Assembly: GCA_017882285.1 (NCBI GenBank)
Contig: JADGPS010000005.1
Coordinates: 2,680-66,679 of the forward strand
Length of the DNA stretch: 64,000 bases
Reading direction: 5' to 3'
Source: Paludibacter sp.
GTDB taxonomy: Bacteria; Bacteroidota; Bacteroidia; Bacteroidales; Paludibacteraceae
The notes under the pieces were generated by a model. The model ran no database searches and was not told the origin of the DNA. It saw only the letters and a list, made by a program, of their open reading frames with translations. The translations under genes were made by a program, and so were the position numbers. Shown piece after piece: positions 1 to 64,000 of this stretch (positions are counted from its first letter, which is position 1; each line of letters begins with the position of its first letter).

Positions 1-1
1 T

Positions 2-502
2 TGGAATAAACCTTACAAAGAAATTGATTTTATTGCAAACGGTGATATTTTGCAAGTTCTCAGGGTACGAAAATACCATGAAATATATGGCTTTCATTTC
101 GTTGATCTGACCTTACGTTCATTGGATTACGATTGGGAAATTGACGCTCGCATTTGGCTTGATGCCTTAAATGCGGATTCGCCTGCTCAAATGAATGAAA
201 TAACCAACAAATTATTCCAGTCGGTTGCCGAAGATTATCCCGAAATTACAACCAAAAGAGAACTGTACAAAAAAATATTTGAAAATGAGTATTATAATGC
301 ACTTCAGGTTAAATTTGCTTACGCTGTTACTTGCCATAAAGCACAAGGCGGACAGTGGAAAAAAGTATTTATCGACCCGGGACAAATAGCAGAAGAACAA
401 CTAAATAGCGATTTTTACCGATGGTTATATACCGCATTGACTCGAGCCACAGAAACGGTTTTTTTAGTAAATTTTCCCGACACTGCTTTTGTTATGAAAT
501 AA
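2..502 (+). CDS. RecD-like ATP-dependent DNA helicase / exonuclease V family, C-terminal part (5' end outside window)
   Basis: Frame open from base 2 (WNKPYKEIDFIANGDIL...); SF1B C-terminal motifs FAYAVTCHKAQGGQW and LYTALTRA. Confidence 0.8.
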   Translation, partial: WNKPYKEIDFIANGDILQVLRVRKYHEIYGFHFVDLTLRSLDYDWEIDARIWLDALNADSPAQMNEITNKLFQSVAEDYPEITTKRELYKKIFENEYYNALQVKFAYAVTCHKAQGGQWKKVFIDPGQIAEEQLNSDFYRWLYTALTRATETVFLVNFPDTAFVMK

Positions 503-676
503 AAATGGAAATCATGGGAATTGATTATTTCTTAAAAAGGCTACTAAAGTATTCGTCTGATTAAATTAAGACTAAATAAATTAAGCAATTAGCTGAGAAT
601 AATGGAATTGAATCACAACCATCCTTATTTATTTAAAAAAAATGAAACAAACGATGGCAAATTGCAAGCGTTTTAA

Positions 677-684
677 TACTTTTG
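677..684 (+). promoter_or_regulatory. Bacteroidota primary-sigma -7 box (TACTTTTG) for yebC
   Basis: Matches TAnnTTTG, about 65 nt upstream of the ATG at 749. Confidence 0.6.
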
Positions 685-748
685 CATTTCAATTTTAAAT
701 TGAATTCGTATTAAAAATTAATAGCATTTAAATCATAGACAGAACAAA

Positions 749-1462
749 ATGGGAAGAGCGTATGAATATAGAAAAGCGACGAAATTGAAACGTTGGGGTA
801 ATATGGCCCGTGTATTTACAAAATTGGGAAAACAAATTACAATAGCAGTCCGTGAAGGTGGACCAGACCCTGATACTAATCCACGCTTACGAATGGTGAT
901 TCAAACCACCAAGAAGGAAAATATGCCAAAGGAAAATGTGGAGCGTGCTATTAAAAAAGCGATTTCGCGCGATGAATCCGATTACAAAGAAGTAGTATAC
1001 GAAGGTTATGGTCCAAATGGAATTGCTATCGTAGTGGAAACTGCCACTGATAACCCCACGCGTACGGTTGCCAATATCCGTAGTTATTTCAATCGAAATG
1101 GTGGATCGCTTGGCATAACTGGCTCGTTACAGTTTTTGTTCGATCACAAATGTGTTTTCAGAATTGCCACAAAAACAGGTGTTTCGCTCGAAGATTTGGA
1201 ATTTGAATTAATAGACTTTGGAGTGGATGAGTTAGTTGAAGATGAAGAAGGTATCCTGTTATATGGTGATTTTCAATTTTATTCTTCTATTCAAAAATAC
1301 CTGGAAGAGAACGGTTTTGAGATTTTAAGTGCCGAATTTGAACGTATCCCAAATGATATGAAAGAGCTTAACGAAGAACAAAAAGCGCAGGTAATGAAGT
1401 TGCTCGACAAAATTGAAGACGATGAAGATGTGCAAAATGTTTTTCATAATATGGTTGAATAA
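749..1462 (+). CDS. yebC: YebC/PmpR family protein
   Basis: MGRAYEYRK..., GGPDPDTNPRLR, YEGYGPNG, DDEDVQNVFHN. Confidence 0.93.
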   Translation: MGRAYEYRKATKLKRWGNMARVFTKLGKQITIAVREGGPDPDTNPRLRMVIQTTKKENMPKENVERAIKKAISRDESDYKEVVYEGYGPNGIAIVVETATDNPTRTVANIRSYFNRNGGSLGITGSLQFLFDHKCVFRIATKTGVSLEDLEFELIDFGVDELVEDEEGILLYGDFQFYSSIQKYLEENGFEILSAEFERIPNDMKELNEEQKAQVMKLLDKIEDDEDVQNVFHNMVE

Positions 1463-1872
1463 ACAGTAAATTGCCATTTTCTATTCACCCAAAACTCGAA
1501 ATAATCGTTCGGTCAGGATGCAGTTTTTTAGATACAAAGCATTAATATTACTGTTTTTGGAATATACATTTAATTTTTTACTTTTTCTAATTTCGTCTTC
1601 TGAAAATAATTCGATTTTTTTACAAGTTCTTTGATAATCAAAGCAGGTACATATACATTGGGTTCAAAAACTTGCAACAAGACGGAATCAACCAACACAG
1701 TTGAAGACAAACACCATAACATGAAAAGGAAAATCGATTGGGCTGGTCAAAATAACGCTCAGTTTTCGGTTGTTTTTCTGTTGTAAGTTGACTTTATTCC
1801 AAAAACTACGGTCAAATAGTTGATTTTAAATAAAAATACGATAAATATTTTGTGTTGTCAAAAATAAAGTTG

Positions 1873-1880
1873 TAAATTTG
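1873..1880 (+). promoter_or_regulatory. -7 box (TAAATTTG) for rho
   Basis: TAnnTTTG consensus upstream of the rho ATG. Confidence 0.55.
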
Positions 1881-2003
1881 CGTCGAATTCAAAAACACAA
1901 TAGCAAACCTGCTGTTGTTTCAACAATCAAATAAAACATAACATTCACAATCACAACGTTTTTCCACACGGAAAATCTCACCAAAACGTTTATTCATCAC
2001 TTT

Positions 2004-3860
2004 ATGAGTAATTACACCATTCTGCAATTAAATGCGAAAGAACTGTCCGAATTGAAGGACATCGCAACTGAATTAGGTTTGAAAGTTTCAAATTCATCCA
2101 AAAAAGAAACTTTAGTCTATGACATTCTCGATCAACAAGCCGTTGTTAATGCACAACGAAAAACTATTACCAACGAAAATCAGGAGATTGAACGAAAAAA
2201 ACGTCTCCGTGTTCCTGTTAAAAAAACTCCTGAACAAAAAGCGGCTGGTATTGAACACAACACACAGAAATCAACTGAAAAGCACAGTCAAAATCTTGCA
2301 GTAAAAGAAAGTACTGAAGCACTAAAAAAAGTTATTAAACCTACTGATAATTCCCCGGTAGAAACTAAAAGCATTGAAAATAATTCCGTTGCCGAAGTTA
2401 AACCGACAAAGAAACCGAATAGGCAAAAACAAAAACCGGCTAAAAAACCTATAGAAGTAAAAGAAACTGCATCAACTCCTGTTACACCACCCACAAAGGT
2501 ATTTGTATTGGAGGACAGAGACGAAATTGATTCAATTTCAGATGAAACATTATTTATCCCTGAAGTTTCTCCTGAAAATTTTGATGAATCGCCGGAACAA
2601 GTCATTCCTGCAGTTGAAACTACAGAAATCAGGCCATTAAGACATAATAACAACCCCAACAACGGAAATAACAACGGAAATAACAACAATAATCGTAACA
2701 AATTCAATCAACGTCCCGATAAAGGTGAAAAACAATTTGATTTTGACGGTATTCTGGAAGGAACAGGAACGCTGGAAATGATGGCCGATGGGTATGGATT
2801 TTTACGTTCAGCCGATTACAATTACCTGGCTTCACCCGATGATATTTATGTATCACAGTCGCAAATAAAATTATTTGGTTTGAAAACGGGTGATACAGTA
2901 AGAGGTGCCATTCGTCCACCTAAAGAAGGTGAAAAATACTTTCCGCTTATCAAAGTTGCTCAAATTAATGGTCGTTCACCGGAATATGTCCGCGACCGTG
3001 TTCCTTTTGAACACCTCACTCCTCTTTTTCCTGATGTGAAATTTAACCTGTGCAGCGGTAAAAACGATACGCTTTCAACCCGTATTGTCGATTTATTCTG
3101 CCCCATTGGTAAAGGTCAACGCGGATTAATCGTTGCCCAACCTAAAACCGGTAAAACAGTTTTACTGAAAGATATTGCCAATGCTATTGCCTCAAATCAT
3201 CCCGAAGTGTACATGATTGTACTGCTAATTGATGAACGTCCTGAAGAAGTTACCGATATGGCTCGCAGCGTGCGTGCCGAAGTGGTTTCATCTACTTTCG
3301 ACGAACCGGCGGAACGTCATGTGAAAGTGGCAAGCATGGTTCACGAAAAAGCAAAACGTATGGTGGAATGTGGTCAGGATGTAGTTATATTACTTGACTC
3401 AATTACACGTCTGGCTCGTGCTTACAATACCGTTTCTCCAGCTTCCGGTAAAATTCTTTCGGGTGGTGTGGATGCTAACGCGCTGCACAAACCAAAACGT
3501 TTCTTCGGAGCCGCTCGTAATATTGAAAATGGTGGTAGTCTGACGATTATCGCTACAGCATTGACTGAAACCGGTTCAAAAATGGACGAAGTTATATTCG
3601 AAGAATTCAAAGGAACCGGTAACATGGAACTTCAACTCGACCGTAAATTGTCGAATAAACGTGTCTTCCCGGCTGTTGATATTATGGCTTCAAGCACGCG
3701 TCGTGACGATTTACTGCTCGACAAAGACACCTTGAATCGTATGTGGATTCTGCGTCGTCATTTGGCGGATATGAATTCCATGGAAGCGATGGAATTTCTG
3801 AAAGACCGGATGGAACGAACAGAAAACAACGATGAGTTCCTGGTATCAATGAACGCTTAA
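2004..3860 (+). CDS. rho: Transcription termination factor Rho with long N-terminal low-complexity insertion
   Basis: [11 protein letters not shown]-binding motif, [18 protein letters not shown]-loop, [21 protein letters not shown]. Confidence 0.97.
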
Positions 3861-3885
3861 TAAACTTATCCCTAATAGCTTAGTT

Positions 3886-3920
3886 AGAATCGCTTGATTA
3901 TTCAGACGATTCTTTTTTGT
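3886..3920 (+). terminator. Probable intrinsic terminator after rho
   Basis: AGAATCG...CGATTCT stem followed by T-run. Confidence 0.55.
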
Positions 3921-4064
3921 GATAATACAAGATTTAGCATTTCATGATAAGAAACTAATCAGAAAATAAATCTTAAATTAATGCGTTTCAAGGACTATCT
4001 GGTTCTTTTTTGCACAAAATCGACCAAAGTATGCAGTTTTTTACTGTTTTTAGAGAAAATGCAC

Positions 4065-4072
4065 TATCTTTG
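4065..4072 (+). promoter_or_regulatory. -7 box (TATCTTTG) for fabG
   Basis: TAnnTTTG consensus about 45 nt upstream of the ATG. Confidence 0.6.
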
Positions 4073-4115
4073 CACCTGAAATTTTTATAATTCAATAGTA
4101 GAAAAATAGATTTTT

Positions 4116-4862
4116 ATGAAATTATTAGAAGGAAAAACAGCCATCGTAACCGGTGCTGCACGTGGTATTGGTAAAGCAATTGCGCTCAAACTGGCAAGTG
4201 AAGGTGCTAACATTGCATTTACCGATTTAATGATCGACGAAAATGCGTTGAAAACCCAAAAAGAAATTGAAGCTTATGGCGTAAAAGCAAAAGGATATGC
4301 ATCCAATGCTGCCTTGTATGACGATACACATACCATTGTGGATCAGATTGTAAAAGATTTCGGACGTGTAGACGTGCTGGTAAACAACGCCGGTATTACC
4401 AAAGATGGTTTGATAATGCGAATGACTGAATTACAATGGGATGCTGTTATCAACGTAAACTTAAAATCGGCTTTCAATTTTATTCATGCAATTACCCCTG
4501 TCATGATGAAACAAAAAACAGGTAGCATTATCAATATGAGCTCGGTTGTAGGCGTCTCGGGTAATGCCGGACAATCAAACTATTCTGCTTCAAAAGCCGG
4601 TATGATTGGTTTGGCTAAATCGGTTGCCAAAGAATTAGGTTCGCGCGGTATACGTGCCAATGCAATCGCTCCGGGCTTTATCGAAACTGAAATGACTCAC
4701 GCACTTAGCGACGAACAACGTGCAAAATGGGCAGAAGCAATTCCATTGCGTCGTGGCGGCAGTCCTGACGAAGTGGCTAAAGTAGCGCTTTTCCTTGCTT
4801 CCGATTTATCCAGCTATGTGAGCGGACAAGTTATCAATGTTTGTGGTGGAATGAACACTTAA
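4116..4862 (+). CDS. fabG: 3-oxoacyl-ACP reductase
   Basis: TGAARGIG, NNAGITKDGL, YSASKAG, NAIAPGFIET. Confidence 0.93.
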   Translation: MKLLEGKTAIVTGAARGIGKAIALKLASEGANIAFTDLMIDENALKTQKEIEAYGVKAKGYASNAALYDDTHTIVDQIVKDFGRVDVLVNNAGITKDGLIMRMTELQWDAVINVNLKSAFNFIHAITPVMMKQKTGSIINMSSVVGVSGNAGQSNYSASKAGMIGLAKSVAKELGSRGIRANAIAPGFIETEMTHALSDEQRAKWAEAIPLRRGGSPDEVAKVALFLASDLSSYVSGQVINVCGGMNT

Positions 4863-4898
4863 ATCATTTACCATTTTGACATTTACTATTTACCATTT

Positions 4899-4930
4899 AA
4901 ACGCTTTGAAGAAATTTGGAGCGTTTTTTT
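4899..4930 (+). terminator. Intrinsic terminator after fabG
   Basis: AAACGCTTTGAA / TTTGGAGCGTTT stem plus T-run. Confidence 0.6.
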
Positions 4931-4953
4931 ATCGGTTAATCTTATTATACAAA

Positions 4954-5016
4954 CGGCTGAACTTCAGATTTGAAATTCAGCCAATTGAGTTTTCAAACGC
5001 GCAAGTTTGGGAACTT
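4954..5016. repeat. Hairpin-containing dispersed repeat, copy 1 (homologous to 27595-27656)
   Basis: CGGCTGAACTTCAGATTTGAAATTCAGCC...AAGTTTGGGAACTT vs CGGCTGAACTTCAAATTTTGAGGTTCAGCC...AAGTTTGGTAACTT. Confidence 0.8.
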
Positions 5017-5059
5017 ATATGTTGTAGCTTTTAATGACGTTTCAGGCGTAAAGGTCAAA

Positions 5060-5707
5060 TTACCTCATTTTCATACGCCAACTGTCCAACATATTTCGTA
5101 AATTCATTTTCCACCCCGCGTAACCAATTGCCAGCAACAATAAGAAACCGAAACCATCGGGAACGGGAATTGAATTGGGTTCACCACCGGGATCAGTTAC
5201 TGGAGGAGGATCATCAAGTTGATTATTCTGGGTACTTTGTCGCGTGCTATTATCAGCAAATAACTTTAAATCAGTGTTTAATGAAGTGCTGCCGTTATTT
5301 TGAAAATTGGAATTATTACTTGAACTTTTGTGTCCGACAGAAAAAGATGCTCCTTCATTTCCAGTTGAACCGTTACTGCTTTTATTCGGTATGAAAGGGT
5401 CTTTTGCTTGTATTGCTACATTTTCAGTGTTTTGTCCGTATGATGGGACAGTTTTTTTCTCATGGTTTGATGAATAAATATTTTTTTGCTCGGGAGTAAA
5501 ATCAGAAAAAGATTGTTCCGGTTCGTTATTTTGATAATTATTTTTCCCCTTGGGTGCATTTTTGATTTCTCCGTTAAAGTTAACACCCTGATTCTCTATA
5601 AAGTATTTTCTTTGTTTATATAAATCGGGACTTCCAATAGGGGAATAGAGCACAACTAAAAGTAATCCTGCTAACGGTAATACCCAAACCAATATATTTT
5701 TTTGCAT
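5060..5707 (-). CDS. Hypothetical low-complexity protein with N-terminal TM/signal and C-terminal PID-CTERM-like sorting motif
   Basis: N-terminal hydrophobic segment, N/S/Q-rich middle, C-terminal PGGEPNSIPVPDGFGFLLLLAIGYAGWK; TTG start uncertain. Confidence 0.65.
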   Translation of the reverse strand: MQKNILVWVLPLAGLLLVVLYSPIGSPDLYKQRKYFIENQGVNFNGEIKNAPKGKNNYQNNEPEQSFSDFTPEQKNIYSSNHEKKTVPSYGQNTENVAIQAKDPFIPNKSSNGSTGNEGASFSVGHKSSSNNSNFQNNGSTSLNTDLKLFADNSTRQSTQNNQLDDPPPVTDPGGEPNSIPVPDGFGFLLLLAIGYAGWKMNLRNMLDSWRMKMR

Positions 5708-5718
5708 TTTTTCTTATT

Positions 5719-8139
5719 CTACCAAACTATTAAACGTTTAGTTATCTCTTCTCCATTGGTTAATGCCTTTGCAACATAAACTCCGGGGTTTATATTCGTG
5801 GAAACAGTGGTTATTTCATTTGCACCAAAAATCACCTTTTTTATATAATGACCCGCCATATCGTAAAGACTCAGTTCACCATTTGAGTTGCTTATATTTT
5901 GTACGAAAATTGTTCCTTTCGAACTGAATAATTTCACTTTTGTATCCGCATCGGGTGCAACATTTTCGTTAGGACGGGTTACTATTTTAAACCTGTTTAC
6001 TTTTGTTGGAGCTGACTCTGCTACAAACTTATAAGTTGAACCGCTTTCGGTTATGTCTACTGTTTTGTTTTCTACTGAATCCACTAAATATACTCCCGCA
6101 TATTTACTTGTGATATTCTGTTGATTAAAAGTAAATGTATATTCCACATCTTCACCTGCTTGGAAGCCCAACTCTGTATTGTTCATATCGGCAACAGCAT
6201 CGACCTGATAATCGCCATCAACTTCCATAGCAAAAAGTTGTGGAGAAAGCGATAAACCAAGAAATTTAACTCCATCCCAACCGTTATCGAAACCGCGTGT
6301 GCAAGTGGGTTCAGAGACAATCCACAGCCGGTCGGCGTACCGGGATCCTTTGACATCAATCCTTGTACAAACCTTGTCCGAAGATGAAGAATTATTGGCA
6401 GCTTTGGTAAGTTGCATATCGGTATTTTTTACTACTGTTCCGGCAGCACTATACGGAATTGAAACTGTGGCTAATGCGTTATCACTTTTTACTCTTAATA
6501 GAAAGGCTTGCATGGATGGTATCTGAGCCGGTAAACCATTGACACCTGCACTTTGTACCGGAACAGCAATATATTGTCCGGGCGAAGCGCCGCTTACAAC
6601 TCCTGAACCTGTACTTGTCCAGTCGGCAAACGATCCGGTATTGTACAGGTAAACGGTATTCTCAATAATCGTTGCAACAGATGATCCGAAAACGATTTTT
6701 TTAATATCGATGGCAGCCGTGTAGGGATTGCCAATCAAATGTTGTCCTGGATAGGTAGCACCGATGGTGGTATATGATAATTTACCAGAATTAAAATCAT
6801 TATTTTCCAATTCCCCCTGAAAATAAATTGTTTTGGGCGATAATTGCGTAATTTCATAACCTGTAAATGATGTAAGGTTAGAGGCGTTTGTAAGTTGTAA
6901 CCAATGTTCAGTGGTGCTTGTACCGGTTTCGAACATTTGACGAACATACGAACCATCGAATGTTGGACTGGGTGACATTGTACGAAGCGGAATGCCAAAA
7001 AACTGCCATTTGTAGTTAGTAGCTTTTGCTGCTTTTGAATACATTTCCACCGTGGCTTGAACGGGTTTATCCAGTGCATTGTGGAAAATCAGAGAACCAT
7101 TAGCAATAGCATCAGTCCCGTTTGTACTGGCTTTTATGTAAATTTGATTGTAATTGGTTGTAGTAATAGCATTGGTTGTTAAACATATACCCGGTGGGAT
7201 TATTAATCTCGATGTTACAGGGGTTATCAATGTGGTATGTGTAACAGTTGCTGTAGAATTTAATGTTACTCCGAAATCATTATTGATAATTACACCCCCT
7301 GTACCATTAAAAGTTGCAGGGAATTCTATCCCGGTTGTTTGTGCCGCACTGCCTTCGTATTGAAGTGTGGCTTCTGAACCATAAATTGGAACTGTTCCGG
7401 TAGTTGTTGATGTTCCTTCCAATGAAAGAATGCCCTTTATCGTAGTTCCGGTTGGAATTGTTTTTGCGCCACTACCGGATAGGGTAAGGTTATTATATAC
7501 ATTTGCATATATAGTTTGGTTGGCAGATCCATTATATTCTATTCTACCGGGACCCGGTATCCAGACATTATTTGTACCATTATCACCTTTTACAGTTATA
7601 GTTGCTCCAATTTTTAAAATACCCCCATTTGCCATGTTCAGGGTACCATAAAAAGTATTGTTTTTTCCTATTGTAAGATTATTTAAAGTTAATTGTGAGG
7701 TGGATGATGAGAATGTCAATGTACCATCTCCATTGTTTTTATTTCCTGGGACTCCTAATAGCATACCTCCACAAACTGCATCTGGTATGTCAACTGTTAA
7801 TATTTTGTCATTTGTAACAACAATACTGTCACTTCTGGTTGGTAAATGTCCTCCGTTTAACCCTGTCAGAGCACTCCAATTTATATTATTAGATGTAACA
7901 ATAATAGTTGCCCCATTAACGCTTTCCACTCCTACCAACAAAAGCAACAGCCCAATGATTAGACTCTTGGAAAGTTTGTAAGTTTTAAGATGAATGATTG
8001 TTGGGAAAACAGAGAAATCAATATGTGAAGGGCTTATTGCATTTTTTGGCATAAAAACCTGCTTACACATAGCATCGACTAATGAAATAACTTTAAAAAT
8101 AAAGTTAATAGGGTTGGTAAGACGTTTAGTATATTTCAT
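5719..8139 (-). CDS. T9SS type-A CTD secreted beta-rich protein (start codon uncertain)
   Basis: T/G/S/N-rich body; C-terminal LYDMAG...PGVYVAK...ITKRLIVW type-A CTD; hydrophobic signal LIIGLLLLLVGVESVNG. Confidence 0.8.
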   Translation of the reverse strand: MKYTKRLTNPINFIFKVISLVDAMCKQVFMPKNAISPSHIDFSVFPTIIHLKTYKLSKSLIIGLLLLLVGVESVNGATIIVTSNNINWSALTGLNGGHLPTRSDSIVVTNDKILTVDIPDAVCGGMLLGVPGNKNNGDGTLTFSSSTSQLTLNNLTIGKNNTFYGTLNMANGGILKIGATITVKGDNGTNNVWIPGPGRIEYNGSANQTIYANVYNNLTLSGSGAKTIPTGTTIKGILSLEGTSTTTGTVPIYGSEATLQYEGSAAQTTGIEFPATFNGTGGVIINNDFGVTLNSTATVTHTTLITPVTSRLIIPPGICLTTNAITTTNYNQIYIKASTNGTDAIANGSLIFHNALDKPVQATVEMYSKAAKATNYKWQFFGIPLRTMSPSPTFDGSYVRQMFETGTSTTEHWLQLTNASNLTSFTGYEITQLSPKTIYFQGELENNDFNSGKLSYTTIGATYPGQHLIGNPYTAAIDIKKIVFGSSVATIIENTVYLYNTGSFADWTSTGSGVVSGASPGQYIAVPVQSAGVNGLPAQIPSMQAFLLRVKSDNALATVSIPYSAAGTVVKNTDMQLTKAANNSSSSDKVCTRIDVKGSRYADRLWIVSEPTCTRGFDNGWDGVKFLGLSLSPQLFAMEVDGDYQVDAVADMNNTELGFQAGEDVEYTFTFNQQNITSKYAGVYLVDSVENKTVDITESGSTYKFVAESAPTKVNRFKIVTRPNENVAPDADTKVKLFSSKGTIFVQNISNSNGELSLYDMAGHYIKKVIFGANEITTVSTNINPGVYVAKALTNGEEITKRLIVW

Positions 8140-8188
8140 AGGTTCATAGGAATTAATAAAAGTTTTGTAAAAAAAACCGAAAGGGCGG

Positions 8189-8196
8189 CAAAGATA
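8189..8196 (-). promoter_or_regulatory. -7 box (TATCTTTG on minus strand) for the T9SS cargo / PID-CTERM-like pair
   Basis: CAAAGATA on plus strand, just upstream of the 8139 start. Confidence 0.55.
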
Positions 8197-8896
8197 GTAA
8201 ATATTATCATAAAATAAATATTTATTCGCAATAATATTGATTTAAAAACAATTTTCTTTTCAATAAACTTAACTGAGTCCCTTTAAACTTCAATTATTTT
8301 GGTGAAACCATCGAGAATCATAACCAGTGTTTTTTAATCCATTTTAAGAGCGCTAATATAATTGTTTTATTCTAAAGTGTTGTTATATAGCTACTTGTAG
8401 TATTTATTCTTAACTATGTAGCATTTTCTTTATTGTTTTTAGACTTCGTTTAAATATCCAGCAAAGTATGTTAACAGGAATCAAAAATTCTATCTAATCA
8501 ATTTCAGACAACAATCTGATAATGAAAAGAGAGTAAATTAATTCTACAAAGAAGAATGAGTTTTAATACTGGTATCTTGTAGTAATAAATTGTTAGACAC
8601 CTATAGATGTTACTACAGGTAAAAATAATTCATATTTATTTCCAAAACTCAAAAGCCATTTTTATGATAATATAATTTATAGTCCACGAAAATATTTACA
8701 TTTATTTATCTATAAAGTCTATTTTTTAACGTTATTTATAGTTATCTTGCATGCATGGAATGAAAAAAACTACATAGATTATGAAATGAGCGTCGTTTTG
8801 AAGTGAGAGTGTAAAAATTACGATTGTAGTACGATAAAATGTGTAGTTTTGCTTCTGGTGAATGATTTATGGTCTGACACCTCAAATTTGCATATT

Positions 8897-9037
8897 AACC
8901 TGAGTTCGGGATAAGAATACTTAAAATTCAAGTGCTAATTGAGCAGAATTCTCCCATTCTATATTGATAGATGGTTTCTTTGGGAAAAAGCAATATGCCA
9001 CAAGTGCCGATATAATATTCATAATTTCATTTTCCAT
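8897..9037 (-). mobile_element. IS982-family remnant: transposase C-terminal fragment plus one terminal inverted repeat
   Basis: Minus strand 9037-8921 reads MENEIMNIISALVAYCFFPKKPSINIEWENSAQLALEF*, an IS982-type C-terminus; followed by TTATCCCGAACTCAGGTT (8897-8914). Confidence 0.75.
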
Positions 9038-9146
9038 GAAATTTTATTAGGATCAAAAAAGTTCGAAAGAACTTCGGAGCGTTTTTTGTTTTAATTATGT
9101 TGCGGAATAAATTGGCAATAAACTGAATTTTAAAACGAAAAAATAG

Positions 9147-9154
9147 TATCTTTG
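9147..9154 (+). promoter_or_regulatory. -7 box (TATCTTTG) for secA operon
   Basis: TAnnTTTG consensus 70 nt upstream of the ATG. Confidence 0.6.
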
Positions 9155-9224
9155 TCAGTCTTTTTCGGTAAAACTGACAAAACATACAAATATAAACGAT
9201 ACAAATATATAAAACATTGAAATA

Positions 9225-12200
9225 ATGAGATTTAATGACTTTCTAGGAAAAATATTGGGAAATAAATCGCAACGGGACTTAAAGGAAATAACACCTTTTG
9301 TAGATAAAATCAAAGCGGTTTACGACGAAATAATAACACTTTCGAATGACGAATTGCGTGCTCGGAGCGAGAAACTTAAAATACAAATTCAGGATTATGT
9401 TGCACCGGAAGTGACAAAAGTTGCTGAATTGAAAGCTAGCATTGAAGAAACAGAAATTGATCTTCGCGAAAAGATTTACACTGAAATTGATAAGCTCGAA
9501 AAGGAAATCACTGAAAAATACGAAGTTATATTGGATGAAGTGTTGCCCGAAGCTTTCAGCATCATGAAAGATACTGCTCGACGCTTGACTGAAAATCCTG
9601 AAATTATAGTTACAGCGAATGATTTTGACCGCGAACTGGCAATTAAACACGATTTTGTAACCATACAAGGTGATAAAGCGCATTATAAAAACGAATGGAT
9701 TGCGGGTGGAACACTGATCAAGTGGGAAATGGTGCATTACGATGTGCAATTGTTTGGTGGTGTTGTACTTCATAAAGGTAAAATTTCTGAAATGGGAACC
9801 GGTGAAGGTAAAACGCTCGTAGCTACCCTTCCTGTTTTTCTAAACGCATTGACCCGCAATGGTGTACACGTGGTTACAGTAAACGATTATTTATCAAAAC
9901 GTGACTCGGAATGGATGGGGCCGTTGTATATGTTTCTTGGTTTGACGGTTGATTGTATCGATAAACACAGCCCAAATTCGGAAGAACGTCGTCAGGCATA
10001 CCTGGCTGATATTACATTTGGAACAAATAACGAATTTGGCTTCGATTATCTGCGCGATAACATGGCCACTGCACCACTCGATCTGGTTCAACGCAAACAT
10101 AATTATGCGATTGTGGATGAGGTTGACTCGGTTTTAATTGATGATGCCCGTACGCCTTTAATAATTTCCGGTCCTGTTCCAAAAGGTGAAGACCAATTGT
10201 TCGAAGAATTACGTTCAAAAGTTGAACGCTTAGTAAATACTCAAAAGTCGTTGGCAACCAAATACCTCGCCGATGCACGCAATCAACTGAAATCGGAAGA
10301 TAAAAAAGTACAAGAAGAAGGTGCGTTGGCATTGTTTCGTTCCTTCAAAGGAATGCCTAAAAATAAACCTTTGATTAAATACCTGAGTGAACCGGGGATT
10401 AAAGTGCTGTTGCTGAAAACGGAAGAGTTTTACATGCAGGAAAATAACAGGAACATGTACATTGCTACCGATCCGCTTTATTTTGTAATCGACGAGAAAA
10501 ATAATTCCATCGAACTGACAGACAAGGGAATCGATTTGATTACCGATAGCTCTGACGATGCTCATTTCTTTGTTTTGCCCGATGTTGGAAGTGAAATAGC
10601 CGAACTGGAAAAAAACAAAACCCTTTCAGCCGAAGAAAAACAATCACAAAAAGATGAAATCCTTCAAACCTATTCTGTAAAATCGGAACGTGTTCACACT
10701 ATCAATCAATTATTGAAAGCATACACTTTGTTCGAAAAAGATGTGGAATATGTGGTGATTGAGAATAAAGTAAAAATTGTGGATGAACAAACCGGACGTA
10801 TTATGGAAGGTCGTCGGTATTCCGACGGTTTGCATCAGGCAATTGAAGCGAAAGAACGCGTTGAAGTCGAAGCTGCTACTCAAACGTTTGCCACCATTAC
10901 TTTGCAGAATTACTTTCGTATGTACCACAAACTTTCAGGTATGACCGGTACGGCTGAAACCGAAGCCGGTGAGTTGTGGGATATTTACAAGCTTGATGTG
11001 GTTGTAATTCCAACCAATAGACCTGTTGTCCGTAATGATATGGAAGACCGCGTTTATAAGACTAAACGTGAAAAATATACCGCTGTTATTGAAGAAATTG
11101 ATCGGCTGGTAGCTGCCGGACGTCCTGTGCTTGTCGGAACAACTTCGGTGGAGATTTCCGAATTATTGAGTCGTATGCTTTCAGGTCGCAAAATAAAGCA
11201 TAATGTATTGAATGCCAAGTTACACCAACGTGAAGCTGAAATTGTAGCCGAAGCCGGTCAAAAAGGAACCGTAACCATTGCTACCAATATGGCAGGTCGT
11301 GGTACGGATATTAAATTGACCACCGAAGTACGCGATGCAGGCGGTTTGGCTATTGTTGGTACTGAACGCCACGAAAGCCGTCGTGTGGACCGCCAGTTAC
11401 GTGGACGTGCTGGTCGTCAGGGTGATCCGGGTTCTTCTATTTTCTATGTTTCGTTGGAAGATGATTTGATGCGTTTGTTTGGTTCTGAGCGTATTTCAGG
11501 TATTATGGACCGTCTTGGTTTTGAAGAAGGTGAAATGATTGAACATTCCATGATTTCAAAATCAATTGAACGTGCACAGAAAAAAGTAGAAGAAAATAAC
11601 TTCGGTATTCGTAAGCGATTGCTTGAGTATGACGATGTTATGAATTCACAACGCGAAGTGGTTTATTCCAAACGTCGCCATGCTTTAATGGGCGAACGCA
11701 TTGGGGTTGATATCACTAACATGATTTATGATACAGCCGAAAATATTGTTGAAAATGCTCGCAATAGCGGCGATTTTGAAGAACTTGAAATTGATTTATT
11801 GAAAGTTTATGCCACAGATTCTCCGTTTACCCAAGATGAATTTAATAGCACCAAAACCGCCACTTTAAGCGAGAATGTTGCCGAAGCAGCCATGGAAACC
11901 TTTAAACGTAAAATGGATAAACTGGCATCTATTGCTTTTCCGGTAATCAAACAAGTGTACGAACAAAAAGGTCAACAATATGAAAATATATTGATTCCTG
12001 TTTCGGATGGTAAACGTGTTTTCAATATTACCGCTCATTTGGAAACGGCTTATAAAAACGAAGCCCGTGAGGTGGTAAAAGCATTTGAAAAGCAAACTTT
12101 GCTTTATGTAATTGATGATGAATGGAAAGAACACCTTCGCCAGTTGGACGAATTACGAAATTCAGTACAAAATGCCAGCTACGAACAGAAAGATCCGCTG

Positions 12201-12530
12201 CTGATTTATAAACTGGAATCGTTTGGATTATTCAAAGAAATGATCGATTCTATCAATCGTAAAGTGTTGGCTATTTTGTCGCGTGGTCAGATTCCAATGC
12301 GTGAGCCGGAACAGGTTCGCGAAGCCAGACCAACCCAGCGCATGGATTTGAGCAAATATAGAACTCAAAAAGCTGATGTAGGAGGAGGCAGCATCGATGA
12401 TCCGACCAAACAGGATACGCGTGAAAAACAACGACCTGAACCTATCCATGTTGATAAAAAACCGGGTCGTAATGAACCCTGTCCTTGCGGAAGCGGCAAA
12501 AAATATAAAAACTGTCACGGAGCGAATTAA
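9225..12530 (+). CDS. secA: Preprotein translocase subunit SecA
   Basis: [29 protein letters not shown]-terminal [22 protein letters not shown]. Confidence 0.98.
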
Positions 12531-12610
12531 TTCATAGTTCATAATTTATAATTCATAATTTGCTATGCAATAAATATTGCCGAAGGCAAAGAACTTTTAA
12601 ACTTTATAAA

Positions 12611-12629
12611 CCTGCCTACCGCAGGCAGG
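12611..12629. repeat. REP-like palindrome CCTGCCTACCGCAGGCAGG (family A)
   Basis: 7-bp arms; about 60 bp including flanks matches 41980-42040 in reverse complement. Confidence 0.85.
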
Positions 12630-12656
12630 CTTTCAAACTTTATAAACTAAGAAATT

Positions 12657-13511
12657 ATGCTTTTAAATTTTATTACCTGGAATGTTGATCCTGTACTATT
12701 TCATCTCGGACCATTATCCGTTCGTTGGTACGGATTACTTTGGGCTTTAGGTATTTATGCTACCTTAATGATTGTTCAAAAGCTATTCAAACACGAGAAA
12801 CTTCCTGAAGTGTGGCTTGATAAATTGTTTATTTACACGGTTATAGGAGCCATCCTTGGCGCACGACTTGGTCATTGTTTTTTCTATGAATGGAAGCAAT
12901 TACCTGAACCGGTAACTTTTCTCGGAATTACATTCACATACGGAAATTATTACCTTTCGCATCCCTGGGAATTATTATATATCTGGCATGGCGGATTAGC
13001 TAGTCATGGAGGTGCTATTGGAATTCTGATTGCCATGTATTTTTTCAATAAAAATGTATCTAAGAAAGGCTATGTCTGGATATTCGACCGTTTGGTAATT
13101 GGCGTTGCCATTTGTGGGGCGGCAATTCGTTTGGGAAACCTGATGAATTCTGAAATTTACGGAGGTCCTACTTCCCTACCCTGGGGATTTATTTTCGTTC
13201 GCGATGGACAAACTCAACCCATGCATCCGACTCAGATTTATGAAATGCTTTATTGCCTGATAACTTTTGCAATAGTTTGGTGGTTGTATTGGAAAAAAGA
13301 AGCTTATAAAAAGAACGGTCTGATTTTCGGCGTTTTTCTGATTGGAATTTTCGGATCGCGCTTTGGTTTGGAGTTTATTAAAAATGCTCAGGAAGCTTTT
13401 GAATCAAATTTCCCTTTAAACATGGGTCAAATGTTAAGTTTGCCTTTTATTATTTGGGGAATATGGCTGATTTACAGAAGTCTGAAAACTCCAATTTCTG
13501 TAAAATCATAA
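12657..13511 (+). CDS. lgt: Prolipoprotein diacylglyceryl transferase
   Basis: VRWYGL, GARLGH, GGLASHGG, RLGNLMNSEIYG, HPTQIYE. Confidence 0.96.
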   Translation: MLLNFITWNVDPVLFHLGPLSVRWYGLLWALGIYATLMIVQKLFKHEKLPEVWLDKLFIYTVIGAILGARLGHCFFYEWKQLPEPVTFLGITFTYGNYYLSHPWELLYIWHGGLASHGGAIGILIAMYFFNKNVSKKGYVWIFDRLVIGVAICGAAIRLGNLMNSEIYGGPTSLPWGFIFVRDGQTQPMHPTQIYEMLYCLITFAIVWWLYWKKEAYKKNGLIFGVFLIGIFGSRFGLEFIKNAQEAFESNFPLNMGQMLSLPFIIWGIWLIYRSLKTPISVKS

Positions 13512-13514
13512 ATC

Positions 13515-14315
13515 ATGCGTGTTCTGCCGATTTTAATTTCAATTATTCTTTTTGGCAATAATCTGGTTGCACAAAACGATTCACTGAAAGTAATTGATTC
13601 GGTTTCGGTTAATTCTCCGATTTCTCAAAAAAATTGGTTTCAATCACGCTATATTCAGGAAAGTATTGTGCCGGTTAGTTTAGCATTGGGAAGTGTTGCC
13701 ATCATAAGTATCCCCGGTTTAAAAGAAAGACTTCAAAAACCTTTTAGTTGGAATTCTGCACATAATATTAATTTGTCGCTTGATAAATTACCTCATGACT
13801 TTCTTTTAGAAGACGAAATGAGATATGTTCCAGCTGTAGCTGCTTATGCCATAAGTCTTTGCGGTGTAAAATCGCAGCATAAATTTATTGATAAAACTGT
13901 GATTTTGGCGGTATCATATATTGCGAGTGATTTTGTGGTGAATAATACTAAAAACTTAACTAAATCACTCCGACCCGGTCGTGATGCCACTTCAACTGAC
14001 AGTTATTCGCTTCCTTCACAGCATACTGCCATGGCTTTTGTGGCTGCCACTTTTTTAGATCACGAATTAGGCTATATCAGTCCGTGGATTTCAGTTGGTG
14101 GTTATGCTGTAGCAACATGGGTTGGAATTGCACGGGTAGCTAATAATGATCATTGGACCAGCGATGTATTGATGGGAGCTGCCGTAGGAATTCTGATGAC
14201 GAATGCCACCTACTGGGCTTATGACGGAGTAATGAAGCTTTTCCCAAAAAAACTTACCATTTCACCCCTGATCGATTCACAACAAACCGGTTTGTATTTT
14301 TGTTATAAATTTTAA
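13515..14315 (+). CDS. PAP2 family phosphatase with signal peptide
   Basis: K..KSLRP, SLPSQHTAMAF, RVANNDHWTSDV motifs. Confidence 0.85.
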   Translation: MRVLPILISIILFGNNLVAQNDSLKVIDSVSVNSPISQKNWFQSRYIQESIVPVSLALGSVAIISIPGLKERLQKPFSWNSAHNINLSLDKLPHDFLLEDEMRYVPAVAAYAISLCGVKSQHKFIDKTVILAVSYIASDFVVNNTKNLTKSLRPGRDATSTDSYSLPSQHTAMAFVAATFLDHELGYISPWISVGGYAVATWVGIARVANNDHWTSDVLMGAAVGILMTNATYWAYDGVMKLFPKKLTISPLIDSQQTGLYFCYKF

Positions 14316-14341
14316 ATTCTTTTGGTTGCAAATTATTAAAT

Positions 14342-15097
14342 ATGAGCAAAATAAAAAACGAATCAGATTTTACGAAAGTAAAACCCTACAATCAGGACGA
14401 AGAAAAAACGGCGCAACTTGCCCGAATGTTTAACACCATTTCCGATAAATACGACCAATTCAATGATATCATGTCGTGGGGAATGGCACGGGTTTGGCGT
14501 AGAAAATCCTTATTGAAATTAAAACAATATAATCCTAAACGAATTCTCGATATTGCAGCCGGTACGGCTGATATGTGCATTAAATCTTATAAATACCTGA
14601 ATCCTGATCATGTTACAGGAGTTGATATTTCGGATAAAATGCTGGAAATGGGTCGATTTAAAGTAGAAAAAGCAAACTTAGGTGATAAAATTGATTTGGA
14701 AGTTCAGGATGTTTCTTCATTGAAATTTGAAAATGAGAGCTTTGATGCAGCAACGATTGCTTTCGGCATTCGGAATTTCGAGAAATTGAATGAAAGTTTA
14801 CAACAAATTTATCGTGTGTTGAAACCAAACGGACATTTGTTGATTCTGGAAATGAATGAACCGCAAAAAGGATTGTTATTTAAAGGTTATCAGCTTTATA
14901 CAAAAATATTTGTCCGACTGACGGCCAAATACTTATCGAGTGATAAAGTAGCTTACGACTACTTGCAGGCATCGATGCATGCGTTCCCGAATGGAGAGAA
15001 ATTAATAGGAATTTTAGAAGAAAATGGATTTAAATTAAATATTTACCACAAATTTACTTTTGGGGTTTGTAGTATGTATTTAGTTGAAAAGCAATAG
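14342..15097 (+). CDS. ubiE: Demethylmenaquinone methyltransferase UbiE/MenG family
   Basis: MFNTISDKYDQFNDIMSWG, ILDIAAGTAD, AFGIRNF, ILEM. Confidence 0.88.
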   Translation: MSKIKNESDFTKVKPYNQDEEKTAQLARMFNTISDKYDQFNDIMSWGMARVWRRKSLLKLKQYNPKRILDIAAGTADMCIKSYKYLNPDHVTGVDISDKMLEMGRFKVEKANLGDKIDLEVQDVSSLKFENESFDAATIAFGIRNFEKLNESLQQIYRVLKPNGHLLILEMNEPQKGLLFKGYQLYTKIFVRLTAKYLSSDKVAYDYLQASMHAFPNGEKLIGILEENGFKLNIYHKFTFGVCSMYLVEKQ

Positions 15098-15098
15098 A

Positions 15099-16391
15099 TT
15101 AATTACCAACACCTCTCAATAAATTTATATCGCCCTTTCTTAATTTCTCTCCTGTTCTTTCTTTTGTTATAGGATTTGGTTTTGAATTTGGGTCGAAGTC
15201 AGAACCGTAAGCTTTTATCACATAAAAATAAGGTCCGGCAACTGCATCTTTACCGTTTATTTTGCCGTCCCAACCTTTTGTTGGGTCTGTCCAGGTAAAA
15301 ACTAATCTTCCCCACCGGTTATAAACCCAACATTGAAAACTGATTAATGACTTATATGCAACCCGAAATTCATTATTAAAAATATCTCCATTAGGAGTAA
15401 ACACATTGGGAACCCAAATATCTGATTCAGAAACAGTAACAGTAATTGAATCAGAAAATGAACAAGTGCTGTTACTAACCGTAACTTTAACTTTATATGT
15501 TCCGGCTTGTGTAAATGTATATCGATGATCCTTATCTGTTCTGTTGATAACTAATTTATTGTCTTGATAAATGCCCCAGTTATAATATTGCGTAATCGGT
15601 TCATTTGCGTTACTCAAGAACTGTATATCCAATGGTGCTGAACCACTTACCTGAGATGCTTGAGATGGTCTTTCAGCCTCATTCTTTGCATCCCGAATCG
15701 TTACGATTGAAGTAGCATGACAAATTACAGCTACCGACGTATATTGTGAACTTGAAATACTAATTGGAGCCAATCCCAAATCGGTTGCAAACTGATCACC
15801 CGAAAGCGTAAAACTTGTATTACAAAAAGGCGCAGGAACTGATTTTTGAGTTGCTGATAATATTAAAGTTTGTATGGTATCAATTTGCTTCCATGAGGTC
15901 GTTTTGTCATCCCATGTAAGTGTTTTATATTTAATGCTAAAATCTCTTATAAGTATATGTGGATTCCCATCGACAGATTTATAGGTTAACTGAGGAACAT
16001 TCGCATCAATCAATAGTTTTACTTCTTCGCATTGCGAACCTGGATTATTTTCAGGTTCAATAGTACTTAAAACCGGAAGATTATTTTTATAATCAATCAC
16101 CCAAATATGTGTTACTTTGCCATCAACATTTAATATATATCCGGTGGCATCATCGGGCGAAATATAGGATTGATTGCTGATTGAAATAGTGGGATCAGTA
16201 AATTTATACCAATTAATGCTAGTTCCTGTTCCGGTGTAAGTAATTTCAGTTGAAGGGGTTATTCCATTAAAAACAAAAACATAATCGATTCCTGAAAAAG
16301 AAGTATAGAATTTACCTGAATTTGAGGTTAGTTGCGCAGTTGCAATCAATGCAATAGAAAAAAGGCAAATCGACAAAATGGTTTTTCTCAT
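15099..16391 (-). CDS. PKD-domain protein with T9SS type-B (gliding-motility C-terminal) sorting domain
   Basis: Probable start MRKTIL at 16391; PKD-like YTFTQAGTYKVKVTV; PNVFTPNGD, YNRWG, GWDG, YFY type-B CTD. Confidence 0.85.
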   Translation of the reverse strand: MRKTILSICLFSIALIATAQLTSNSGKFYTSFSGIDYVFVFNGITPSTEITYTGTGTSINWYKFTDPTISISNQSYISPDDATGYILNVDGKVTHIWVIDYKNNLPVLSTIEPENNPGSQCEEVKLLIDANVPQLTYKSVDGNPHILIRDFSIKYKTLTWDDKTTSWKQIDTIQTLILSATQKSVPAPFCNTSFTLSGDQFATDLGLAPISISSSQYTSVAVICHATSIVTIRDAKNEAERPSQASQVSGSAPLDIQFLSNANEPITQYYNWGIYQDNKLVINRTDKDHRYTFTQAGTYKVKVTVSNSTCSFSDSITVTVSESDIWVPNVFTPNGDIFNNEFRVAYKSLISFQCWVYNRWGRLVFTWTDPTKGWDGKINGKDAVAGPYFYVIKAYGSDFDPNSKPNPITKERTGEKLRKGDINLLRGVGN

Positions 16392-16556
16392 GGATGATGC
16401 GTAAAAATTGCTGAAATTATTTATCGTATGCAAATGTACATCTTTCTTATGAATAACAAAAAAAACGCCGAATTATTACCCTGAATCATTTGATAAACTA
16501 TATTTTTAGTATTTTTGTATTTCCAATAAAAATATCATTTGGTAACAGCAAATACA

Positions 16557-18368
16557 ATGAAAAAGAAACTATTTAGTTTGATGCTGACAGGCTTTATCCT
16601 ACTATCTTTCGCTACAGTTGGTCAAAAAGATAATTATCCGATAAGAAAAATCAAAGGCATTGAATATTATGTATATACAGTTCAAGCCAGTGAAGGATTA
16701 TTAGCTATTGGCAGGAAATTTGAAATTTCGCCCGAAGAAATCAGCAAGTTAAATCCTGAAATTCAAAATGGTCTGAAAGCTGGACAGGAAATACTAATTC
16801 AGATTCAGAAAAAATCAACCAAGAAAACAGAAAGCAAATCAAATCTGGACTTTATTCAACACAAGGTTGAAAAGAAGCAAACTCTTTTTGCAATTAGTCA
16901 TAAATACAGTGTCAGTCAAGAAGATATAAAGAAATTTAACCCCAACATTAAAACCGGATTGAGCGAAGGAATGATATTAAATATTCCTGATTCAACCAAA
17001 ATTAAAAAGCAGAAAGAAGCTGAAAATAAACAAATTTTTAAGCACAACACTACAGTATCAATAAAAAAACAGCAATTAATTACCCACAAAGTCAAGAAAA
17101 CCGAAACATTATTCTCAATTTGCAAACAATATAATGTCGATATTAACGAAGTTATCAGATTAAATCCGGGTTCAGAAACTAAAATTTCGGTTGGTTCAGA
17201 ATTAAAAATTCCAACAAATTCTGATATTTCAAAACAGAAAGAACAGAACAAAGAAAATGTTGAAAATAGTTTGAAATCAACGGTCGATATCAATAAATAC
17301 GTTGAGAAACCAAATAAAACGCAATATGCTGGAAATAAGAATATTCGTATTGCATTTTTGTTGCCGTTTATGCTTGATCAGGCTAAAAAAGAACTTGCTT
17401 TGGAGCGTTTTCAAAATTTTTATGCCGGAGCATTGTTAGCCATTCAATCTGCAAAAGAAAAAGGAATTTCATTTGAAATTTACACTTATGACACGGATAA
17501 AACCGAAGAAAAAATGACGGAAGTCCTGAATAATTCGGAATTAAAAACAATGGATTTAATTATAGGACCGGCTTTCAGCAATCAGGTGGACTTGGTTGCA
17601 AATTTTGCAAAAGGATCTAAAATAAAAACGTTAATCCCATTTACTTCAAAAGTACCTGATATTGAGAATAATCCATATCTTTTTCAATTCAATCCCGGTT
17701 CGGATACTGAATTAAAATATATGTTCGAGTTGATTAATGGGAAATTGAAAAATATACACTTCGTTTTTGCCGAAGTTCAGGGCGTTAGTCCGTTAGATGA
17801 TGGAAAAATCAGAGAAGAATCGTTAAAAATTGAACTTGCACGCCAGAGAAAATCATTTGGTATCATTGAATTAGGTTCGTCGGAGAATATTAATTTTAGT
17901 TCTGAATTAAAAAAAGGAGAAAAAAATCTGATAATTTTTGATACTGACAAATACTCAAATGTTAACGCATATATAAAAGCATTACTTTCAACGTCATCAG
18001 AATATGAAATTGTATTATTTGAACAATATAGTTGGAATAGTCAAATAGAAAAAAAACTGGAAAGTATTTATATTTCTCCTTTTATTTCAAATTTAAATGA
18101 ACAGTTGGTTGATGAGTACAACACCCGATTTGATCAATTCTTCGGAAAAGATGTTACAAACGATTCACCCCGATACGATATTTTGGGTTACGATTTGACC
18201 AATTATTTTATTACTTATATTAATCGGTTTGGGAATAAATTTGACACTAAAATAGGTTCTGTACATTCAATTCCAGGTATTCAATCTCAACCTTTATTCG
18301 AACGGATTTCAAATGAATCGGGATTTATAAATCAACGCGTTTATTTATCCGAAGAAAAAACACAATAA
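16557..18368 (+). CDS. LysM-repeat (x3) protein with periplasmic-binding-like C-terminal domain
   Basis: Three LysM-type repeats (YTVQASEGLLAIG, HKVEKKQTLFAIS, HKVKKTETLFSIC); IAFLLPF, DLIIGP; probable start MKKKLF at 16557. Confidence 0.85.
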   Translation: MKKKLFSLMLTGFILLSFATVGQKDNYPIRKIKGIEYYVYTVQASEGLLAIGRKFEISPEEISKLNPEIQNGLKAGQEILIQIQKKSTKKTESKSNLDFIQHKVEKKQTLFAISHKYSVSQEDIKKFNPNIKTGLSEGMILNIPDSTKIKKQKEAENKQIFKHNTTVSIKKQQLITHKVKKTETLFSICKQYNVDINEVIRLNPGSETKISVGSELKIPTNSDISKQKEQNKENVENSLKSTVDINKYVEKPNKTQYAGNKNIRIAFLLPFMLDQAKKELALERFQNFYAGALLAIQSAKEKGISFEIYTYDTDKTEEKMTEVLNNSELKTMDLIIGPAFSNQVDLVANFAKGSKIKTLIPFTSKVPDIENNPYLFQFNPGSDTELKYMFELINGKLKNIHFVFAEVQGVSPLDDGKIREESLKIELARQRKSFGIIELGSSENINFSSELKKGEKNLIIFDTDKYSNVNAYIKALLSTSSEYEIVLFEQYSWNSQIEKKLESIYISPFISNLNEQLVDEYNTRFDQFFGKDVTNDSPRYDILGYDLTNYFITYINRFGNKFDTKIGSVHSIPGIQSQPLFERISNESGFINQRVYLSEEKTQ

Positions 18369-18389
18369 ATAAATCTGAAAAATTATTTT

Positions 18390-19013
18390 ATGCGTAAACT
18401 CTTTATTCTCATATTTATAGCTATTAATGCAACACTCTCAGCTCAGGCAAGGCTTGATAACCCGGAAGTGTATGTGGGAGCTAACTTTGGTGTAACTGAA
18501 TCAATGGTTATGTTTACTCCTTCAGTAAGTCAAGGATTTTTAATGGGTTATAACGGTGGTATTGTTTTCCGGTATATTGCGGAGAAATATGTCGGTATGC
18601 AGGCCGAAATAAATTACAGTCAACGCGGTTGGACAGAATCTTCGGGTTTATACACACGTCAATTAAATTATATCGAACTCCCTTTTATGACTCATATTTA
18701 CATGGGCAAAAAGAGTCGTTTTTTTATCAATATCGGCCCAAAAGTAAGTTATTTACTTTCCGAAAAAGTAGTTTTAAATCAAAGTACTACTTCAGACACT
18801 CAACATATTACTGCCATTCAAAATCCTTTTGATTATGGACTTTGTGGTGGTTTAGGTTTGCTTTTCAATATAAAAGGAAATATTATTCAGCTTGAAACCC
18901 GCACCTATTATGGATTTAGTGATGTGTTTTCAAATAAGAAAACCGATTATTTCAGTAAATCCAATAATTTTAATTTAGCTGTTAATCTTGCCTGGATTTT
19001 ACAGATTAAATAA
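18390..19013 (+). CDS. Outer-membrane beta-barrel (PorT-like porin family)
   Basis: Signal peptide; GMQAEINYSQRGW, LNYIELP, FINIGP; alternating beta-strands. Confidence 0.75.
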   Translation: MRKLFILIFIAINATLSAQARLDNPEVYVGANFGVTESMVMFTPSVSQGFLMGYNGGIVFRYIAEKYVGMQAEINYSQRGWTESSGLYTRQLNYIELPFMTHIYMGKKSRFFINIGPKVSYLLSEKVVLNQSTTSDTQHITAIQNPFDYGLCGGLGLLFNIKGNIIQLETRTYYGFSDVFSNKKTDYFSKSNNFNLAVNLAWILQIK

Positions 19014-19034
19014 TAAAAAATTTGTTAGAAAGTT

Positions 19035-19156
19035 TACATTTTCAAAGTTTGCCAGGGCACGGAAGCAGAAAGAACACAGCGATTTATACACATATCACTA
19101 CCAAAGGTTTTGAAGAGAAAAAAAGTCCGTTAGACAACTTGAAGATTTATGAATAA
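19035..19156 (+). pseudogene. Tyrosine recombinase/integrase extreme C-terminal remnant
   Basis: YI-(2-nt slip)-QSLPGHGSRKNTAIYTHITTKGFEEKKSPLDNLKIYE*, matching the LGH...T.IYTH...SPLD end of Bacteroidota XerD/IntI-like integrases. Confidence 0.8.
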
Positions 19157-19423
19157 AACACTTGTTATGTAAAAATATAATATTATTTTTGGAAATTAAA
19201 TCAAATATCATAATAGAAATCAACATAATTGTATTTATTACAAATTTGGATATGTGGAACTGCATAAAATTTATAAATTTATATAACTATTTGAATTTAT
19301 GCGGAATAATATATTTAGATTATAAAGATAAGGCGAAAATAGGTGGAACTGATTCCGGATACAGAAATTGAGATGAAGATACACAGATGTTATAGGGCAT
19401 TTTAAAGAGACCGAAAAAAATCG

Positions 19424-19431
19424 TACATTTG
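19424..19431 (+). promoter_or_regulatory. -7 box (TACATTTG) 4 nt before the DUF488 ATG; likely leaderless transcript
   Basis: TAnnTTTG ends at 19431, ATG at 19436. Confidence 0.5.
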
Positions 19432-19435
19432 AAGT

Positions 19436-19987
19436 ATGAAAGAGGCAACAATATATTCTATAGGACACGGCAACAAAAAAATTGAGGACTTCATTAATGA
19501 ACTTAAGTCTTTCAATATTCTGTTTCTGCTTGACATTCGGTCAAAACCATTTTCAAAATGGAATCCTCAGTTTAATCAAAATGAACTAAAATTCAAAATA
19601 GAAGAAAATGGGATAAAATACGTTTATGTTGGTGACACGTTGGGTGGTCTTCCAGAAGACAGAACTTGCTATGATTACAATGGAAAAGTGGTTTATGACC
19701 TTATTAAGGAAAAGAATTTTTTTAAAGAGGGCTTAGAGAGACTTATAATTGCGAACGATAAAAATATAAATCTTGCAATCATGTGTAGTGAATCAAACCC
19801 TGAAGAATGCCATAGAAGTAAGTTAATTGGACAAGAATTACTCAAAAAGAAAATTTCTTTAAAACATATAATTTCAAACAAAGTTATTAAATCACAAGAA
19901 ATTGTGATGATTGAGTTAACAAAAGGCAAGGGAACAGTTGACCTTTTTGGTAATGAAATGGACTTTAGATCTCGCAAATCATACTAA
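19436..19987 (+). CDS. DUF488 family protein (copy 1)
   Basis: IYSIGHG, LLDIRSKPFS, LGG, AIMCSESNPEECHRSKLI. Confidence 0.88.
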   Translation: MKEATIYSIGHGNKKIEDFINELKSFNILFLLDIRSKPFSKWNPQFNQNELKFKIEENGIKYVYVGDTLGGLPEDRTCYDYNGKVVYDLIKEKNFFKEGLERLIIANDKNINLAIMCSESNPEECHRSKLIGQELLKKKISLKHIISNKVIKSQEIVMIELTKGKGTVDLFGNEMDFRSRKSY

Positions 19988-19989
19988 AT

Positions 19990-20466
19990 ATGAAATTTTT
20001 CACAATTGGAGTTTATAACTCAACAGAGCAAGAATATTTCAAAAAGCTCACTGATAATAATATTGATACTTTTTGTGATATTCGACAACGCAGAGGAGTT
20101 CGAGGCTCTCAATATGCCTTTGTAAACAGTAATAGGCTTCAGGCAAGGCTTAATGAGCTTGATATTAAATACGGACATATTATTGACCTTGCTCCAACAA
20201 CTGATATTAGAGAACTTCAAAAAGAAGTTGATAATCAGCAGGGTGAACTCAAAAGAGACAGAAACAAATTAGGTCAGGTTTTTACCATAGCTTATAAAGA
20301 CAGAATTTTGAGCAAATTCGATTTTGAGTCTTTTATAGACAAGTTAGATGAAGTTGGTGCAAATAAAGTTGTTTTGTTTTGTGTGGAGGAAAAGCCAGAA
20401 GCTTGTCATAGATCGATTGTGACTGACAAATTGGAAAAACTCGGATACGATATAACTCACTTATAA
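19990..20466 (+). CDS. DUF488 family protein (copy 2)
   Basis: FFTIGVY, FCDIRQRRGVRG, VLFCVEEKPEACHRSIV; starts 2 nt after the upstream stop. Confidence 0.85.
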   Translation: MKFFTIGVYNSTEQEYFKKLTDNNIDTFCDIRQRRGVRGSQYAFVNSNRLQARLNELDIKYGHIIDLAPTTDIRELQKEVDNQQGELKRDRNKLGQVFTIAYKDRILSKFDFESFIDKLDEVGANKVVLFCVEEKPEACHRSIVTDKLEKLGYDITHL

Positions 20467-21110
20467 TGGACGTAATAATAGTTTCAAAAACTCATATGTC
20501 TACTGCCGCTTGTGTTGGTGGAGTTCTTGCAAATGGTCGTTTTGTAAGATTACTTGACTCAAATGGTTACAATCAAAACAGTGATACTGACATTAATGTT
20601 GGTGATGTTTATACAATCACATTTGTTGAAAGACAGGATAAAAAACCACCTCATGTAGAAGACATTTTAGTCAACACAATGTCTTTTAAGTTCACTTTTT
20701 CTTCTATAGATGAAATGGTTGAATACTTGAAAGAAAAGTTGAAAGTTAAAATTTGGAAAGGAAGTACCGAAATTCTTTTTGATGGTAAACTTCAATGGAC
20801 AAGTGGAGGAAGTGGCTACATTTCAGAAAGTGGCGAAATACCTTATAATAGTGTTGGATTTTGGATACCGGATAAAGATTTGATTCGAAAAGATTATAAT
20901 GAAAAGGTAAGGTATAGTTATCCAATAAGATGGCGAAATATATCTTATGTTGGCTTCCTTAATCCACTTGATAAAATACCTGCAGGAACTTTGACAAGAG
21001 TTTCATTAGCAAGGTGGTGGTCTCCAAACGAAGATGAAGAAAGGTGCTATTTACAGTTATCTGGTTGGTATGGTTTACCCATCCAGTCGGATATATCTAA
21101 CACTGATTAA
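20466..21110 (+). CDS. Hypothetical protein resembling dual OB-fold (DuOB-like) nucleic-acid-binding domain
   Basis: TAATG overlap with upstream gene; IVSKTHM..ACVGG...VRL N-terminus, HVEDILV, RVSLARWW, CYLQLSGW; family call from recall only. Confidence 0.6.
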   Translation: MDVIIVSKTHMSTAACVGGVLANGRFVRLLDSNGYNQNSDTDINVGDVYTITFVERQDKKPPHVEDILVNTMSFKFTFSSIDEMVEYLKEKLKVKIWKGSTEILFDGKLQWTSGGSGYISESGEIPYNSVGFWIPDKDLIRKDYNEKVRYSYPIRWRNISYVGFLNPLDKIPAGTLTRVSLARWWSPNEDEERCYLQLSGWYGLPIQSDISNTD

Positions 21111-21168
21111 ATGTGCAATAGATCAGGCTTGGTTGTTGGGATTTTCTTTTAATCCCAACTCTTGTATT
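21104..21168 (+). repeat. 65-bp structured cassette-end repeat, copy 1 (homologous to 27749-27813 minus)
   Basis: TGATTAAATGTGCAA...TGGTTGTTGGGATTTTCTTTTAATCCCAACTCTTGTATT; 9-bp stem 21135-21143/21151-21159. Confidence 0.8.
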
Positions 21169-21174
21169 ACGAGG

Positions 21175-21259
21175 ACTTGCCTGCGGCAGGCAGGTTTTTC
21201 AATCCGATAAATAAATCGGTTTTAAGAATGCATTACAAACCTGCCTGCCGCAGGCAAGT
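21175..21259. repeat. REP doublet (BIME-like): two family-A palindromes as a perfect 21-bp inverted repeat
   Basis: ACTTGCCTGCGGCAGGCAGGT (21175-21195) and its exact reverse complement (21239-21259). Confidence 0.9.
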
Positions 21260-21326
21260 TCCACCTACAGTTCGCACCATTTATAACTATAATTGAGGGT
21301 ATATATCCGGAAGGACGAGAAATTAA

Positions 21327-21371
21327 TTTGCAACGCATTTGCTCGAAGCCGGAACTGATTTGCGGTATATC
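21327..21371 (+). pseudogene. Tyrosine recombinase box II remnant
   Basis: Translates FATHLLEAGTDLRYI. Confidence 0.8.
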
Positions 21372-21612
21372 AGAACAAAATTGTACTTCCTGCTCCAATT
21401 GTTTCAATTATCTTTGTTCAAAATTTCTTGTTTTAATTTCACGCCTTCATTCCTATTCTCATTTCAAAATTAAGAAGTTAATTATTATTAATGTGTTCTA
21501 AAACATGTTCTGCATTATTTATATAACTAAAATAAGCAGTATTTTTGGTCGACCAATCAGAAATTCGCCAACCTATTAAAAATCAATTACAAAATAACAT
21601 AAAAATAGAATA

Positions 21613-22455
21613 ATGAAAACGAACTATGAAATTCGGTATGCTTCACACCCTGAAGATGCGAAGAAGTACGACACTGCTCGCATACGAAAAGAATATTTAA
21701 TCGAAAAAATCTTTTCAGTGGATGAAGTAAATATGGTATATTCATTATACGACCGTTTGGTTGTTGGTGGTGCAATGCCTGTAAATCAAACTCTTACTCT
21801 CGAAACTATAGAACCATTGAAATCCGAATATTTCCTTTCACGCCGTGAATTCGGAACATTTAATGTTGGTGGAGCCGGAAAGGTAACTGTTGACGGAGTT
21901 GTCATCAATTTGGGATTTAAAGAAGCTTTATATTTGGGTGCAGGCGACCGCAAAGTAATGTTTGAGAGCATTGATGCTAAGAATCCTGCTAAATTTTACT
22001 TCAACTCTGCACCAGCTCACAAAAATTTTCAGGACAAAAAAATAACCAAAGCCGATGCCATTGTAGCAGAAATGGGTTCTTTAGAAGGTGCAAATCACCG
22101 AAATATTAATAAAATGTTGGTTTGTCAGGTTTTAGAAACATGCCAGTTACAAATGGGAATGACTGAATTAGCAGCGGGAAGCGTTTGGAATACTATGCCG
22201 GCTCATACTCACAGTCGCAGAATGGAAGCTTATTTTTATTTCGAAGTGCCCGTAGAAAATGCTGTTTGTCACTTTATGGGTGAACCGACCGAAACACGTC
22301 ATATATGGATGAAAGGTGACGAAGCGGTTATATCTCCTGAATGGTCAATTCACTCGGCAGCTGCAACCAGCAATTATACTTTTATCTGGGGAATGGCCGG
22401 TGAAAATCTCGATTATGGCGACCAGGATTTTTATAAAAATACGGAATTAAGATAA
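21613..22455 (+). CDS. kduI: 5-dehydro-4-deoxy-D-glucuronate isomerase
   Basis: [45 protein letters not shown]. Confidence 0.95.
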
Positions 22456-22556
22456 TAATTAGTTTGTAGTTTATAGTCTGTAGTTTATAGTAGAGGATAT
22501 TAAGCTGATACTATGGACGCAACTAACCAATTATACAAATAACCAACTAACAATAA

Positions 22557-23342
22557 ATGAATATGAATTTATTTGATTTAACAGGGAAAGTTGCATTTGT
22601 TACAGGTGCATCTTATGGAATAGGTTACGGATTAGCAAAAGCATTTGCTGCAGCTGGTGCAACCATCGTGTTTAACGACCTTAATCAGGAAAAAGTAGAA
22701 GGTGCAATCGCATCTTACAAAGCTGATGGAATTACCGCTCATGGTTACGTTTGCGATGTTACCGATGAGGAAGCCGTAATTGCTACAGTGGCTAAAATTA
22801 CCAAAGAAGTTGGTGTGATTGATATTTTGGTTAATAATGCCGGAATTATTAAACGTATTCCGATGGTTGAAATGACTGCAGCAGATTTTCGTCAGGTAAT
22901 TGATATCGATTTGAATGGACCATTCATCGTGTCAAAAGCAGTAATTCCCAACATGATTAAAAAAGGAGGTGGTAAAATCATCAATATTTGTTCTATGATG
23001 AGCGAATTAGGCCGCGAAACCGTTTCAGCTTACGCAGCTGCAAAAGGTGGGTTGAAAATGCTTACTAAAAATATAGCATCCGAATACGGTGAGTTTAATA
23101 TTCAGTGTAACGGCCTCGGCCCGGGTTATATTGCAACCCCACAAACAGCACCTTTAAGAGTAGAAGGTCATCCTTTCAACTCATTCATTATTGCTAAAAC
23201 TCCTGCTGCCCGATGGGGAACCCCTGAAGATTTGCAAGGTCCGGCTGTATTTCTCGCTTCTGCTGCTTCTGATTTTGTAAACGGACATATTTTATATGTT
23301 GACGGTGGCATTCTGGCTTATATCGGAAAACAACCCAAATAA
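22557..23342 (+). CDS. kduD: 2-deoxy-D-gluconate 3-dehydrogenase / gluconate 5-dehydrogenase SDR
   Basis: TGASYGIG, NNAGIIKRIPM, YAAAKGGLKMLT; follows kduI. Confidence 0.75.
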   Translation: MNMNLFDLTGKVAFVTGASYGIGYGLAKAFAAAGATIVFNDLNQEKVEGAIASYKADGITAHGYVCDVTDEEAVIATVAKITKEVGVIDILVNNAGIIKRIPMVEMTAADFRQVIDIDLNGPFIVSKAVIPNMIKKGGGKIINICSMMSELGRETVSAYAAAKGGLKMLTKNIASEYGEFNIQCNGLGPGYIATPQTAPLRVEGHPFNSFIIAKTPAARWGTPEDLQGPAVFLASAASDFVNGHILYVDGGILAYIGKQPK

Positions 23343-23349
23343 ATTTACA

Positions 23350-23370
23350 ACTTGCCTGCGGCAGGCAGGT
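23350..23370. repeat. REP-like palindrome (family A)
   Basis: ACTTGCCTGCGGCAGGCAGGT, identical to 21175-21195. Confidence 0.9.
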
Positions 23371-23396
23371 TTAATCATTTATAATTACTATTTGAA

Positions 23397-24527
23397 ATGA
23401 AAAAATCAGGATTATTAATTTTAGTTTCACTCCTTCTCGTTTCGGGTATTTTTGCTCAACGAACTATTGTTGTAACCAACAGTTTAGGAATTGACAGAAA
23501 AGGAGAAATTGTTGAAATCAGTTTATCAACATTTAAAGTTTCATTTGATTCAAAAACCTATGTTTTGAAAAACAATGAAAATAAAGAAGTTGGTTATCAA
23601 CTGGTTTTCAATGGAAATAAAAAACCACAATCATTTATTTTTCAGGTTGATGTAAAAGCAAATAAATCAAACAAATACACCTTGATTGAAGGAAAACCGG
23701 CAGTTGTAAAATCCAAAACATTTGCTCGTTTTGTCCCTGAACGCAAAGATGACTTTGCCTGGGAAAATGACTTGTGTGCCTATCGAATGTACGGGCCGGC
23801 ATTGGCAAATGAAAATCCAAGCAATGGCGTTGATCTTTGGGTCAAAAAAACAAACGAACTGATTGTAGATGAATTCTATAATGGTGAACTTAAGAATGGC
23901 ATTTCCTATCACGTGGATCATGGACATGGATTAGATTTATATAAAGTGGGCCATACATTAGGTTGTGGAGGAATTGCACCTTATTCTTCCAATAAACTTT
24001 GGGTTGAAAATCATTTCGATCATTACAAGGTTATTGAAGTTGGACCGCTTCGTTCTGTCTTCACATTGATTTATGATTCGGTAAAAGTGGGTGAATTGTT
24101 TTATAAACAAGAACTTACAATTACAACAAATGCAGGATCAATGCTTAATAAAGCCGAAGTAAAATACAGCGGTCCCGTTCAAAAATTGGAACTGGCAGCA
24201 GGCATTTTTCTTCATGATGGCAAAGGTACCTTGAAACAAATCATTTCAAACGGCACTTCTGCTTATGCCGAAGAAGCTGTTTCGGATGCAAAAGTTCCTT
24301 CAGGAAGAAATTACGTGGGATTTTATATTCCATCAAAAGTAAATGATGCTCGCAAAGAAGGTGAACATGGATTAATGACAAGTTCATATAAAGTTGGTGA
24401 TGCATTTACCTATTATTTTGGAGGCGGATGGAGCAAATGGGGCTACCCTAGCGACGATGCGTGGTTTAATGCTATAAACCGTTTCAGTGAAATTTCACGG
24501 AATCCGTTGAAAATTACTGTAAAATAA
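23397..24527 (+). CDS. DUF4861 family secreted protein
   Basis: Signal peptide; RFVPERKDDFAWEND...YRMYGP, DLYKVGHTLGCGG, YYFGGGWSK. Confidence 0.8.
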   Translation: MKKSGLLILVSLLLVSGIFAQRTIVVTNSLGIDRKGEIVEISLSTFKVSFDSKTYVLKNNENKEVGYQLVFNGNKKPQSFIFQVDVKANKSNKYTLIEGKPAVVKSKTFARFVPERKDDFAWENDLCAYRMYGPALANENPSNGVDLWVKKTNELIVDEFYNGELKNGISYHVDHGHGLDLYKVGHTLGCGGIAPYSSNKLWVENHFDHYKVIEVGPLRSVFTLIYDSVKVGELFYKQELTITTNAGSMLNKAEVKYSGPVQKLELAAGIFLHDGKGTLKQIISNGTSAYAEEAVSDAKVPSGRNYVGFYIPSKVNDARKEGEHGLMTSSYKVGDAFTYYFGGGWSKWGYPSDDAWFNAINRFSEISRNPLKITVK

Positions 24528-24608
24528 ATCCATTTGAATTATTGCTTTTCAACATCCCCGTTTTCGAATGAAAGCAGGGATTTGTTTTTTTGATTCATGG
24601 AAAATGCT

Positions 24609-24616
24609 TAATTTTG
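24609..24616 (+). promoter_or_regulatory. -7 box (TAATTTTG) for tsaB
   Basis: TAnnTTTG consensus upstream of the ATG. Confidence 0.5.
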
Positions 24617-24659
24617 CACCTTCAATTGTCAATTGTAAATGAATAAATTGTAAATAATA

Positions 24660-25346
24660 ATGATCATTCTCCATATAGAAACCTCTACTAATGTTTGTTC
24701 TGTCGCGTTAAGCGAAAACGGAACTTGTATTTTTTCCAAGTCAAATACTGATGGAATGAATCACGCAGCTTTACTGAGTGTTTTTATAGCCGAAGCGTTG
24801 GAGGTATTGAAATCCATCGATAAAAAATTGGCTGCGGTAGCAGTAAGCAGTGGTCCGGGTTCATACACCGGTTTGCGAATCGGGGTTTCAACGGCAAAAG
24901 GTTTGTGTTACGGCTTCGGAATTCCTTTGATTGCTGTAAGCACGTTGGAAGTTCTGACTGCTCAAGCTTTGAAGACAATAAAAAATGCTGAAAACGCTTT
25001 ATTTTGTCCCATGATTGATGCCCGGCGCATGGAAGTTTACGCAGCTTTTTATAATGGAAAAGGAGAAATAAAACGTGAAATTTCAGCTGACATCATTACC
25101 TCAGATTCATATACCGAAATACTTGCAAATCAACAGGTTTATTTTTTTGGAAATGGTGCCGAAAAATGCAAATACACCATCACTCATTCCAACGCACGGT
25201 TTATTGATAACCTGGTTCCATTAGCTGAAAATATGATTCCATTTGCCGAGCGTGCATTTATTGAGAACCAATTTGTAGATGTAGCCTATTTTGAACCGTT
25301 TTATCTGAAAGAATTTCAGACTACTGCTCCTAAAAGACCTTCCTAA
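24660..25346 (+). CDS. tsaB: tRNA threonylcarbamoyladenosine biosynthesis protein TsaB
   Basis: IETST..CSVAL, GPGSYTGLRIG, IDARRMEVY, EPFYLK. Confidence 0.93.
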   Translation: MIILHIETSTNVCSVALSENGTCIFSKSNTDGMNHAALLSVFIAEALEVLKSIDKKLAAVAVSSGPGSYTGLRIGVSTAKGLCYGFGIPLIAVSTLEVLTAQALKTIKNAENALFCPMIDARRMEVYAAFYNGKGEIKREISADIITSDSYTEILANQQVYFFGNGAEKCKYTITHSNARFIDNLVPLAENMIPFAERAFIENQFVDVAYFEPFYLKEFQTTAPKRPS

Positions 25347-25415
25347 AACTTATTGAGGGTGTGACGTTAAGTCACAAATGCGTGCATACAAAATTCTTAT
25401 TCCCCTTCAGGGGTC

Positions 25416-26819
25416 TTACAATACAAATTCCTGACCAGCCTCCGGTATTTCAATATCATGAAAACCAACCTTTTTCAATTCTTCTGCGTATTTTTGCTGC
25501 ACTTCGTATTCACCATGCACCAAAAAGGTTTTCTTGATTTGGCTGGTATCCTGACAACTCAGAAATGCTTTCATTTCGTTGTAGTCGCCATGCCCGGAAA
25601 AGGCTTCAATTTTTGCAATACGGGCATTTACTTCGTGAATTTCACCGAAAATGGAAATAAAACGCAATCCCGGTTCCTGAATTCGTGCTCCGAGTGAAGT
25701 CGGCGTGCAATATCCTACAATCAAAATAGTATTTCGCCAATTAGATACATTATTAGCTACGTGATGTTTAACCCTACCTGCTTCCAACATACCGGACGAA
25801 GAAATAATGATACAAGGAGTGTGATAATCATTCAACGCTTTTGATTCATCCACATTTTTGATATAATGCAAGGAATTGAATCCAAACGGATCTTCATCAT
25901 ACTTCATTGCTTCTTTCACTTCATCATTCATACATTCCAAATGCAGGCGGAATATTTCAGTAGCATTTACTGAAAGCGGACTGTCAACGAATACATCAAT
26001 TTTAGGCAATAAACCTTTGTTGTATAAATCATTAAGCACAAATACAATTTCCTGAGTTCTGCCAATGGAAAAAGAAGGAATAATCAATTTTCCACCATTA
26101 TCGACGCAGGTTTCCATTACAATTTTCAATAAATCTTCTTCTGTTTCTTTTTCTTCGGGATGCAAACGGTCGCCATAAGTTGACTCGGTAATCAGATAAT
26201 CACACTGTGGAAAAGCCGTTGGCGGATGTAATATTTTGTTATGCTGACGGCCAATATCACCGGTATAGGCCAGATGCACTTTTTTGCCATTTTCCAGTAA
26301 TTCCAGATTTACAACAGCACCACCCAACATGTGTCCGGTATTAGTGAATTTTACATTGATTTTGTCATTTATCTGGAAACGACGGTCGTAAGCAACTCCA
26401 ATAAACAATTCCATACATTTTTCGGTATCAATCTGGCTGTAAATTGGTTCTACCGGTGGAAGTCCCTGTTTTTCACGCTTTTTATTGAACCATTTAATAT
26501 CCAGTTCCTGAATATGGCCACTATCGGCCAACATAATGGAACATAAATCGCGTGTGGCATCGGTACAAACCACAGAGCCACGAAAGCCCAGTTTATACAT
26601 ATACGGAATCAGTCCCGAATGGTCGATATGGGCATGAGAAAGAATTAAATAGTCGATTGTTTCCGGATCGAACATCAGGTTACGATTCATCAAGTCGGTT
26701 TCCAATCCTTTTCCCTGAAACATTCCGCAATCGAGTAAAATGCGTTTACCTTCATTCGTGGTAATCAGATGTTTACTGCCGGTTACTTCGCGTGAAGCAC
26801 CAATAAATTTAATTTTCAT
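25416..26819 (-). CDS. MBL-fold beta-CASP metallo-hydrolase (RNA-specificity family)
   Basis: LDCGMFQG, HAHIDHSG, TESTYG, FSGHGD. Confidence 0.9.
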   Translation of the reverse strand: MKIKFIGASREVTGSKHLITTNEGKRILLDCGMFQGKGLETDLMNRNLMFDPETIDYLILSHAHIDHSGLIPYMYKLGFRGSVVCTDATRDLCSIMLADSGHIQELDIKWFNKKREKQGLPPVEPIYSQIDTEKCMELFIGVAYDRRFQINDKINVKFTNTGHMLGGAVVNLELLENGKKVHLAYTGDIGRQHNKILHPPTAFPQCDYLITESTYGDRLHPEEKETEEDLLKIVMETCVDNGGKLIIPSFSIGRTQEIVFVLNDLYNKGLLPKIDVFVDSPLSVNATEIFRLHLECMNDEVKEAMKYDEDPFGFNSLHYIKNVDESKALNDYHTPCIIISSSGMLEAGRVKHHVANNVSNWRNTILIVGYCTPTSLGARIQEPGLRFISIFGEIHEVNARIAKIEAFSGHGDYNEMKAFLSCQDTSQIKKTFLVHGEYEVQQKYAEELKKVGFHDIEIPEAGQEFVL

Positions 26820-27029
26820 AGTTGAACTTATTGATTAGTTTCGTTTTTCAATCCTCAAAACTACATATTCTTTTTTATAATAGCAAAAAAATAGTTTAGG
26901 AATCGAGCAAATTGATATTAGCCAATGAGTGAATGCATTTTTATTAGCAAACTATCAAATAAAATAGAAAAGTTTAGTATATTTGCCGTATTATTTAGCC
27001 ATTGATAGTTGAATATAAAAAATACAATT

Positions 27030-27239
27030 ATGAAAGTATTAGTTGATATACCTGATAATGAAATTACATTTGCAATGAAAGTTTTAAATAGTCTTTCGTT
27101 TGTAAAAAAAGCAAAGCCTTTGTCGGCAACCACTGCAAAATTATGGGATGATTTGAAAGAGGCTGCTGAAGAGGTTCGCTTACACAAACAGGGGAAAATC
27201 AAATTAAAATCAGCTCAAGACTTACTCAATGAGTTATAG
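27030..27239 (+). CDS. Small putative antitoxin
   Basis: 69 aa, overlaps the downstream RelE-like gene by 11 nt; -7 box TATATTTG at 26978-26985. Confidence 0.65.
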   Translation: MKVLVDIPDNEITFAMKVLNSLSFVKKAKPLSATTAKLWDDLKEAAEEVRLHKQGKIKLKSAQDLLNEL

Positions 27240-27561
27240 TATAATTCCTACCCACCGTTTTGAGAAAGAACTCAAACGACTTGTAAAGAAATACCCATCG
27301 CTCAAAAATGAATTTGCCGGATTTATTCAAAAAATCTTAACAAAACCGGCATTGGGAACTTCTATTGGCAATCATTGTTACAAAATTCGTATAGCTATTG
27401 CATCAAAAGGAAAAGGAAAATCGGGTGGAGCCAGAGCAATTTCATATTTATATATCGAAACTGAAACGGTTTATCTTTTAACTATTTACGATAAAAGCGA
27501 AAAAGAAGACCTAAAACCCAATGAACTCAAAGAAATGATTGAAAATTTGGAATTGGAATAA
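27229..27561 (+). CDS. Type II toxin, RelE/ParE family
   Basis: FEKELKRLVKKYPSL, YKIRIAIASKGKGKSGGAR, YLLTIYDKSE. Confidence 0.85.
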   Translation: MSYSIIPTHRFEKELKRLVKKYPSLKNEFAGFIQKILTKPALGTSIGNHCYKIRIAIASKGKGKSGGARAISYLYIETETVYLLTIYDKSEKEDLKPNELKEMIENLELE

Positions 27562-27594
27562 TACCGATTTCAGAAACAACTGTAATATTAAATT

Positions 27595-27656
27595 CGGCTG
27601 AACTTCAAATTTTGAGGTTCAGCCGATTACTTTTAAACAGGTAAGTTTGGTAACTT
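27595..27656. repeat. Hairpin-containing dispersed repeat, copy 2 (homologous to 4954-5016)
   Basis: CGGCTGAACTTCAAATTTTGAGGTTCAGCCG...AAGTTTGGTAACTT. Confidence 0.8.
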
Positions 27657-27748
27657 GCTTCTAACCCGACGTAGGCTCATAAGCCGAATAAAAGAGCGAA
27701 TACAATACGACCAACAAAGACAAAGAGAACGGATTAAAAAATCCGAAG

Positions 27749-27813
27749 AATACAGAAGGTGGGATTAAAAAGAAAATCCCACCAACCAGTGCCAAACTTT
27801 GCTCACTTAATCA
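27749..27813 (-). repeat. 65-bp structured cassette-end repeat, copy 2
   Basis: Minus strand TGATTAAGTGAGCAA...TGGTTGGTGGGATTTTCTTTTTAATCCCACCTTCTGTATT. Confidence 0.8.
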
Positions 27814-27840
27814 TTAAGGTATATCCAAGTGGACAAGGTT

Positions 27841-30684
27841 CTATTTCTTCACCAACTTTCTTTCAACAGTTCCTTCGGTGATTATAATCTTAACAATATA
27901 CATACCTTTGGAGAGAGTACTTATCGATACAGATTCATTGCCAGTGACTTGTTTAGTAAGTATTTCTTTACCACTAATATCCGTAAATTTTAAAGATGCT
28001 TTTCCAACAAGGCCGTTAATATGAAAACTTTCTGATGCAGGATTTGGATAAACTTTTATTGAATTATTCAATTCTGTTTGTTCAATATCTGAAGCTAATG
28101 TAAAGTTTGCGGTAACATTTTTATTTGAATTCATGATTACTGTTACCGAAGGATTTGTTCCTGTAGCATCTCCACTCCACGAAGTAAATATATAACCTGT
28201 ACTTGCAGTTGCAGTAAGTACAACCGAAGCTCCACTTGCGTAACTACCTAAATTAGGATTTCTCTGTACCGTTCCATTTACTGCCGTAACATTTAACACG
28301 AAAGTACCTGCTGTTGCAAATTCCACTATATTCGCAAAATCTTTCCATTGTGCCGCTGCCTGATATAAACTTTTTGAACCTATGGGCACATAAAGTATAC
28401 AAGTGGCTTTATTCACATAATCGAATACCCAACTTGATGCACTTATATTCACAGGTACGGTGGAATACGCATAAATTGAAGTTAAACCAAGGCAAGCATA
28501 AAATGCCCGACTTCCTATCGATGTAATTGACGAAGGGATGGTAATGCTCGTTAAACTACTGCAACCCCCAAAAGCACCAAATCCTATAGATGTAACTGAC
28601 GAAGATATGGTAACGCTTTTTAAGCCACTGCAAGATGCAAATGCAGCACCTCCTATCGATGTAACTGATGAGGGGATGGTAACGTTCATTATACCACTAC
28701 AATATGCAAATGCAGCATCTCCTAAAGATGTAACTGACAAAGGAATTGTAACGCTCGTTAAACCAAAGCAATAATAAAAAGCATAATTTCCTATCGAAGT
28801 AACTGACGAAGGTATGGTAACACTCATTAAACTAGTGCAATATTCAAATGCATCGTCTCCTATAGATGTAACTGACGAAGGTATTATATAATTGCCGGTT
28901 TTACCACTCGGATACTGAACCAGGTTAAGTTGGTTTTTATCGAACAAAACCCCGTTTATGCTGGAGTAATTTGGATTAGTAGTTTCTACATGTATGGAAG
29001 TTAAACTACTGCAATCTGTAAATGGACCAAATCCTATAGATGCAACTGACGAAGGTATTGTAACATTTGTTAAACCACTGCAACCACAAAATGCCCAATA
29101 TCCTATTGATATAACTGACGAGGGTATTGTGATGCTTGTTAAACCAATGCAAGCATAAAATGCACTACCACCAATAGATGTAACTGACGAGGGTATTGTG
29201 ATGCTTGTTAAACCACTGCAAGCATAGAATGCACCACCTCCTATCGATGTAACTGACGAAGGCATTGTAACGCTCTTTAAACCACTGCAATATTCAAATG
29301 CATCGTCTCCAATAGATGTAACTGACGAAGGTATTGTAATGCTTGTCAAACCACAAGCATAAAATGCCTGACTTCCTATAGATATAACTGAATTAGGCAT
29401 TCTAACCGCTTTTAAATTTGTTTTTCCAGGATATTTAGTAAAAGCCTGTCGCGGTATTTCATTGGCAGGATAATCCTCTGTGACAGTTGCTTTTATCAAC
29501 AATTTAACTTGTTGAGCAGGCATTTTATTCAATGGATGATCAAAGACAGGTTCTTTAGCCGTATTTTTTGCTTGGAAACCCGTCGATTTAACTCCTGCAG
29601 GTCCAGCAGAACCTGAATAGGCTATTATGGCTGTCCCGCTTAAATCAATATTGGTCAATGCCGGCATATCATCCCTCATGGTTCTAAAATCGCGCGCATC
29701 GAGGATACCATTGATGGCAAGGTTATTAACGATATTTAATTCACCGGCAGTTAAAGCAGTGGATAAAGTACCGGCAGCAGTTAACTGAATAGTTTTGGAA
29801 ACAGAAAAATCCCTTTCTACGATATTCGTAAAATCTTGCCATAATGCAGTCGATTGATATAATTCTTTAGAACCAATAGGAACTGCAACAATGCATTTGG
29901 CTTTATCTACTCCATAAAATGTATTTGCATCCAAGGTTGGCGGTGTGCTCCGTACTAATGATAAGGAAGTAAGCCCTAAACAATTTTGAAACGAATAGTT
30001 GCTGATATAATTTACAGAGTTACCTATCGTGATCGAATCTAATTTATTACAAAACCTAAATGCAGGTGGAATAATTGATGTAACTGTTGCAGGAACAACG
30101 TACGAACCAGCTTTATTTTGAGGATATTGAAGTAATGTAGTTTGATTTTTATTAAAAAGTATTCCATCAATACTGCTATAATTGGGATTTGACGTATCAA
30201 CAATAAAATCGGTAATTCCATTACATGGAGAAAAAGCATACCCGCCAATATTAATAAGGGTACTTGGTATTATTATTTTTCCTTTCAATCCACTGCCTTG
30301 AAAAGCATAATCTCCAATAGTTCTAATTGAAATTGGAATAGTTATCGAAGATATGCTATTGCTTTGAAATGCGCAAGCAGGTATACCATTTTCGGGATAA
30401 TTGATAATACTTGTACCGGAAGTTCCTCCTGAGCCGAAATAAGCGGCAATATTGACACTGCTTATCTCTAAAACTGCCAATGCAGGCATATTATCACGCA
30501 TAGTTTTAAAATCACGCGCATCAATCGTTCCGGTAATAGTGATGTCAGTAACTGTATTAAGTTCATTTGCAGTTAAAACAGTAGATAAAGTACCGGCAGT
30601 GCTAATGTCTACCGTTTTAGTAACTTGTGATTGCCCTATCAGGGCAAAACCTAAAATAAAGAAAAGGGTAATAATTTTTCTCAT
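27841..30684 (-). CDS. BspA-type (LRR_5) leucine-rich-repeat surface protein with InlB B-repeat-like domain and T9SS type-A CTD
   Basis: Probable start MRKIITLF at 30684; many 23-aa LTSITIPSSVTSIG..AF..C repeats; SWSGDATG module; VYPNP...GMYIVK CTD. Confidence 0.9.
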   Translation of the reverse strand: MRKIITLFFILGFALIGQSQVTKTVDISTAGTLSTVLTANELNTVTDITITGTIDARDFKTMRDNMPALAVLEISSVNIAAYFGSGGTSGTSIINYPENGIPACAFQSNSISSITIPISIRTIGDYAFQGSGLKGKIIIPSTLINIGGYAFSPCNGITDFIVDTSNPNYSSIDGILFNKNQTTLLQYPQNKAGSYVVPATVTSIIPPAFRFCNKLDSITIGNSVNYISNYSFQNCLGLTSLSLVRSTPPTLDANTFYGVDKAKCIVAVPIGSKELYQSTALWQDFTNIVERDFSVSKTIQLTAAGTLSTALTAGELNIVNNLAINGILDARDFRTMRDDMPALTNIDLSGTAIIAYSGSAGPAGVKSTGFQAKNTAKEPVFDHPLNKMPAQQVKLLIKATVTEDYPANEIPRQAFTKYPGKTNLKAVRMPNSVISIGSQAFYACGLTSITIPSSVTSIGDDAFEYCSGLKSVTMPSSVTSIGGGAFYACSGLTSITIPSSVTSIGGSAFYACIGLTSITIPSSVISIGYWAFCGCSGLTNVTIPSSVASIGFGPFTDCSSLTSIHVETTNPNYSSINGVLFDKNQLNLVQYPSGKTGNYIIPSSVTSIGDDAFEYCTSLMSVTIPSSVTSIGNYAFYYCFGLTSVTIPLSVTSLGDAAFAYCSGIMNVTIPSSVTSIGGAAFASCSGLKSVTISSSVTSIGFGAFGGCSSLTSITIPSSITSIGSRAFYACLGLTSIYAYSTVPVNISASSWVFDYVNKATCILYVPIGSKSLYQAAAQWKDFANIVEFATAGTFVLNVTAVNGTVQRNPNLGSYASGASVVLTATASTGYIFTSWSGDATGTNPSVTVIMNSNKNVTANFTLASDIEQTELNNSIKVYPNPASESFHINGLVGKASLKFTDISGKEILTKQVTGNESVSISTLSKGMYIVKIIITEGTVERKLVKK

Positions 30685-30783
30685 TGTCGTTCTATTTTGA
30701 AAGTTATTTAAAAAAAAATATTCCAAAGCTTGATTCTTGTTATAAGTCACTAATAATTTTACATAATATTTTATCTCTTGGTT

Positions 30784-32277
30784 TCAATAATCCCTAACGC
30801 AACGCAAAGATAAACCATTACTATTCAGTGTCATTCCATATAAAGTTGTTAAGTTACAATCCTGAAAATCTCCTTCATAACACCACATCCCGATACTTAT
30901 TCCAAAACCCATGAATCCAGTAGCGGGGAAACGCCAGCCTGCCGGAAGAGCTTCCAATGCTTTTTGAAGAGAACCAAAAGTATCTAAATTGGTTCTTACA
31001 TAATCTTTGAGAGTTACCCAGTCAGCATCTGTAGAAACATGCCAACCTATAGGACAAATACCACGACTGTCGATTGTTGCATACCAGGTATATAATCGTC
31101 CATAAAGAGCCACATTATTTTCGTCTCCATTGGGTGCCCATTGGTATTTTGGGTTAGTTTCATGATAAACGTCTAATGTAGCAGGAATGGTTGTTCCTAT
31201 AATATCGCCATTGCGATATCTGGTAGTTTTCAAATTTTCTGCCATCCATACCTGAGTGCCTATAGTTACCGTATTGTAAACATTACCATCAATATCTGTC
31301 ATTCCTGTTGTAGTAAACGAAATTTGATTACCATAAGCGGTTCCTTCACTATTGGTGGCATAGGCCCGTACACAGTAAGTTGCTCCGGCAGTTAAATTAG
31401 CAATAGAACTTGTAAATGAACCAATGCCATTTCCTAAAATTATCTTTGTGTTTAAATTTATAGTTGGATTTTGACTGGTACTCCATACTATGCCATTTTC
31501 CATAACATAGAAGCCTTTATCATCGGTTATATTTGTTCCGATACTAACACTTGTATTTGTAATATTAGCCGGCGAAGTAGTGGTCAATACTGCCAGTCCA
31601 TCTCCCGTTGTAAAAGACTTTACATCTCCATAAAATGTCCCTGTTTTGTATGTGGCATATGCTCTTACATTGTAAGTTGTAGATTTTTGAATATCAAAGA
31701 TATTGACTGTAAAATCTCCTTTTCCATTCCCGGCTGCGATTGAATTGTTGTTTTTTGTGGGTAAAGGTTGAGTTGAGTAACAGATACCCCTTGAGATAAT
31801 AGAAGATCCGGTTCCTTCTGTCGTAATAGTGCCACCGGATACTGCTGAGTAAACCCCTACATTGGTAGGTATAGCTGTAGAAATTGAAATTCCTTTTGTT
31901 TTGAAATTTTTTTCTGATCCGTAAGAAACACCACCTTTATTGATTGCGTAACTTCTAACATAGTACTTTGCACCCGGTTTTAAACCTGTAATTGTATCTG
32001 AAAATTCTTTCAACTGATCACCATGAATTGTTTTTAAGCTATCAATAGTAGGATTTTGGGTTGTATTCCAACACATACCATGTGAAGTAATGTCAGTTCC
32101 TCCATCTGAGATTATCTTTCCACCACAAATAGCTGTCGCCTCAGTAATAACTGTGACATCGTCAGTAGTTAAAATGGCTTGTAAATATTCTTTCTCGCAT
32201 CCAAAAGAAATAAGAAGCACCATTAACAATAAAAACACATTTAATTTTTGTAAAGTTAGATTTTTCATAATTCGCAA
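30784..32277 (-). CDS. Lipoprotein with FN3-like repeats and FISUMP (Fibrobacter major paralogous) domain
   Basis: Lipobox SFG-C; three Y.VR.YA....G..YG...F.T repeats; DIDGNVYNTVTIGTQVWMAENLK, GRLYTWYA, GLSLRCVRD. Confidence 0.85.
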   Translation of the reverse strand: MRIMKNLTLQKLNVFLLLMVLLISFGCEKEYLQAILTTDDVTVITEATAICGGKIISDGGTDITSHGMCWNTTQNPTIDSLKTIHGDQLKEFSDTITGLKPGAKYYVRSYAINKGGVSYGSEKNFKTKGISISTAIPTNVGVYSAVSGGTITTEGTGSSIISRGICYSTQPLPTKNNNSIAAGNGKGDFTVNIFDIQKSTTYNVRAYATYKTGTFYGDVKSFTTGDGLAVLTTTSPANITNTSVSIGTNITDDKGFYVMENGIVWSTSQNPTINLNTKIILGNGIGSFTSSIANLTAGATYCVRAYATNSEGTAYGNQISFTTTGMTDIDGNVYNTVTIGTQVWMAENLKTTRYRNGDIIGTTIPATLDVYHETNPKYQWAPNGDENNVALYGRLYTWYATIDSRGICPIGWHVSTDADWVTLKDYVRTNLDTFGSLQKALEALPAGWRFPATGFMGFGISIGMWCYEGDFQDCNLTTLYGMTLNSNGLSLRCVRDY

Positions 32278-32324
32278 TATTTAGAATGTAATCTTAATAT
32301 TTCTTGCCTACTCTCCCGCTTTTT

Positions 32325-32372
32325 CGGCTTTCGCTCCCTACTCTGTTTCGGATTTTCGGGGATGTTCCGTTC
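32325..32372. repeat. 48-bp direct repeat, copy 1 (3' side of Kelch gene)
   Basis: TCGGCTTTCGCTCCCTACTCTGTTTCGGATTTTCGGGGATGTTCCGTT; 42/48 identical to 33575-33622. Confidence 0.85.
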
Positions 32373-32376
32373 AGGT

Positions 32377-33528
32377 TTATTGTTTTATAAATTTTTTTGT
32401 TATTATTCCACTTTTATTCTGTATTTGAATTAAAAAAATTCCGACTGGCAATTTTTTCACATCAATTTGATTATCACGAATCTGTTTATGTATAAACACT
32501 TTGCCACTTAAATCAGATATTGTAGCATCTGAGACTTGGATTAATCCGGCAATATTCAAAATGCTATTTGATTGATTCATATAAATTTTGAAATTATCAA
32601 CCATATTGTTAGAAAGCCCTGACAACAATCCGTCTGAGACTTGAAGACTTGACAAAGCACTGTTACTATAAGAACTTTGATTTCCACCCATTACATACAG
32701 TTTTCCATTTAATGCCACAGTTCCGGCATGTCTTCTACCAATCAAATTGCTTTGAACTGTTGCAAATTCATTTTTAACCACATCATAATAAGCCAGATAA
32801 GTCAGTATTGTATAATCACCCACAATCCATATTTTATTATCCCAATAAGTAGTGGCATGTGCCGAAACGCCTTGCGGCATATTCATAATAAAAGTCCATG
32901 TATTGGTCTGAATATCATACATATCAATTCGTGTCGAAACCGAACCATTATAACCGCCAATCACATATAGTTTCCCATTTACTATTTCCCCTTTTGTTTG
33001 TTTCCCTTCAGGCATACTTGCCAGTTCAGTCCAAACTTCAGTTGCAGGATCGAAAACATATAGTTTATTGGAATTTACAATGCCCTGACTTCCCCCGAAA
33101 ACATATATTTTATTGTTCCATACTGCCGAGCCGGATTGTTCTACAGGGTTGGGATTATCGGTTGAATAAGTAATGCTTCCGGTTGTCAGGTCAACAACTT
33201 CCATTTTGGCATTGTATGAAGTACTTGAATATCCATTAAAAATATACAATTTGTTCCCGATTACTTTTGAAGCAGTATACCTTTTGGGTATTAAAGAGTT
33301 TGCAAATACTGTCCATGAATCGGTTGAAATATTATATTTTTCAATTTCGGTGGTATATCCTGCTGTAAAAGTAAAACCGCCGTTGACATATATATTCGCA
33401 CCATCTGTAGCACTTGAAATCAATCCACGAGCAACATTCATGTTAGCTCCATTATGAAAACTAATTTGTGCTGTTGTTAAATTGCCACTTATAAGATAGA
33501 TTGCAAGAATAAAAGTAATTCTTTTCAT
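32377..33528 (-). CDS. Kelch-repeat beta-propeller protein with T9SS type-A CTD
   Basis: IYVFGG, LYVIGGY, LYVMGG Kelch motifs; C-terminal LPVGIFLIQI...TKKFIKQ. Confidence 0.88.
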   Translation of the reverse strand: MKRITFILAIYLISGNLTTAQISFHNGANMNVARGLISSATDGANIYVNGGFTFTAGYTTEIEKYNISTDSWTVFANSLIPKRYTASKVIGNKLYIFNGYSSTSYNAKMEVVDLTTGSITYSTDNPNPVEQSGSAVWNNKIYVFGGSQGIVNSNKLYVFDPATEVWTELASMPEGKQTKGEIVNGKLYVIGGYNGSVSTRIDMYDIQTNTWTFIMNMPQGVSAHATTYWDNKIWIVGDYTILTYLAYYDVVKNEFATVQSNLIGRRHAGTVALNGKLYVMGGNQSSYSNSALSSLQVSDGLLSGLSNNMVDNFKIYMNQSNSILNIAGLIQVSDATISDLSGKVFIHKQIRDNQIDVKKLPVGIFLIQIQNKSGIITKKFIKQ

Positions 33529-33574
33529 ATTTTTTATTTAATTGTCATTGTTTATAAATTATTTCACACCTCAA

Positions 33575-33622
33575 TCGGCTTCCGCTCCCTGCCTTTTTTC
33601 GGATTTTCGGGGTTGTTCCGTT
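33575..33622. repeat. 48-bp direct repeat, copy 2 (5' side of Kelch gene)
   Basis: TCGGCTTCCGCTCCCTGCCTTTTTTCGGATTTTCGGGGTTGTTCCGTT. Confidence 0.85.
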
Positions 33623-33635
33623 TATATATAGAGTA

Positions 33636-33950
33636 GAGACGCCATTTCTCAACCGAAAGACCCTATTTCGTAATCGAGAGATACAATTTCTCAATCAAGA
33701 GTTGCTATTTCGCAACCAAGAGAAGCGATTTCGCTACCGTGAGACGCTATTTCGCAACCCAGAGACCCTATTTCGCAACCAAGAGACGCTATTTAGCAAC
33801 CGAGAGACGCCATTTCGCTATCAAGAGAAGCGATTTCGCTACCGAGAGACGCTATTTCGCAACCCAGAGATTCAATTTCGTAACCAAGAGACGCTATTTA
33901 GCAACCAAGAGACGCTATTTCTTGACTATGAGAAGCGATTTCGCTACTTA
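33636..33950. repeat. Tandem array of 15 degenerate 21-bp units (consensus GAGACGCTATTTCGCAACCAA)
   Basis: Units contiguous with no spacers; 105-bp higher-order period. Confidence 0.95.
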
Positions 33951-34381
33951 GTTCTATTAAACATCAAAACCTCTGAATGAAATTTACATTCCACCCAAAG
34001 GTTAACCCTATTTCAAGACTACAAAAACTGATTTGAAGTCAATATTTTGGTTTGAATTAATTTCTTTTTTGATAATTTTTTCTAATAAACGTGAGGATTC
34101 ACGCGGAATTGCGGGATGATGAAAATCACAGGATAGACTTTCGAAGTGGAGTGAAAGTTTCATAGAATAAGCAGGTTACAGATTTATGCTTCCAAATATA
34201 ATTAAAGTTATTTATAAATAGTTCACAAAACAATTTTTTTTTATAAATATTTTTTGAGGATATAAAAAAATGCCATTAAAAGCTGTTTTTCACTGTTTTG
34301 AATGTAATTAATCCTAATTTTGCCATCTCTGCATTGCAAAATAGAAATATTATATTAATTTTGTAGCCTAAAAAATGCATA

Positions 34382-35560
34382 ATGGAGGCGTTTTATAAAA
34401 CACATACTTATTTAGTTGAACGTGTGCAGTCACCTGTAAGGCGTTTGTTGGTGGACGAAATTGACTGGACGCACCGCCTGATTGGTATCAAAGGCAGTCG
34501 CGGTGTGGGGAAGACAACCTTTTTACTCCAATATGCCAGGGATCATTTTGGTACCGACCGCACTTGTTTATATGTCAATTTCAATAACTTCTATTTCACT
34601 GAACATACTTTGGTTGAATTTGCCGGAGAATTTTGTGCTCAGGGAGGAAAAACCCTTCTACTCGATCAAATATTTAAATACGAAAACTGGTCGAGTGAAT
34701 TACGTGAATGTTATGACCGTTTTCCCGAACTGCATATCGTTTTTTCCGGTTCGTCGGTTATGCGTTTGAGAGAAGAAAATGCTGATCTTCAGGATGTAGT
34801 AGCTTCTTATAATTTACGTGGATTCTCATTCAGAGAGTTTTTGAATTTACAAGCCGGAACAAGTTTTCCTTCGTATTCTCTTGAAGAAATTATGCGCAAT
34901 CACGTGCAAATTGCTCAGGAAATTTGTAGGCAAGTTAAACCGCTCGAATATTTTCAACCTTATTTGCATCACGGTTTTTATCCTTTCTTTCTGGAAGATA
35001 AGAATTTTTCCGAAAACCTGCTGAAAACTATGAACATGATGATGGAAGTGGATATTTTGCTTATCAAGCAAATTGAATTAAAATACCTGACTAAAATACG
35101 GAAATTACTTTATTTAATTATGAATTCTGCTCCCGGAGCTCCCAATGTAAGTCAGTTAAGCAAAGAAATTGAAACTTCGCGGGCAACCATCATGAATTAC
35201 ATCAAATACCTGAAAGATGCCCGTTTGTTGAATACATTGTATGTCGAAGGAGATGAATATCCGAAAAAACCGAATCAGGTGTATGTACACAATACGAATC
35301 TGATGCACGTTGTAAGTCCGGAAAATGTTGATAAAACGGCTGAACGCAAAACATTTTTTTACAATGCTTTACATGCATGTCACAAAGTGAATATGTGTAA
35401 ATATCAGATGGATTTTTGTATTGATCAGCAATATCATTTCAAGTGTGAAAACAGACCGGAAACCGGAAAACATTATTCAAAAGCAAATTATGCTGCCGAT
35501 AATATTGAGGTGGGAAATAAAAATGAAATACCTTTGTGGTTGTTCGGATTCCTCTACTGA
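34382..35560 (+). CDS. AAA_14 family ATP-binding protein (DUF4143-like C-terminus)
   Basis: GSRGVGKTT Walker A, LLLDQIFKY Walker B region, VFSGSS, HHGFYPF; -7 box TAATTTTG at 34356-34363. Confidence 0.85.
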   Translation: MEAFYKTHTYLVERVQSPVRRLLVDEIDWTHRLIGIKGSRGVGKTTFLLQYARDHFGTDRTCLYVNFNNFYFTEHTLVEFAGEFCAQGGKTLLLDQIFKYENWSSELRECYDRFPELHIVFSGSSVMRLREENADLQDVVASYNLRGFSFREFLNLQAGTSFPSYSLEEIMRNHVQIAQEICRQVKPLEYFQPYLHHGFYPFFLEDKNFSENLLKTMNMMMEVDILLIKQIELKYLTKIRKLLYLIMNSAPGAPNVSQLSKEIETSRATIMNYIKYLKDARLLNTLYVEGDEYPKKPNQVYVHNTNLMHVVSPENVDKTAERKTFFYNALHACHKVNMCKYQMDFCIDQQYHFKCENRPETGKHYSKANYAADNIEVGNKNEIPLWLFGFLY

Positions 35561-35569
35561 AAAAGATGG

Positions 35570-35607
35570 CCCCAAACCCTGCCTGCGGCAGGCATGCCCT
35601 AAAGGGG
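35570..35607. repeat. Family-B repeat (CCCCAAACCCCTAAAGGGG type) with a family-A REP inserted
   Basis: CCCAAACCC-TGCCTGCGGCAGGCATGC-CCTAAAGGGG; related copies at 25401-25413, 35686-35707, 35752-35771, 42056-42074. Confidence 0.65.
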
Positions 35608-35788
35608 CTTTAAAACTGGGTTTTATTAAGAAAATGGAATTAGGAAATAAGAAATAATTAGAAATAAATCAATACTAACTTTTGTTCCCTTTTGGGGATT
35701 AGGGGTTATTAAATACAAAAAAAATAAACAATTAATACTAACATCTCTTACTCCCCTTTAGGGATTGGGGGTTTAAATTACTAACAAA

Positions 35789-38700
35789 ATGGCTAAATCT
35801 AAAAAATTTTTAACCTGTGATGGTAATCAGGCTGCAGCGCATATCGCGTATATGTTCAGCGAAGTAGCCGCGATTTATCCTATCACGCCATCGTCGACTA
35901 TGGCAGAATATGTTGACGAATGGGCTGCCGGTGGTCGTAAAAACATTTTCGGTGAAAAGGTACAAGTGCAGGAAATGCAATCGGAAGCAGGTGCTGCTGC
36001 CGCTATGCACGGATCGCTTCAAGCCGGTGCATTGACTACTACGTTCACTGCTTCACAAGGTTTGTTACTTATGATTCCGAATATGTATAAAATGGCCGGC
36101 GAATTACTTCCCGGTGTTTTTCACGTTTCGGCTCGTGCTCTGGCTTCACATGCTCTTTCTATTTTTGGTGACCAACAGGACGTAATGGCCGTTCGTCAGA
36201 CAGGATGTGCTCTGTTTGCAACCGGTTCGGTACAGGAAGTGATGGATTTGGCTGCTATTGCTCATCTTGCTGCTATCAAAACCCGTGTTCCTTTTGTACA
36301 TTTCTTCGACGGTTTCCGTACTTCACACGAAATTCAAAAAATTGAACAACTTGATCAGGAAGATTTGATTCCATTAATCGATCAGGAAGCATTGAAAGGG
36401 TTCCGCGATCGTGCGTTGAGTCCTGAACATCCCATTGCACGCGGTACTGCTCAAAACCCTGACATTTACTTTCAGGCTCGCGAAGCAAGCAATCCTTTCT
36501 ACGATGCAATTCCGGCTGTCGTTGAAGATTATCTGGCTCAATTAAGCAAAATTACCGGACGTAAATACGGTTTATTCGATTATTACGGAGCCAAAGATGC
36601 TGACCGTGTCGTTATTGCTATGGGTTCTGCTACCGAAGCTATTCGTGAAGGAATTGACCATCTGAATGGCAAAGGCGAAAAAGTTGGATTAATCTCCGTT
36701 CACTTATATCGTCCGTTCTCTGCTAAACATTTCCTGGCTGCTCTTCCCAAAACGGCTAAACGTATTTGCGTATTAGACCGTACGAAAGAACCGGGAGCCG
36801 GTGGTGAACCTTTGTATCTGGATGTAAAAGACGTATTGTATGGCTCTGAAAATGAACCTTTGGTAGTTGGCGGACGTTACGGCTTGTCTTCTAAAGACTT
36901 TACTCCTGCTCAGGTTATGGCCGTTTACGAAAATCTTTCGTTGCCGGAACCAAAAAATCACTTTACGGTAGGTATTGTTGACGATGTTACATTCACTTCG
37001 CTTCCATTGAAAGAAGAAATTTCGTTGGGCGGAGCCGGAACATTTGAAGCTAAATTCTACGGTTTGGGTGCTGATGGTACAGTAGGTGCTAACAAAAATT
37101 CCATCAAAATTATTGGTGATAACACTGATAAATATTGCCAGGCATATTTTGCTTACGACTCGAAGAAATCAGGTGGTTTCACTTGTTCACACCTTCGTTT
37201 TGGTGATACTCCTATCCGTTCTACTTATTTGGTAACAACTCCTGACTTTGTGGCTTGCCACGTTCAGGCTTATTTGAATCTGTACGACGTAACCAAAGGG
37301 TTGAAAAAAAACGGTACATTCCTGTTGAACACCATTTGGAATGCAGAAGAAGTACAAAAGAACCTTCCAAATAAAGTGAAAAAATACCTGGCGGTTAATA
37401 ACATTAGCCTTTATATTATTAATGCTACCAACATTGCAGAACAAATTGGTTTGGGTAACCGTACCAATACTATTCTTCAATCGGCATTCTTCAAAATTGC
37501 CAACGTAATTCCTTACGAACTGGCTGTGGAAAAAATGAAATATGCTATCAACAAATCGTACGGCATTAAAGGCGAAGACGTTGTAAAGAAAAACTATGCA
37601 GCGGTTGACCGTGGCGGTGAATACACCAAAGTGGAAATTCCGGCTGAATGGGCTAAAATTATTGACGAAAACGAAGTAAGCAATGAAATCGTTCCTGCAT
37701 TTATCAAGAATGTGGTAAATACAATCAATGCACAAGCCGGTGACGATCTTCCGGTTTCAGCATTCAAAGGCCGTGAAGACGGAACCTGGATTCAGGGAAC
37801 TTCAAAATATGAAAAACGCGGTATTGCTTCTTTTGTTCCTGTTTGGAATTCTGAGAACTGCATCCAGTGTAACCAATGTGCTTACGTTTGCCCTCACGCT
37901 GTTATCCGTCCGTTTATTTTGGATGAAGCCGAACAAGCTAACGCTCCTTTCACCGAAATGTTGAAAACGAACGGCAAACAATTTGCCGGCATGACCTTCC
38001 GTATTCAGGTGGATGTGCTCGACTGTACAGGTTGTGGTAATTGTGCAGATGTTTGCCCTGGAAATAAGGGTCAAAAAGCATTGGAGATGATTCATATCGA
38101 ATCCCAATATCCAAATCAGGCTAACTGGGAATATTGCATTGATAATGTAAAAACCAAACAACATTTGGTGGATGTGAAAGTAAATGTGAAAAACTCACAA
38201 TTGGCAACACCTTTGTTTGAGTTCTCGGGTGCTTGTGCTGGTTGTGGCGAAACTCCGTATTTAAAATTGGTAACACAACTTTTTGGCGACCGTCAAATGG
38301 TGGCAAATGCAACAGGATGCAGCTCTATTTATTCTAACTCTGCTCCTTCTACACCTTATACTACCAACGACGAAGGTCGTGGACCGTCTTGGGCTAACTC
38401 GCTGTTCGAAGACAATGCCGAATTCGGTTTGGGTATGGTGTTTGCCAACGATAACATGCGCGATCGTTTGGTTCGTATTATGACTGAAGCTCTTGCAGCC
38501 GATTGTTGTTCTGACGAATTAAAAGAACTTTTTGCAGAATGGATTGAAAAACGCAACGATGCTGATGAAACGGTTATTTTGGAACGTAAAATCACTCCGT
38601 TGGTAAAAGACTGCACTTGCTCATATTGTAAAGAAATTGCTGAACTGACTCAATACTTAATCAAGAAATCGCAATGGATTATTGGTGGCGACGGTTGGGC

Positions 38701-39322
38701 TTACGATATCGGTTTCGGTGGTTTGGATCACGTGATTGCTTCGGGCAAAAACGTAAATATCCTTGTATTGGATACTGAAATTTATTCCAATACAGGCGGA
38801 CAAGCTTCTAAATCTACTCCGATGGGTGCGGTTGCTAAATTTGCTGCTGCCGGTAAACGTGTTCGCAAAAAAGACTTAGGTATGATTGCTGCCACTTACG
38901 GTTACGTTTATGTAGCTCAAATTGCTATGGGTGCAAGCCAATCGCAAACACTCAAAGCTATCCGCGAAGCTGAAGCGTATGATGGACCATCATTGATTAT
39001 TGCCTATTCACCTTGTATCAGTCACGGACTTCGTGCAGGCATGGGCAAAGCTCAGGACGAACAACTACGTGCAGTTGAATGTGGATACTGGCACTTATAT
39101 CGCTTCAATCCGGCATTGGAAGCTGAAGGAAAGAACCCAATGATTCTGGATTCGAAGGAACCGCAATGGGATAAATTCCAGGAATTTCTGCAAGGTGAAG
39201 TTCGTTACACTTCGTTGCAGAAACAATTTCCCGAAGAAGCTAAAGAATTGTTAGTGGCGGCACAAGCCAATGCCAAATGGCGCTACGAAGGCTACAAACG
39301 GTTGGCTGATAGACAATTTTAA
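35789..39322 (+). CDS. nifJ: Pyruvate:ferredoxin (flavodoxin) oxidoreductase
   Basis: AIYPITPSS, QSEAGAA, two CxxCxxCxxxCP 4Fe-4S motifs, GACAGCGETPY, GGDGWAYDIG. Confidence 0.97.
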   Translation: MAKSKKFLTCDGNQAAAHIAYMFSEVAAIYPITPSSTMAEYVDEWAAGGRKNIFGEKVQVQEMQSEAGAAAAMHGSLQAGALTTTFTASQGLLLMIPNMYKMAGELLPGVFHVSARALASHALSIFGDQQDVMAVRQTGCALFATGSVQEVMDLAAIAHLAAIKTRVPFVHFFDGFRTSHEIQKIEQLDQEDLIPLIDQEALKGFRDRALSPEHPIARGTAQNPDIYFQAREASNPFYDAIPAVVEDYLAQLSKITGRKYGLFDYYGAKDADRVVIAMGSATEAIREGIDHLNGKGEKVGLISVHLYRPFSAKHFLAALPKTAKRICVLDRTKEPGAGGEPLYLDVKDVLYGSENEPLVVGGRYGLSSKDFTPAQVMAVYENLSLPEPKNHFTVGIVDDVTFTSLPLKEEISLGGAGTFEAKFYGLGADGTVGANKNSIKIIGDNTDKYCQAYFAYDSKKSGGFTCSHLRFGDTPIRSTYLVTTPDFVACHVQAYLNLYDVTKGLKKNGTFLLNTIWNAEEVQKNLPNKVKKYLAVNNISLYIINATNIAEQIGLGNRTNTILQSAFFKIANVIPYELAVEKMKYAINKSYGIKGEDVVKKNYAAVDRGGEYTKVEIPAEWAKIIDENEVSNEIVPAFIKNVVNTINAQAGDDLPVSAFKGREDGTWIQGTSKYEKRGIASFVPVWNSENCIQCNQCAYVCPHAVIRPFILDEAEQANAPFTEMLKTNGKQFAGMTFRIQVDVLDCTGCGNCADVCPGNKGQKALEMIHIESQYPNQANWEYCIDNVKTKQHLVDVKVNVKNSQLATPLFEFSGACAGCGETPYLKLVTQLFGDRQMVANATGCSSIYSNSAPSTPYTTNDEGRGPSWANSLFEDNAEFGLGMVFANDNMRDRLVRIMTEALAADCCSDELKELFAEWIEKRNDADETVILERKITPLVKDCTCSYCKEIAELTQYLIKKSQWIIGGDGWAYDIGFGGLDHVIASGKNVNILVLDTEIYSNTGGQASKSTPMGAVAKFAAAGKRVRKKDLGMIAATYGYVYVAQIAMGASQSQTLKAIREAEAYDGPSLIIAYSPCISHGLRAGMGKAQDEQLRAVECGYWHLYRFNPALEAEGKNPMILDSKEPQWDKFQEFLQGEVRYTSLQKQFPEEAKELLVAAQANAKWRYEGYKRLADRQF

Positions 39323-39337
39323 AATAATTCCTCTCAT

Positions 39338-39374
39338 AAAAAATGCGGAAAGTATCAACCTTTCCGCATTTTTT
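39338..39374. terminator. Bidirectional terminator between convergent nifJ and nucleoside permease
   Basis: AAAAAATGCGGAAAG / CTTTCCGCATTTTTT perfect inverted repeat. Confidence 0.85.
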
Positions 39375-39390
39375 ATTTCAATTATCTATC

Positions 39391-40644
39391 TTAATGGTTT
39401 ATCGTGGTCAGTTTACTTGGATCGTGTTTGTGTTTAAAGAATACAGCAAACAAGATAGCAACTACCAGCGAATATGCTGAGAAAGTAATCCAGATTGAAT
39501 GCCAATCTTTAATATTATCATGCGTGAAATATTTCTGGATAATAAAGCCGCTGATAATACTTCCTAATACAGCTCCAAAACCATTTGTCATCATCATAAA
39601 AAGACCTTGCGCGCTCGAACGGATTGTAGGATCTGTATTGGTTTCTACGAACAAAGAACCCGATATGTTGAAAAAGTCGAAAGCCATCCCGTAAACGATA
39701 CAAGACACGATTATCATCCATAGGTTACCTGCAGGATCACCGTATGCAAAAAGCCCGAAACGAAGTACCCAGGCGATCATACTGATTAGCATCACGTTCT
39801 TTATTCCAAATCGTTTTAAGAAGAAAGGAATTGCAAGGATAAATACTGTTTCTGAAAATTGTGAAATCGACATAATAATTGTGGAATACTTTACTACGAA
39901 AGAACCAGCAAATTCAGGAACTTTTTTGAAATCGTCCAGAAAAGTGTCACCATACATGTTTGTTAGTTGCAATGCTGCACCCAAGAACATGGAAAAAATG
40001 AAAAAAAGTGCCATTTTGTAGGACTTGAAAAGTTTAAATGCATTCAAGCCAAACAATTCAATCCAACTTGAATTATTCGAAGTTTGTTTTTGAGGTGGGC
40101 ATTTTGGTAAAGAGAATGAGTAAATTCCTAAAGCGAAAGAGGCAAATGCAGATATGATAAATTGATTCGTTGTAGCTTTATTTCCCGTCAGGTTTGTAAC
40201 CCACATGGCAACGATAAATCCAATGGTTCCCCAAACCCGAATGGGTGGAAATACTTTTACTACATCAAAATTATTGGATTTAAGCGCATTGTAAGCTATT
40301 GAGTTTGAAAGGGAAATTGTAGGCATATAAAAGCACATTGCCACCAACATGACCCAAAAAAAAGTATCCGGATTTGTAACTTGAGTGCAGTAGATAATAG
40401 CCATACCACTTAAAATATGCAAAATACCATATAACCTTTCGGCGTTTACCCATCTATCGGCAATAATGCCCGTTATGGTTGGCATGAAAATGGATGCTAT
40501 ACCTAAAGTCGAGAAAACAGCTCCAAACTCCCCTCCGCTCCAATGTTTCGTTCCAAACCAATAATTGGAAATAGTAATAAGCCATGCTCCCCAGACAAAG
40601 AACTGAAGAAAACTCATTATTGTTAAGCGATACTTTAATCCCAT
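39391..40644 (-). CDS. Nucleoside:H+ symporter (NupG/XapB family MFS)
   Basis: MSFLQFFVWGAW, FPPIRVWGTIGF, SAQGLFMMMTNGFG. Confidence 0.9.
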   Translation of the reverse strand: MGLKYRLTIMSFLQFFVWGAWLITISNYWFGTKHWSGGEFGAVFSTLGIASIFMPTITGIIADRWVNAERLYGILHILSGMAIIYCTQVTNPDTFFWVMLVAMCFYMPTISLSNSIAYNALKSNNFDVVKVFPPIRVWGTIGFIVAMWVTNLTGNKATTNQFIISAFASFALGIYSFSLPKCPPQKQTSNNSSWIELFGLNAFKLFKSYKMALFFIFSMFLGAALQLTNMYGDTFLDDFKKVPEFAGSFVVKYSTIIMSISQFSETVFILAIPFFLKRFGIKNVMLISMIAWVLRFGLFAYGDPAGNLWMIIVSCIVYGMAFDFFNISGSLFVETNTDPTIRSSAQGLFMMMTNGFGAVLGSIISGFIIQKYFTHDNIKDWHSIWITFSAYSLVVAILFAVFFKHKHDPSKLTTINH

Positions 40645-40708
40645 AATTTGTTATTTAATGATTAGTTGATAAGTTGTGTGTTACGATTAACTGTTTACTG
40701 ATAACTGT

Positions 40709-41299
40709 TTATTGTTTCTTTCGTTTGACAGCGTCGCGGATAGTTACAGCTAATTCATATTTTTCATTTTCAATTGCTAATTCAAGTATTTCCTGAAGTG
40801 TTTCCAGTCTTAGAAGATCCAAATCATCATCTGATAAATCTTCATAATTTTCCGGCACACTTGTTTTTAGTTCTTCATTTTCAGGGGCTTCAACTTCAGT
40901 TCCAACAATATCGAGAATTTCAGATTTTATGAAAATCGGACAATCTGCACGAACTGCCAAAGCTACCGCATCAGAAGTTCGGGCATCAATAATAAGTAAT
41001 TTTCCGTCTTTCATTATATGTAATTCCGAATAAAACACGTCGTTCACCATATCATAAATCAGAACTTTCAGTAATTCAGCGTCAAACGAATTCAATAAGC
41101 TTTTAATCAAATCGTGCGTTAATGGTCTGGGCGATTTTTTATTATTTATTTTCAAGGCAATAGATTGTGCTTCGGGTTCGCCAATCATAACCGAAAACCG
41201 ACGATTTCCAACAACTTCACTCAGCACAAGCCCATACGTTCCAATAACTGTCTGATTATAAACTAACCCTGCTATTGTCAATTTTATCTCTGAATCCAT
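40709..41299 (-). CDS. Bifunctional nuclease (DUF151) family with C-terminal UVR domain
   Basis: IGEPEAQSIA, PRPLTHDL, DARTSDAVALA, AIENEKYELAVTIRD. Confidence 0.88.
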   Translation of the reverse strand: MDSEIKLTIAGLVYNQTVIGTYGLVLSEVVGNRRFSVMIGEPEAQSIALKINNKKSPRPLTHDLIKSLLNSFDAELLKVLIYDMVNDVFYSELHIMKDGKLLIIDARTSDAVALAVRADCPIFIKSEILDIVGTEVEAPENEELKTSVPENYEDLSDDDLDLLRLETLQEILELAIENEKYELAVTIRDAVKRKKQ

Positions 41300-41520
41300 C
41301 GTTTTTTATCAATAATTGGAATTCCTTTTCTCTAAATTTTTAAAGGACAACAAATATACAGAAAATTTTAAAAGTAAAAAACAAATTCAACAAAACTTGA
41401 TAAAATAATACAATTACTGACGTTTAAGTCGACAATAATATTGTGACCGATTAATTATGAATTATTAATTATGAATTATTAATTTGTTATTTGTACTTTT
41501 GTTGTACAAATAACAAAACG

Positions 41521-41976
41521 ATGTTTAAAAAATCAACTATATTAATTCGAAATAAGCGTGCCACATTCGATTATGAAATTCTGGATAGGTTTGTAGCCGG
41601 AATTCAACTCTATGGGACTGAAATTAAGTCAATAAGAGATGGGAAAGCCGGACTCAGCGATACTTATTGCACATTTATCAATGAAGAATTGTGGGTGAAA
41701 AACATGCACATTGCCACGTATTTTTTTGGAACATACAACAATCATGATGTGCGTCGCGATCGAAAATTATTACTCACTAAACGTGAATTGAATAAATTGA
41801 CCAGAGGAACTAAAGAAACCGGCAACACAATTGTTCCCACCAAACTATTTATAAACGAAAAAGGGCTGGCAAAATTAGAAATAGGACTGGCAAAAGGAAA
41901 GAAAACGTATGACAAACGTCAGTCGCTCAAAGAAAAAGAAGATAAACGCTCCATTGACAGAGCTTTTAAGAGTTAG
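41521..41976 (+). CDS. smpB: SsrA-binding protein
   Basis: [37 protein letters not shown]; ATG at 41521 preferred; -7 box TACTTTTG at 41494-41501. Confidence 0.96.
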
Positions 41977-41996
41977 TCAGTTTATAGAGTTTGAAA

Positions 41997-42017
41997 GCTT
42001 GTCTGCGGCAGGCAGGT
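41997..42017. repeat. REP-like palindrome (family A, degenerate)
   Basis: GCTTGTCTGCGGCAGGCAGGT within a ~60-bp match to 12590-12650 (reverse complement). Confidence 0.8.
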
Positions 42018-42074
42018 TTGTAAAGTCAGAAAGTTATAGATACTAATTCTTTAAGTCCCTTTAGGGGTTTGGGG

Positions 42075-43727
42075 TCATTTTTTTTTGGATTGCTTGGTGT
42101 AAAGAAAACGTTTGATTTTTTGGGAAGCAGTCTTTTCAAAAGGTTCATCAATGATATCAACCCGTTTTATCTGTGAAACACGATTCAATTTTTCATTCAG
42201 CTCTTTTGTAAAGTTTTTTACCCAAATTTTATTTTTTTCTTTTTTATCTTCATAAACCGATTTAAAATGCTCAATTGTTTTTTCAAGTTCTTCTATATCC
42301 ACTAATACTTTAGCAACCAAAAATCCATCTTCCTCAATAACAAGCGATTCTACCACCAGTTCATGACTATTTATCACCGTTTCAATATCTTCGGGATAAA
42401 TATTTTCACCGCTTGCTCCCACGATTGTATTTTTCATACGTCCTTTAATATATAATCGTTTCCGCGAATCGAACCGACCCAAATCACCTGTACGAAACCA
42501 TCCATCTTCGGTTAAAACTTCCTGTGTTGCTTCCGGATTTTTATAATATCCTTTCATCATGTTCGGTCCCTTTGCCCAAATCTCTCCAACTCCTTTTTTA
42601 CCCGGATTATTTATCTTCAATTCTACTCCATGAACAGCAAAACCGGCAGATTGTAATTTTGTTTGATGAACTCCCGCACCGGCTAATAAAGGTGCAGTTT
42701 CTGTCAATCCATAACCAATGCCGTAAGGGAAACGGGCTTCTTTCAAGAATCGTTCAACCCGCGAATCGAGTTTTGCACCGCCAATTCCAAAAAATTTCAT
42801 TCGACCGCCAAAGGTCTGATACAGTTTTTTGCCTGCAATTCGGTGAATTAATATTCTAAAAAACGACGTTTTATAAATCATACGTTTAAAACGATTACTA
42901 CTAAATTTGCCTTGAATCTGAGTTTTATACAATTTTTCCATGATAAGAGGCACCGAAAGCATCATGGTAGGACGTATTTTGGCTAATGCAGGTAAAAGAG
43001 CTGCAGCTGTAGGTGGTTTTTCGAGATAATAAATTGAGGCACCATACATAATCGGATAAAGCATCCCGATAGTATTTTCATAAGTATGCGACAGTGGTAA
43101 AAGCGATAAAAACACATCCGCATGCGAAATAGCCTGAAAAGTATAAGATTGCATGGCAACAAATGCTATACTTTTATGCGAAAGAACAACACCCTTAGAA
43201 CGACCGGTAGTTCCGGAAGTATAAATAATTGCCGCAGTATCATCTTCTTTTACCGTGATTTTTGGGATTGCTATTTCCGATTTAACTTCTTTATTTCCTG
43301 AAATTTGAGTAAAATCATCAATTAATATGGTAGCTTCCAGCGATGGCAATTCCAATCCTTCTATGCGGGAAGTTAATCGATCGCTGATAAACAATACTTT
43401 AGATTCGGAATGTACCAACACATTTTCAACTTCTTCACTGGTAAAATCGGGTAAAATTGGAACAATAATCATCCCTTTAGATACAACCGAAAAATAGGCA
43501 ATTACCCAATTCGGCATATTATGACTGAACAAAGCTACTTTATCACCCTTCTTCAAACCAAGAGAAAACAATAGAATTGAAATTTCTTCCATCTTTTTTC
43601 CCAATTCCTCATAGGTAATAGGTTCGCCATCTACAAAGGAAACAGAAGGCATTTGCGCAAATTTCTTTACTGAATAATCAATGATTGATTTTAGCGTAAG
43701 GGGGGTTGGTTCTAATTTTTTACTCAT
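42075..43727 (-). CDS. Long-chain fatty acid-CoA ligase (AMP-binding)
   Basis: IIYTSGTTGRSKG, GYGLTET, GWFRTGDLG, GENIYPEDIE. Confidence 0.9.
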   Translation of the reverse strand: MSKKLEPTPLTLKSIIDYSVKKFAQMPSVSFVDGEPITYEELGKKMEEISILLFSLGLKKGDKVALFSHNMPNWVIAYFSVVSKGMIIVPILPDFTSEEVENVLVHSESKVLFISDRLTSRIEGLELPSLEATILIDDFTQISGNKEVKSEIAIPKITVKEDDTAAIIYTSGTTGRSKGVVLSHKSIAFVAMQSYTFQAISHADVFLSLLPLSHTYENTIGMLYPIMYGASIYYLEKPPTAAALLPALAKIRPTMMLSVPLIMEKLYKTQIQGKFSSNRFKRMIYKTSFFRILIHRIAGKKLYQTFGGRMKFFGIGGAKLDSRVERFLKEARFPYGIGYGLTETAPLLAGAGVHQTKLQSAGFAVHGVELKINNPGKKGVGEIWAKGPNMMKGYYKNPEATQEVLTEDGWFRTGDLGRFDSRKRLYIKGRMKNTIVGASGENIYPEDIETVINSHELVVESLVIEEDGFLVAKVLVDIEELEKTIEHFKSVYEDKKEKNKIWVKNFTKELNEKLNRVSQIKRVDIIDEPFEKTASQKIKRFLYTKQSKKK

Positions 43728-43840
43728 TGTTTTTCTTTTATCAACAAGAATTCTAAATTGAAAATCAATGTAAAGATAATGGGTTTATTTGAAAACAAAA
43801 TTTAAATGTGTCTCTTTGTATTAGATTTAACATTTTCTCC

Positions 43841-44542
43841 TTATTTGTAAATCAAAAAAATTGAAGGGCGTTTATTCAAATCGGGAAGTTGAGTCTTCCA
43901 CTCTTTCATGGTTTTTGTTTTGATATATTCCGTGTCGAGAGTTATGTCGGCGGCTATACACAGGCGGGTTGAAGGTTGGCAAACTTTTAGTATTTCCTCT
44001 AACATTTTCATATTCCGATAAGGAGTTTCAATAAAAATCTGTGTTTGATTTTCGGAATACACTCTCGATTCCAGCTTTTTAATTGCTTTAGAGCGTTCGT
44101 CCGGTTGAATGGGTAAATAACCAACAAAAGCAAAATTTTGTCCGTTAAAACCCGATGCCATAAGCGATAGTAATATAGATGAAGGACCTACAAGCGGAAC
44201 GACAATGAAATTATTTTTTTGAGCAATGGCAACTACATCAGCTCCCGGATCGGCAATGGCAGGACAACCGGCTTCGGAAATTACACCCATATCATTTCCA
44301 TTGAACATGGGTTTCAGAAAATCACTTAATTCTTCCGGCGAAGTGTGTTGATTTAAAATAAAAAAAGTCAAACTGTCAATATCAATGGCCGGATTCGCTT
44401 TTTTCAGGAAACGTCTGGCTGTTCGCACATCTTCCACGATAAAATAACGTAAAACAGAAACAGTTTCTGTGTTTTGAGACGGCAAAATGCGATTAAAATC
44501 GGACTCGCCGAGTGAAGTTGGTATTAAGAATAAGTTTGGCAT
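43841..44542 (-). CDS. RsmI-like tetrapyrrole-methylase family SAM-dependent methyltransferase
   Basis: LFLIPTSLG, SEAGCPAIADPG, GPSSI, FIETPYRN. Confidence 0.85.
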   Translation of the reverse strand: MPNLFLIPTSLGESDFNRILPSQNTETVSVLRYFIVEDVRTARRFLKKANPAIDIDSLTFFILNQHTSPEELSDFLKPMFNGNDMGVISEAGCPAIADPGADVVAIAQKNNFIVVPLVGPSSILLSLMASGFNGQNFAFVGYLPIQPDERSKAIKKLESRVYSENQTQIFIETPYRNMKMLEEILKVCQPSTRLCIAADITLDTEYIKTKTMKEWKTQLPDLNKRPSIFLIYK

Positions 44543-44592
44543 TTATATTGATAGGTTAATTTGTTTACTAAGTTGATTTACATTTTAGCATT

Positions 44593-46530
44593 TTAGCTCA
44601 TTTTCAAATTCTCAAACTCTTCGCTCAATATTTCCCACTCATAAATTTTCTGTTCGAGTTCGCGTTGTTTTTTCTGATAAAGTAGAATAAATTCATTATC
44701 GGAAGCTTTTTCAGGTAATTCGAGCATTTTATTCATATTAGCAATTTCCGTTTCAAGTTTAGAAACTAGTTGTTCTATCTCTTCTATTGCTTTTTCAGAT
44801 TTCTTTATTTTTCTGTTTAATTCTTTACGCGCTTCATAGCTCAGTTTATTTTCGGAAATAGTTTTATCTTTAGTTTCAGTAGCAGCTTTCAATGAATTGG
44901 AAATTTCAAGTTCACTCAAGTTATTCATTTTTTTATATTGCAAAAACTCATAGATTCCACCCAAATGTTCGCGTACTTTTTTGCCACCAAATTCATATAC
45001 TTTGGTCACCAGTCCATCCAAAAATTCACGATCATGCGAAACGACAATAACCGTTCCATCAAAGGCTTTAATAGCAGATTTCAAAACATCTTTGGAACGC
45101 ATATCCAGGTGATTAGTAGGTTCATCAAGAATCAATAAATTAACCGGTTTCAACAACAACCGAATCATGGCTAACCGACTGCGTTCTCCACCCGAAAGAA
45201 CTTTCACTTTTTTGTCGGAAGCTTCACCGCCAAACATAAATGCACCCAAAATATCACGGATTTTTGTACGAATATCTCCAACCGCTACATAGTCAATCGT
45301 TTCAAAAACGGTTCGACTTTCGTCTAATAATGATGCCTGATTTTGAGCATAATATCCAATCTTCACATTATGACCGAGCTTCAATGTACCGGAGTATTCA
45401 ATTTCTTCCATAATACACTTCACCAACGTACTTTTCCCTTCGCCGTTTTTTCCTACAAAGGCAACCTTCTCACCCCGATTGATAATCATGCCGATATTAT
45501 TGAGAATCAAATGCTTTCCATAAGCTTTTGACAAGTGCTCCATTTCCACCGGTATACTTCCCGAACGTGGTGCGGGCGAAAATTTCAGACTAAGACGAGA
45601 ATTATCTTCCAAATCAACTTCCAGACGTTCCAGTTTTTCCAATTGTTTGATACGCGATTGAACCTGAATAGCTTTAGTGGCCTGATACCGAAAGCGTTCA
45701 ATAAAATCTTCCGTTTCCTGAATCAGTTTTTGTTGATTTTCATACGCTCTTATCTGTTGTTCATGTCGTTCTTTACGCAACTCAATGTATTTTGAATAAT
45801 GAACATTATAATCGTAAATCTTCCCCAACGAAATTTCAATGGTTCGGCTGGTTACTGCATCAATAAATGCACGGTCGTGCGACACCAGCAGTATGGCTCC
45901 ATTGGAAGTTGTTAGAAAGTTTTCAAACCATTGGATAGATTCAATATCAAGATGATTGGTTGGTTCATCAAGAAGCAATACATCGGGACGTTGGAGTAGA
46001 ATCTTTGCCAATTCAATGCGCATTCGCCATCCTCCACTGAATTTAGAACATTGACGGTCGAAATCGGAACGCAGAAACCCTAATCCCAGTAAAGTTTTTT
46101 CAATTTCGCCCTGAAAATTACCATTTCCGATTATTTGTAAATGTTCGTTATCGTGAGTCAATTTTTCTAGAAGTTGCTGATAATCATCACTTTCATAATC
46201 GGTCCGTTCGGCCAAATCTACATTCATTTGTTCAATTTGAGCATGAAGTTCTGTGATATGCTCGAATGCTTTTTCAGCTTCCTGCATCACCGTAGCACCT
46301 TCGTTATGAATCATGTGTTGAGGCAAGTAACCAATAGTGAGGTCTTTGGGAATAGTTACTTTTCCTTTGGTAGGATTTTGTTTCCCTGCAAAAATTCGGA
46401 GTAAAGTTGTTTTTCCAGCTCCATTTTTACCAACCAAGGCAATTTTATCTTTTGGATTGACCAAAAAACTAATTTCATCAAAAAGTGGCGAACCGCCAAA
46501 TTCAACAGTAAGTTGTTCTACAGAAATCAT
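44593..46530 (-). CDS. ABC-F family ATP-binding cassette protein
   Basis: Two NBDs: GKNGAGKTT/FSGGWRMR/LDEPTNHLD and GKNGEGKST/LSGGERSR/LDEPTNHLD; no TM segments. Confidence 0.93.
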   Translation of the reverse strand: MISVEQLTVEFGGSPLFDEISFLVNPKDKIALVGKNGAGKTTLLRIFAGKQNPTKGKVTIPKDLTIGYLPQHMIHNEGATVMQEAEKAFEHITELHAQIEQMNVDLAERTDYESDDYQQLLEKLTHDNEHLQIIGNGNFQGEIEKTLLGLGFLRSDFDRQCSKFSGGWRMRIELAKILLQRPDVLLLDEPTNHLDIESIQWFENFLTTSNGAILLVSHDRAFIDAVTSRTIEISLGKIYDYNVHYSKYIELRKERHEQQIRAYENQQKLIQETEDFIERFRYQATKAIQVQSRIKQLEKLERLEVDLEDNSRLSLKFSPAPRSGSIPVEMEHLSKAYGKHLILNNIGMIINRGEKVAFVGKNGEGKSTLVKCIMEEIEYSGTLKLGHNVKIGYYAQNQASLLDESRTVFETIDYVAVGDIRTKIRDILGAFMFGGEASDKKVKVLSGGERSRLAMIRLLLKPVNLLILDEPTNHLDMRSKDVLKSAIKAFDGTVIVVSHDREFLDGLVTKVYEFGGKKVREHLGGIYEFLQYKKMNNLSELEISNSLKAATETKDKTISENKLSYEARKELNRKIKKSEKAIEEIEQLVSKLETEIANMNKMLELPEKASDNEFILLYQKKQRELEQKIYEWEILSEEFENLKMS

Positions 46531-46744
46531 ATATTATTTTTCGAAAACTTCGGAATTTTAATTTTGGAGGGTAGTTTTAACTATTTGAATTATCACTTAG
46601 CGAGATTTTTTTTATCTACCAATGACCATAATATATACGTTAGTAATGAGGCAATTGAAAATGTAACAAGAATTAATATCGATAAAGTGGGATAAACGTG
46701 TAAAAAGATATTTCAGTAAAGCATTTATTTTAAAACATTAATAA

Positions 46745-48682
46745 TTATACATCCAAACGTTCGTACTGTGAGTTTTTACTTAAAAATTCTGGTACAATTT
46801 TTTTCATTAAAGAAACTGTCAGGAAATTTTTACACTTAAAACTATACTGAATTAATTCATCTATTTGAATCGAAACTGAATCATAATCATATTCTTGCAC
46901 TTTTGCAATCATAATTTTAGGATGATGTGTTTGGGTAGTTATTTCCTTTTGATTTAACAGTTCTTCATACAATTTTTCACCAGGTCGAAGTCCTGTAAAT
47001 TCAATTCCTATTTCGACTTCAGGTATAAAACCTGCTAACCGAATCATTTTTCGGGCTAAATTTACTATTTTTACCGGACTACCCATATCAAAAATAAATA
47101 TCTCACCACCTTTGCCCATTGCTCCTGCTTCTAAAACCAACATACATGCTTCAGGAATGGTCATAAAATAGCGAATAATTTCAGGGTGTGTTACAGTAAC
47201 CGGACCACCTTTTTCAATTTGACTTTTGAAACGTGGAATAACTGAACCATTGGATCCCAATACGTTACCAAATCGAGTAGTTATAAATTTTGTAGAAGTT
47301 TTTCCCTCTGCCAGAAGCTTTCGATAAAGTGATTGTACATAAATTTCAGCTATTCGTTTTGAAGCTCCCATAACATTTGTCGGATTTACTGCTTTATCAG
47401 TAGAAATCATAACAAATCGTTGAACTTTATATTTTACGGCTAAATCAGCCATTATTTTTGTACCATTTACATTTACCTGTATGCTTTCTACGGGATTATC
47501 TTCCATTAATGGAACATGTTTATACGCTGCAGCATGATAAATAAAATCCGGTCTAAACATTTCTATTAGATATTCCATCCGTTCCTTATTTCTAATATCT
47601 CCTAAGAATACGCTGAAGTTTTGATCAGGATACTGTTCTTCCAATTCCAGTTTTAAAATATGCATTGGAGATTCAGCCTGGTCAAGAAGAATTATTAGAT
47701 TAGGCTGATACTGAATTATCTGACGTACTATTTCACTTCCAATTGAACCAGCCGCACCTGTAATTAAGATTACTTTAGATTTTAATTGGTGTGCAATATT
47801 CTCATTGGAAATATCTATTTTAGGTCGTTCAAGCAAATCTTCAATCTGAATGGATTTGATTTGTTTCATTGTTGGCATATCATTCTGCCAAATGCTCATT
47901 GGAGGGGATGTAAGGACAGAAAGATTGTTATTTAAAAAAATATCCAAATCAGTATTGGGATTTATTTGGTTCATTTTATTTGGAGAAACAATAATAGCTT
48001 TAGCTTTATTTATGATTATCTTTTTTATAGTATTTTCATTTAAATGATAAACTTTAATACCCATAATTAAACGTTCTGAAGCATTTTTATCGTCATCTAT
48101 AAAACCAACGAGTTTGTATTTATTATCTTGTAATGTAAGTAACATTCTGGCTATCCCAATAGCGGCTGATTGAGTTCCATAAATCATTACAGGAATTATT
48201 TGACCTGAATTTTGCGTAAAAAAATCATATATTGTTTTTACAACTAATCTTAAAATGAATAGTAACAGAAAGGAAAGAATAGCATAAAATAACAAGGTAG
48301 AATAATAAAATATAAATTTGTTTAGGGTAAAGTAAATAATAAAGTTGGCTATTGAAATTAGAACCACATTAATAGACACGGCAAATAATAATTTTACAGC
48401 ATCTACATACCCTGAATACCTAAGAACACCGGAATAAGTACGGAAAAGCCAAAAGAAAAGAATTTGCAAGAAGATAATAATGCCCATTCTTTGAAAGGTT
48501 GAAAAAATCCTAAAGTCTAAGGCGTTAGTATATAATCTCGAAGAAATATAACATGAAATATTATAGGATATTAAACAAATCAATATATCTACGAATAGTA
48601 CTATCCAACGAGGTATATATTTCAAATTATTAAGATGAGAAAAAATATCCGACCCCCCCAAGAAATTAAACTTTTCTTTCAT
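46745..48682 (-). CDS. CapD/PglF-type nucleoside-diphosphate sugar dehydratase
   Basis: Four N-terminal TM segments; ITGAAGSIG, HAAAYKHVP, STDKAVNP, MGASKR, RFGNVLGS, LRPGEKLYEEL. Confidence 0.92.
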   Translation of the reverse strand: MKEKFNFLGGSDIFSHLNNLKYIPRWIVLFVDILICLISYNISCYISSRLYTNALDFRIFSTFQRMGIIIFLQILFFWLFRTYSGVLRYSGYVDAVKLLFAVSINVVLISIANFIIYFTLNKFIFYYSTLLFYAILSFLLLFILRLVVKTIYDFFTQNSGQIIPVMIYGTQSAAIGIARMLLTLQDNKYKLVGFIDDDKNASERLIMGIKVYHLNENTIKKIIINKAKAIIVSPNKMNQINPNTDLDIFLNNNLSVLTSPPMSIWQNDMPTMKQIKSIQIEDLLERPKIDISNENIAHQLKSKVILITGAAGSIGSEIVRQIIQYQPNLIILLDQAESPMHILKLELEEQYPDQNFSVFLGDIRNKERMEYLIEMFRPDFIYHAAAYKHVPLMEDNPVESIQVNVNGTKIMADLAVKYKVQRFVMISTDKAVNPTNVMGASKRIAEIYVQSLYRKLLAEGKTSTKFITTRFGNVLGSNGSVIPRFKSQIEKGGPVTVTHPEIIRYFMTIPEACMLVLEAGAMGKGGEIFIFDMGSPVKIVNLARKMIRLAGFIPEVEIGIEFTGLRPGEKLYEELLNQKEITTQTHHPKIMIAKVQEYDYDSVSIQIDELIQYSFKCKNFLTVSLMKKIVPEFLSKNSQYERLDV

Positions 48683-48911
48683 GTCAATATATAATTAATT
48701 GCGTTCTTTAAAAAATTAGTCTGCAAAGATAAGTTTAAAATGCGAAAATTATATCTAGTACAACGCTTTTAAAGACTCAAAAAAATCTTATCTATTGTAA
48801 ATTGCTCATTTACTGTGATAAAATTGACTATGAATTACAAAAATTAGTTGAAATTGCTGATTGAAAAATTTATTGGTTATCTTTGCAAAATCAATTTAAA
48901 TAGAGAATAAA

Positions 48912-49730
48912 ATGTCAATACATAGCGAAGATTCCCGAAGAGTCACAACACATCGTTTATTGGAAATGAAGCAACGTGGTGAGAAAATAAGTATGTTAAC
49001 AGCTTATGATTTTACAATAGGAAATATTGTTGATCTGGCCGGAGTTGATATTATTTTAGTTGGTGATTCAGCATCAAATGTAATGTGTGGAAACATTACA
49101 ACTCTTCCAATAACCTTAGATCAAATGATTTTTTTTGGAAAATCAGTTGTTCGCGGGGTAAAACGTGCATTAGTTGTTGTTGATATGCCTTTTGGAAGTT
49201 ATCAGGGCAATTCCAAAGAAGCATTGGCATCCGCCATTCGCATTATGAAAGAAACTCATTGTGATTGTTTAAAATTGGAAGGTGGAGAAGAAATTCTTGA
49301 ATCGGTAAAACGTATTTTAAGCGCCGGAATACCCATAATGGGGCATTTAGGATTGCAGCCTCAATCTATTAATAAATACGGTTCTTATACTGTCAGGGCA
49401 AAAGAAGATTCTGAAGCCGAAAAGCTAATGCGAGATGCACATTTATTGGAGGAAGCTGGCTGCTTTGCTATTGTTTTGGAAAAAATCCCAGCAAAATTAG
49501 CACAACAAGTTGCATCTGAACTTACAATACCTGTTATTGGAATTGGTGCAGGAGGAGATGTTGACGGGCAGGTATTAGTTCTTCATGATATGCTCGGTCT
49601 TACTCAGGATTTTTCTCCACGCTTTCTTCGCCGATATACGAATCTACAAAGCATTATGAACGAAGCAATTGAACACTATGTTAAAGATGTGAAATCCGGA
49701 GATTTTCCTAGCGAAAAGGAACAATATTAA
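48912..49730 (+). CDS. panB: 3-methyl-2-oxobutanoate hydroxymethyltransferase
   Basis: MLTAYD, LVGDS, DMPFGSY, KLEGG, MGHLGL, IGIGAG; -7 box at 48878-48885. Confidence 0.96.
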
Positions 49731-49745
49731 TTGAACATAAACCAC

Positions 49746-49788
49746 AAAGAAATTCCCGATGAATTCGAAATTCAACGGGAATTTCTTT
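49746..49788. terminator. Bidirectional terminator between panB and prmA
   Basis: AAAGAAATTCCCG / CGGGAATTTCTTT inverted repeat. Confidence 0.8.
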
Positions 49789-49804
49789 ATTTGATGAAAT
49801 CAGA

Positions 49805-50644
49805 TTAATTTTTTACTGTTTTAACAACAACCCAATTATTTTTTTCATGATAATCAATCAGTTTTAATTCGTTCCGATAGGCTTCAGTTTCAATTAACGG
49901 AATATCTTTTTTATAAAATCCGCTCATATACAATTCACCACCAGTCGACAAGCAAGCTGCATATTGTTCCATATCAGCCAACAAAATATTTCGGTTAATA
50001 TTGGCCAGAATAATATCAAAATGCAACCCGATAAGCAATTCAGCACCACCAAGTTTCACTTCTATTCCTTCAACTTTATTTATAGCTATATTTTCGATTG
50101 AATTTTCTGTACAGCAGGTATCAATATCTATTGCCACAATATTTTTTGCTCCACGCATAGCGGCTAAAATTGCCAGTAAAGCAGTGCCACAACCCATATC
50201 GAGTACGGTTTTTCCTTGCAATTCCATTTCCAGCAATTGCCCAATCATCAAACTTGTTGTTTCGTGATGACCCGTTCCAAAAGCCATTTTGGGATCAATA
50301 ACAATATTATACTTTGCAATAGGAACATTTTTATGAAACGAACTATGTATAACACAATCATTTCCAATAACAATCGGTTCAAAATAGTGTTTTTCCCATT
50401 CTTCATTCCAATTTTTCGATTCTATTTGTGTAACTTTGTAGTCAATAGTGGCTTCAAAAGGAAAATCGTCTAATAAATTTTTAAGTTTTACTTCATCGAA
50501 TAGATTTTTTAGTATATAAGCATCTAAACTTTCTTCCGTTTGAACAAAACTGTCGAAACCGAGTTCTCCGAGTTCTTCTGATAACACATCAGAAATGTAC
50601 TCTTCGTAGGGCTCAATAAAAAAATGGATTTCCAAATAATTCAT
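49805..50644 (-). CDS. prmA: 50S ribosomal protein L11 methyltransferase
   Basis: NWNEEWE, IDPKMAFGTGHHETT, LDMGCGT, ILANINRN. Confidence 0.95.
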   Translation of the reverse strand: MNYLEIHFFIEPYEEYISDVLSEELGELGFDSFVQTEESLDAYILKNLFDEVKLKNLLDDFPFEATIDYKVTQIESKNWNEEWEKHYFEPIVIGNDCVIHSSFHKNVPIAKYNIVIDPKMAFGTGHHETTSLMIGQLLEMELQGKTVLDMGCGTALLAILAAMRGAKNIVAIDIDTCCTENSIENIAINKVEGIEVKLGGAELLIGLHFDIILANINRNILLADMEQYAACLSTGGELYMSGFYKKDIPLIETEAYRNELKLIDYHEKNNWVVVKTVKN

Positions 50645-50880
50645 ATAATTTGTTTATATTTAATTGATTAATGATTTTAAATTAAATAGATTAAACTTTC
50701 TGTATTAAGTTTAGTCTAAAAGTTAGATTATAAATACAAAAGTACTATAAATCTGCGATAAAATTTAATCGAAGTAAAGGTAAAAAACCTCTCAATAACT
50801 ATTGTTCAATGGCACGATTCTTGTTGATAAATACATACGAATAAAACAATCAGAACGGACTAAAAATAGGAGATAATATT

Positions 50881-52425
50881 ATGAAACGCAACAATTTTCT
50901 CATCATGCTTTGTTTGCTTTTTCCACTGGTTGGAATTAGTCAAAATCAGGCAACTTTAATTGACGACATTTATTTTAAAGCGAGCGATGCAAAAAACATT
51001 GAAAAAACACAGAATGTAAAGCAAACTCCTAATCGACAATCTACCAATTATAAAAACGGTACTAAGGAAATTGTATTTATTGAAAGGGAAAGTACAAAAC
51101 CTGCAATTGTACATGATACTGTTTATGTGGTTGGTCAAGTCTCTGATACTAAACAAAATATAAAAATACAAAATTATAATTCTAAAAACGGGAATGATCA
51201 ACTAATAATTCATGATACCATTTATGTTACAGAACAACTAAACGACAGCATTGATAACTATGAAGAACAAGGGCATTATTTGAATGGATTTAAGGGTAAT
51301 GAATCAGATTTGGAATATGCCGAACGGATTCGTCGTTTTCATAATCCGAAATATTCTATTTTCATAGGCGACCCACGTTATAATGACATTTATTTTCTCG
51401 ACAATTATGATTGGAACGTGTACGTTGATGATTCTTATGCTTATGTAACTCCTACCTGGACAAACCCATACTGGTGGAATTACAATTTTAGTCCTTATAG
51501 TTATGGTAATTGGGGCTGGGGATTTGGAAATAGTTGGTATTCACCTTATTCCAATTATTCTGGATGGAATAATCCGTGGGGATACAATGGTTTTTATGGT
51601 GGATTTGGTGGATATTACGGTGATTACTATGGATATGGCGGGTACAATGGCTATGGTTATGGTTATCCATATTATGGGTATGGCGATTATTATGGTTACG
51701 GGTACGGAAATTGGATGGGATACAGCAACAAAAATAAAAATTATGATGAAGCAAATAGACGTGAAGTTACAAATTATAACGGTAATAATCGTTTAGGTGG
51801 CACCAGAACTGAATCTGCCAGTACGATAGGCGGCGGTTCTCGTTCCACTACTTACTCCAATCAATATACTGTAATAAGCGGTTCACGAAACAGTTCGCAA
51901 ACCGGTAATAGTACTTCAAGCACTCGTTCAACAATGGGTTCAAATTCAAGAATAGTGACAAATCAATCAAATGGAATCGGAATAGTAAGAAATACCGGTT
52001 CAAGAACAATAAATAATAATCAAAATATTACGAGTGGAAACTCTTTCAACCGAACTAATAATTTAAATATAAATACCAGACCAAGAACTTATACAACCAC
52101 AACGAATAATGTGCCAATAGGAAATTATTCAACCAGAGAAAGCAACACAACAAATTCTTCTTTCAGAGGTAATTATTCAACTGGAAATCGTTCAAGTTCG
52201 TCAAGTACAATTACTACAACTCCATCTAGAGGAAGTTATTCAACCGGTAGTTCTTCTGGAGTTTCTCGCAATAGCAGCCCTTCCTATTCAACTGGAAGTT
52301 CTTCAAACAGTAGTGGCAATTCAGGAAGTTCTAATTCTGGAGGAAACAGCAGTTCAAGCAATAGCAGTGGAAATAGCAATGGAGGAAGTCGTAATTCAGT
52401 CAGCTCCGGTGGCGGGAGACGATAA
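50881..52425 (+). CDS. Exported hypothetical protein with Tyr/Gly-rich and Ser/Asn/Gly-rich low-complexity regions
   Basis: Signal peptide; DDIYF, YAERIRRFH; YGGFGGYYGDYYGYGG... tract; S/N/G tail. Confidence 0.8.
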   Translation: MKRNNFLIMLCLLFPLVGISQNQATLIDDIYFKASDAKNIEKTQNVKQTPNRQSTNYKNGTKEIVFIERESTKPAIVHDTVYVVGQVSDTKQNIKIQNYNSKNGNDQLIIHDTIYVTEQLNDSIDNYEEQGHYLNGFKGNESDLEYAERIRRFHNPKYSIFIGDPRYNDIYFLDNYDWNVYVDDSYAYVTPTWTNPYWWNYNFSPYSYGNWGWGFGNSWYSPYSNYSGWNNPWGYNGFYGGFGGYYGDYYGYGGYNGYGYGYPYYGYGDYYGYGYGNWMGYSNKNKNYDEANRREVTNYNGNNRLGGTRTESASTIGGGSRSTTYSNQYTVISGSRNSSQTGNSTSSTRSTMGSNSRIVTNQSNGIGIVRNTGSRTINNNQNITSGNSFNRTNNLNINTRPRTYTTTTNNVPIGNYSTRESNTTNSSFRGNYSTGNRSSSSSTITTTPSRGSYSTGSSSGVSRNSSPSYSTGSSSNSSGNSGSSNSGGNSSSSNSSGNSNGGSRNSVSSGGGRR

Positions 52426-52481
52426 TGTAATTAAATATTTAAGATAAAATTAGAATTGACTTCTTTTAAATAAACAAAAAT

Positions 52482-54062
52482 ATGAAAAAGAACATATTGG
52501 CAATAGCAATTATATTAAATTGCTCATTCATAATGGCCCAAACTGAATTTGATGCTCTGAAAGTTATTCAAAGCGATATTAATGGAACTGCACGATATAT
52601 GAGTATGGCAGGTGCATTTGGAGCATTGGGTGGTGATGCGTCTGCAATTAAAGATAATCCGGCCGGATTGGGAATTTACCGGAGTTCAGAAATGACCGGT
52701 ACTCTAAATTTAATGGTGCAAAACAGCAATTCAATTTGGAATGCGACGAACGGTTATGATAATTTGAATAAAATTGGATTCAATAACTTCTCCTATGTAA
52801 AAGCAACTCCTACTTATAGAAGTGAAGAAAGCAATACAGGTTTATTAAGTTCTAACTGGTCATTTTCATTTAATCGCCTAAAAAGTTTTGATCGTAACTC
52901 AACAATTAAAAGTCAATATGCTAATTCGTCTATCACAGATTATATGTCATATATTACCAATAATGCCGGGAATATTAACAGTGCTGATTTAAGCTCTGAT
53001 AATAGCCCTTATGACAATATAAATGTACCATGGATTTCTGTAGTAGGGTATCAGGGTTATTTAATTAATGAAAACGTAAACCCTGTTACCAATCAAAGTA
53101 CATGGCCATCGTTGTTAGGAACAAATGAACAAGTAAAACCTTCATTCAGTATTCAGGAAAGTGGATTTCTTGATGAATATTCTATTGGTTGGGCAGGGAA
53201 TTTCAGTAATTTTATTTATTTAGGTGCTACAGTAAATCTTCAATCGTTGGATTACAATGAAAATAGTCAATATTCCGAAATTTTCAGTGGAAATGGTGGT
53301 ATGACTTTAAGTAATACAATTACCACTTCAGGTGTTGGATTTAATATGAATGTTGGTGCAATTATCAGACCAATTGACATGTTACGTTTTGGAGTCTCTG
53401 TTCATTCTCCAACAGTTTTTGCAGTTACAGATAATAATTACGCAAATCTTGATTATTATTTAACGAGATTTTTTACAACAAACGGAAATTTCGATACACC
53501 TTCTGCAACAAATTCTTACATGCTTTCTACTCCGTGGAAATTCAATGGAAGTGCAGCAGTAATTATTGGCCAAAAAGGTTTGATAAGTGCCGAATATGAT
53601 TATAGTTTGAACACAGGCACTTCATTTATGGATCAAAATGGTAATTATCAAAACTATGCAGAAGAAAATGCAGGTATGAAATCAATGTTGAAAGATGTTC
53701 AAACCATTAAAATTGGTGCGGAGTATAAATTGACAAATAATATTTCGTTGCGTGCCGGCTATGCAACTATGAGTGCAGGTTCAAACCCGTTAGCAGATAA
53801 ACTTATAAGATTCAATACAACAAGAACAGATACCGAATATTTTTTAAATAATAAAACTGACTATATTACAGGCGGAATCGGTTATCGTGAAGGTAATTGG
53901 TATATCGATTTAGCTTACATGAATAAAAATATTGACGAAACGTTTTATCCATACAATACAAATGAATTGGTCAGATTAAATCCAAATTTATCAGCTGTTA
54001 ACCCAGCAAGTGTCAAAACTATGAACAATAATATTGTTATAACGGTAGGATTTAAGTTTTAA
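52482..54062 (+). CDS. OmpP1/FadL family outer-membrane transporter
   Basis: GTARYMSMAGAFGALGGDAS..NPAGLG hatch motif; ends VGFKF. Confidence 0.85.
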   Translation: MKKNILAIAIILNCSFIMAQTEFDALKVIQSDINGTARYMSMAGAFGALGGDASAIKDNPAGLGIYRSSEMTGTLNLMVQNSNSIWNATNGYDNLNKIGFNNFSYVKATPTYRSEESNTGLLSSNWSFSFNRLKSFDRNSTIKSQYANSSITDYMSYITNNAGNINSADLSSDNSPYDNINVPWISVVGYQGYLINENVNPVTNQSTWPSLLGTNEQVKPSFSIQESGFLDEYSIGWAGNFSNFIYLGATVNLQSLDYNENSQYSEIFSGNGGMTLSNTITTSGVGFNMNVGAIIRPIDMLRFGVSVHSPTVFAVTDNNYANLDYYLTRFFTTNGNFDTPSATNSYMLSTPWKFNGSAAVIIGQKGLISAEYDYSLNTGTSFMDQNGNYQNYAEENAGMKSMLKDVQTIKIGAEYKLTNNISLRAGYATMSAGSNPLADKLIRFNTTRTDTEYFLNNKTDYITGGIGYREGNWYIDLAYMNKNIDETFYPYNTNELVRLNPNLSAVNPASVKTMNNNIVITVGFKF

Positions 54063-54107
54063 TTTGGCTTTGAAAATTGGTATTTTCGTTTTATTTTTTT
54101 GCACAAT

Positions 54108-54135
54108 AGGTCGGCTTTCGGGTCGACCTTTTTTT
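54108..54135 (+). terminator. Intrinsic terminator after FadL-like gene
   Basis: AGGTCGGC-TTTCGG-GTCGACCT plus T-run. Confidence 0.75.
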
Positions 54136-54334
54136 GGTTCAAATTGCACAATATTTTCGAACTCTACAAACATATATTCAATGAAAAATTCTCTTTAAAT
54201 CTTCAAATATCTGAATTAACACATTAACTTATTGGCAAATTGGCACATTATTATCATTTGCCAAATTGCTTTAAAAGCCTTACCTTTGCACCCGCAAAAA
54301 ACAACCAAACAAATAAGCAAATCACCAAATAAAC

Positions 54335-55912
54335 ATGTCTTTACAATCCGAAATACAACGCCGACGAACCTTTGCCATTATCAGTCACCCCGATGCGGGT
54401 AAAACAACGCTTACCGAGAAATTGCTTCTTTTTGGTGGTGCCATTCACGTGGCCGGAGCTGTAAAATCAAATAAAATCAAGAAAACTGCTACTTCTGATT
54501 GGATGGAAATCGAAAAACAACGTGGTATTTCCGTGGCAACTTCAGTAATGGGTTTTGAGTATCGGAACTATAAGATCAATATCCTCGACACCCCCGGTCA
54601 TCAGGACTTTGCAGAAGACACATATCGCACCTTGACAGCAGTTGACAGCGTAATTATTGTTATAGATACTGCAAAAGGGGTGGAAGCACAAACCAGAAAA
54701 TTGATGGAAGTTTGTCGAATGCGCAATACGCCTGTAATGATTTTTGTTAACAAAATGGATCGAGAAGGGAAAGATGCATTCGATTTGTTGGATGAATTAG
54801 AAGCTGAACTTGGTATTGCTGTTCGTCCACTTAGTTGGCCTATCAATCAGGGATTTTCTTTCAAAGGTGTGTATAATATTTACAAAGAAAATCTGCAACT
54901 TTTTACTCCCAATAAACAATCAATCAGCGAATCGATAGAACTCTCGGACATCAGCAGCAACGAACTCGACAAACTGGTAGGTGAACATGATGCCAATAAA
55001 CTTCGAGAAGATATGGAATTAATCAACGGCGTTTATTCCAAGTTAGACACCAAAAAATATTTGGCAGGTCATTTGGCACCAGTTTTCTTTGGTAGTGCAT
55101 TAAATAATTTTGGTGTAAAGGAATTGCTGGATTGTTTTGTTGAAATTGCCCCTTCTCCCCGACCGATTCGTACCCAGGAACGCGAAATTAATCCTTACGA
55201 AGAAGCTTTCTCAGGTTTTGTATTTAAAATCCATGCCAATATGGATCCAAATCACCGCAGCTGTATTGCTTTCGTAAAAATTTGCTCCGGTAAGTTTGAG
55301 CGCAACGTGAATTACAAACATATCCGTCACGGAAAAATGATGCGTTTCTCCTCACCAACTGCTTTTATGGCTCAGAAGAAAGAAACGGTAGATGAAGCTT
55401 TTGCAGGTGATATCGTGGGCTTGCCCGATACCGGTAACTTCAAAATTGGTGATACGCTGACCAGTGGTGAAGATCTTCATTTCAAAGGAATTCCAAGCTT
55501 CTCACCTGAAATGTTCAAATATATCGAAAATGACAACCCAATGAAAACTAAACAATTGGATAAAGGTGTAAATCAACTCATGGACGAAGGTGTAGCACAA
55601 TTATTTGTCAATCAATATAATAACCGTAAAATTATTGGAACGGTTGGACAACTTCAGTTTGAAGTTATTCAATACCGCCTGCTACATGAATACGGTGCAC
55701 AATGTCGCTGGGAGCCAATATCACTGTACAAAGCCTGCTGGATTGAAAGCGATGACGCAACAGAGCTTGACAACTTCAAAAAACGCAAAGCACAATATAT
55801 GGCCAAAGACAAAGGAGGACGGGACGTTTTCCTTGCCGACTCAGGTTACGTGCTCCAAATGGCGCAAAATGATTTTAAAAAGATTAAGTTCCATTTTACT
55901 TCAGAGTTCTAG
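54335..55912 (+). CDS. prfC: Peptide chain release factor 3
   Basis: [35 protein letters not shown]; -7 box TACCTTTG at 54281-54288. Confidence 0.97.
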
Positions 55913-55956
55913 CACACAGATTACACAAAAAAGGATTTACATTCATAATTAATCAG

Positions 55957-55988
55957 ACAACCTGAACTCAACAGGTTGTTCTTTTTTT
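55957..55988 (+). terminator. Intrinsic terminator after prfC
   Basis: ACAACCTG / CAGGTTGT stem plus T-run. Confidence 0.75.
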
Positions 55989-56509
55989 ATAAAAGTAATC
56001 TAAATTCTTCATCCTCGCATATTTATTCCCTTTCCATTCTCTTTCAACTCATTTATTAACGAAAGAATAAATGTTCTAATAAATTTACAAACGTCCAAGA
56101 TATCTTGGGCGTTTTTTTTTGAAAAAACGAAGTTTTTGGATTTTAAATTTCATTTTTAAGAAATCAAAATTAGTATTTTCTCCAAAAACCCTCATTTTCT
56201 TCTTTTTCAATTTCATTTTTAGGTTGATTTTAAATTCTTATTGATATCATTTTAAAATTATTTTAAATAAATTACTTTCTATTTGTTAGTTTTTCTGAAT
56301 TATATCTATCACTTTGATATTATAGAAAATTTATTTATATCTTTATGGTAGTATTTATTTTAAATTATTGTCAATGTGATTATTTTTGCAATATGATTAA
56401 AACATTATGATATTGTTTTTTATATTTTAGTTTCATAATGATATTTTTATATAATCACAAACAAGGAAACACTTTACTATATAAAACAAATAATTAAAAT
56501 TTTTAAGGT

Positions 56510-57274
56510 ATGAAAAAGATTAACGTTTTAGCAATCTGTTCGATTGCATTGTTCTCAACAATTAATGTTGCAATGGCAACAGGGTCAACTCAAATTTGGA
56601 TTCCTTCAACCGACATTCAAGCATTCAAAACTGTTCACCTTGGTATTGATAATTACATCCGTACTGAAAAACAGTTAGATGGAAAAATTGGAGCAGGTAT
56701 TTATGATTTTGGTTTAACAGCAGGTATATTGCCATTCGGAAAAGTTCAAGCCGAAGTAGGAATTGATTATTTATCTATGGGTGACAATGTTTATGATGTA
56801 CATCCTATTTATTTTAATGCTAAAGTTGGCATCCCTGAAGATTCATTATTTAAAGGCGCACCTGCAATTGCCGTTGGGGCTTACAATTTTGGGACTAAAT
56901 CCAGCCTGACCAATTACAACATGGTTTATGGACTAATTGCTAAAACAATTCCGGTTGTTGGTCGTATTTCAGTTGGGTATTATACCGGCAACAAAAATTT
57001 ACTCGTTGATGAAAACGGGAAAGCATCAAACTCTGGTTTACTTCTTTCGTGGGACAGAGCAATGACAGAAATTTCTGACAAATTATGGTTGGCAGTAGAT
57101 TATCAGGGAGGTAAAAATTATTTAGATGCATTAAACTTGGGTTTCTCATGGGCTTTTTCTAAAAATGTGTCCATAATTTTTGCTTATGATATTTACAATA
57201 ACAAAAATGCAATTTACAACTCAACCAATACAAATGCAAATTCATTTACAACACAGTTAGATATAAACCTATAA
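56510..57274 (+). CDS. Hypothetical exported protein, probable outer-membrane beta-barrel
   Basis: Signal peptide ending AMA; alternating amphipathic strands; ends SFTTQLDINL; first gene of the amt cluster. Confidence 0.6.
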   Translation: MKKINVLAICSIALFSTINVAMATGSTQIWIPSTDIQAFKTVHLGIDNYIRTEKQLDGKIGAGIYDFGLTAGILPFGKVQAEVGIDYLSMGDNVYDVHPIYFNAKVGIPEDSLFKGAPAIAVGAYNFGTKSSLTNYNMVYGLIAKTIPVVGRISVGYYTGNKNLLVDENGKASNSGLLLSWDRAMTEISDKLWLAVDYQGGKNYLDALNLGFSWAFSKNVSIIFAYDIYNNKNAIYNSTNTNANSFTTQLDINL

Positions 57275-57360
57275 AAGTGATTTACTAAATCATTTGGGTT
57301 AAAATAGTTTAGTTTTCTAAGTATAAAAAAAAGAATACATAATAATTTAACAAAAAAAAT

Positions 57361-58905
57361 ATGAGTAAAATAGTAGAACTCCCTTTAAAGGGACGATATT
57401 TTTCAAGAATTCTTGAGAATATATCAAAACCGAAAGATTGGAAACTTTTTGCAACAATCATGACTGGCAAAATGTTAGGATTAATCGCAGTTATAGCTGC
57501 AATGATATTTCTTCCAAATATAATTGGAGGTACTCCTGCTCATGCTGCTGACACTTATACAGCTCACGAAACAGCTGTAATTAATTCACTTAATACAGTT
57601 TGGACACTTGTAGCTGCATTCTTGGTTTTTGGTATGCAAGCAGGATTTGTGATGCTCGAAGCCGGTTTTGCCAGAAAACGCGAAACTGTAAATATCTTGG
57701 TAGAATGTGTGCTCGACACAGCTATTTGTGGTATTTCATTCTGGGCAATTGGTTATGCATTTATGTTTGGTGCAGGAAATGGTTTTATTGGACAACAATA
57801 TTTCTTTTTACAAAATGTACCTGCTACTTATGGTTCAACCGGCGTGGCCATTTTAGCGCATTGGATTTTCCAATTTGCATTTGCCGATACTGCTTCTACC
57901 ATTACTTCAGGTGCAATGATCGGACGTACAAGTTTCCGTGGCGATATCATTTACAGTATCTTCGTTACAGCACTTATTTATCCAATTATTGGTCACTGGG
58001 CTTGGGGACCTGACGGTTTCTTAGCACTTATGGGAACTCCCGGACATTTCATGCCTTCATTGGGTCAACCTTTCCGCGATTTTGCAGGTTCTTCAGTTGT
58101 TCACACCATTGGTGGTATGGTTTCATTAGCCGGAGCAATTGTATTGGGACCACGTATTGGTCGTATATTCTTACGCGATGACAAAAAGCGAGGCGGTTTG
58201 CCTGCAGCTCACAGCTTACCTTTAGCTACAATCGGTGCTTTCTTATTGTGGTTCGGTTGGTACGGTTTCAATCCGGGAAGTACTCTTTCAGCAATGGATT
58301 TTGAAGGAATTGGACGTGTAGCTGCCAATACCACGCTTGCAGCTTGTACAGGATCTTTGGCAACCATGCTTTGTGCACTTTGGATTGGACCTTTTAAAGG
58401 AAAATTTGATACCGGTTTTGCATTAAACGGAATGCTGGCTGGACTTGTAGCTATTACTGCACCTTGTTATTGGGTTTCTCCATTCGGATCGGTAATAATT
58501 GGATTGGTTGCAGGATTGGTTGTATTTGGAGGTGTTTATTTTATGGAATTCTTACGAATTGATGATCCTGTTGGTGCTGTCTCAGTACACGGTTTCGCTG
58601 GAATTTGGGGAACTTTATCACTCGGATTATTTGCAAGCGGACAATTTGGTTCTACTGGACCATTGGGAGCTGACAATACTTCTGTTGTTAAAGGACTATT
58701 TTATGGCGGTGGTTTTGACGTTCTAAAGGCACAAGCAATTGGTAGTTTTACCATTACAGCAGCGACTTTATTGGTTTCATTTATAGTAATGTTTGCCGTT
58801 AGCAAATTACCATATCCGTATAAATTGCGTGTTGAACCGGAAGGTGAAACCGGTCCTGGTGGGCTGGATGTTTGGGAACATGGTGCTGAAGCTTATACGA
58901 ATTAA
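57361..58905 (+). CDS. amt: Ammonium transporter (Amt) 1 with extended N-terminus
   Basis: MQAGF.MLEAG, FQFAFA, DFAGSSVVH, LWFGWYGFNPGS, DDPVGAVSVHG. Confidence 0.93.
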   Translation: MSKIVELPLKGRYFSRILENISKPKDWKLFATIMTGKMLGLIAVIAAMIFLPNIIGGTPAHAADTYTAHETAVINSLNTVWTLVAAFLVFGMQAGFVMLEAGFARKRETVNILVECVLDTAICGISFWAIGYAFMFGAGNGFIGQQYFFLQNVPATYGSTGVAILAHWIFQFAFADTASTITSGAMIGRTSFRGDIIYSIFVTALIYPIIGHWAWGPDGFLALMGTPGHFMPSLGQPFRDFAGSSVVHTIGGMVSLAGAIVLGPRIGRIFLRDDKKRGGLPAAHSLPLATIGAFLLWFGWYGFNPGSTLSAMDFEGIGRVAANTTLAACTGSLATMLCALWIGPFKGKFDTGFALNGMLAGLVAITAPCYWVSPFGSVIIGLVAGLVVFGGVYFMEFLRIDDPVGAVSVHGFAGIWGTLSLGLFASGQFGSTGPLGADNTSVVKGLFYGGGFDVLKAQAIGSFTITAATLLVSFIVMFAVSKLPYPYKLRVEPEGETGPGGLDVWEHGAEAYTN

Positions 58906-59068
58906 TTTATATAATATTGAATTTGAAATAGGAGAACTAAAAACCCCTATTTTAAAAATCAATTAATTTCTAAAAAAAAGTAGCTAAATTCTCAATCAAA
59001 TGAATTAATTTTGAAATTCACAGGGAATCAAACTCAAAAATTATTAATTTATTAATTTATTAATCATT

Positions 59069-59416
59069 ATGAAAAAAATAGAAGCAATTATCAGACGCTC
59101 AAAATTCGATGAAGTTAAAGCAGCGTTACATGCCATTGATATAGATTTTTTTACTTATACTGAAACTTTTGGAGTAGGAAACGAAAGAAAAAAGAAAGAT
59201 GTTTTTCGCGGGTCTTCAAATACAGATTTTATTTCCCGCCTATCATTATCCATTGTCGTTCGTGATATAAATTTGAAGAAAACAATTGAATGTTTGTTGA
59301 ATACAGCATATACCGGCGAAATTGGTGACGGTAAAATATTTGTATCTACAATCGAGGAATCTTATCGTATCAGAACCGGCGAAAGTGGAGATGAATCTTT
59401 ATATATGAAAGAATAA
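59069..59416 (+). CDS. P-II family nitrogen regulator 1
   Basis: MKKIEAIIR, TGEIGDGKIFV, RIRTGESG. Confidence 0.92.
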   Translation: MKKIEAIIRRSKFDEVKAALHAIDIDFFTYTETFGVGNERKKKDVFRGSSNTDFISRLSLSIVVRDINLKKTIECLLNTAYTGEIGDGKIFVSTIEESYRIRTGESGDESLYMKE

Positions 59417-59604
59417 ATTTCTCATTTATAATGAGGATAAATGATTGAATTTGTGGAATTTATTGCGATGGTAAGCTATAAATTTATTTATTGATTTACA
59501 GTAGTATTATTCCACTTTTCAACGTATAGATTCTTACATATTAAACTCAAACACGGTGAAACTGCTTACCACTAATCTGTGTTTTTTTAGTTTTATTGTT
59601 TTGT

Positions 59605-59632
59605 ACAGGCTATTTCTCACGAAATAGCCTGT
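59605..59632. terminator. Hairpin (probable terminator) between the two P-II genes
   Basis: ACAGGCTATTTC-TCAC-GAAATAGCCTGT perfect 12-bp stem. Confidence 0.7.
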
Positions 59633-59806
59633 CTGTATTTTGATACTAAAAAAAACGTTTAAAATAAAATTATTATCTTTTTGGAATTTTTCAAAGGAAA
59701 AGATGCATTTGTCAATAATAATTACAAAATTATGAACAATAATATCGTATTATATGTTATTTTCTTACAAATATATGATATTATATGAAATATATTATCA
59801 TTTTGA

Positions 59807-59837
59807 TTTGTAATATAAAGATAAAATCATACTTTTG
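59807..59837 (+). promoter_or_regulatory. -33/-7 promoter for P-II 2 / amt 2
   Basis: TTTG (59807-59810), 19-nt spacer, TACTTTTG (59830-59837). Confidence 0.7.
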
Positions 59838-59971
59838 CACTCGATTTACAAAAAGACATAAATCAACTCAAAATACACGTATATTGTAAATCGTATTTGA
59901 GTAATTTAAAACAAAATAAAATTAGATAAAGGAAAGTTGAAACATTTCACCTATCAATAATATAACCTTTC

Positions 59972-60319
59972 ATGAAAAAAATTGAAGCAGTTATTCGCAA
60001 GTCAAAATTTGAAGATGTAAAACAAGCATTATACGATGCCGGCATCGAATGGTTTTCATACTGGGACATTACCGGATTAGGGAAATCAACTGAAGAACAA
60101 ATTGTTAGAGGTCAGGCTTTTCAATCGAGCTATATTCACAGAAGAATGATTTCTATAGTGGTACGTGACATTAACTTAGACAAAACACTCGAAGCTATTC
60201 TAAATTCAGCCTGGACAGGTGAAACCGGTGATGGAAAAATTTTCATTTACGACATTCAAGATACTATTCGCATTCGAACTCGCGAATCGGGACCTGAAGC
60301 ATTATTCAACAAAGAATAA
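59972..60319 (+). CDS. P-II family nitrogen regulator 2
   Basis: MKKIEAVIR, TGETGDGKIFI, RIRTRESG; directly upstream of amt 2. Confidence 0.92.
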   Translation: MKKIEAVIRKSKFEDVKQALYDAGIEWFSYWDITGLGKSTEEQIVRGQAFQSSYIHRRMISIVVRDINLDKTLEAILNSAWTGETGDGKIFIYDIQDTIRIRTRESGPEALFNKE

Positions 60320-60357
60320 AAGAAAGAATTATTGATTATTTATTTTAGATTATTCAA

Positions 60358-61728
60358 ATGAAGAAATATATCCTATTGATAATGAACTTATTGACAATTT
60401 TTTATTCAACTCTTTCTGCTCAAAATTCAACTCAACCGGTTGCTCCAAGTGTAAATGCAGGCGATACTGCATGGATGATAGTTGCTACTGCATTCGTATT
60501 ATTAATGTCTATTCCCGGCTTGGCTTTGTTTTATGGTGGTTTAGTTCGGCGTAAAAACGTGTTGAACGTTTTTATGCAAGTATTTATTATTGTTGCTATT
60601 GTAAGTATAGAATGGGTAATTTGCGGATACAGTTTATCTTTTGGTAGTTCAAAGGGATTCCTTTCTCCTTTTATTGGTGGCTTTGATTGGGCATTTTTAA
60701 ATAATATCAAAATCACTGATCTCAGTCCGTATTTTATTTCTCACTCACAAATCGGATTAGATGGTCATGTTACCGGTACTATACCACATATCATATTTAT
60801 TATGTATCAATGTATGTTTGCTGTAATTACCCCGGCTTTAATTATTGGTGCTTTTGCTGAACGTATTAGCTTTAAAGGATTTTTTGTCTTCACTATATTA
60901 TGGTCTATTTTCGTATATAATCCTGTGGCACACTGGGTCTGGTCAGTTGATGGATGGCTGTTTAAACTTGGAGCTTTAGATTTTGCTGGCGGAACAGTTG
61001 TTCATATCAATGCCGGTATTGCTGCCATTGTAACAGCAATCATGCTTGGAAAACGCCGAGATTACAAACGTCACGCTATACCACCTCACAACATAACTTA
61101 TGTGGTAATGGGAGCCGGTTTACTTTGGGTCGGTTGGTTTGGATTTAATGCAGGAAGTGGGCTTGCTGCTGATGGACTTGCTGGAAATGCTCTAATGGTA
61201 ACGCATATTGCTGCGGCCGCTGCGGCTTTAACATGGTTCATAATGGATTGGTTTATAGATAAAAGACCAACTGTTGTAGGAATTAGTACCGGTGCAGTTG
61301 CCGGTTTGGTTGCAATCACTCCCGCAGCCGGATTTGTAGGCATTCCCGGAGCATTGGTTATTGGTATGGTTGTTTCAATTGTTTGTTTCTGCATGGTTGC
61401 TTATGTTAAACCAAAATTAGGATATGATGATTCTTTAGATGCGTTTGGTGTTCATGGAATCGGTGGTATAATCGGCGCTATTTTAACAGGTGTATTTGCA
61501 TCTCCATTAATTCAATCGGCTTATAGTGGTGCAATTTATGGAAATTTTCATCAAGTTTTAGTCCAATTGATTGCTGTATTTTCGATTATAATTTATTCAG
61601 GAATCGGAACATTTATATTGTTTAAAATTACAGAGAAACTCGTCGGAATTCGTGCTTCTGATAAGCATGAAGCAATTGGATTGGATGAAACTCAACATGG
61701 AGAAACCGCCTATAATAATTTCGATTAA
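60358..61728 (+). CDS. amt: Ammonium transporter AmtB-type 2
   Basis: GDTAW, PGLALFYGGLV, DFAGGTVVH, GWFGFNAGS, DDSLDAFGVHG, GLD..QHGE.AY. Confidence 0.95.
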   Translation: MKKYILLIMNLLTIFYSTLSAQNSTQPVAPSVNAGDTAWMIVATAFVLLMSIPGLALFYGGLVRRKNVLNVFMQVFIIVAIVSIEWVICGYSLSFGSSKGFLSPFIGGFDWAFLNNIKITDLSPYFISHSQIGLDGHVTGTIPHIIFIMYQCMFAVITPALIIGAFAERISFKGFFVFTILWSIFVYNPVAHWVWSVDGWLFKLGALDFAGGTVVHINAGIAAIVTAIMLGKRRDYKRHAIPPHNITYVVMGAGLLWVGWFGFNAGSGLAADGLAGNALMVTHIAAAAAALTWFIMDWFIDKRPTVVGISTGAVAGLVAITPAAGFVGIPGALVIGMVVSIVCFCMVAYVKPKLGYDDSLDAFGVHGIGGIIGAILTGVFASPLIQSAYSGAIYGNFHQVLVQLIAVFSIIIYSGIGTFILFKITEKLVGIRASDKHEAIGLDETQHGETAYNNFD

Positions 61729-62132
61729 TTTTCAATAAATATTTTTGTACTATAAAGGATTTAACAACTAATTTAACTTATGAATCAAAGATTTAAAACA
61801 TCGTTTTGAGATTAATAGTATCAGATTATAATAAACATTTATTACTACCTTTGTAAACCAAAAATTTTAAATTTATTATAATCTGATAAGAATATATCTC
61901 TGTTCAATGATTTTAATTTATCATTTATATAATAGGTTTAATTTCAATCTGACATATATTTATCTATTATTGTTTCATATTAAAACATAATCATCTTTTT
62001 TTTCATAAAGACATTTATTTCAGCTATATGATTTTCATTTTTACTAATTTTGCATAGATTTTATTACAATACGATAGATTTAAGTCGAAAAATGAAAAAT
62101 TTGAATAAAAATAACCCTCAAAAAATAAAATT

Positions 62133-64000
62133 ATGTCATCATTAAGATTTAAAGCAGTAGAAGAAGCTTTTAAGAAAAAAGCAATCGTAGTTACACCTCC
62201 ATCAAAGTTCACTTCCGATTATTATGGAAAATCTGTTTTCAATCGTGCCACAATGGCAAAATATCTTTCCAAAGACACATTGAAAGAACTTAAAAACGTA
62301 ATTGACAAAGGAGCCACTCTGAATCTTACCATTGCAAATGATGTAGCGGCAGGTATGAGAATGTGGGCGATGGATTTAGGGGCAACTCATTACACACACT
62401 GGTTTCAACCATTAACCGATGGAACAGCAGAAAAACATGACTCGTTTATTGATTATGTAGGTGCTCCAGGTGAAACAGTCATCGAAGATTTTTCAGGAAA
62501 ACTTCTTGCTCAACAAGAACCAGATGCATCTTCTTTCCCAAGTGGAGGAATTCGCAGCACATTCGAAGCACGGGGTTATACTGCATGGGATCCTTCATCC
62601 CCGGCATTTGTAGTTGACGACACATTGGTTATACCTACAATTTTCATTTCTTACACTGGAGAATCGCTTGACTTAAAAGCTCCTTTATTGAAAGCGTTGA
62701 GTGCTGTTGACAAAGCAGCAACTGCAGTTTGTCAAATGTTCGATCCAAGTGTAAAGAAAGTGTTATCATTTTTAGGTTGGGAGCAAGAATATTTCTTGGT
62801 TGATGAAGGTTTGTACGCAACTCGTCCGGACTTAGTGTTAACCGGTCGTACTTTATTGGGACATGAATCAGCAAAAAACCAACAATTGGATGATCATTAT
62901 TTTGGTTCTGTTCCAAGTCGTGTGGCTGCATATATGAAAGATATAGAATTTGAAGCTTACAAATATGGAATCCCTGCTAAAACCCGTCACAACGAGGTTG
63001 CACCAAACCAATTTGAGTTAGCTCCAATCTTTGGAGAATGCAACTTATCTGTTGACCAAAACTTATTGATGATGTCCATCATGAAAAAAGTTGCACGTCG
63101 TCATGGATTTCGTTTGTTGTTACACGAAAAACCATTTGCCGGTATTAACGGCTCAGGTAAACACAATAACTGGTCGCTTGGAACTGATACCGGTGTTGGA
63201 TTATTCACACCGGGCAAAACACCTGAGGAAAATCTACAATTCGTTACATTCCTTGTAAACACATTGATGGCTGTTTATAAACATAATGCTTTATTGAAAG
63301 CCTCAATTATGACTGCTCAAAATGCTCACCGTTTGGGAGCAAACGAAGCACCACCGGCAATTGTTTCAGCATTCATTGGAACTCAATTGACAGCCATTCT
63401 TGATAAACTGGAAAACAGTACAAGTGAAGAAGCAATAGTTGTAAGTGCTAAAAAAAAATTAAGTTTAGGTATTGCACATATTCCTGAAGTATTCCTTGAC
63501 AATACTGACCGTAACCGTACTTCACCATTTGCTTTTACCGGAAACCGGTTTGAATTCAGAGCTGTTGGCTCTTCTGCAAACTGTTCGTCGGCTATGGCAA
63601 CCCTGAATGCTGCTGTTGCTGCTCAATTAACCGAATTTAAATCTGAAGTAGATGCTAAAATCGCTGCCGGTTCAACCAAAGAGAAAGCAATTTTTGATGT
63701 TATCAAATCATATATTAAAGCTTCAAAAGCTATTCGTTTTGATGGAAACGGTTACAGCGAAGAATGGAAACTCGAAGCTGCTGAACGTGGATTGGATTGT
63801 GAAACAAGCGTACCAAAAATTATAAAAGCATACACTTCAAAATCAAGCATTGAGTTATTCAAATCAACTGGTGTATTATCGGCAGTTGAACTTCATGCCC
63901 GAAATGAAGTCAAATGGGAAACTTATAACAAAAAGATTCAAATTGAATCACGTGTTTTGGGTGACTTGGCAATCAATCATATTATTCCAATTGCTACACG
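62133..64000 (+). CDS. Glutamine synthetase type III (3' end beyond window)
   Basis: MSSLRFKAV..., HWFQPLT, EPDASSFPSGGIRSTFEARGYTAWD, HNEVAPNQFE, KPFAGINGSGKHNNWS, NRTSPFAFTGNRFEFRAVGSS; absent from the ORF track because no stop is reached. Confidence 0.95.
   Translation, partial: MSSLRFKAVEEAFKKKAIVVTPPSKFTSDYYGKSVFNRATMAKYLSKDTLKELKNVIDKGATLNLTIANDVAAGMRMWAMDLGATHYTHWFQPLTDGTAEKHDSFIDYVGAPGETVIEDFSGKLLAQQEPDASSFPSGGIRSTFEARGYTAWDPSSPAFVVDDTLVIPTIFISYTGESLDLKAPLLKALSAVDKAATAVCQMFDPSVKKVLSFLGWEQEYFLVDEGLYATRPDLVLTGRTLLGHESAKNQQLDDHYFGSVPSRVAAYMKDIEFEAYKYGIPAKTRHNEVAPNQFELAPIFGECNLSVDQNLLMMSIMKKVARRHGFRLLLHEKPFAGINGSGKHNNWSLGTDTGVGLFTPGKTPEENLQFVTFLVNTLMAVYKHNALLKASIMTAQNAHRLGANEAPPAIVSAFIGTQLTAILDKLENSTSEEAIVVSAKKKLSLGIAHIPEVFLDNTDRNRTSPFAFTGNRFEFRAVGSSANCSSAMATLNAAVAAQLTEFKSEVDAKIAAGSTKEKAIFDVIKSYIKASKAIRFDGNGYSEEWKLEAAERGLDCETSVPKIIKAYTSKSSIELFKSTGVLSAVELHARNEVKWETYNKKIQIESRVLGDLAINHIIPIAT

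What the first reader, a model, noticed from the sequence alone, without database searches (positions are those of the whole stretch)
19035..21371. Accessory operon bracketed by two integrase fragments in permuted order
Upstream fragment 19035-19156 is YI..QSLPGHGSRKNTAIYTHITTKGFEEKKSPLDNLKIYE*. Downstream fragment 21327-21371 is FATHLLEAGTDLRYI. In an intact tyrosine recombinase the downstream piece directly precedes the upstream piece, and they meet at 'YI'. This is what would result from a circular integrase-plus-cargo intermediate integrating through a crossover inside the integrase gene. It could also come from collapse of tandem integrase-cassette units. Neither fragment is in the ORF track.
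Basis: partly seen in the sequence, partly recalled or inferred. Interest (0 to 1): 0.75.

Follow-up and report, generated by a model that had tools for sequence, protein, structure and literature searches.

The report
Mobile integrase-less cassette-capture module
The two integrase scraps are the ends of a 2.3-kb insertion, absent from a 98.7%-identical strain, that carries the dead tail of an integron-like recombinase gene plus its still-usable cassette docking site, into which a candidate phage-defence operon was captured.

Summary
Window 19045-19156 encodes the last about 35 codons of a tyrosine recombinase, and 21327-21369 encodes the 15 codons that precede them. A 98.7%-identical metagenome contig (L097) lacks exactly the 2,328 nt between them, with a 3-nt TCA overlap. 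More distant relatives carry the same unoccupied sequence. So the segment is an insertion whose ends are circular permutations of one roughly 50-codon integrase remnant. The left "YI" is chromosomal, not integrase.

The integrase belongs to a large (454-558 aa) XerA/IntI-like family, mainly Bacteroidota. These genes head same-strand cassette arrays through an attI (palindrome plus G|TT) 40-250 nt after the stop codon. They lack the IntI-specific insertion.

The DUF488-DUF488-DuOB operon is a separate integron-type cassette inserted at that G|TT (19388|19389). One soil metagenome holds the empty site, the module without the operon, and the module with it. A 97%-identical strain (L098) has other cassettes at the same site.

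How the module integrated is unresolved. I found no description of this platform family in the paper library.

The parts
18390..19013 (+). Left flank: outer-membrane beta-barrel protein gene (chromosomal)
   Evidence: Pfam OMP_b-brl_2, E 6e-30. It is 97-98% identical in L097 and L098.
19014..19044 (.). Left half of the chromosomal target site (attB-left), ending in TCA at 19042-19044.
   Evidence: Identical in the unoccupied L097. Related sequence is present in L100/L101.
19045..19156 (+). Decayed 3' end of the recombinase gene: (Q)SLPGHGSRKNTAIYTHITTKGFEEKKSPLDNLKIYE*, about residues 512-546 of L020
   Evidence: tblastn E 7e-23, mapping. It is 73-78% nt identity to the best-matching family members, with substitutions at near-invariant positions.
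19157..19388 (+). Spacer with the attI region. The cassette crossover lies between G19388 and T19389 (GATG|TTATAGGGC).
   Evidence: Homology of all copies of the operon starts at this G|TT. Contigs in run X4 match the window only from 19389. Family members have a palindrome plus GTTRRRY 40-250 nt after the stop codon.
19389..21077 (+). Captured cassette, truncated at its 3' end: DUF488 (19436-19987), DUF488 (19990-20466), DuOB (20466-21110, whose last 11 codons come from the tail)
   Evidence: Pfam hits. PADLOC candidates PDC-M45B and PDC-M45C. Homologues are 220-224 aa against 214 here. Homology to relatives is lost at 21077/21078. The joint 19392->21078 in run X2 removes exactly this block.
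21078..21326 (+). 'Tail': a long imperfect hairpin that looks like an attC (arms about 21075-21096 and 21301-21322). It encloses two host-type palindromes (21135-21159, and 21175-21197/21237-21259).
   Evidence: Inverted repeats I8 and I1. DNA fold -51.8 kcal/mol, z -8.1. It is 92.5% identical to L098 9455-9688, where it follows another cassette. Copies of the palindromes occur elsewhere in the window.
21327..21369 (+). Recombinase-gene piece FATHLLEAGTDLRY(I), about residues 497-511. Its sequence is intact.
   Evidence: tblastn E 1e-6. 84-86% nt identity to Paludibacter-type integrases. It starts at the same codon (F497, TTTGCAAC) as the stand-alone remnant in L014.
21370..21400 (.). Right half of the target site (attB-right), beginning with the second TCA (21370-21372)
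   Evidence: Collinear with L097 from 5653 onward. TCAGAACAAAA(T/G)TGTAC is conserved in L100/L101.
21613..22455 (+). Right flank: kduI (chromosomal)
   Evidence: Pfam KduI. Porin-kduI synteny holds in 11 relatives.

Best explanation
Window 19045-21372 is an insertion of a non-autonomous module derived from an integron-like platform that is common in Bacteroidota. In that platform a large XerA/IntI-like tyrosine recombinase gene is followed, on the same strand, by a spacer. The spacer ends in a palindrome and a G|TT crossover point (attI). Cassettes carrying attC hairpins are inserted there. The module in the window keeps only the dead last 35 codons of the recombinase gene, the attI spacer, an attC-like 'tail', and the 15 recombinase codons that normally precede the 35. 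These two gene pieces sit at opposite ends and join into one stretch. The module, or a larger array it was trimmed from, therefore most likely entered the porin-kduI spacer as a circle opened inside that stretch, at a 3-nt TCA overlap with the target. The DUF488-DUF488-DuOB candidate defence operon was captured afterwards at the module's attI by ordinary G|TT cassette recombination. A recombinase encoded elsewhere would have had to do this. The cassette later lost its own attC and its last codons. Shown: the insertion polymorphism, the exact junctions, the identity of the pieces, the cassette boundary, and the turnover of cassettes at this site. Inferred: the circular intermediate, the order of events, the trans-acting recombinase, and whether integration was site-specific or microhomology-driven.
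For: Empty site: L097 is collinear with the window up to 19044 and again from 21370, with 3 nt shared. The same joint is seen at depth 32 in run X2. The unoccupied sequence is ancestral, because L100/L101 have it too. The pieces map to residues 497-511 and about 512-546 of one family, and both match Paludibacter-type members best. Family platform: 80 loci were recovered, and most of them carry a full-length or nearly full-length recombinase reading frame. In L019, L020 and L021 the 454-558-aa gene is followed by same-strand ORF arrays. Their spacers end in a palindrome plus GTTR. GTTR 9-mers in the spacer have an exact reverse complement 150-2500 nt downstream in 20 of 97 cases, against 224 of 10163 for other 9-mers (odds ratio 11.5, p 8e-14). 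attC hairpins are seen in L020 and L098. Cassette nature of the operon: it sits in arrays with about 130-nt R''/R' hairpins in L005-L012, and homology starts at G|TT in every copy. Capture after insertion: run X2 holds a form with attI joined directly to the tail (joint 19392->21078, depth 7) beside the occupied form. Turnover: L098 has the same left junction and the same tail but three other cassettes. Its remnant and spacer are divergent (72% and 59% identity, against 97% in the flanks and 92.5% in the tail). Similar remnant-plus-attI units lie between cassettes in L004, L013 and L064.
Against: No circular form was seen; only assembled contigs were available. The junction does not use the canonical G|TT. 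Only TCA is shared, and joining the ends leaves the frame one nucleotide short. The two pieces have decayed unequally: 0 of 15 against about 8 of 35 residues differ from the family consensus. This sits badly with one recent circle and suggests later exchange at one end. No recombinase of this family is in the 64-kb window, so action in trans is assumed. The triad-less and empty-site joints each rest on one short contig with 27-30 nt on the shorter side. The right end of the L098 array could not be retrieved.
Confidence: 0.6

Rival explanations
1. Split integrase gene, as in the archaeal virus SSV1. A circle carrying a whole recombinase gene plus cargo integrated through an attP inside the gene, splitting it. 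The N-terminal 496 codons were deleted later, for instance by recombination between the tail's attC and the G|TT of codons S496-F497.
For: The junction lies in recombinase-derived sequence and the pieces are permuted. The right piece starts exactly at F497, next to an attC-like hairpin. The same boundary occurs in L014, and family members read CATAG|TTTTGCC there. The right piece is undecayed.
Against: Only 50 of about 550 codons are present. Intact family genes sit unsplit at the head of arrays in the genomes examined. Truncated remnants followed by an attI spacer occur inside or at the start of other arrays. The target is not a tRNA gene. Of the loci examined, only the window has a piece ending at residue 511.
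Confidence: 0.15
2. Chance break. A circle popped out of a multi-unit array by homologous recombination between neighbouring remnants. It was then inserted by illegitimate, microhomology-mediated joining that happened to open it inside the remnant. No site-specific step occurred at this junction.
For: Only 3 nt (TCA) are shared by target and element, and there is no G|TT at the junction. Across 71 loci, the spacer downstream of the gene, which holds attI, resembles the RYIQ-coding DNA no more than it resembles other parts of the gene. Multi-unit arrays that could shed such circles exist in L004, L013, L064 and L098.
Against: The remnant makes up only about 155 of 2,325 nt of the insert as it now stands, so a random break would fall inside it roughly 1 time in 15. 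L098 carries a clearly different remnant and spacer (72% and 59% identity) at the very same junction. That points either to reuse of the site or to later exchange. The target is AT-rich with imperfect dyad symmetry.
Confidence: 0.25
3. In-place decay. An integron-like platform with a full gene and array once lay between the porin gene and kduI, and the two pieces are leftovers of two different gene copies after deletions. L097 would then be a further deletion.
For: The two pieces have decayed unequally. L098 shows a larger, multi-unit array at this site.
Against: The unoccupied sequence, including bases on both sides of the junction, is conserved in relatives at 71% porin identity that carry no trace of the element. 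The deletion endpoints would have to coincide at the same codon in two copies.
Confidence: 0.05
4. Assembly chimera or chance similarity.
For: The region 21107-21318 is repetitive. Contigs from run X1 (the run with 98% of the sampled words) break there, and only 49-193-nt contigs bridge it.
Against: The left junction and the operon lie on an independent contig, L001. The left junction and the tail recur in L098 from another study. The E-values are 7e-23 and 1e-6.
Confidence: 0.02

Closest known systems
Integrons (IntI, attI, attC cassettes), especially chromosomal integrons whose integrase points the same way as the cassettes, and integrase-less remnants (In0, CALIN)
   Same: A tyrosine recombinase gene lies next to a docking site. 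Cassettes are inserted at 5'-G|TT-3'. Cassettes end in imperfect hairpins with complementary R''/R' boxes. Arrays consist of unrelated, mostly defence-type and secreted-protein genes on one strand. The same cassette (DUF488-DUF488-DuOB) occurs in arrays with classic-looking attC sites.
   Different: The recombinase lacks the IntI-specific insertion: 22 aa where VchIntIA has 60. It scores below the NCBIfam integron-integrase cut-off, 213 against 265 bits. It has 170-280 extra N-terminal residues. attI is a palindrome plus GTT placed after the stop codon. Remnants of the gene's 3' end travel together with attI and are repeated inside arrays. IntegronFinder-based surveys report almost no integrons in Bacteroidetes (PMC9024848).
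SSV1-type integrases of archaeal viruses (attP inside the int gene, gene split on integration); this comparison is from my own knowledge
   Same: The integrated DNA is flanked by the C-terminal-coding part on the left and the part that precedes it on the right.
   Different: Only 50 codons are present, not a whole gene. The target is not a tRNA gene. The host is a bacterium. Intact family genes are unsplit in the genomes examined.
Xer-dependent integrating elements (IMEX) and the pdif modules of Acinetobacter plasmids; from my own knowledge, and PMC12907356 (abstract seen)
   Same: Small modules without their own recombinase are moved by a Xer-type enzyme supplied in trans. The closest solved relative of this family is XerA (5HXY).
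   Different: No dif-like 11-6-11 site was demonstrated at either junction. The module carries an attI for cassette capture.
tpnF (tnpF/xerD)-tet(X3) unit of Acinetobacter plasmids
   Same: TnpF is a 221-aa truncated member of this recombinase family (77% identical over the last 91 aa). It is followed after about 175 nt by TATACGCCATTTGGCGTATAGCCACTT|GTTATGTGCC and then tet(X3), the same gene-end, attI, cassette layout.
   Different: There the unit is moved by ISCR2 (PMC7722449). No permuted ends are seen.

Membership tests
Integron (sensu IntegronFinder/IntI) | Integrase of the IntI clade with the IntI-specific additional domain | tested here: not met
   Family members L019-L021 score 209-213 bits against TIGR02249, whose cut-off is 265, and match it in two stretches. 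Against VchIntIA (2A3V), the residues between query 355 and 378 replace IntI residues 186-245. The window itself has no integrase gene.
Integron (sensu IntegronFinder/IntI) | attI next to the integrase gene, with cassette insertion at G|TT | tested here: met
   In the window the boundary is at 19388|19389. Family spacers end in a palindrome plus GTTR.
Integron (sensu IntegronFinder/IntI) | Cassettes bounded by attC hairpins with complementary R'' (RYYYAAC) and R' (GTTRRRY) | tested here: met
   Met in relatives: L005-L012, L020, L098, with enrichment p 8e-14. In the window the operon's own attC is missing, and the tail is only attC-like.
Integron (sensu IntegronFinder/IntI) | attC recombines as a folded bottom strand with extrahelical bases | not testable with these tools
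   Needs recombination assays.
SSV-type split-integrase element | The two flanking pieces together make a complete integrase gene | tested here: not met
   Only residues about 497-546 of about 547 are present.
SSV-type split-integrase element | Integration into a tRNA gene | tested here: not met
   No tRNA gene in 17000-23500. The target is the porin-kduI spacer.
Xer-dependent element (IMEX / dif module) | Junctions at a dif-like site (two about 11-bp arms around a 6-8-bp centre) | tested here: inconclusive
   The target is AT-rich with imperfect dyads (and by eye). The element side shows no dyad, and only TCA is shared.
DDE transposon / insertion sequence | Terminal inverted repeats and a transposase gene | tested here: not met
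   No terminal inverted repeat joins the ends. The insert has no ORF beyond the three cargo genes.
PADLOC candidate defence system PDC-M45 | Matches to the PDC-M45 component models | tested here: inconclusive
   The two DUF488 proteins match PDC-M45B (E 9e-49) and PDC-M45C (E 5e-15). The DuOB protein matches no PADLOC model. Function was not tested.

The most novel reading that the evidence does not exclude
Bacteroidota carry a widespread integron-like system that has gone unrecognised. It is built on a large XerA-like recombinase without the IntI insertion. Its docking site, together with the dead 3' end of the recombinase gene, is itself mobile. Small integrase-less circles seed new 'orphan' cassette-capture sites at fresh chromosomal positions. 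Recombinases encoded elsewhere then load and swap defence and other cassettes at those sites. The tpnF-tet(X3) unit now spreading in Acinetobacter would be a fragment of such a platform.
Probability: 0.35. Interest if true: 0.85.

Novelty: new variant of a known kind. Interest (0 to 1): 0.7.

Why it matters
Standard integron searches require the IntI-specific domain and report almost no integrons in Bacteroidetes (PMC9024848). The data here point to a parallel cassette system in that phylum. It has its own recombinase type and its own attI, and it shares cassettes with classic-looking arrays. The window shows something not described for integrons in the papers I could search: the docking site travelling without its integrase and still turning over cassettes in natural populations. 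Empty, bare, loaded and differently loaded forms were all seen among near-identical strains. If this holds, it explains the many stand-alone 46-91-aa 'integrase' ORFs annotated in Bacteroidota genomes, and the contig breaks found just after these genes. It also gives a natural origin for the recombinase fragment that accompanies tet(X3). Finally, it offers a way to find defence cassettes in Bacteroidota by walking from these remnants.

Tried and rejected
1. I tested whether the RYIQS-coding DNA of the recombinase gene mimics attI, which would make it a built-in secondary site. Single cases looked striking: L015 (TTGCGTATATCCAATCGTT against TTGCGGTATATCCAGAGTT) and L020 (GAGTTTATTG). Across 71 loci, however, local alignments of the gene's 3' end against the spacer are no better than shuffles (median z 0.2). 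The RYIQ window is also no better matched than other 21-nt windows. Rejected as a general rule.

2. The porin next to the array in L002 is not an orthologue of the window's porin (21% identity). There is no shared hotspot gene.

3. Exact-protein look-ups of the porin, KduI and DuOB found only the source sample.

4. I tried to reach the right end of the L098 array through KduI homologues. The database is clustered at 90% identity, and the best hit (P0241) lies in an unrelated context.

5. tRNA and Rfam scans of the region found nothing. The only hits were sub-threshold microRNA models on the palindrome.

6. A DDE-transposon reading of the TCA repeat as a 3-bp target duplication fails, because there are no terminal inverted repeats and no transposase.

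7. Six literature searches found no description of this platform family and no paper on DuOB together with DUF488. A further search on DUF488 and phage defence returned nothing relevant to DUF488.
Full report
WHAT IS IN THE SEQUENCE

On the + strand, 19045-19156 reads (Q)SLPGHGSRKNTAIYTHITTKGFEEKKSPLDNLKIYE*, and 21327-21371 reads FATHLLEAGTDLRYI. A tblastn of the joined peptide against the whole window finds only these two places (E 7e-23 and 1e-6; the next hit has E 0.15). Between them lie three genes: DUF488 (19436-19987), DUF488 (19990-20466) and a dual-OB 'DuOB' protein (20466-21110). After these comes a 250-nt structured stretch with a perfect 23-nt inverted repeat. The flanks are an outer-membrane beta-barrel gene and kduI.

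IT IS AN INSERTION, AND THE JUNCTIONS ARE EXACT

A scan of metagenome contigs with the porin protein gave 18 loci. L097 is 98.7% identical to the window over 16000-19044 and 97.8% identical over 21370-22247. The two alignments overlap by 3 nt in L097.

- Unoccupied site: AAAGTTTACATTTTCAGAACAAAATTGTAC.
- Window, left junction: ...ACATTTTCA|AAGTTTGCCAGGGCAC.
- Window, right junction: ...GATTTGCGGTATATCA|GAACAAAATTG.

The window therefore has 2,328 extra nucleotides, counting one copy of a shared TCA.

The unoccupied sequence is ancestral. Relatives with only 71% porin identity (L100, L101) read CACTATTTCAGAACAAAAGTGTACATCCTGCT at the same place. Porin-kduI synteny without an insert is the rule in 11 loci.

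This corrects one detail of the finding. The left 'YI' (TTTACATT, in another frame) is chromosomal. The true left piece starts at 19045.

Joined end to end, the insert's termini give ...GGTATATCA·AAGTTTGCC. This is a continuous FATHLLEAGTDLRYI-(Q)SLPGH... stretch that is one nucleotide short in the Gln codon.

WHAT THE INTEGRASE IS

The joined peptide retrieved 121 clusters of short (46-91 aa) stand-alone 'tyrosine recombinase' ORFs, mostly from Bacteroidota. Their consensus is ...VHTLRHSFATHLLEnGTDLRYIQSLLGHxSSKTTEIYTHITTKGFDQIKSPLDNLxI*.

A scan of one genome per species matched more than 600 stretches, and I kept the best 80 loci. Most of them carry a full-length or nearly full-length recombinase reading frame. 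In L019, L020 and L021 the gene encodes 454-558 aa and is followed by runs of ORFs on the same strand.

These proteins hit the XerA/integron-integrase models best, but below the cut-offs: 213 bits against 220 and 265. Their closest solved relatives are XerA (5HXY) and VchIntIA (2A3V). Against VchIntIA the alignment breaks where the IntI-specific insertion lies, with 22 residues in place of 60. They also carry 170-280 extra N-terminal residues. They are therefore integron-like but are not IntI.

THE PLATFORM

Downstream of the stop codon, family members have a 40-250-nt spacer. It ends in a palindrome (for example TATACGCAATATTGCGTATA) followed a few bases later by GTTRRRY.

In L020 the first cassette begins GTTACAGCC and ends GGCTGTAAC 742 nt later. 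A 22-nt-arm hairpin follows the next ORF.

Over 38 loci, spacer 9-mers that begin with GTTR have an exact reverse complement 150-2500 nt downstream in 20 of 97 cases. For other 9-mers the figure is 224 of 10163 (odds ratio 11.5, p 8e-14). This is the signature of integron cassettes.

The window's 19157-19388 spacer ends ...GGATACAGAAATTGAGATGAAGATACACAGATG|TTATAGGGC. It resembles the L023 and L098 versions.

THE OPERON IS A SEPARATE CASSETTE

DuOB homologues are 68-95% identical across distant taxa. The three genes always travel together. They sit in same-strand arrays of unrelated genes: DarT-Macro, GmrSD, DndB-like, AAA-RloB and others.

In L005-L012 the operon is bounded by 130-nt hairpins running from R'' GCACCCCAAC to R' GTTAT/GTTGGGG. 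In all copies, homology begins exactly at G|TT, which is window 19388|19389.

Contigs of run X4 carry the operon in another context and match the window only from 19389.

The window copy is damaged. DuOB is 214 aa instead of 220-224. Homology to relatives stops at 21077, where the 'tail' begins, and the cassette's own attC is gone.

The two DUF488 proteins match the PADLOC candidates PDC-M45B and PDC-M45C. A defence role is plausible but untested.

POPULATION VARIANTS

Run X2 (a soil metagenome) holds three forms side by side:

- the empty site (joint 19041->21370, depth 32);
- a form in which attI is joined directly to the tail (joint 19392->21078, depth 7);
- the loaded form (depth 5-12).

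L098, whose flanks are 97% identical to the window, has the same left junction and the same tail (92.5% identity). In between it has a divergent remnant (72% identity), an unalignable spacer (59%), and three other cassettes. Those cassettes have a clear attC, from R'' CGCTAAC to R' GTTATGC, whose stem folds.

After the tail, L098 continues with a second, shorter remnant, joined at CC|GTTAGAC in the P-L-D codons. A second spacer and more cassettes follow.

So cassettes, and even whole remnant-plus-attI units, are exchanged at this site, although the window encodes no recombinase.

REMNANT UNITS ELSEWHERE

L004, L013 and L064 carry 5'-truncated remnants followed by the attI spacer between cassettes. 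L014 and L015 carry one at the start of an array.

The 5' ends of these remnants vary (residues 464, 466, 470, 493, 493, 496, 501, 501, 520 and about 527). The 3' end and the spacer are constant. The window's right piece and the L014 remnant start at the same codon (F497, TTTGCAAC), next to hairpins.

Many assemblies break 270-540 nt after the stop codon, as expected for a repeated sequence.

HOW IT MOST LIKELY WORKS

The module is: remnant 512-546, attI spacer, [cassette], attC-like tail, remnant 497-511. It is best read as a circle that was opened inside its roughly 50-codon remnant. Such circles could arise from multi-unit arrays by recombination between neighbouring remnants.

Integration used only a TCA overlap and not the canonical G|TT. 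The enzyme and the mechanism are therefore open. It could have been a non-canonical site-specific event or microhomology joining.

I tested one attractive idea, that the RYIQS-coding DNA mimics attI. It does not hold across 71 loci.

Cassette capture at the orphan attI by a recombinase acting in trans is inferred from the variants above.

One observation remains unexplained. The right piece is pristine (0 of 15 residues off the consensus), while the left piece is decayed (about 8 of 35, including near-invariant positions). This suggests later exchange at one end, as seen in L098.

COMPARISON WITH KNOWN SYSTEMS

The logic is that of an integron. The recombinase, however, fails the defining IntI test, and the mobile 'remnant plus attI' unit has no counterpart that I could find. 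Seven full-text searches returned nothing on it. IntegronFinder 2.0 reports only In0 elements and one complete integron in Bacteroidetes.

The split-gene picture of SSV1 fits in form only. Fifty codons are present rather than a whole gene, and the target is not a tRNA gene.

A side result concerns 'TnpF', the gene upstream of tet(X3) on Acinetobacter plasmids. It is a truncated member of this family, followed by a typical attI and G|TT before tet(X3). Published work treats that unit as ISCR2 cargo (PMC7722449).

VERDICT

The circular-permutation reading is supported, but for an integrase-less docking module rather than an integrase-plus-cargo element. The cargo is an independently captured cassette.

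This is a new variant of a known kind, with a fair chance of pointing to an undescribed phylum-wide system. Interest 0.7.

The host is probably a Paludibacteraceae-like member of the Bacteroidales from permafrost, peat or soil. This rests on the best named KduI and integrase relatives and on the sample labels.

Noticed in passing
window 12611-12629, 21176-21194, 21240-21258, 23351-23369, 35578-35596, 41998-42016: A GC-rich palindrome (CCTGCCTGCCGCAGGCA) recurs at six intergenic places: 12 strand-matches against 0.04 expected. It looks like a REP or terminator family of this genome. Two inverted copies sit inside the inserted module's tail.
   Followed up: partly
window 21135-21159 and 27768-27788: A second small hairpin (GTTGGGATT...AATCCCAAC) in the tail has a 95%-identical 21-nt copy elsewhere in the window. 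It reads like an R'/R'' pair with nothing between.
   Followed up: no
window 33635-33921: A tandem array of a 21-nt unit (AGAGACGCTATTTCGCAACCA), 13.7 copies at 78% match, lies in the gap between two ORFs, upstream of the ORF at 34382-35560. Purpose unknown.
   Followed up: no
L016 (FJ012881 plasmid pHH1107) 4608-6629: 'TnpF' upstream of tet(X3) is a 221-aa truncated member of the same recombinase family. It is followed by a palindrome, G|TTATGTGCC and tet(X3). A possible R'' (GGCTACTAAC) lies after the stop codon. The resistance gene looks like a first cassette of such a platform.
   Followed up: partly
L019, L020, L021 and other full-length family genes (N-terminal 170-280 aa): The N-terminal extension seems to contain two or three copies of a roughly 40-aa module (..I.I.F.Y....I..I....W......W.VP). 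It matches no Pfam family. tblastn shows residues 2-60 aligning a second time further along in many loci.
   Followed up: no
L002 6487-13845: The closest copy of the operon (95% identity) sits in an array with HTH, DUF3267, DarT-Macro (DarTG-like) and other small genes. These are separated by repeated motifs, including ACCCGCAAGTYGGGTTTCRGTGCTTCGTTGACA, which also occurs inside the L098 attC.
   Followed up: partly
L013 9890-10000 and 12290-12400; L064 7640-7700 and 8660-8720: Remnant units in two unrelated genomes share a leader beginning GAGTAGACGRC, upstream of the truncated gene piece. This suggests a conserved element that travels with the unit.
   Followed up: no
L058, L071, L083, L086, L089: Family members also occur in a few Firmicutes contigs (Herbinix, Paenibacillus, Clostridia, Vallitalea, Oscillospiraceae). 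This could be horizontal spread or mis-binning.
   Followed up: no
window 19423-19430: TAcaTTTG lies just upstream of the first DUF488 start codon and is conserved in all copies of the cassette. It fits the Bacteroidetes -7 promoter motif (from my own knowledge), so the cassette may carry its own promoter.
   Followed up: no

Follow-up and report, generated by a model that had tools for sequence, protein, structure and literature searches.

Two repeats in a Paludibacter genome as probable members of a REP/REPIN-type family linked to a REP-associated tyrosine transposase

The two structured repeats in the window (the whole 64-kb stretch of Paludibacter DNA that was analysed) are very probably members of a family of non-autonomous mobile DNA, of REP/REPIN type, in Paludibacter-like Bacteroidota. 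REP/REPIN-type elements and the REP-associated tyrosine transposase (RAYT) are an already known kind of bacterial selfish DNA. A sequence-only reading had reported a 65-bp repeat at 21104-21168 (+) and 27813-27749 (-), each copy in sense orientation after its upstream gene. Both copies are present at these sites and in this orientation, and their match is far above chance. In a repeat search of the window they pair as an inverted repeat with 41-nt arms (73%) and a 30-nt core (83%), and the window has two instances of the pattern GGGATT-N4-14-AATCCC where shuffles predict 0.06. Under the family's covariance model the E values are ~1e-20 for copy 2 (103.5 bits) and ~1e-17 for the left unit of copy 1 (90.6 bits). 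The 65 bp first given fall short, as a unit spans ~125 nt and copy 1, a doublet, extends over 242 bp. Many more copies exist, according to related metagenome-assembled genome (MAG) loci, metagenome depth and the covariance-model scan.

A hairpin-based search of the genome collection returned 46 loci. About 20 matches from the hairpin scan, in 15 MAG loci of Paludibacter, Paludibacteraceae and Bacteroidales, share ~125 nt of flanking homology, and in one MAG near-identical copies interrupt contigs and delimit an element of 228 nt that has terminal inverted repeats. The unit has four parts: the 18-nt terminal inverted repeat CCCTGTCCnnCCGGATAT, hairpin A, the conserved motif TGTAyT, and hairpin B (GGATTnnnAATCC); it is bounded by the terminal inverted repeats CCCTGTCC...GGACAGGG and folds into two short independent hairpins in addition to them. 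Across genera the sequence itself is conserved, beyond the structure. Rfam gave no match for the repeat, and a literature search found this Paludibacteraceae family nowhere described. The coordinates of the features are collected in Table 1.

Table 1. Features of the two window copies and complete elements in related loci
Feature	Position	Strand	Remark
Copy 1: complete ORF-less inverted doublet (REPIN-like), 242 bp	21078..21319	+	Terminal repeats, metagenome contig breaks, model scores
Left terminal inverted repeat CCCATCCAGTCGGATAT	21078..21094	+	Encodes the start of the 10-residue tail that the DuOB ORF takes from the element
Copy 1 hairpin A, GTTGGGATT ttctttt AATCCCAAC, then T-rich TCTTGTATT	21135..21159	+	Core of the repeat first described
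Copy 1 hairpin B (GGA...AATCC), unrelated palindrome CTTGCCTGCGGCAGGCAGG inside its loop	21173..21205	+	
Doublet centre GATAAATAAATCGGTTTTAAGAATGCATTACAAA	21206..21239	+	Matches the junction left by transposase ORF deletion
Nested palindrome, second copy	21237..21259	+	Stands where the right unit would have hairpins B' and A'
Right terminal inverted repeat, GTCCTTCCGGATAT on the minus strand	21303..21319	-	0 mismatches; repeat boundary 21316/21318
Copy 2: single unit (singlet)	27717..27843	-	Model score 103.5 bits
Copy 2 terminal inverted repeat CCTTGTCCACTTGGATAT	27821..27838	-	
Copy 2 hairpin A, GGTGGGATT ttcttttt AATCCCACC, then TTCTGTATTC	27758..27783	-	
Copy 2 hairpin B, CGGATT tttt AATCCG, then TTCTCTTTGT	27730..27745	-	
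Complete unit-gene-unit element	L041:1217-422		
Complete unit-gene-unit element	L122:108-979		
Complete unit-gene-unit element	L122:1366-2251		
Complete unit-gene-unit elements	L080, L107, L068, L065		

Copy 1 consists of a left unit, a centre similar to the centres of other doublets, and a degenerate inverted right unit. The model scored the left unit over 21072-21219 (+) and the right unit at 25.8 bits over 21191-21325 (-), and the terminal repeats align at 21081-21094 (+) and 21303-21316 (-). The metagenome assembly marks the same limits: unique contigs end at 21079/21107 and resume at 21318, loose ends lie at 21078 and 21316, and contig depth is raised across 21048-21317. The element begins at codon 205 of the ORF 20466-21110, whose Pfam DuOB match stops at residue 201. 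Copy 1 had been thought to be cut short by a REP insertion; the palindrome in question instead sits within the hairpin B loop, its second copy is 100% complementary to the first over 23 nt (21237-21259 against 21175-21197), and the element runs on past it to the right terminal repeat. Copy 2 begins 2 nt past the stop codon of a BspA-type LRR / T9SS gene, depth is elevated over 27711-27851, and one repeat contig spans 27710-27838.

The stems GTTGGGATT/AATCCCAAC and GGTGGGATT/AATCCCACC were correctly drawn, and the T-A to G-C swap between them is a true compensatory change: at this position every type of Watson-Crick pair occurs in the family (CG 25, GC 25, UA 12, AU 7). Selection on the hairpin structure, claimed from that single swap, is borne out by covariation across the family in both hairpins. 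Among 85 distinct units, double changes occur in 14/14 stem pairs. Of the stem-pair cells 96.6% are paired, in an alignment that was fitted to the model's own structure and so favours it; slid controls gave 29-56%, and 0/500 shuffles reached the observed double changes and pairing. G-U pairs make up only ~17/954 cells (~2%). Preservation of the pairing through compensatory change, and the scarcity of G-T pairs, would be expected because the transposase would read the hairpins on single-stranded DNA.

The link to a transposase comes from related loci. In Paludibacter MAGs and peat/bog metagenomes, inverted pairs of units flank a gene of 180-195 aa, and a Y1/HUH transposase is the only ORF ever met between the repeats (at least 7 independent loci). 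The gene matches NCBIfam NF047646, the equivalog model for REP-associated tyrosine transposase, at 101.9 bits (E 2.8e-29; cutoff 80 bits), whereas it reaches only 21.8 bits with the NCBIfam IS200 model, below the cutoff of 55 bits. Its product is over the cutoff for Pfam Y1_Tnp (25.5 bits), and its top PDB match, a weak one (E 0.04), is E. coli TnpArep (4er8). The motifs NH[MV]H, WQ and YIH[YQN]NP and the length of ~180 aa fit subclass 2.6 (RAYT group 5), a published Bacteroidetes subclass. The left unit of the L041 element contains the exact hairpin described for the window, and is 88% identical to copy 2 over 104 aligned nt and 78% identical to copy 1. In L122, two intact transposase copies and one remnant lie inside 3.5 kb. 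By tblastn, the 64-kb window has no transposase gene. The source permafrost run contains an 8092-nt contig with a depth of 11.1, similar to that of the window genome; its end is ~84% identical to the L041 transposase gene in the N-terminal part, and continues into the motif IYAWVLMT. This depth-matched metagenome contig is the sole ground on which the transposase may be placed in the window's own genome.

The alignments show the doublets (230-290 bp) to be elements minus the transposase ORF. The L009 doublet aligns with the L041 element up to the transposase ATG and again from 2 nt past the stop codon, and L122:3050-3426 is a doublet retaining the first 20 codons of the gene. Four metagenomes from soil, peat and permafrost show a ~4- to 200-fold increase in contig depth at the repeat; Logan depth goes from ~10-12 to 51-185 exactly over the element in the source permafrost run, and stands at 470-1040 against ~5-50 in the flanks in a soil run. 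Because no empty site was found, mobility is deduced from the number of copies and the near-identity of some of them rather than seen directly. The high copy number, the element length of 230-290 bp and the clear terminal inverted repeats would also be seen with an ordinary cut-and-paste MITE, in which the RAYT gene is a passenger and a DDE transposase recognises the terminal inverted repeats of 18 nt. We regard this as very improbable: target-site duplication is absent at every copy with both flanks known, near-identical young copies included, the ORF between the repeats is always the Y1/HUH transposase, and conservation extends beyond the terminal repeat to the whole terminal 125 nt with its two covarying hairpins.

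The repeats had been taken for attC-like recombination sites bounding cargo cassettes, that is, folded single-strand sites of an integron-like system, each closing a mobile gene cassette. Several features speak for such sites: the repeats lie in sense orientation after ORFs, short gene-repeat-gene-repeat runs occur in L014, L038 and L002, the doublet is a long imperfect palindrome, and structure is kept through compensatory change as in attC sites. The reading is nevertheless already largely refuted, and we give it almost no probability. The RYYYAAC and GTTRRRY boxes are unconserved in the family. ATCTAAC (21095-21101), proposed as an R''-like box, lies in a stretch that the family alignment shows to be unconserved and to include an insertion unique to copy 1. 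The 12-mer GTTAGAAGCAAG (27665-27654), to which copy 2 was said to lead on, falls outside the unit, which ends at ~27717, and in L009 it belongs to another repeat. The unit is bounded by terminal inverted repeats, its two short independent hairpins form no bulged R/L stem, and conservation across genera covers the sequence as well as the structure. The window ORFs of 200-600 aa that were scanned included no integrase-like protein; the enzyme partner in related loci is the HUH tyrosine transposase. The supposed unrelated cargo blocks are ordinary chromosomal genes, with core metabolic and housekeeping functions between the copies (kduI, kduD, DUF4861, tsaB and a beta-CASP RNase).

Every high-scoring left-type unit is turned towards the 3' end of the upstream gene on its own strand (19/19; 16/16 in a first count). 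A simple transposase model does not predict this strictness, which counts against our preferred explanation. It speaks for a purely host 3'-end RNA module, an intrinsic terminator or structured 3' UTR conserved for its RNA function with only an incidental link to the transposase. Hairpin A of both copies and hairpin B of copy 2 passed a lax hairpin-plus-T-rich-tail scan, and REPs in other bacteria lie mainly downstream of ORFs, with many believed to be transcribed (PMC3733652). Against this, the T tails are broken up (TTTGTATT), and the scan found 9 terminator candidates against 6.4 expected, no enrichment over shuffles. The scarcity of G-U pairs suits DNA hairpins better than RNA helices, Rfam gives no match, and the terminal inverted repeats, inverted doublets, assembly-breaking near-identical copies and position on either side of a transposase gene are typical of mobile DNA. 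A purely host module thus seems unlikely. A terminator-like role of the unit is plausible, as a candidate only: because the T-rich-tailed hairpin points inward from the terminal repeat, just past the upstream stop codon, the unit may also serve to terminate transcription or to stabilise the 3' end.

For the REP/REPIN-type family, we propose that the autonomous form (a "REPtron") would be two inverted units flanking the gene for the ~180-aa HUH/Y1 RAYT. Loss of the ORF leaves doublets such as copy 1; singlets such as copy 2 also exist. The transposase would recognise the hairpins on single-stranded DNA and cut and rejoin at the unit ends, steps modelled on the established behaviour of RAYT and IS200/IS605-type HUH enzymes, and would in this way spread units in trans.

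Classic REPs are single palindromes of 20-40 nt with a 5' GTAG foot; the present unit has ~125 nt, two hairpins and an 18-nt terminal inverted repeat, and the units carry no conserved 5' GTAG-type tetranucleotide. The closest known system is TnpA-REP subclass 2.6 (Quentin et al. 2018, PMC6006769), equivalent to RAYT group 5 (Bertels et al. 2017, PMC5581495). Shared with REP/REPIN-RAYT systems are a HUH/Y1 transposase of ~180 aa with the motifs NHxH, WQ and YIH[QN]NP in the phylum Bacteroidota, a structured repeat that brackets the gene as inverted copies and is also dispersed in the genome, the presence of both inverted doublets (REPINs) and singlets, and intergenic repeats downstream of ORFs that at times provide the stop codon (PMC3733652). 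The family differs in that its doublets are the autonomous element with exactly the ORF removed, in its strict orientation to the upstream gene, and in a transposase that can be multi-copy (L122), whereas the classic RAYT is single-copy and domesticated. With IS200/IS605 and its ORF-less derivatives (PATEs) it shares the Y1 HUH transposase, the lack of target-site duplication, short non-autonomous derivatives and subterminal hairpins that would be read as single-stranded DNA. However, its transposase passes the RAYT model and not the IS200 model, its ends are mutually inverted copies whereas IS200/IS605 has different hairpins at the left and right ends, on one strand, and its orientation tracks the neighbouring gene rather than one replication strand. 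Integron attC sites resemble it in lying in sense at the 3' end of ORFs, in functioning as folded single strands and in compensatory change, but the repeats here lack R''/R' core boxes, a bulged R/L stem and, among the window ORFs scanned, an integron integrase; they have a HUH transposase as partner, and the flanking genes are not cassettes. Like the transcribed intergenic MITEs and REPs of the ERIC, YPAL and BIME types, the units lie directly past stop codons, are likely co-transcribed, carry a T-rich-tailed hairpin and are able to extend or end the upstream ORF; whereas those elements have no known partner, the present element is tied to a RAYT, and its effect at the RNA level is putative.

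The two structured repeats of the window are very probably REP/REPIN-type units of a Bacteroidota system of REP-associated tyrosine transposases (RAYTs), copy 1 being an ORF-less inverted doublet (a REPIN) and copy 2 a singlet. Both copies lie where the sequence-only reading had placed them and match as it described, forming an inverted pair whose 41-nt arms are 73% complementary (83% over a 30-nt core). The pattern GGGATT-N4-14-AATCCC occurs exactly twice in the 64 kb, where shuffles predict 0.06 occurrences. Each copy is downstream of its own upstream gene on the same strand, and the double change from T-A to G-C that separates the stems of copy 1 and copy 2 is compensatory.

Selection on structure, which had been proposed from that single double change, is borne out across the family. 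RNAalifold applied to 18 copies predicted hairpins A and B only, and the consensus fold consists of a 9-bp and a 5-bp hairpin, each short and separate from the other. In the covariance-model alignment, double changes are found in all 14 of the 14 stem pairs and 96.6% of the cells are paired, pairing counts that are biased toward the structure of the model to which the alignment was fitted. None of 500 shuffles reached the observed covariation values, and slid controls were 29-56% paired. The stem position that had first drawn attention takes CG, GC, UA and AU across the family. Only about 2% of cells are G-U, a scarcity more in keeping with a DNA hairpin than with an RNA helix, though not decisively so. 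A closing RNA stem formed by the two terminal repeats of an element was rejected upon manual comparison, as compensatory change was not seen and the central two positions were always mismatched.

The shared unit is longer than the 65 bp originally assigned to it. It extends over about 125 nt and consists, in order, of the terminal sequence CCCTGTCCnnCCGGATAT, an AT-rich stretch ATT(G/A)ATTA(A/G)ATG, hairpin A (the stem first noticed), TGTAyT and hairpin B GGATTnnnAATCC. A scan of the genome collection with the exact hairpin pattern returned 46 loci. Homology far past the hairpin is shared by about 20 of the matches, which come from 15 MAG loci of Paludibacter, Paludibacteraceae or Bacteroidales. 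One MAG held four near-identical copies at or near contig ends, from which a 228-nt element was defined; its right half repeats the left in inverted, diverged form and terminates in ATATCCGGnAGGAC. Inverted doublets are represented by copy 1 and by six of the related loci (L009, L014, L026, L033, L038 and L043; L-numbers denote loci in related MAGs or in peat or bog metagenomes). Copy 1 was not cut short by a REP insertion, as had been thought: the supposed REP is a separate palindrome of 19-23 nt within the loop of hairpin B, and it recurs in the right half. A covariance model built from the 18 copies recovered 89 units in 35 sources, including all three units of the window (103.5, 90.6 and 25.8 bits). 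L010 contains a tandem partial duplication, in which a full unit is followed by a second copy starting from model position 52. Rfam gave no family, whether the entire window was searched with gathering scores or 20800-28100 with E values up to 5; the only hits, miRNA-like ones to the nested palindrome, were dismissed as spurious.

Coordinates of the repeats and of the associated features (positions are in the window unless a locus is named)
Feature	Location	Strand	Remark
DUF488-DUF488-DuOB operon	19436-21110		three genes; Pfam PF04343 twice, PF22557
DuOB gene	20466-21110	+	upstream of copy 1
Copy 1	21078 to ~21319	+	terminal repeats: left 21081-21094, right 21303-21316
RelE-family toxin gene	27229-27561		convergent toward copy 2
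Terminator-like hairpin	27594-27626		strong, 15 bp, bidirectional; after RelE-family toxin gene
12-mer GTTAGAAGCAAG	27654-27665; L009 ~6197 and ~4605
Copy 2	27843-27717	-	single unit
BspA-type LRR / T9SS gene	27841-30750	-	upstream of copy 2
Palindrome family CTTGCCTGCGGCAGGCAGGTTT	12604-12632, 21169-21197, 21233-21261, 23344-23372, 41991-42019		second, shorter family
Mini-palindrome TCCCGATAGCTATCGGGA	L122:779-796, ~853-870, 896-913; also L068, L074, L104, L124		18 nt
48-nt direct repeat	32324-32371 and 33575-33622		88% identical; downstream and upstream of Kelch-repeat gene
Kelch-repeat gene	32377-33528	-
21-nt tandem array AGAGACGCTATTTCGCAACCA	33635-33947		~14 copies, 78% matches; intergenic, upstream of Kelch-repeat gene
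RAYT cluster	L122:108-3426
Tandem partial duplication	L010:1161-1343

It had been conceded that the candidate family would fall if only these two copies existed. DNA of the window is present in permafrost, peat and soil metagenomes, and Logan contigs from four runs were mapped onto both copy regions. Exactly across the element, word depth rose from about 10-12 to 51-185 in the source run; in a soil run, it reached 470-1040, with about 5-50 over the flanks. Over the four metagenomes, the depth of the repeat was some 4- to 200-fold that of the flanking unique sequence. At copy 1, unique contigs end at 21079/21107 and resume at 21318, and contigs of other genomic contexts are joined at 21078 and 21316. 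The depth jump and the joins to other contexts show that the copies are not limited to two. No empty-site joint was found among the Logan contigs mapped on either copy, and a search of KduI-encoding contigs for empty sites in related strains returned the source contig alone. The family also explains why assemblies of peat and permafrost Paludibacteraceae break at these element sites.

The link to a transposase came from scanning metagenomes for the right terminal repeat; of the 85 loci obtained, about 65 were chance matches and about 18 real. In the real loci the unit adjoins a gene starting MDIKNRIEGEVYFVTDTVVDWVDIF...NHMHMI...YIHYNPV. The unit-flanked protein scored 101.9 bits (cutoff 80, E 2.8e-29) against NCBIfam NF047646, the equivalog model for REP-associated tyrosine transposase, and matched Pfam Y1_Tnp over its cutoff. 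Its best PDB match, a weak one, is E. coli TnpArep (4er8), and its motifs are NH[MV]H (NHMH), WQ and YIH[YQN]NP. By homology, the transposase would recognise the unit hairpins as single-stranded DNA. Homologues located by tblastn lie beside units in seven loci from metagenomes and in L041, L043 and L044 from Paludibacter and Bacteroidales MAGs, and a RAYT gene lies between inverted repeat copies in L041, L122 (twice), L080, L107, L068 and L065. In L041, the left unit carries the very hairpin first noticed in the window (the unit is 88% identical to copy 2 and 78% to copy 1) and ends 22 nt ahead of the ATG that opens a 179-aa transposase ORF; 3' of the stop codon, an inverted right unit terminates in GGATATCCGGTAGGAAGGGG. 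The same unit-transposase-unit layout occurs two times in L122. The doublet of L009 aligns to L041 until the ATG and then again from 2 nt past the stop codon, and one L122 doublet retains the initial 20 codons of the transposase gene. Judged from these alignments, the doublets are RAYT-bearing elements minus the ORF. No RAYT was detected by tblastn in the 64-kb window; in the source run, a contig of a depth matching the window genome carries one.

The same repeats had been taken as a candidate family of attC-like sites. This reading is rejected, as the core boxes, the fold, the lack of an integrase and the neighbouring genes all stand against it. The R''-like box ATCTAAC falls in a non-conserved stretch containing an insertion unique to copy 1, and the R'-like box GTTAGAAGCAAG is outside the unit and in L009 belongs to another repeat, one of about 100 nt that is present there twice (…GGTCGCAGTTAGAAGCAAGGCTTTGCCTTGCATATTGAAATG…). 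GTTRRRY is absent from the ends of units and doublets, which read CCCTGTCC...GGACAGGG. An integron attC is one bulged imperfect palindrome of 57-141 bp with R/L boxes and extrahelical bases, whereas two separate short hairpins are found here. No integrase-like Pfam match was obtained among 24 window ORFs scanned (180-970 aa) or elsewhere in the annotated neighbourhood; the scanned ORFs are ordinary chromosomal genes (lgt, PAP2, LysM, kduI, kduD, DUF4861, tsaB, a beta-CASP RNase, a nucleoside symporter, panB, prmA and amt). The arrays of single genes separated by the repeat that an integron would imply did not appear, runs holding at most 2-3 units. The RAYT reading, a documented one, replaces an attractive but wrong one, that of integron-like cassettes in a Bacteroidota genome.

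The placement of the units relative to genes follows a rule that may interest mobile-DNA researchers. In all 19 of the 19 high-scoring left-type units (16 of 16 in an earlier count), the terminal repeat points toward the 3' end of a gene on the same strand, often 0-4 nt from the upstream stop codon or overlapping it, and whole transposase-bearing elements are likewise co-oriented with the upstream gene. The direction of replication fails to explain the rule, because the two window copies are on opposite strands 6.6 kb apart. According to Di Nocera et al. (PMC3733652), REPs are mostly located downstream of ORFs, are possibly transcribed and can provide stop codons. The element provides the stop codon for some ORFs (window copy 1, L027 and L041); in the DuOB ORF, it begins at codon 205 and encodes the final 10 residues (PIQSDISNTD) and the stop codon. 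The family thus explains the short element-encoded tails on some ORFs, the DuOB gene included. Stop codons in all three frames were discarded as a property of the unit (24% of units vs 22% of shuffles), and so was a small hydrophobic peptide across hairpin A, which keeps neither its reading frame nor its start and stop codons from copy to copy. Hairpin A fits a lax terminator consensus in both copies, with interrupted T tails, and a role as terminator is plausible on that account. One metatranscriptome run contained a few words of window sequence and none across the element. That orientation, stop-codon placement and element co-orientation reflect a real mechanism and not mere tolerance seems to us rather unlikely; the mechanism might be transcription-linked or gene-3'-end-directed targeting by the HUH transposase, or else recruitment of the units by the host as standard gene-end (terminator) modules, in which case read-through would express the transposase.

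The family also accounts for a second class of mini-palindromes nested within the units. Two copies of CTTGCCTGCGGCAGGCAGGTTT within copy 1 form a perfect inverted pair of 23 nt, one copy directly follows the kduD stop codon, and nowhere in the window is metagenome word depth higher than over this family. Units from peat metagenomes have an analogous mini-palindrome, TCCCGATAGCTATCGGGA, inserted into their hairpin loops; it also occurs in frame within the RAYT ORF, adding four residues (VPIA) as compared with L107 and L080. The 48-nt direct repeat around the Kelch-repeat gene is another gene-end repeat family.

Among known systems, the IS200/IS605 elements have an IS200-type TnpA and subterminal hairpins that lie on one strand and differ between left and right, whereas here the NCBIfam transpos_IS200 model reached 21.8 bits, under its cutoff of 55, and the ends are mutual inverted copies. 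A classical MITE, derived from a DDE element, would share the terminal inverted repeats but also have a target-site duplication; none was seen at the copies whose two flanks are known, nor was a conserved target motif found. Nothing specific on a MITE of this kind in Paludibacter or Bacteroidetes was found in the literature, a weak negative. The REP/REPIN-RAYT systems (REPtrons) agree in the RAYT gene between inverted repeat copies, seen here in the related loci, in their many dispersed, mostly intergenic hairpin repeats and in having inverted doublets as the common non-autonomous form. They may differ in the copy number of the transposase: RAYTs are usually described as single-copy, vertically inherited genes, and in L122 a stretch of 3.5 kb contains two intact unit-RAYT-unit elements, whose proteins are 97% identical, together with one doublet that has lost the ORF, a more IS-like multiplicity. 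Their repeats carry a conserved 5' GT[AG]G (or CGTC) foot tetranucleotide, which is not seen here, the conserved flank being TGTAyT 3' of hairpin A. TnpA-REP subclass 2.6 (RAYT group 5) matches this transposase in motifs, length and phylum; it is mostly of Bacteroidetes, lacks the residues reading the GTAG foot, and has genes flanked by atypical secondary structures with copies elsewhere in the genome (PMC6006769, Quentin et al.). As the repeats of this subclass are atypical and its members are without the GTAG-recognition residues, the missing foot is compatible with membership in it. An element of RAYT type is thus a known kind, and this particular family with its detailed anatomy appears undescribed. 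The ~125-nt two-hairpin unit with its terminal inverted repeat, the autonomous form bearing the transposase, the ORF-deleted doublets and the singlets give a concrete anatomy to the secondary structures that the literature on the Bacteroidetes subclass only mentions.

Follow-up and report, generated by a model that had tools for sequence, protein, structure and literature searches.

Background

In the textbook account of ion scavenging, K+ and NH4+ cross the outer membrane (OM) freely through general porins, and high-affinity uptake starts only at AmtB and KdpFABC. A nitrogen locus of Paludibacter sp., contained in a 64,000-nt stretch of DNA (hereafter, the window), raises the question of what an exported, beta-rich protein is doing in an ammonium transporter operon, where its gene precedes amt. 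From the letters of the DNA, a sequence-only reading had proposed a dedicated OM pore for ammonium or amines. Here we examine this protein, designated P0001, with respect to its operon, its predicted fold, the genomic context and conserved residues of its family, and the known OM proteins that it resembles.

Results and discussion

The barrel gene shares a predicted transcription unit with amt1 and P-II-1

All of the features described here lie on the + strand. A terminator-like hairpin with a T-run at 56089..56114 (11-bp stem, 5 GC pairs) ends the prfC unit upstream and bounds the nitrogen unit on its 5' side. Downstream of it, at 56381..56388 and 122 nt ahead of the start codon of the barrel gene, is a -7 box, TATTTTTG, then CA, assigned solely by its match to the Bacteroidota-type consensus; its TTTTGCA core recurs ahead of P-II-2 and of the glutamine synthetase gene. 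The barrel gene itself (56510..57274) encodes the 254-aa P0001, a member of an unnamed family and a candidate NH4+/K+ channel. It is followed by amt1 (57361..58905), the 514-aa product of which has a signal-like segment at its N-terminus and matches PF00909 over residues 80-512 (E 1e-107). Scanning of the 86-nt gap between these two genes revealed neither a terminator-like site nor a -7 box. The third gene, P-II-1 (59069..59416), encodes a GlnK-like protein of 115 aa and is preceded by a possible extra -7 box, TAATTTTG, at 59006-59013. Within the 555-bp spacer that separates P-II-1 from P-II-2, a strong intrinsic-terminator-like hairpin with a T-run (59605..59632, 12-bp perfect stem) ends the barrel-amt1-PII-1 unit. 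In the window scan, the three genes have terminators on both sides and none between them, in agreement with the earlier assignment of the barrel gene to the amt operon. The intergenic regions also hold many AT-rich inverted repeats, as is expected at ~20% GC.

P0001 is predicted to be a 12-stranded OM barrel

P0001 begins with a signal peptide (cleavage …NVAMA|TGST) that leaves 231 mature residues, in which hydrophobic and polar faces alternate along 12 strands. The family has a conserved C-terminal beta-signal, …QLDINF, and the window copy ends in L. P0001 and its family thereby combine the general hallmarks of OM beta-barrels: export by a signal peptide, amphipathic transmembrane strands in even number and, in the family, a beta-signal that closes the C-terminus with an aromatic residue. 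Sequence searches of Pfam, NCBIfam and the PDB with P0001 gave no meaningful match, and nor did a comparison of 49 family members with Pfam at E <= 1, or of the family profile; isolated weak matches (Porin_4, YjbH, OmpA fragments) were each confined to single members. The ESM Atlas returned unnamed clusters only, one of which carries the automatic name 'Outer membrane channel'.

The fold was modelled with AlphaFold2 from 49 diverse homologs, giving 12 strands with a pLDDT of 93.4 and a pTM of 0.85; this deeper-alignment model replaces an earlier one from 26 close homologs that was only moderate (pLDDT 69). In the structure search the top matches were all 12-stranded OM barrels, with Z-scores of 17.3 for FapF, 16.8 for KdgM, 16.6 for the COG4313 channel, 16.0 for VhGalP and 15.4 for NanC; among enzyme barrels, LpxR scored 14.4 and OMPLA 11.1. 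P0001 is thus confidently predicted to be an exported, monomer-sized 12-stranded OM beta-barrel, and in this respect its initial description as an exported beta-rich barrel is borne out. The family is conserved and extends over about 409 clusters at 50% identity.

The family is linked to amt and, in some copies, to kdp

We collected 109 distinct copies of the gene, 101 of them with usable flanks; the context counts cover the family short of its most distant members (25-40% identity). Genes for Amt or P-II were found within 1.2 kb and on the same strand in 80 of the 101 copies, kdp genes in seven, and neither in 14. The carriers include Bacteroidota, Thermodesulfobacteriota (Geobacter relatives), Nitrospirota, Elusimicrobiota and others, and three gene orders occur: barrel-amt-PII, barrel-PII-amt and PII-amt-barrel. 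Because the association holds in 80 of 101 copies, always on the same strand, in three orders and in several phyla, it is non-random and far beyond chance. Co-occurrence with amt across phyla had been offered as a check on the original proposal, and it is what we observe. The placement of the barrel gene at the head of the amt operon is correct for the window but does not generalize, the PII-amt-barrel order also occurring elsewhere.

A second copy in the Paludibacter genome, 79-81% identical to P0001, is the first gene of a kdpA-B-C-D cluster, and the same pairing of an amt-linked with a kdp-linked copy recurs in a distant Bacteroidota genus. In the family tree the kdp-linked copies are not monophyletic but group with amt-linked copies from their own lineages, in mixed clades with 99-100% support. 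No alignment column, including those of a 6-residue loop insertion, separates the two sets as a K+ versus NH4+ signature would. NH4+ and K+ are nearly equal in size and charge. Since the family is linked to kdp without any signature that distinguishes kdp from amt copies, the permeant would be NH4+/K+ rather than amines. Of the proposed 'ammonium or amine pore', the ammonium half accordingly stands as putative, and the amine half gives way to NH4+/K+, to which the kdp linkage points.

The family is also rare: in samples of 401 Bacteroidota genomes and 301 genomes of the Geobacter phylum, 7 and 21, respectively, carried it. Most bacteria thus do without the protein, which, like the 14 copies with neither amt nor kdp beside them, counts against a channel role of the kind proposed below.

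A probable Geobacter counterpart belongs to a nitrogen regulon

Within the genus Geobacter, the family was detected in 10 of 12 genomes (profile E 1e-95 to 1e-109), with the order barrel-PII-Amt in six of the eight new loci. A sigma54 promoter and a hairpin leader are visible upstream of these copies, and this arrangement is retained even by the stand-alone copies of Geomonas and Citrifermentans. In G. sulfurreducens, the GSU0938-glnK-amtB operon (Gsul_0938 operon) has been described as a member of the nitrogen-fixation regulon with an antitermination leader; its first gene is annotated as a 'hypothetical protein', for which these papers offer no fold, location or function (PMC2995071; PMC2725144). 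The Geobacter family members fit this published gene, and from the gene order and leader that they share with its operon we infer that it belongs to the same family. The two operons are not identical: the Geobacter order is barrel-PII-Amt and that of the window barrel-amt-PII, and the window promoter is of a different type. Taken together, the operon structure, the Geobacteraceae leaders and the published regulon support a possible co-regulation of the putative channel with its cognate inner-membrane transporter under scarcity. A parallel arrangement is the nitrogen-limitation-induced nlmA-glnK-amtB operon of H. seropedicae, in which an extra gene is co-transcribed with glnK-amtB; its product, NlmA, is a membrane protein that has no assigned function (PMC3023670).

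Conserved acidic residues are assigned to the lumen

Lumen-facing residues were assigned by strand alternation across the family and not from coordinates. The conserved positions assigned in this way are D47, D66, E82, D86, D182, D197, D251 and D/N253, with E82, D86 and D197 acidic in 100% of sequences; the only conserved basic residues are K105 and R152. The lumen would thus be dominated by conserved acids, with seven or eight acidic residues against two basic ones. Against this assignment, both faces of strands 5 and 6 are hydrophobic. The conserved loop motifs include EISDKLW.

Two properties of the family count against an open channel. The mature N-terminus is a highly conserved stretch of 18 residues, T[GP]STxxWIPSxD, that might act as a plug; the FapF and COG4313 barrels are occluded, and their alignments with P0001 (model residues 18 or 26 to 254) reach into this stretch. 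Moreover, family members are ~70% identical across genera, which is high for a porin.

A putative NH4+/K+ channel and its alternatives

An apparently acid-lined barrel adjoins Amt or Kdp genes in several phyla, and for this reason we regard it as a probable entry channel for NH4+/K+. In the reading that we favour, with some reserve, P0001 is a cation-selective NH4+/K+ OM channel made together with inner-membrane uptake systems. NH4+ would pass the OM through this small, acid-lined channel, as would K+ in the kdp-linked copies, and under scarcity of these ions the channel would be made alongside Amt/GlnK here and alongside KdpABC in the case of the paralog. Three inferences are built into this reading: an open barrel, its conduction of NH4+/K+, and uptake that is limited in these organisms by passage across the OM. 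Genuine ion selectivity, for K+/NH4+ over Na+ and divalent cations, with E82, D86, D197, K105 and the WIPS segment as the filter, is a more tentative proposal that we consider rather doubtful.

The same evidence has to be weighed against other functions for such a barrel. It might be a non-selective pore for small solutes, by which starvation would raise general OM permeability with no preference for NH4+ or K+; the 12-stranded fold resembles KdgM/NanC-type pores, and the tie to amt and kdp is not exclusive, some copies standing alone or adjoining APC-type permeases (L007, L081; two or three cases). We judge this unlikely, however, given that 87 of the 101 copies are tied to two systems, both for monovalent cations of equal size, that the invariant acidic lumen positions and very high conservation suggest a specific filter, and that, beyond those two or three APC cases, the neighbours seen included no loci for sugars, phosphate or amino acids. 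A channel for another nitrogen compound, such as methylamine, other amines or urea, would fit the same APC neighbours and the fact that Amt proteins carry methylammonium too. It would leave the recurrent kdp linkage of near-identical paralogs unexplained, and neither urease genes nor genes of amine catabolism adjoin any of the copies examined; of all the functions considered, we find this the hardest to credit.

Certain 12-stranded barrels, LpxR and OMPLA among them, are enzymes or have no open pore. P0001 could accordingly be an enzyme or a structural or anchoring barrel (LpxR, OMPLA or PagP-type), acting for example in envelope remodelling under nitrogen or potassium limitation. The fold similarity to LpxR and OMPLA, the unusually high conservation that extends to the EISDKLW loops and the WIPS segment, and the possible filling of the lumen by that segment are all consistent with such a role. 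Yet the sequence searches matched no enzyme family, the polar and acidic residues that are conserved lie on the assigned lumen face whereas the active sites of LpxR and OMPLA are lipid-facing, and genes embedded in operons for transporters typically encode partners in transport; we therefore regard this explanation as improbable.

Comparison with known OM channels

As a putative NH4+/K+ channel, P0001 would do for these cations what the phosphate-starvation porins do for an anion. PhoE of E. coli and OprP/OprO of Pseudomonas are 16-stranded, trimeric, anion-selective porins that are co-regulated with a high-affinity inner-membrane uptake system when their ion is scarce. The likeness is one of functional logic only, as P0001 has 12 strands, is probably cation-selective and has no sequence relationship to them. 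KdgM/NanC pores are closer in structure. They are anion-selective, with a basic lining, and serve acidic sugars. Like P0001, they are monomer-sized 12-stranded barrels (rmsd 2.6-3.4 Å to PDB 4pr7, 2wjr and 8xua; VIA-align Z 16.8 to 4pr7, 16.0 to 8xua and 15.4 to 2wjr), and in both cases the gene adjoins the inner-membrane uptake system for the substrate (putative in the case of P0001), and joint induction with it is expected. P0001 differs in having no sequence relationship to them and no PF06178 match, in a family lumen that appears acidic rather than basic, and in partner genes, which are amt and kdp in place of pectin or sialic-acid genes. Over its whole length, P0001 is matched best by the structures of the COG4313 channel (PDB 4rl8) and FapF (PDB 5o65), with Z 16.6-17.3 for the two. 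They share neither sequence, acidic lumen nor genomic context with the P0001 family, and they carry hydrophobic molecules or amyloid subunits.

Another barrel family, TorF/Gcw_chp (PF09694), has genes that directly adjoin amt in two sampled genomes. Membership of P0001 in this family was rejected: PF09694 finds nothing in the Paludibacter genome, and hhalign against five TorF members gave a probability of 0.9%. As judged from their sequences, the two families are unrelated barrels that converge on the amt neighbourhood. If the more tentative K+/NH4+-selective reading holds, the repeated and convergent entry of the P0001 family into amt and kdp operons, beside unrelated barrels such as TorF, would indicate that the OM is a real kinetic barrier to the scavenging of K+ and NH4+ where habitats are poor in ions.

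A search of the literature outside subscription-only journals found no description of an ammonium- or potassium-specific porin, nor of porins in kdp operons. If the favoured NH4+/K+ reading is correct, a dedicated, co-regulated channel would supply a missing first step of nitrogen and potassium scavenging in Bacteroidota, in Geobacter and in further anaerobes that live in peat, sediment or groundwater. It would also explain what a conserved 'hypothetical' gene in the nitrogen regulon of Geobacter does, and would offer nanopore engineering a compact 12-stranded cation-selective pore that could be of use. Should it moreover prefer K+/NH4+ to Na+ and divalent cations, it would be the first selective cation channel of a bacterial OM. 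G. sulfurreducens is genetically tractable, and the channel idea is directly testable there.

The second Amt/P-II pair

Downstream of the barrel-amt1-PII-1 unit, the spacer also holds the -7 box of a second unit, TACTTTTG, then CA, at 59830..59837, matching the Bacteroidota-type consensus. This unit comprises P-II-2 (59972..60319, 115 aa) and amt2 (60358..61728), which encodes an AmtB-like protein of 456 aa (Amt match E 4e-123). A further -7 box, TAATTTTG, then CA, at 62045..62052 precedes the gene for a type III glutamine synthetase (GS-III; GSIII_N E 2e-73, and Gln-synt_C), which occupies 62133..63998 and runs past the window end. Open reading frames and domains thus agree with the order originally read from the DNA: barrel, amt1, P-II, promoter, P-II, amt2, GS-III. 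The two Amt/P-II pairs are indeed dissimilar, as had been noted: Amt-1 and Amt-2 are 31% identical and P-II-1 and P-II-2 51%, and the two Amt proteins belong to different Amt clades and are encoded in separate transcription units. Distinct affinity or regulation for the two pairs is plausible.

Organization of the nitrogen cluster

ORF calls and domain matches returned the gene content of the region exactly as it had been described in the sequence-only reading. Downstream of prfC (54335-55912) lies the barrel gene (56510-57274), which encodes P0001, a 254-aa protein with no family match, followed by amt1 (57361-58905; PF00909, E 1e-107), the two P-II genes P-II-1 (59069-59416) and P-II-2 (59972-60319), the AmtB-like amt2 (60358-61728) and a glutamine synthetase type III gene (GS-III), which runs from 62133 to the window end. 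A scan of the cluster for hairpins followed by T-runs found terminator-like elements at 56089-56114 and 59605-59632 and none in the 86-nt barrel-amt1 gap or in the 163-nt gap that separates amt1 from P-II-1, and Bacteroidota-type -7 boxes (TAnnTTTG, then CA) are located 122 nt 5' of the barrel gene, 135 nt 5' of P-II-2 and 81 nt 5' of GS-III. The placement of these signals indicates three predicted units, barrel-amt1-PII-1, PII-2-amt2 and GS-III. An additional box at 59006-59013, 5' of P-II-1, could provide this gene with a separate promoter.

The two Amt/P-II pairs are indeed as dissimilar as had been claimed, with 31% identity between Amt-1 and Amt-2 and 51% between the P-II proteins; Amt-1 also carries an N-terminal signal-like extension of roughly 80 residues. 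The T-loops of P-II-1 (…GVGNERKKKDVFRGSSNTDF…) and P-II-2 (…GLGKSTEEQIVRGQAFQSSY…) are non-canonical, and neither protein has an obvious equivalent of Tyr51, the residue that is uridylylated in proteobacterial GlnB/GlnK. Ahead of GS-III, two 17-nt arms form a perfect inverted repeat (TATCAGATTATAATAAA at 61819-61835 and TTTATTATAATCTGATA at 61872-61888, spacing 36 nt), which could serve as an operator. A 526-aa ORF (52482-54062, + strand), located two genes 5' of the nitrogen cluster, lacks a Pfam match and resembles the PorV/PorQ family only weakly (NF033709, E 6e-6, residues 387-482); it may encode another uncharacterised outer-membrane protein.

P0001 represents a family of twelve-stranded barrels

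P0001 has a classical signal peptide, with cleavage between …NVAMA and TGST, and gave no match to Pfam models, NCBIfam models or PDB sequences. It matches 2,920 clusters at 90% identity, of which all the named ones are labelled 'hypothetical protein', and when 1.8 billion representatives were scanned exhaustively with HMMER, the family comprised 409 clusters at 50% identity. Near relatives, with ~70% identity between genera, end in …FTTQLDINF, which is an outer-membrane beta-signal. The canonical aromatic Phe closes this signal in nearly all relatives, including the kdp-linked paralog of the same genome; in the window copy the last codon (57272-57274) specifies Leu.

The AlphaFold2 model, built from a diverse alignment of 49 sequences, has twelve beta-strands (pLDDT 93.4, pTM 0.85). 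Its top matches in a structural scan against all of the PDB were 12-stranded outer-membrane barrels, namely FapF (Z 17.3), KdgM (Z 16.8), the COG4313 channel (Z 16.6), VhGalP (Z 16.0), NanC (Z 15.4), autotransporter beta-domains (Z 14-16) and a designed 12-strand barrel (Z 14.2), and Foldseek concurred. The earlier proposal that P0001 is a barrel is therefore confirmed by a confident model and by the barrels that top the scan.

A clear alternation, with one face 80-100% hydrophobic and the other polar, is seen in ten of the twelve strands; the polar face, assigned from this periodicity rather than from coordinates, is presumed to be the lumen. It carries the family-conserved residues D47, D66, E82, D86, D182, D197, D251 and D/N253, together with several conserved glycines; all 49 sequences (100%) have an acidic residue at the E82, D86 and D197 positions, and the only conserved basic residues of this face are K105 (100%) and R152 (83%). 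The anion-selective KdgM/NanC pores have a basic lining, and the reversal of this charge in the presumed lumen of the P0001 family predicts cation selectivity. A conserved N-terminal segment of 18 residues, T[GP]STxxWIPSxD, could be part of the lining of the lumen or act as a plug in it.

Linkage to amt across phyla

When 185,579 species genomes were searched with a sequence pattern, 406 loci were recovered. The 80 best belong to Bacteroidales, Paludibacter, Prolixibacteraceae, Geobacteraceae, Desulfuromonadales, Nitrospirae, Elusimicrobia and others, and the majority of them are MAGs obtained from fens, peat, lake water or groundwater. The family was present in 7 of 401 sampled Bacteroidota genomes and in 21 of 301 sampled genomes of the Geobacter phylum. 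Among 109 distinct copies, 80 have amt and/or P-II within 1.2 kb on the same strand, so that the amt linkage expected by the sequence-only reading extends across phyla. Seven adjoin kdp genes, one of these with P-II upstream as well; 14 have neither neighbour within complete flanks, a class that includes five stand-alone copies from Geomonas and Citrifermentans; and eight lie at contig edges where the context is not assessable. Since the orders barrel-amt-PII, barrel-PII-amt and PII-amt-barrel all occur, and the Amt partner belongs to one or other of the two clades found in the window, the association has survived repeated rearrangement.

The family occurs in 10 of 12 genomes of the Geobacter genus, and in eight newly fetched loci Amt is adjacent in seven and the order is barrel-PII-Amt in six. 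One match, at 1.009 Mb, has TGGCAC-N5-ATGCT upstream, along with a GC-rich hairpin and T-run, in agreement with the published description of the G. sulfurreducens GSU0938-glnK-amtB operon, a member of the nitrogen-fixation regulon whose leader is of the premature-termination type (PMC2995071); GSU0939 is listed as P-II (PMC2725144). This match probably corresponds to the GSU0938 gene. The five stand-alone copies retain a sigma54 promoter as well as this hairpin leader, and so probably remain in the nitrogen regulon though not amt-adjacent.

Among the neighbours of the remaining copies are APC-type permeases and a sigma54 activator. At least one APC-family (AA_permease) gene follows the barrel gene in loci L081 (8001-16661), where it precedes amt-PII-amt, and L007 (6265-8592), and such permeases may be a further nitrogen-uptake partner. 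In two Paludibacter-type MAGs (L013 and L014) the barrel gene is followed by an uninterrupted run of three Amt and three P-II genes, the third PII-amt pair occupying the place held by GS-III in the window.

amt-linked and kdp-linked copies

The genome that contains the window has a second copy, 79-81% identical to P0001, as the first gene of kdpA-kdpB-kdpC-kdpD. A distant Bacteroidota genus repeats the pair, one copy lying with P-II/Amt and the other between kdpB and kdpD. In its loci L010 (2243-12271) and L008 the genes run kdpC-like, kdpA, kdpB, barrel, kdpD, an unusual arrangement in which the barrel gene is internal to the operon and not at its head. On a maximum-likelihood tree (quick search), kdp-linked copies do not group together and instead fall among amt-linked copies from their own lineages, in mixed clades with 99-100% support; the two copies of one genome are sisters, and well-supported branches force at least three context switches. 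No column of the family alignment separated the two types. A 6-residue loop insertion in this genome's kdp copy was rejected as a kdp marker, as it also occurs in amt-linked copies. The conserved lumen residues are all identical between P0001 and its kdp-linked paralog. The simplest reading of these sequences is that one channel type would serve both uptake systems, which fits the almost equal size and charge of K+ and NH4+.

Function and relation to known channels

The gene cluster, the barrel fold and the linkage to both amt and kdp are solid. The mechanism best supported by them, which we favour with some reserve, is that P0001 is a cation-selective outer-membrane channel that would admit NH4+/K+ and would be produced together with Amt or Kdp. 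With the same linkages, a non-selective pore made in starvation is an unlikely account, set beside the conserved acidic face; a barrel that is not a channel, such as an enzyme, is less probable still. The sequence-only reading had proposed an ammonium or amine pore: the barrel and its amt linkage stand, but the recurrence beside kdp makes NH4+/K+ likelier permeants than amines, and a channel for amines or urea is the least probable of these readings.

KdgM/NanC-type specific channels are nearest by fold; P0001 differs from them in sequence, in its presumed pore lining and in genomic context. PhoE and OprP, two ion-selective porins whose induction accompanies that of a high-affinity transporter, follow a functional logic like that proposed here, but their architecture is different. 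A literature search of mainly open-access journals found no description of an ammonium- or potassium-specific porin and no account of the function of the P0001 family. A published analogue is NlmA of H. seropedicae, a nitrogen-limitation-induced membrane protein of unassigned function encoded in nlmA-glnK-amtB (PMC3023670).

Membership of the P0001 family in TorF/Gcw_chp (PF09694), a putative porin family, was rejected, the two families being unrelated. Two TorF genes in the sample lie directly beside amt, immediately 3' of the Amt gene in two sampled Geobacter-phylum genomes (L120, 1414-2172; L121, 1375-2163), which suggests that different small barrels have been recruited convergently.
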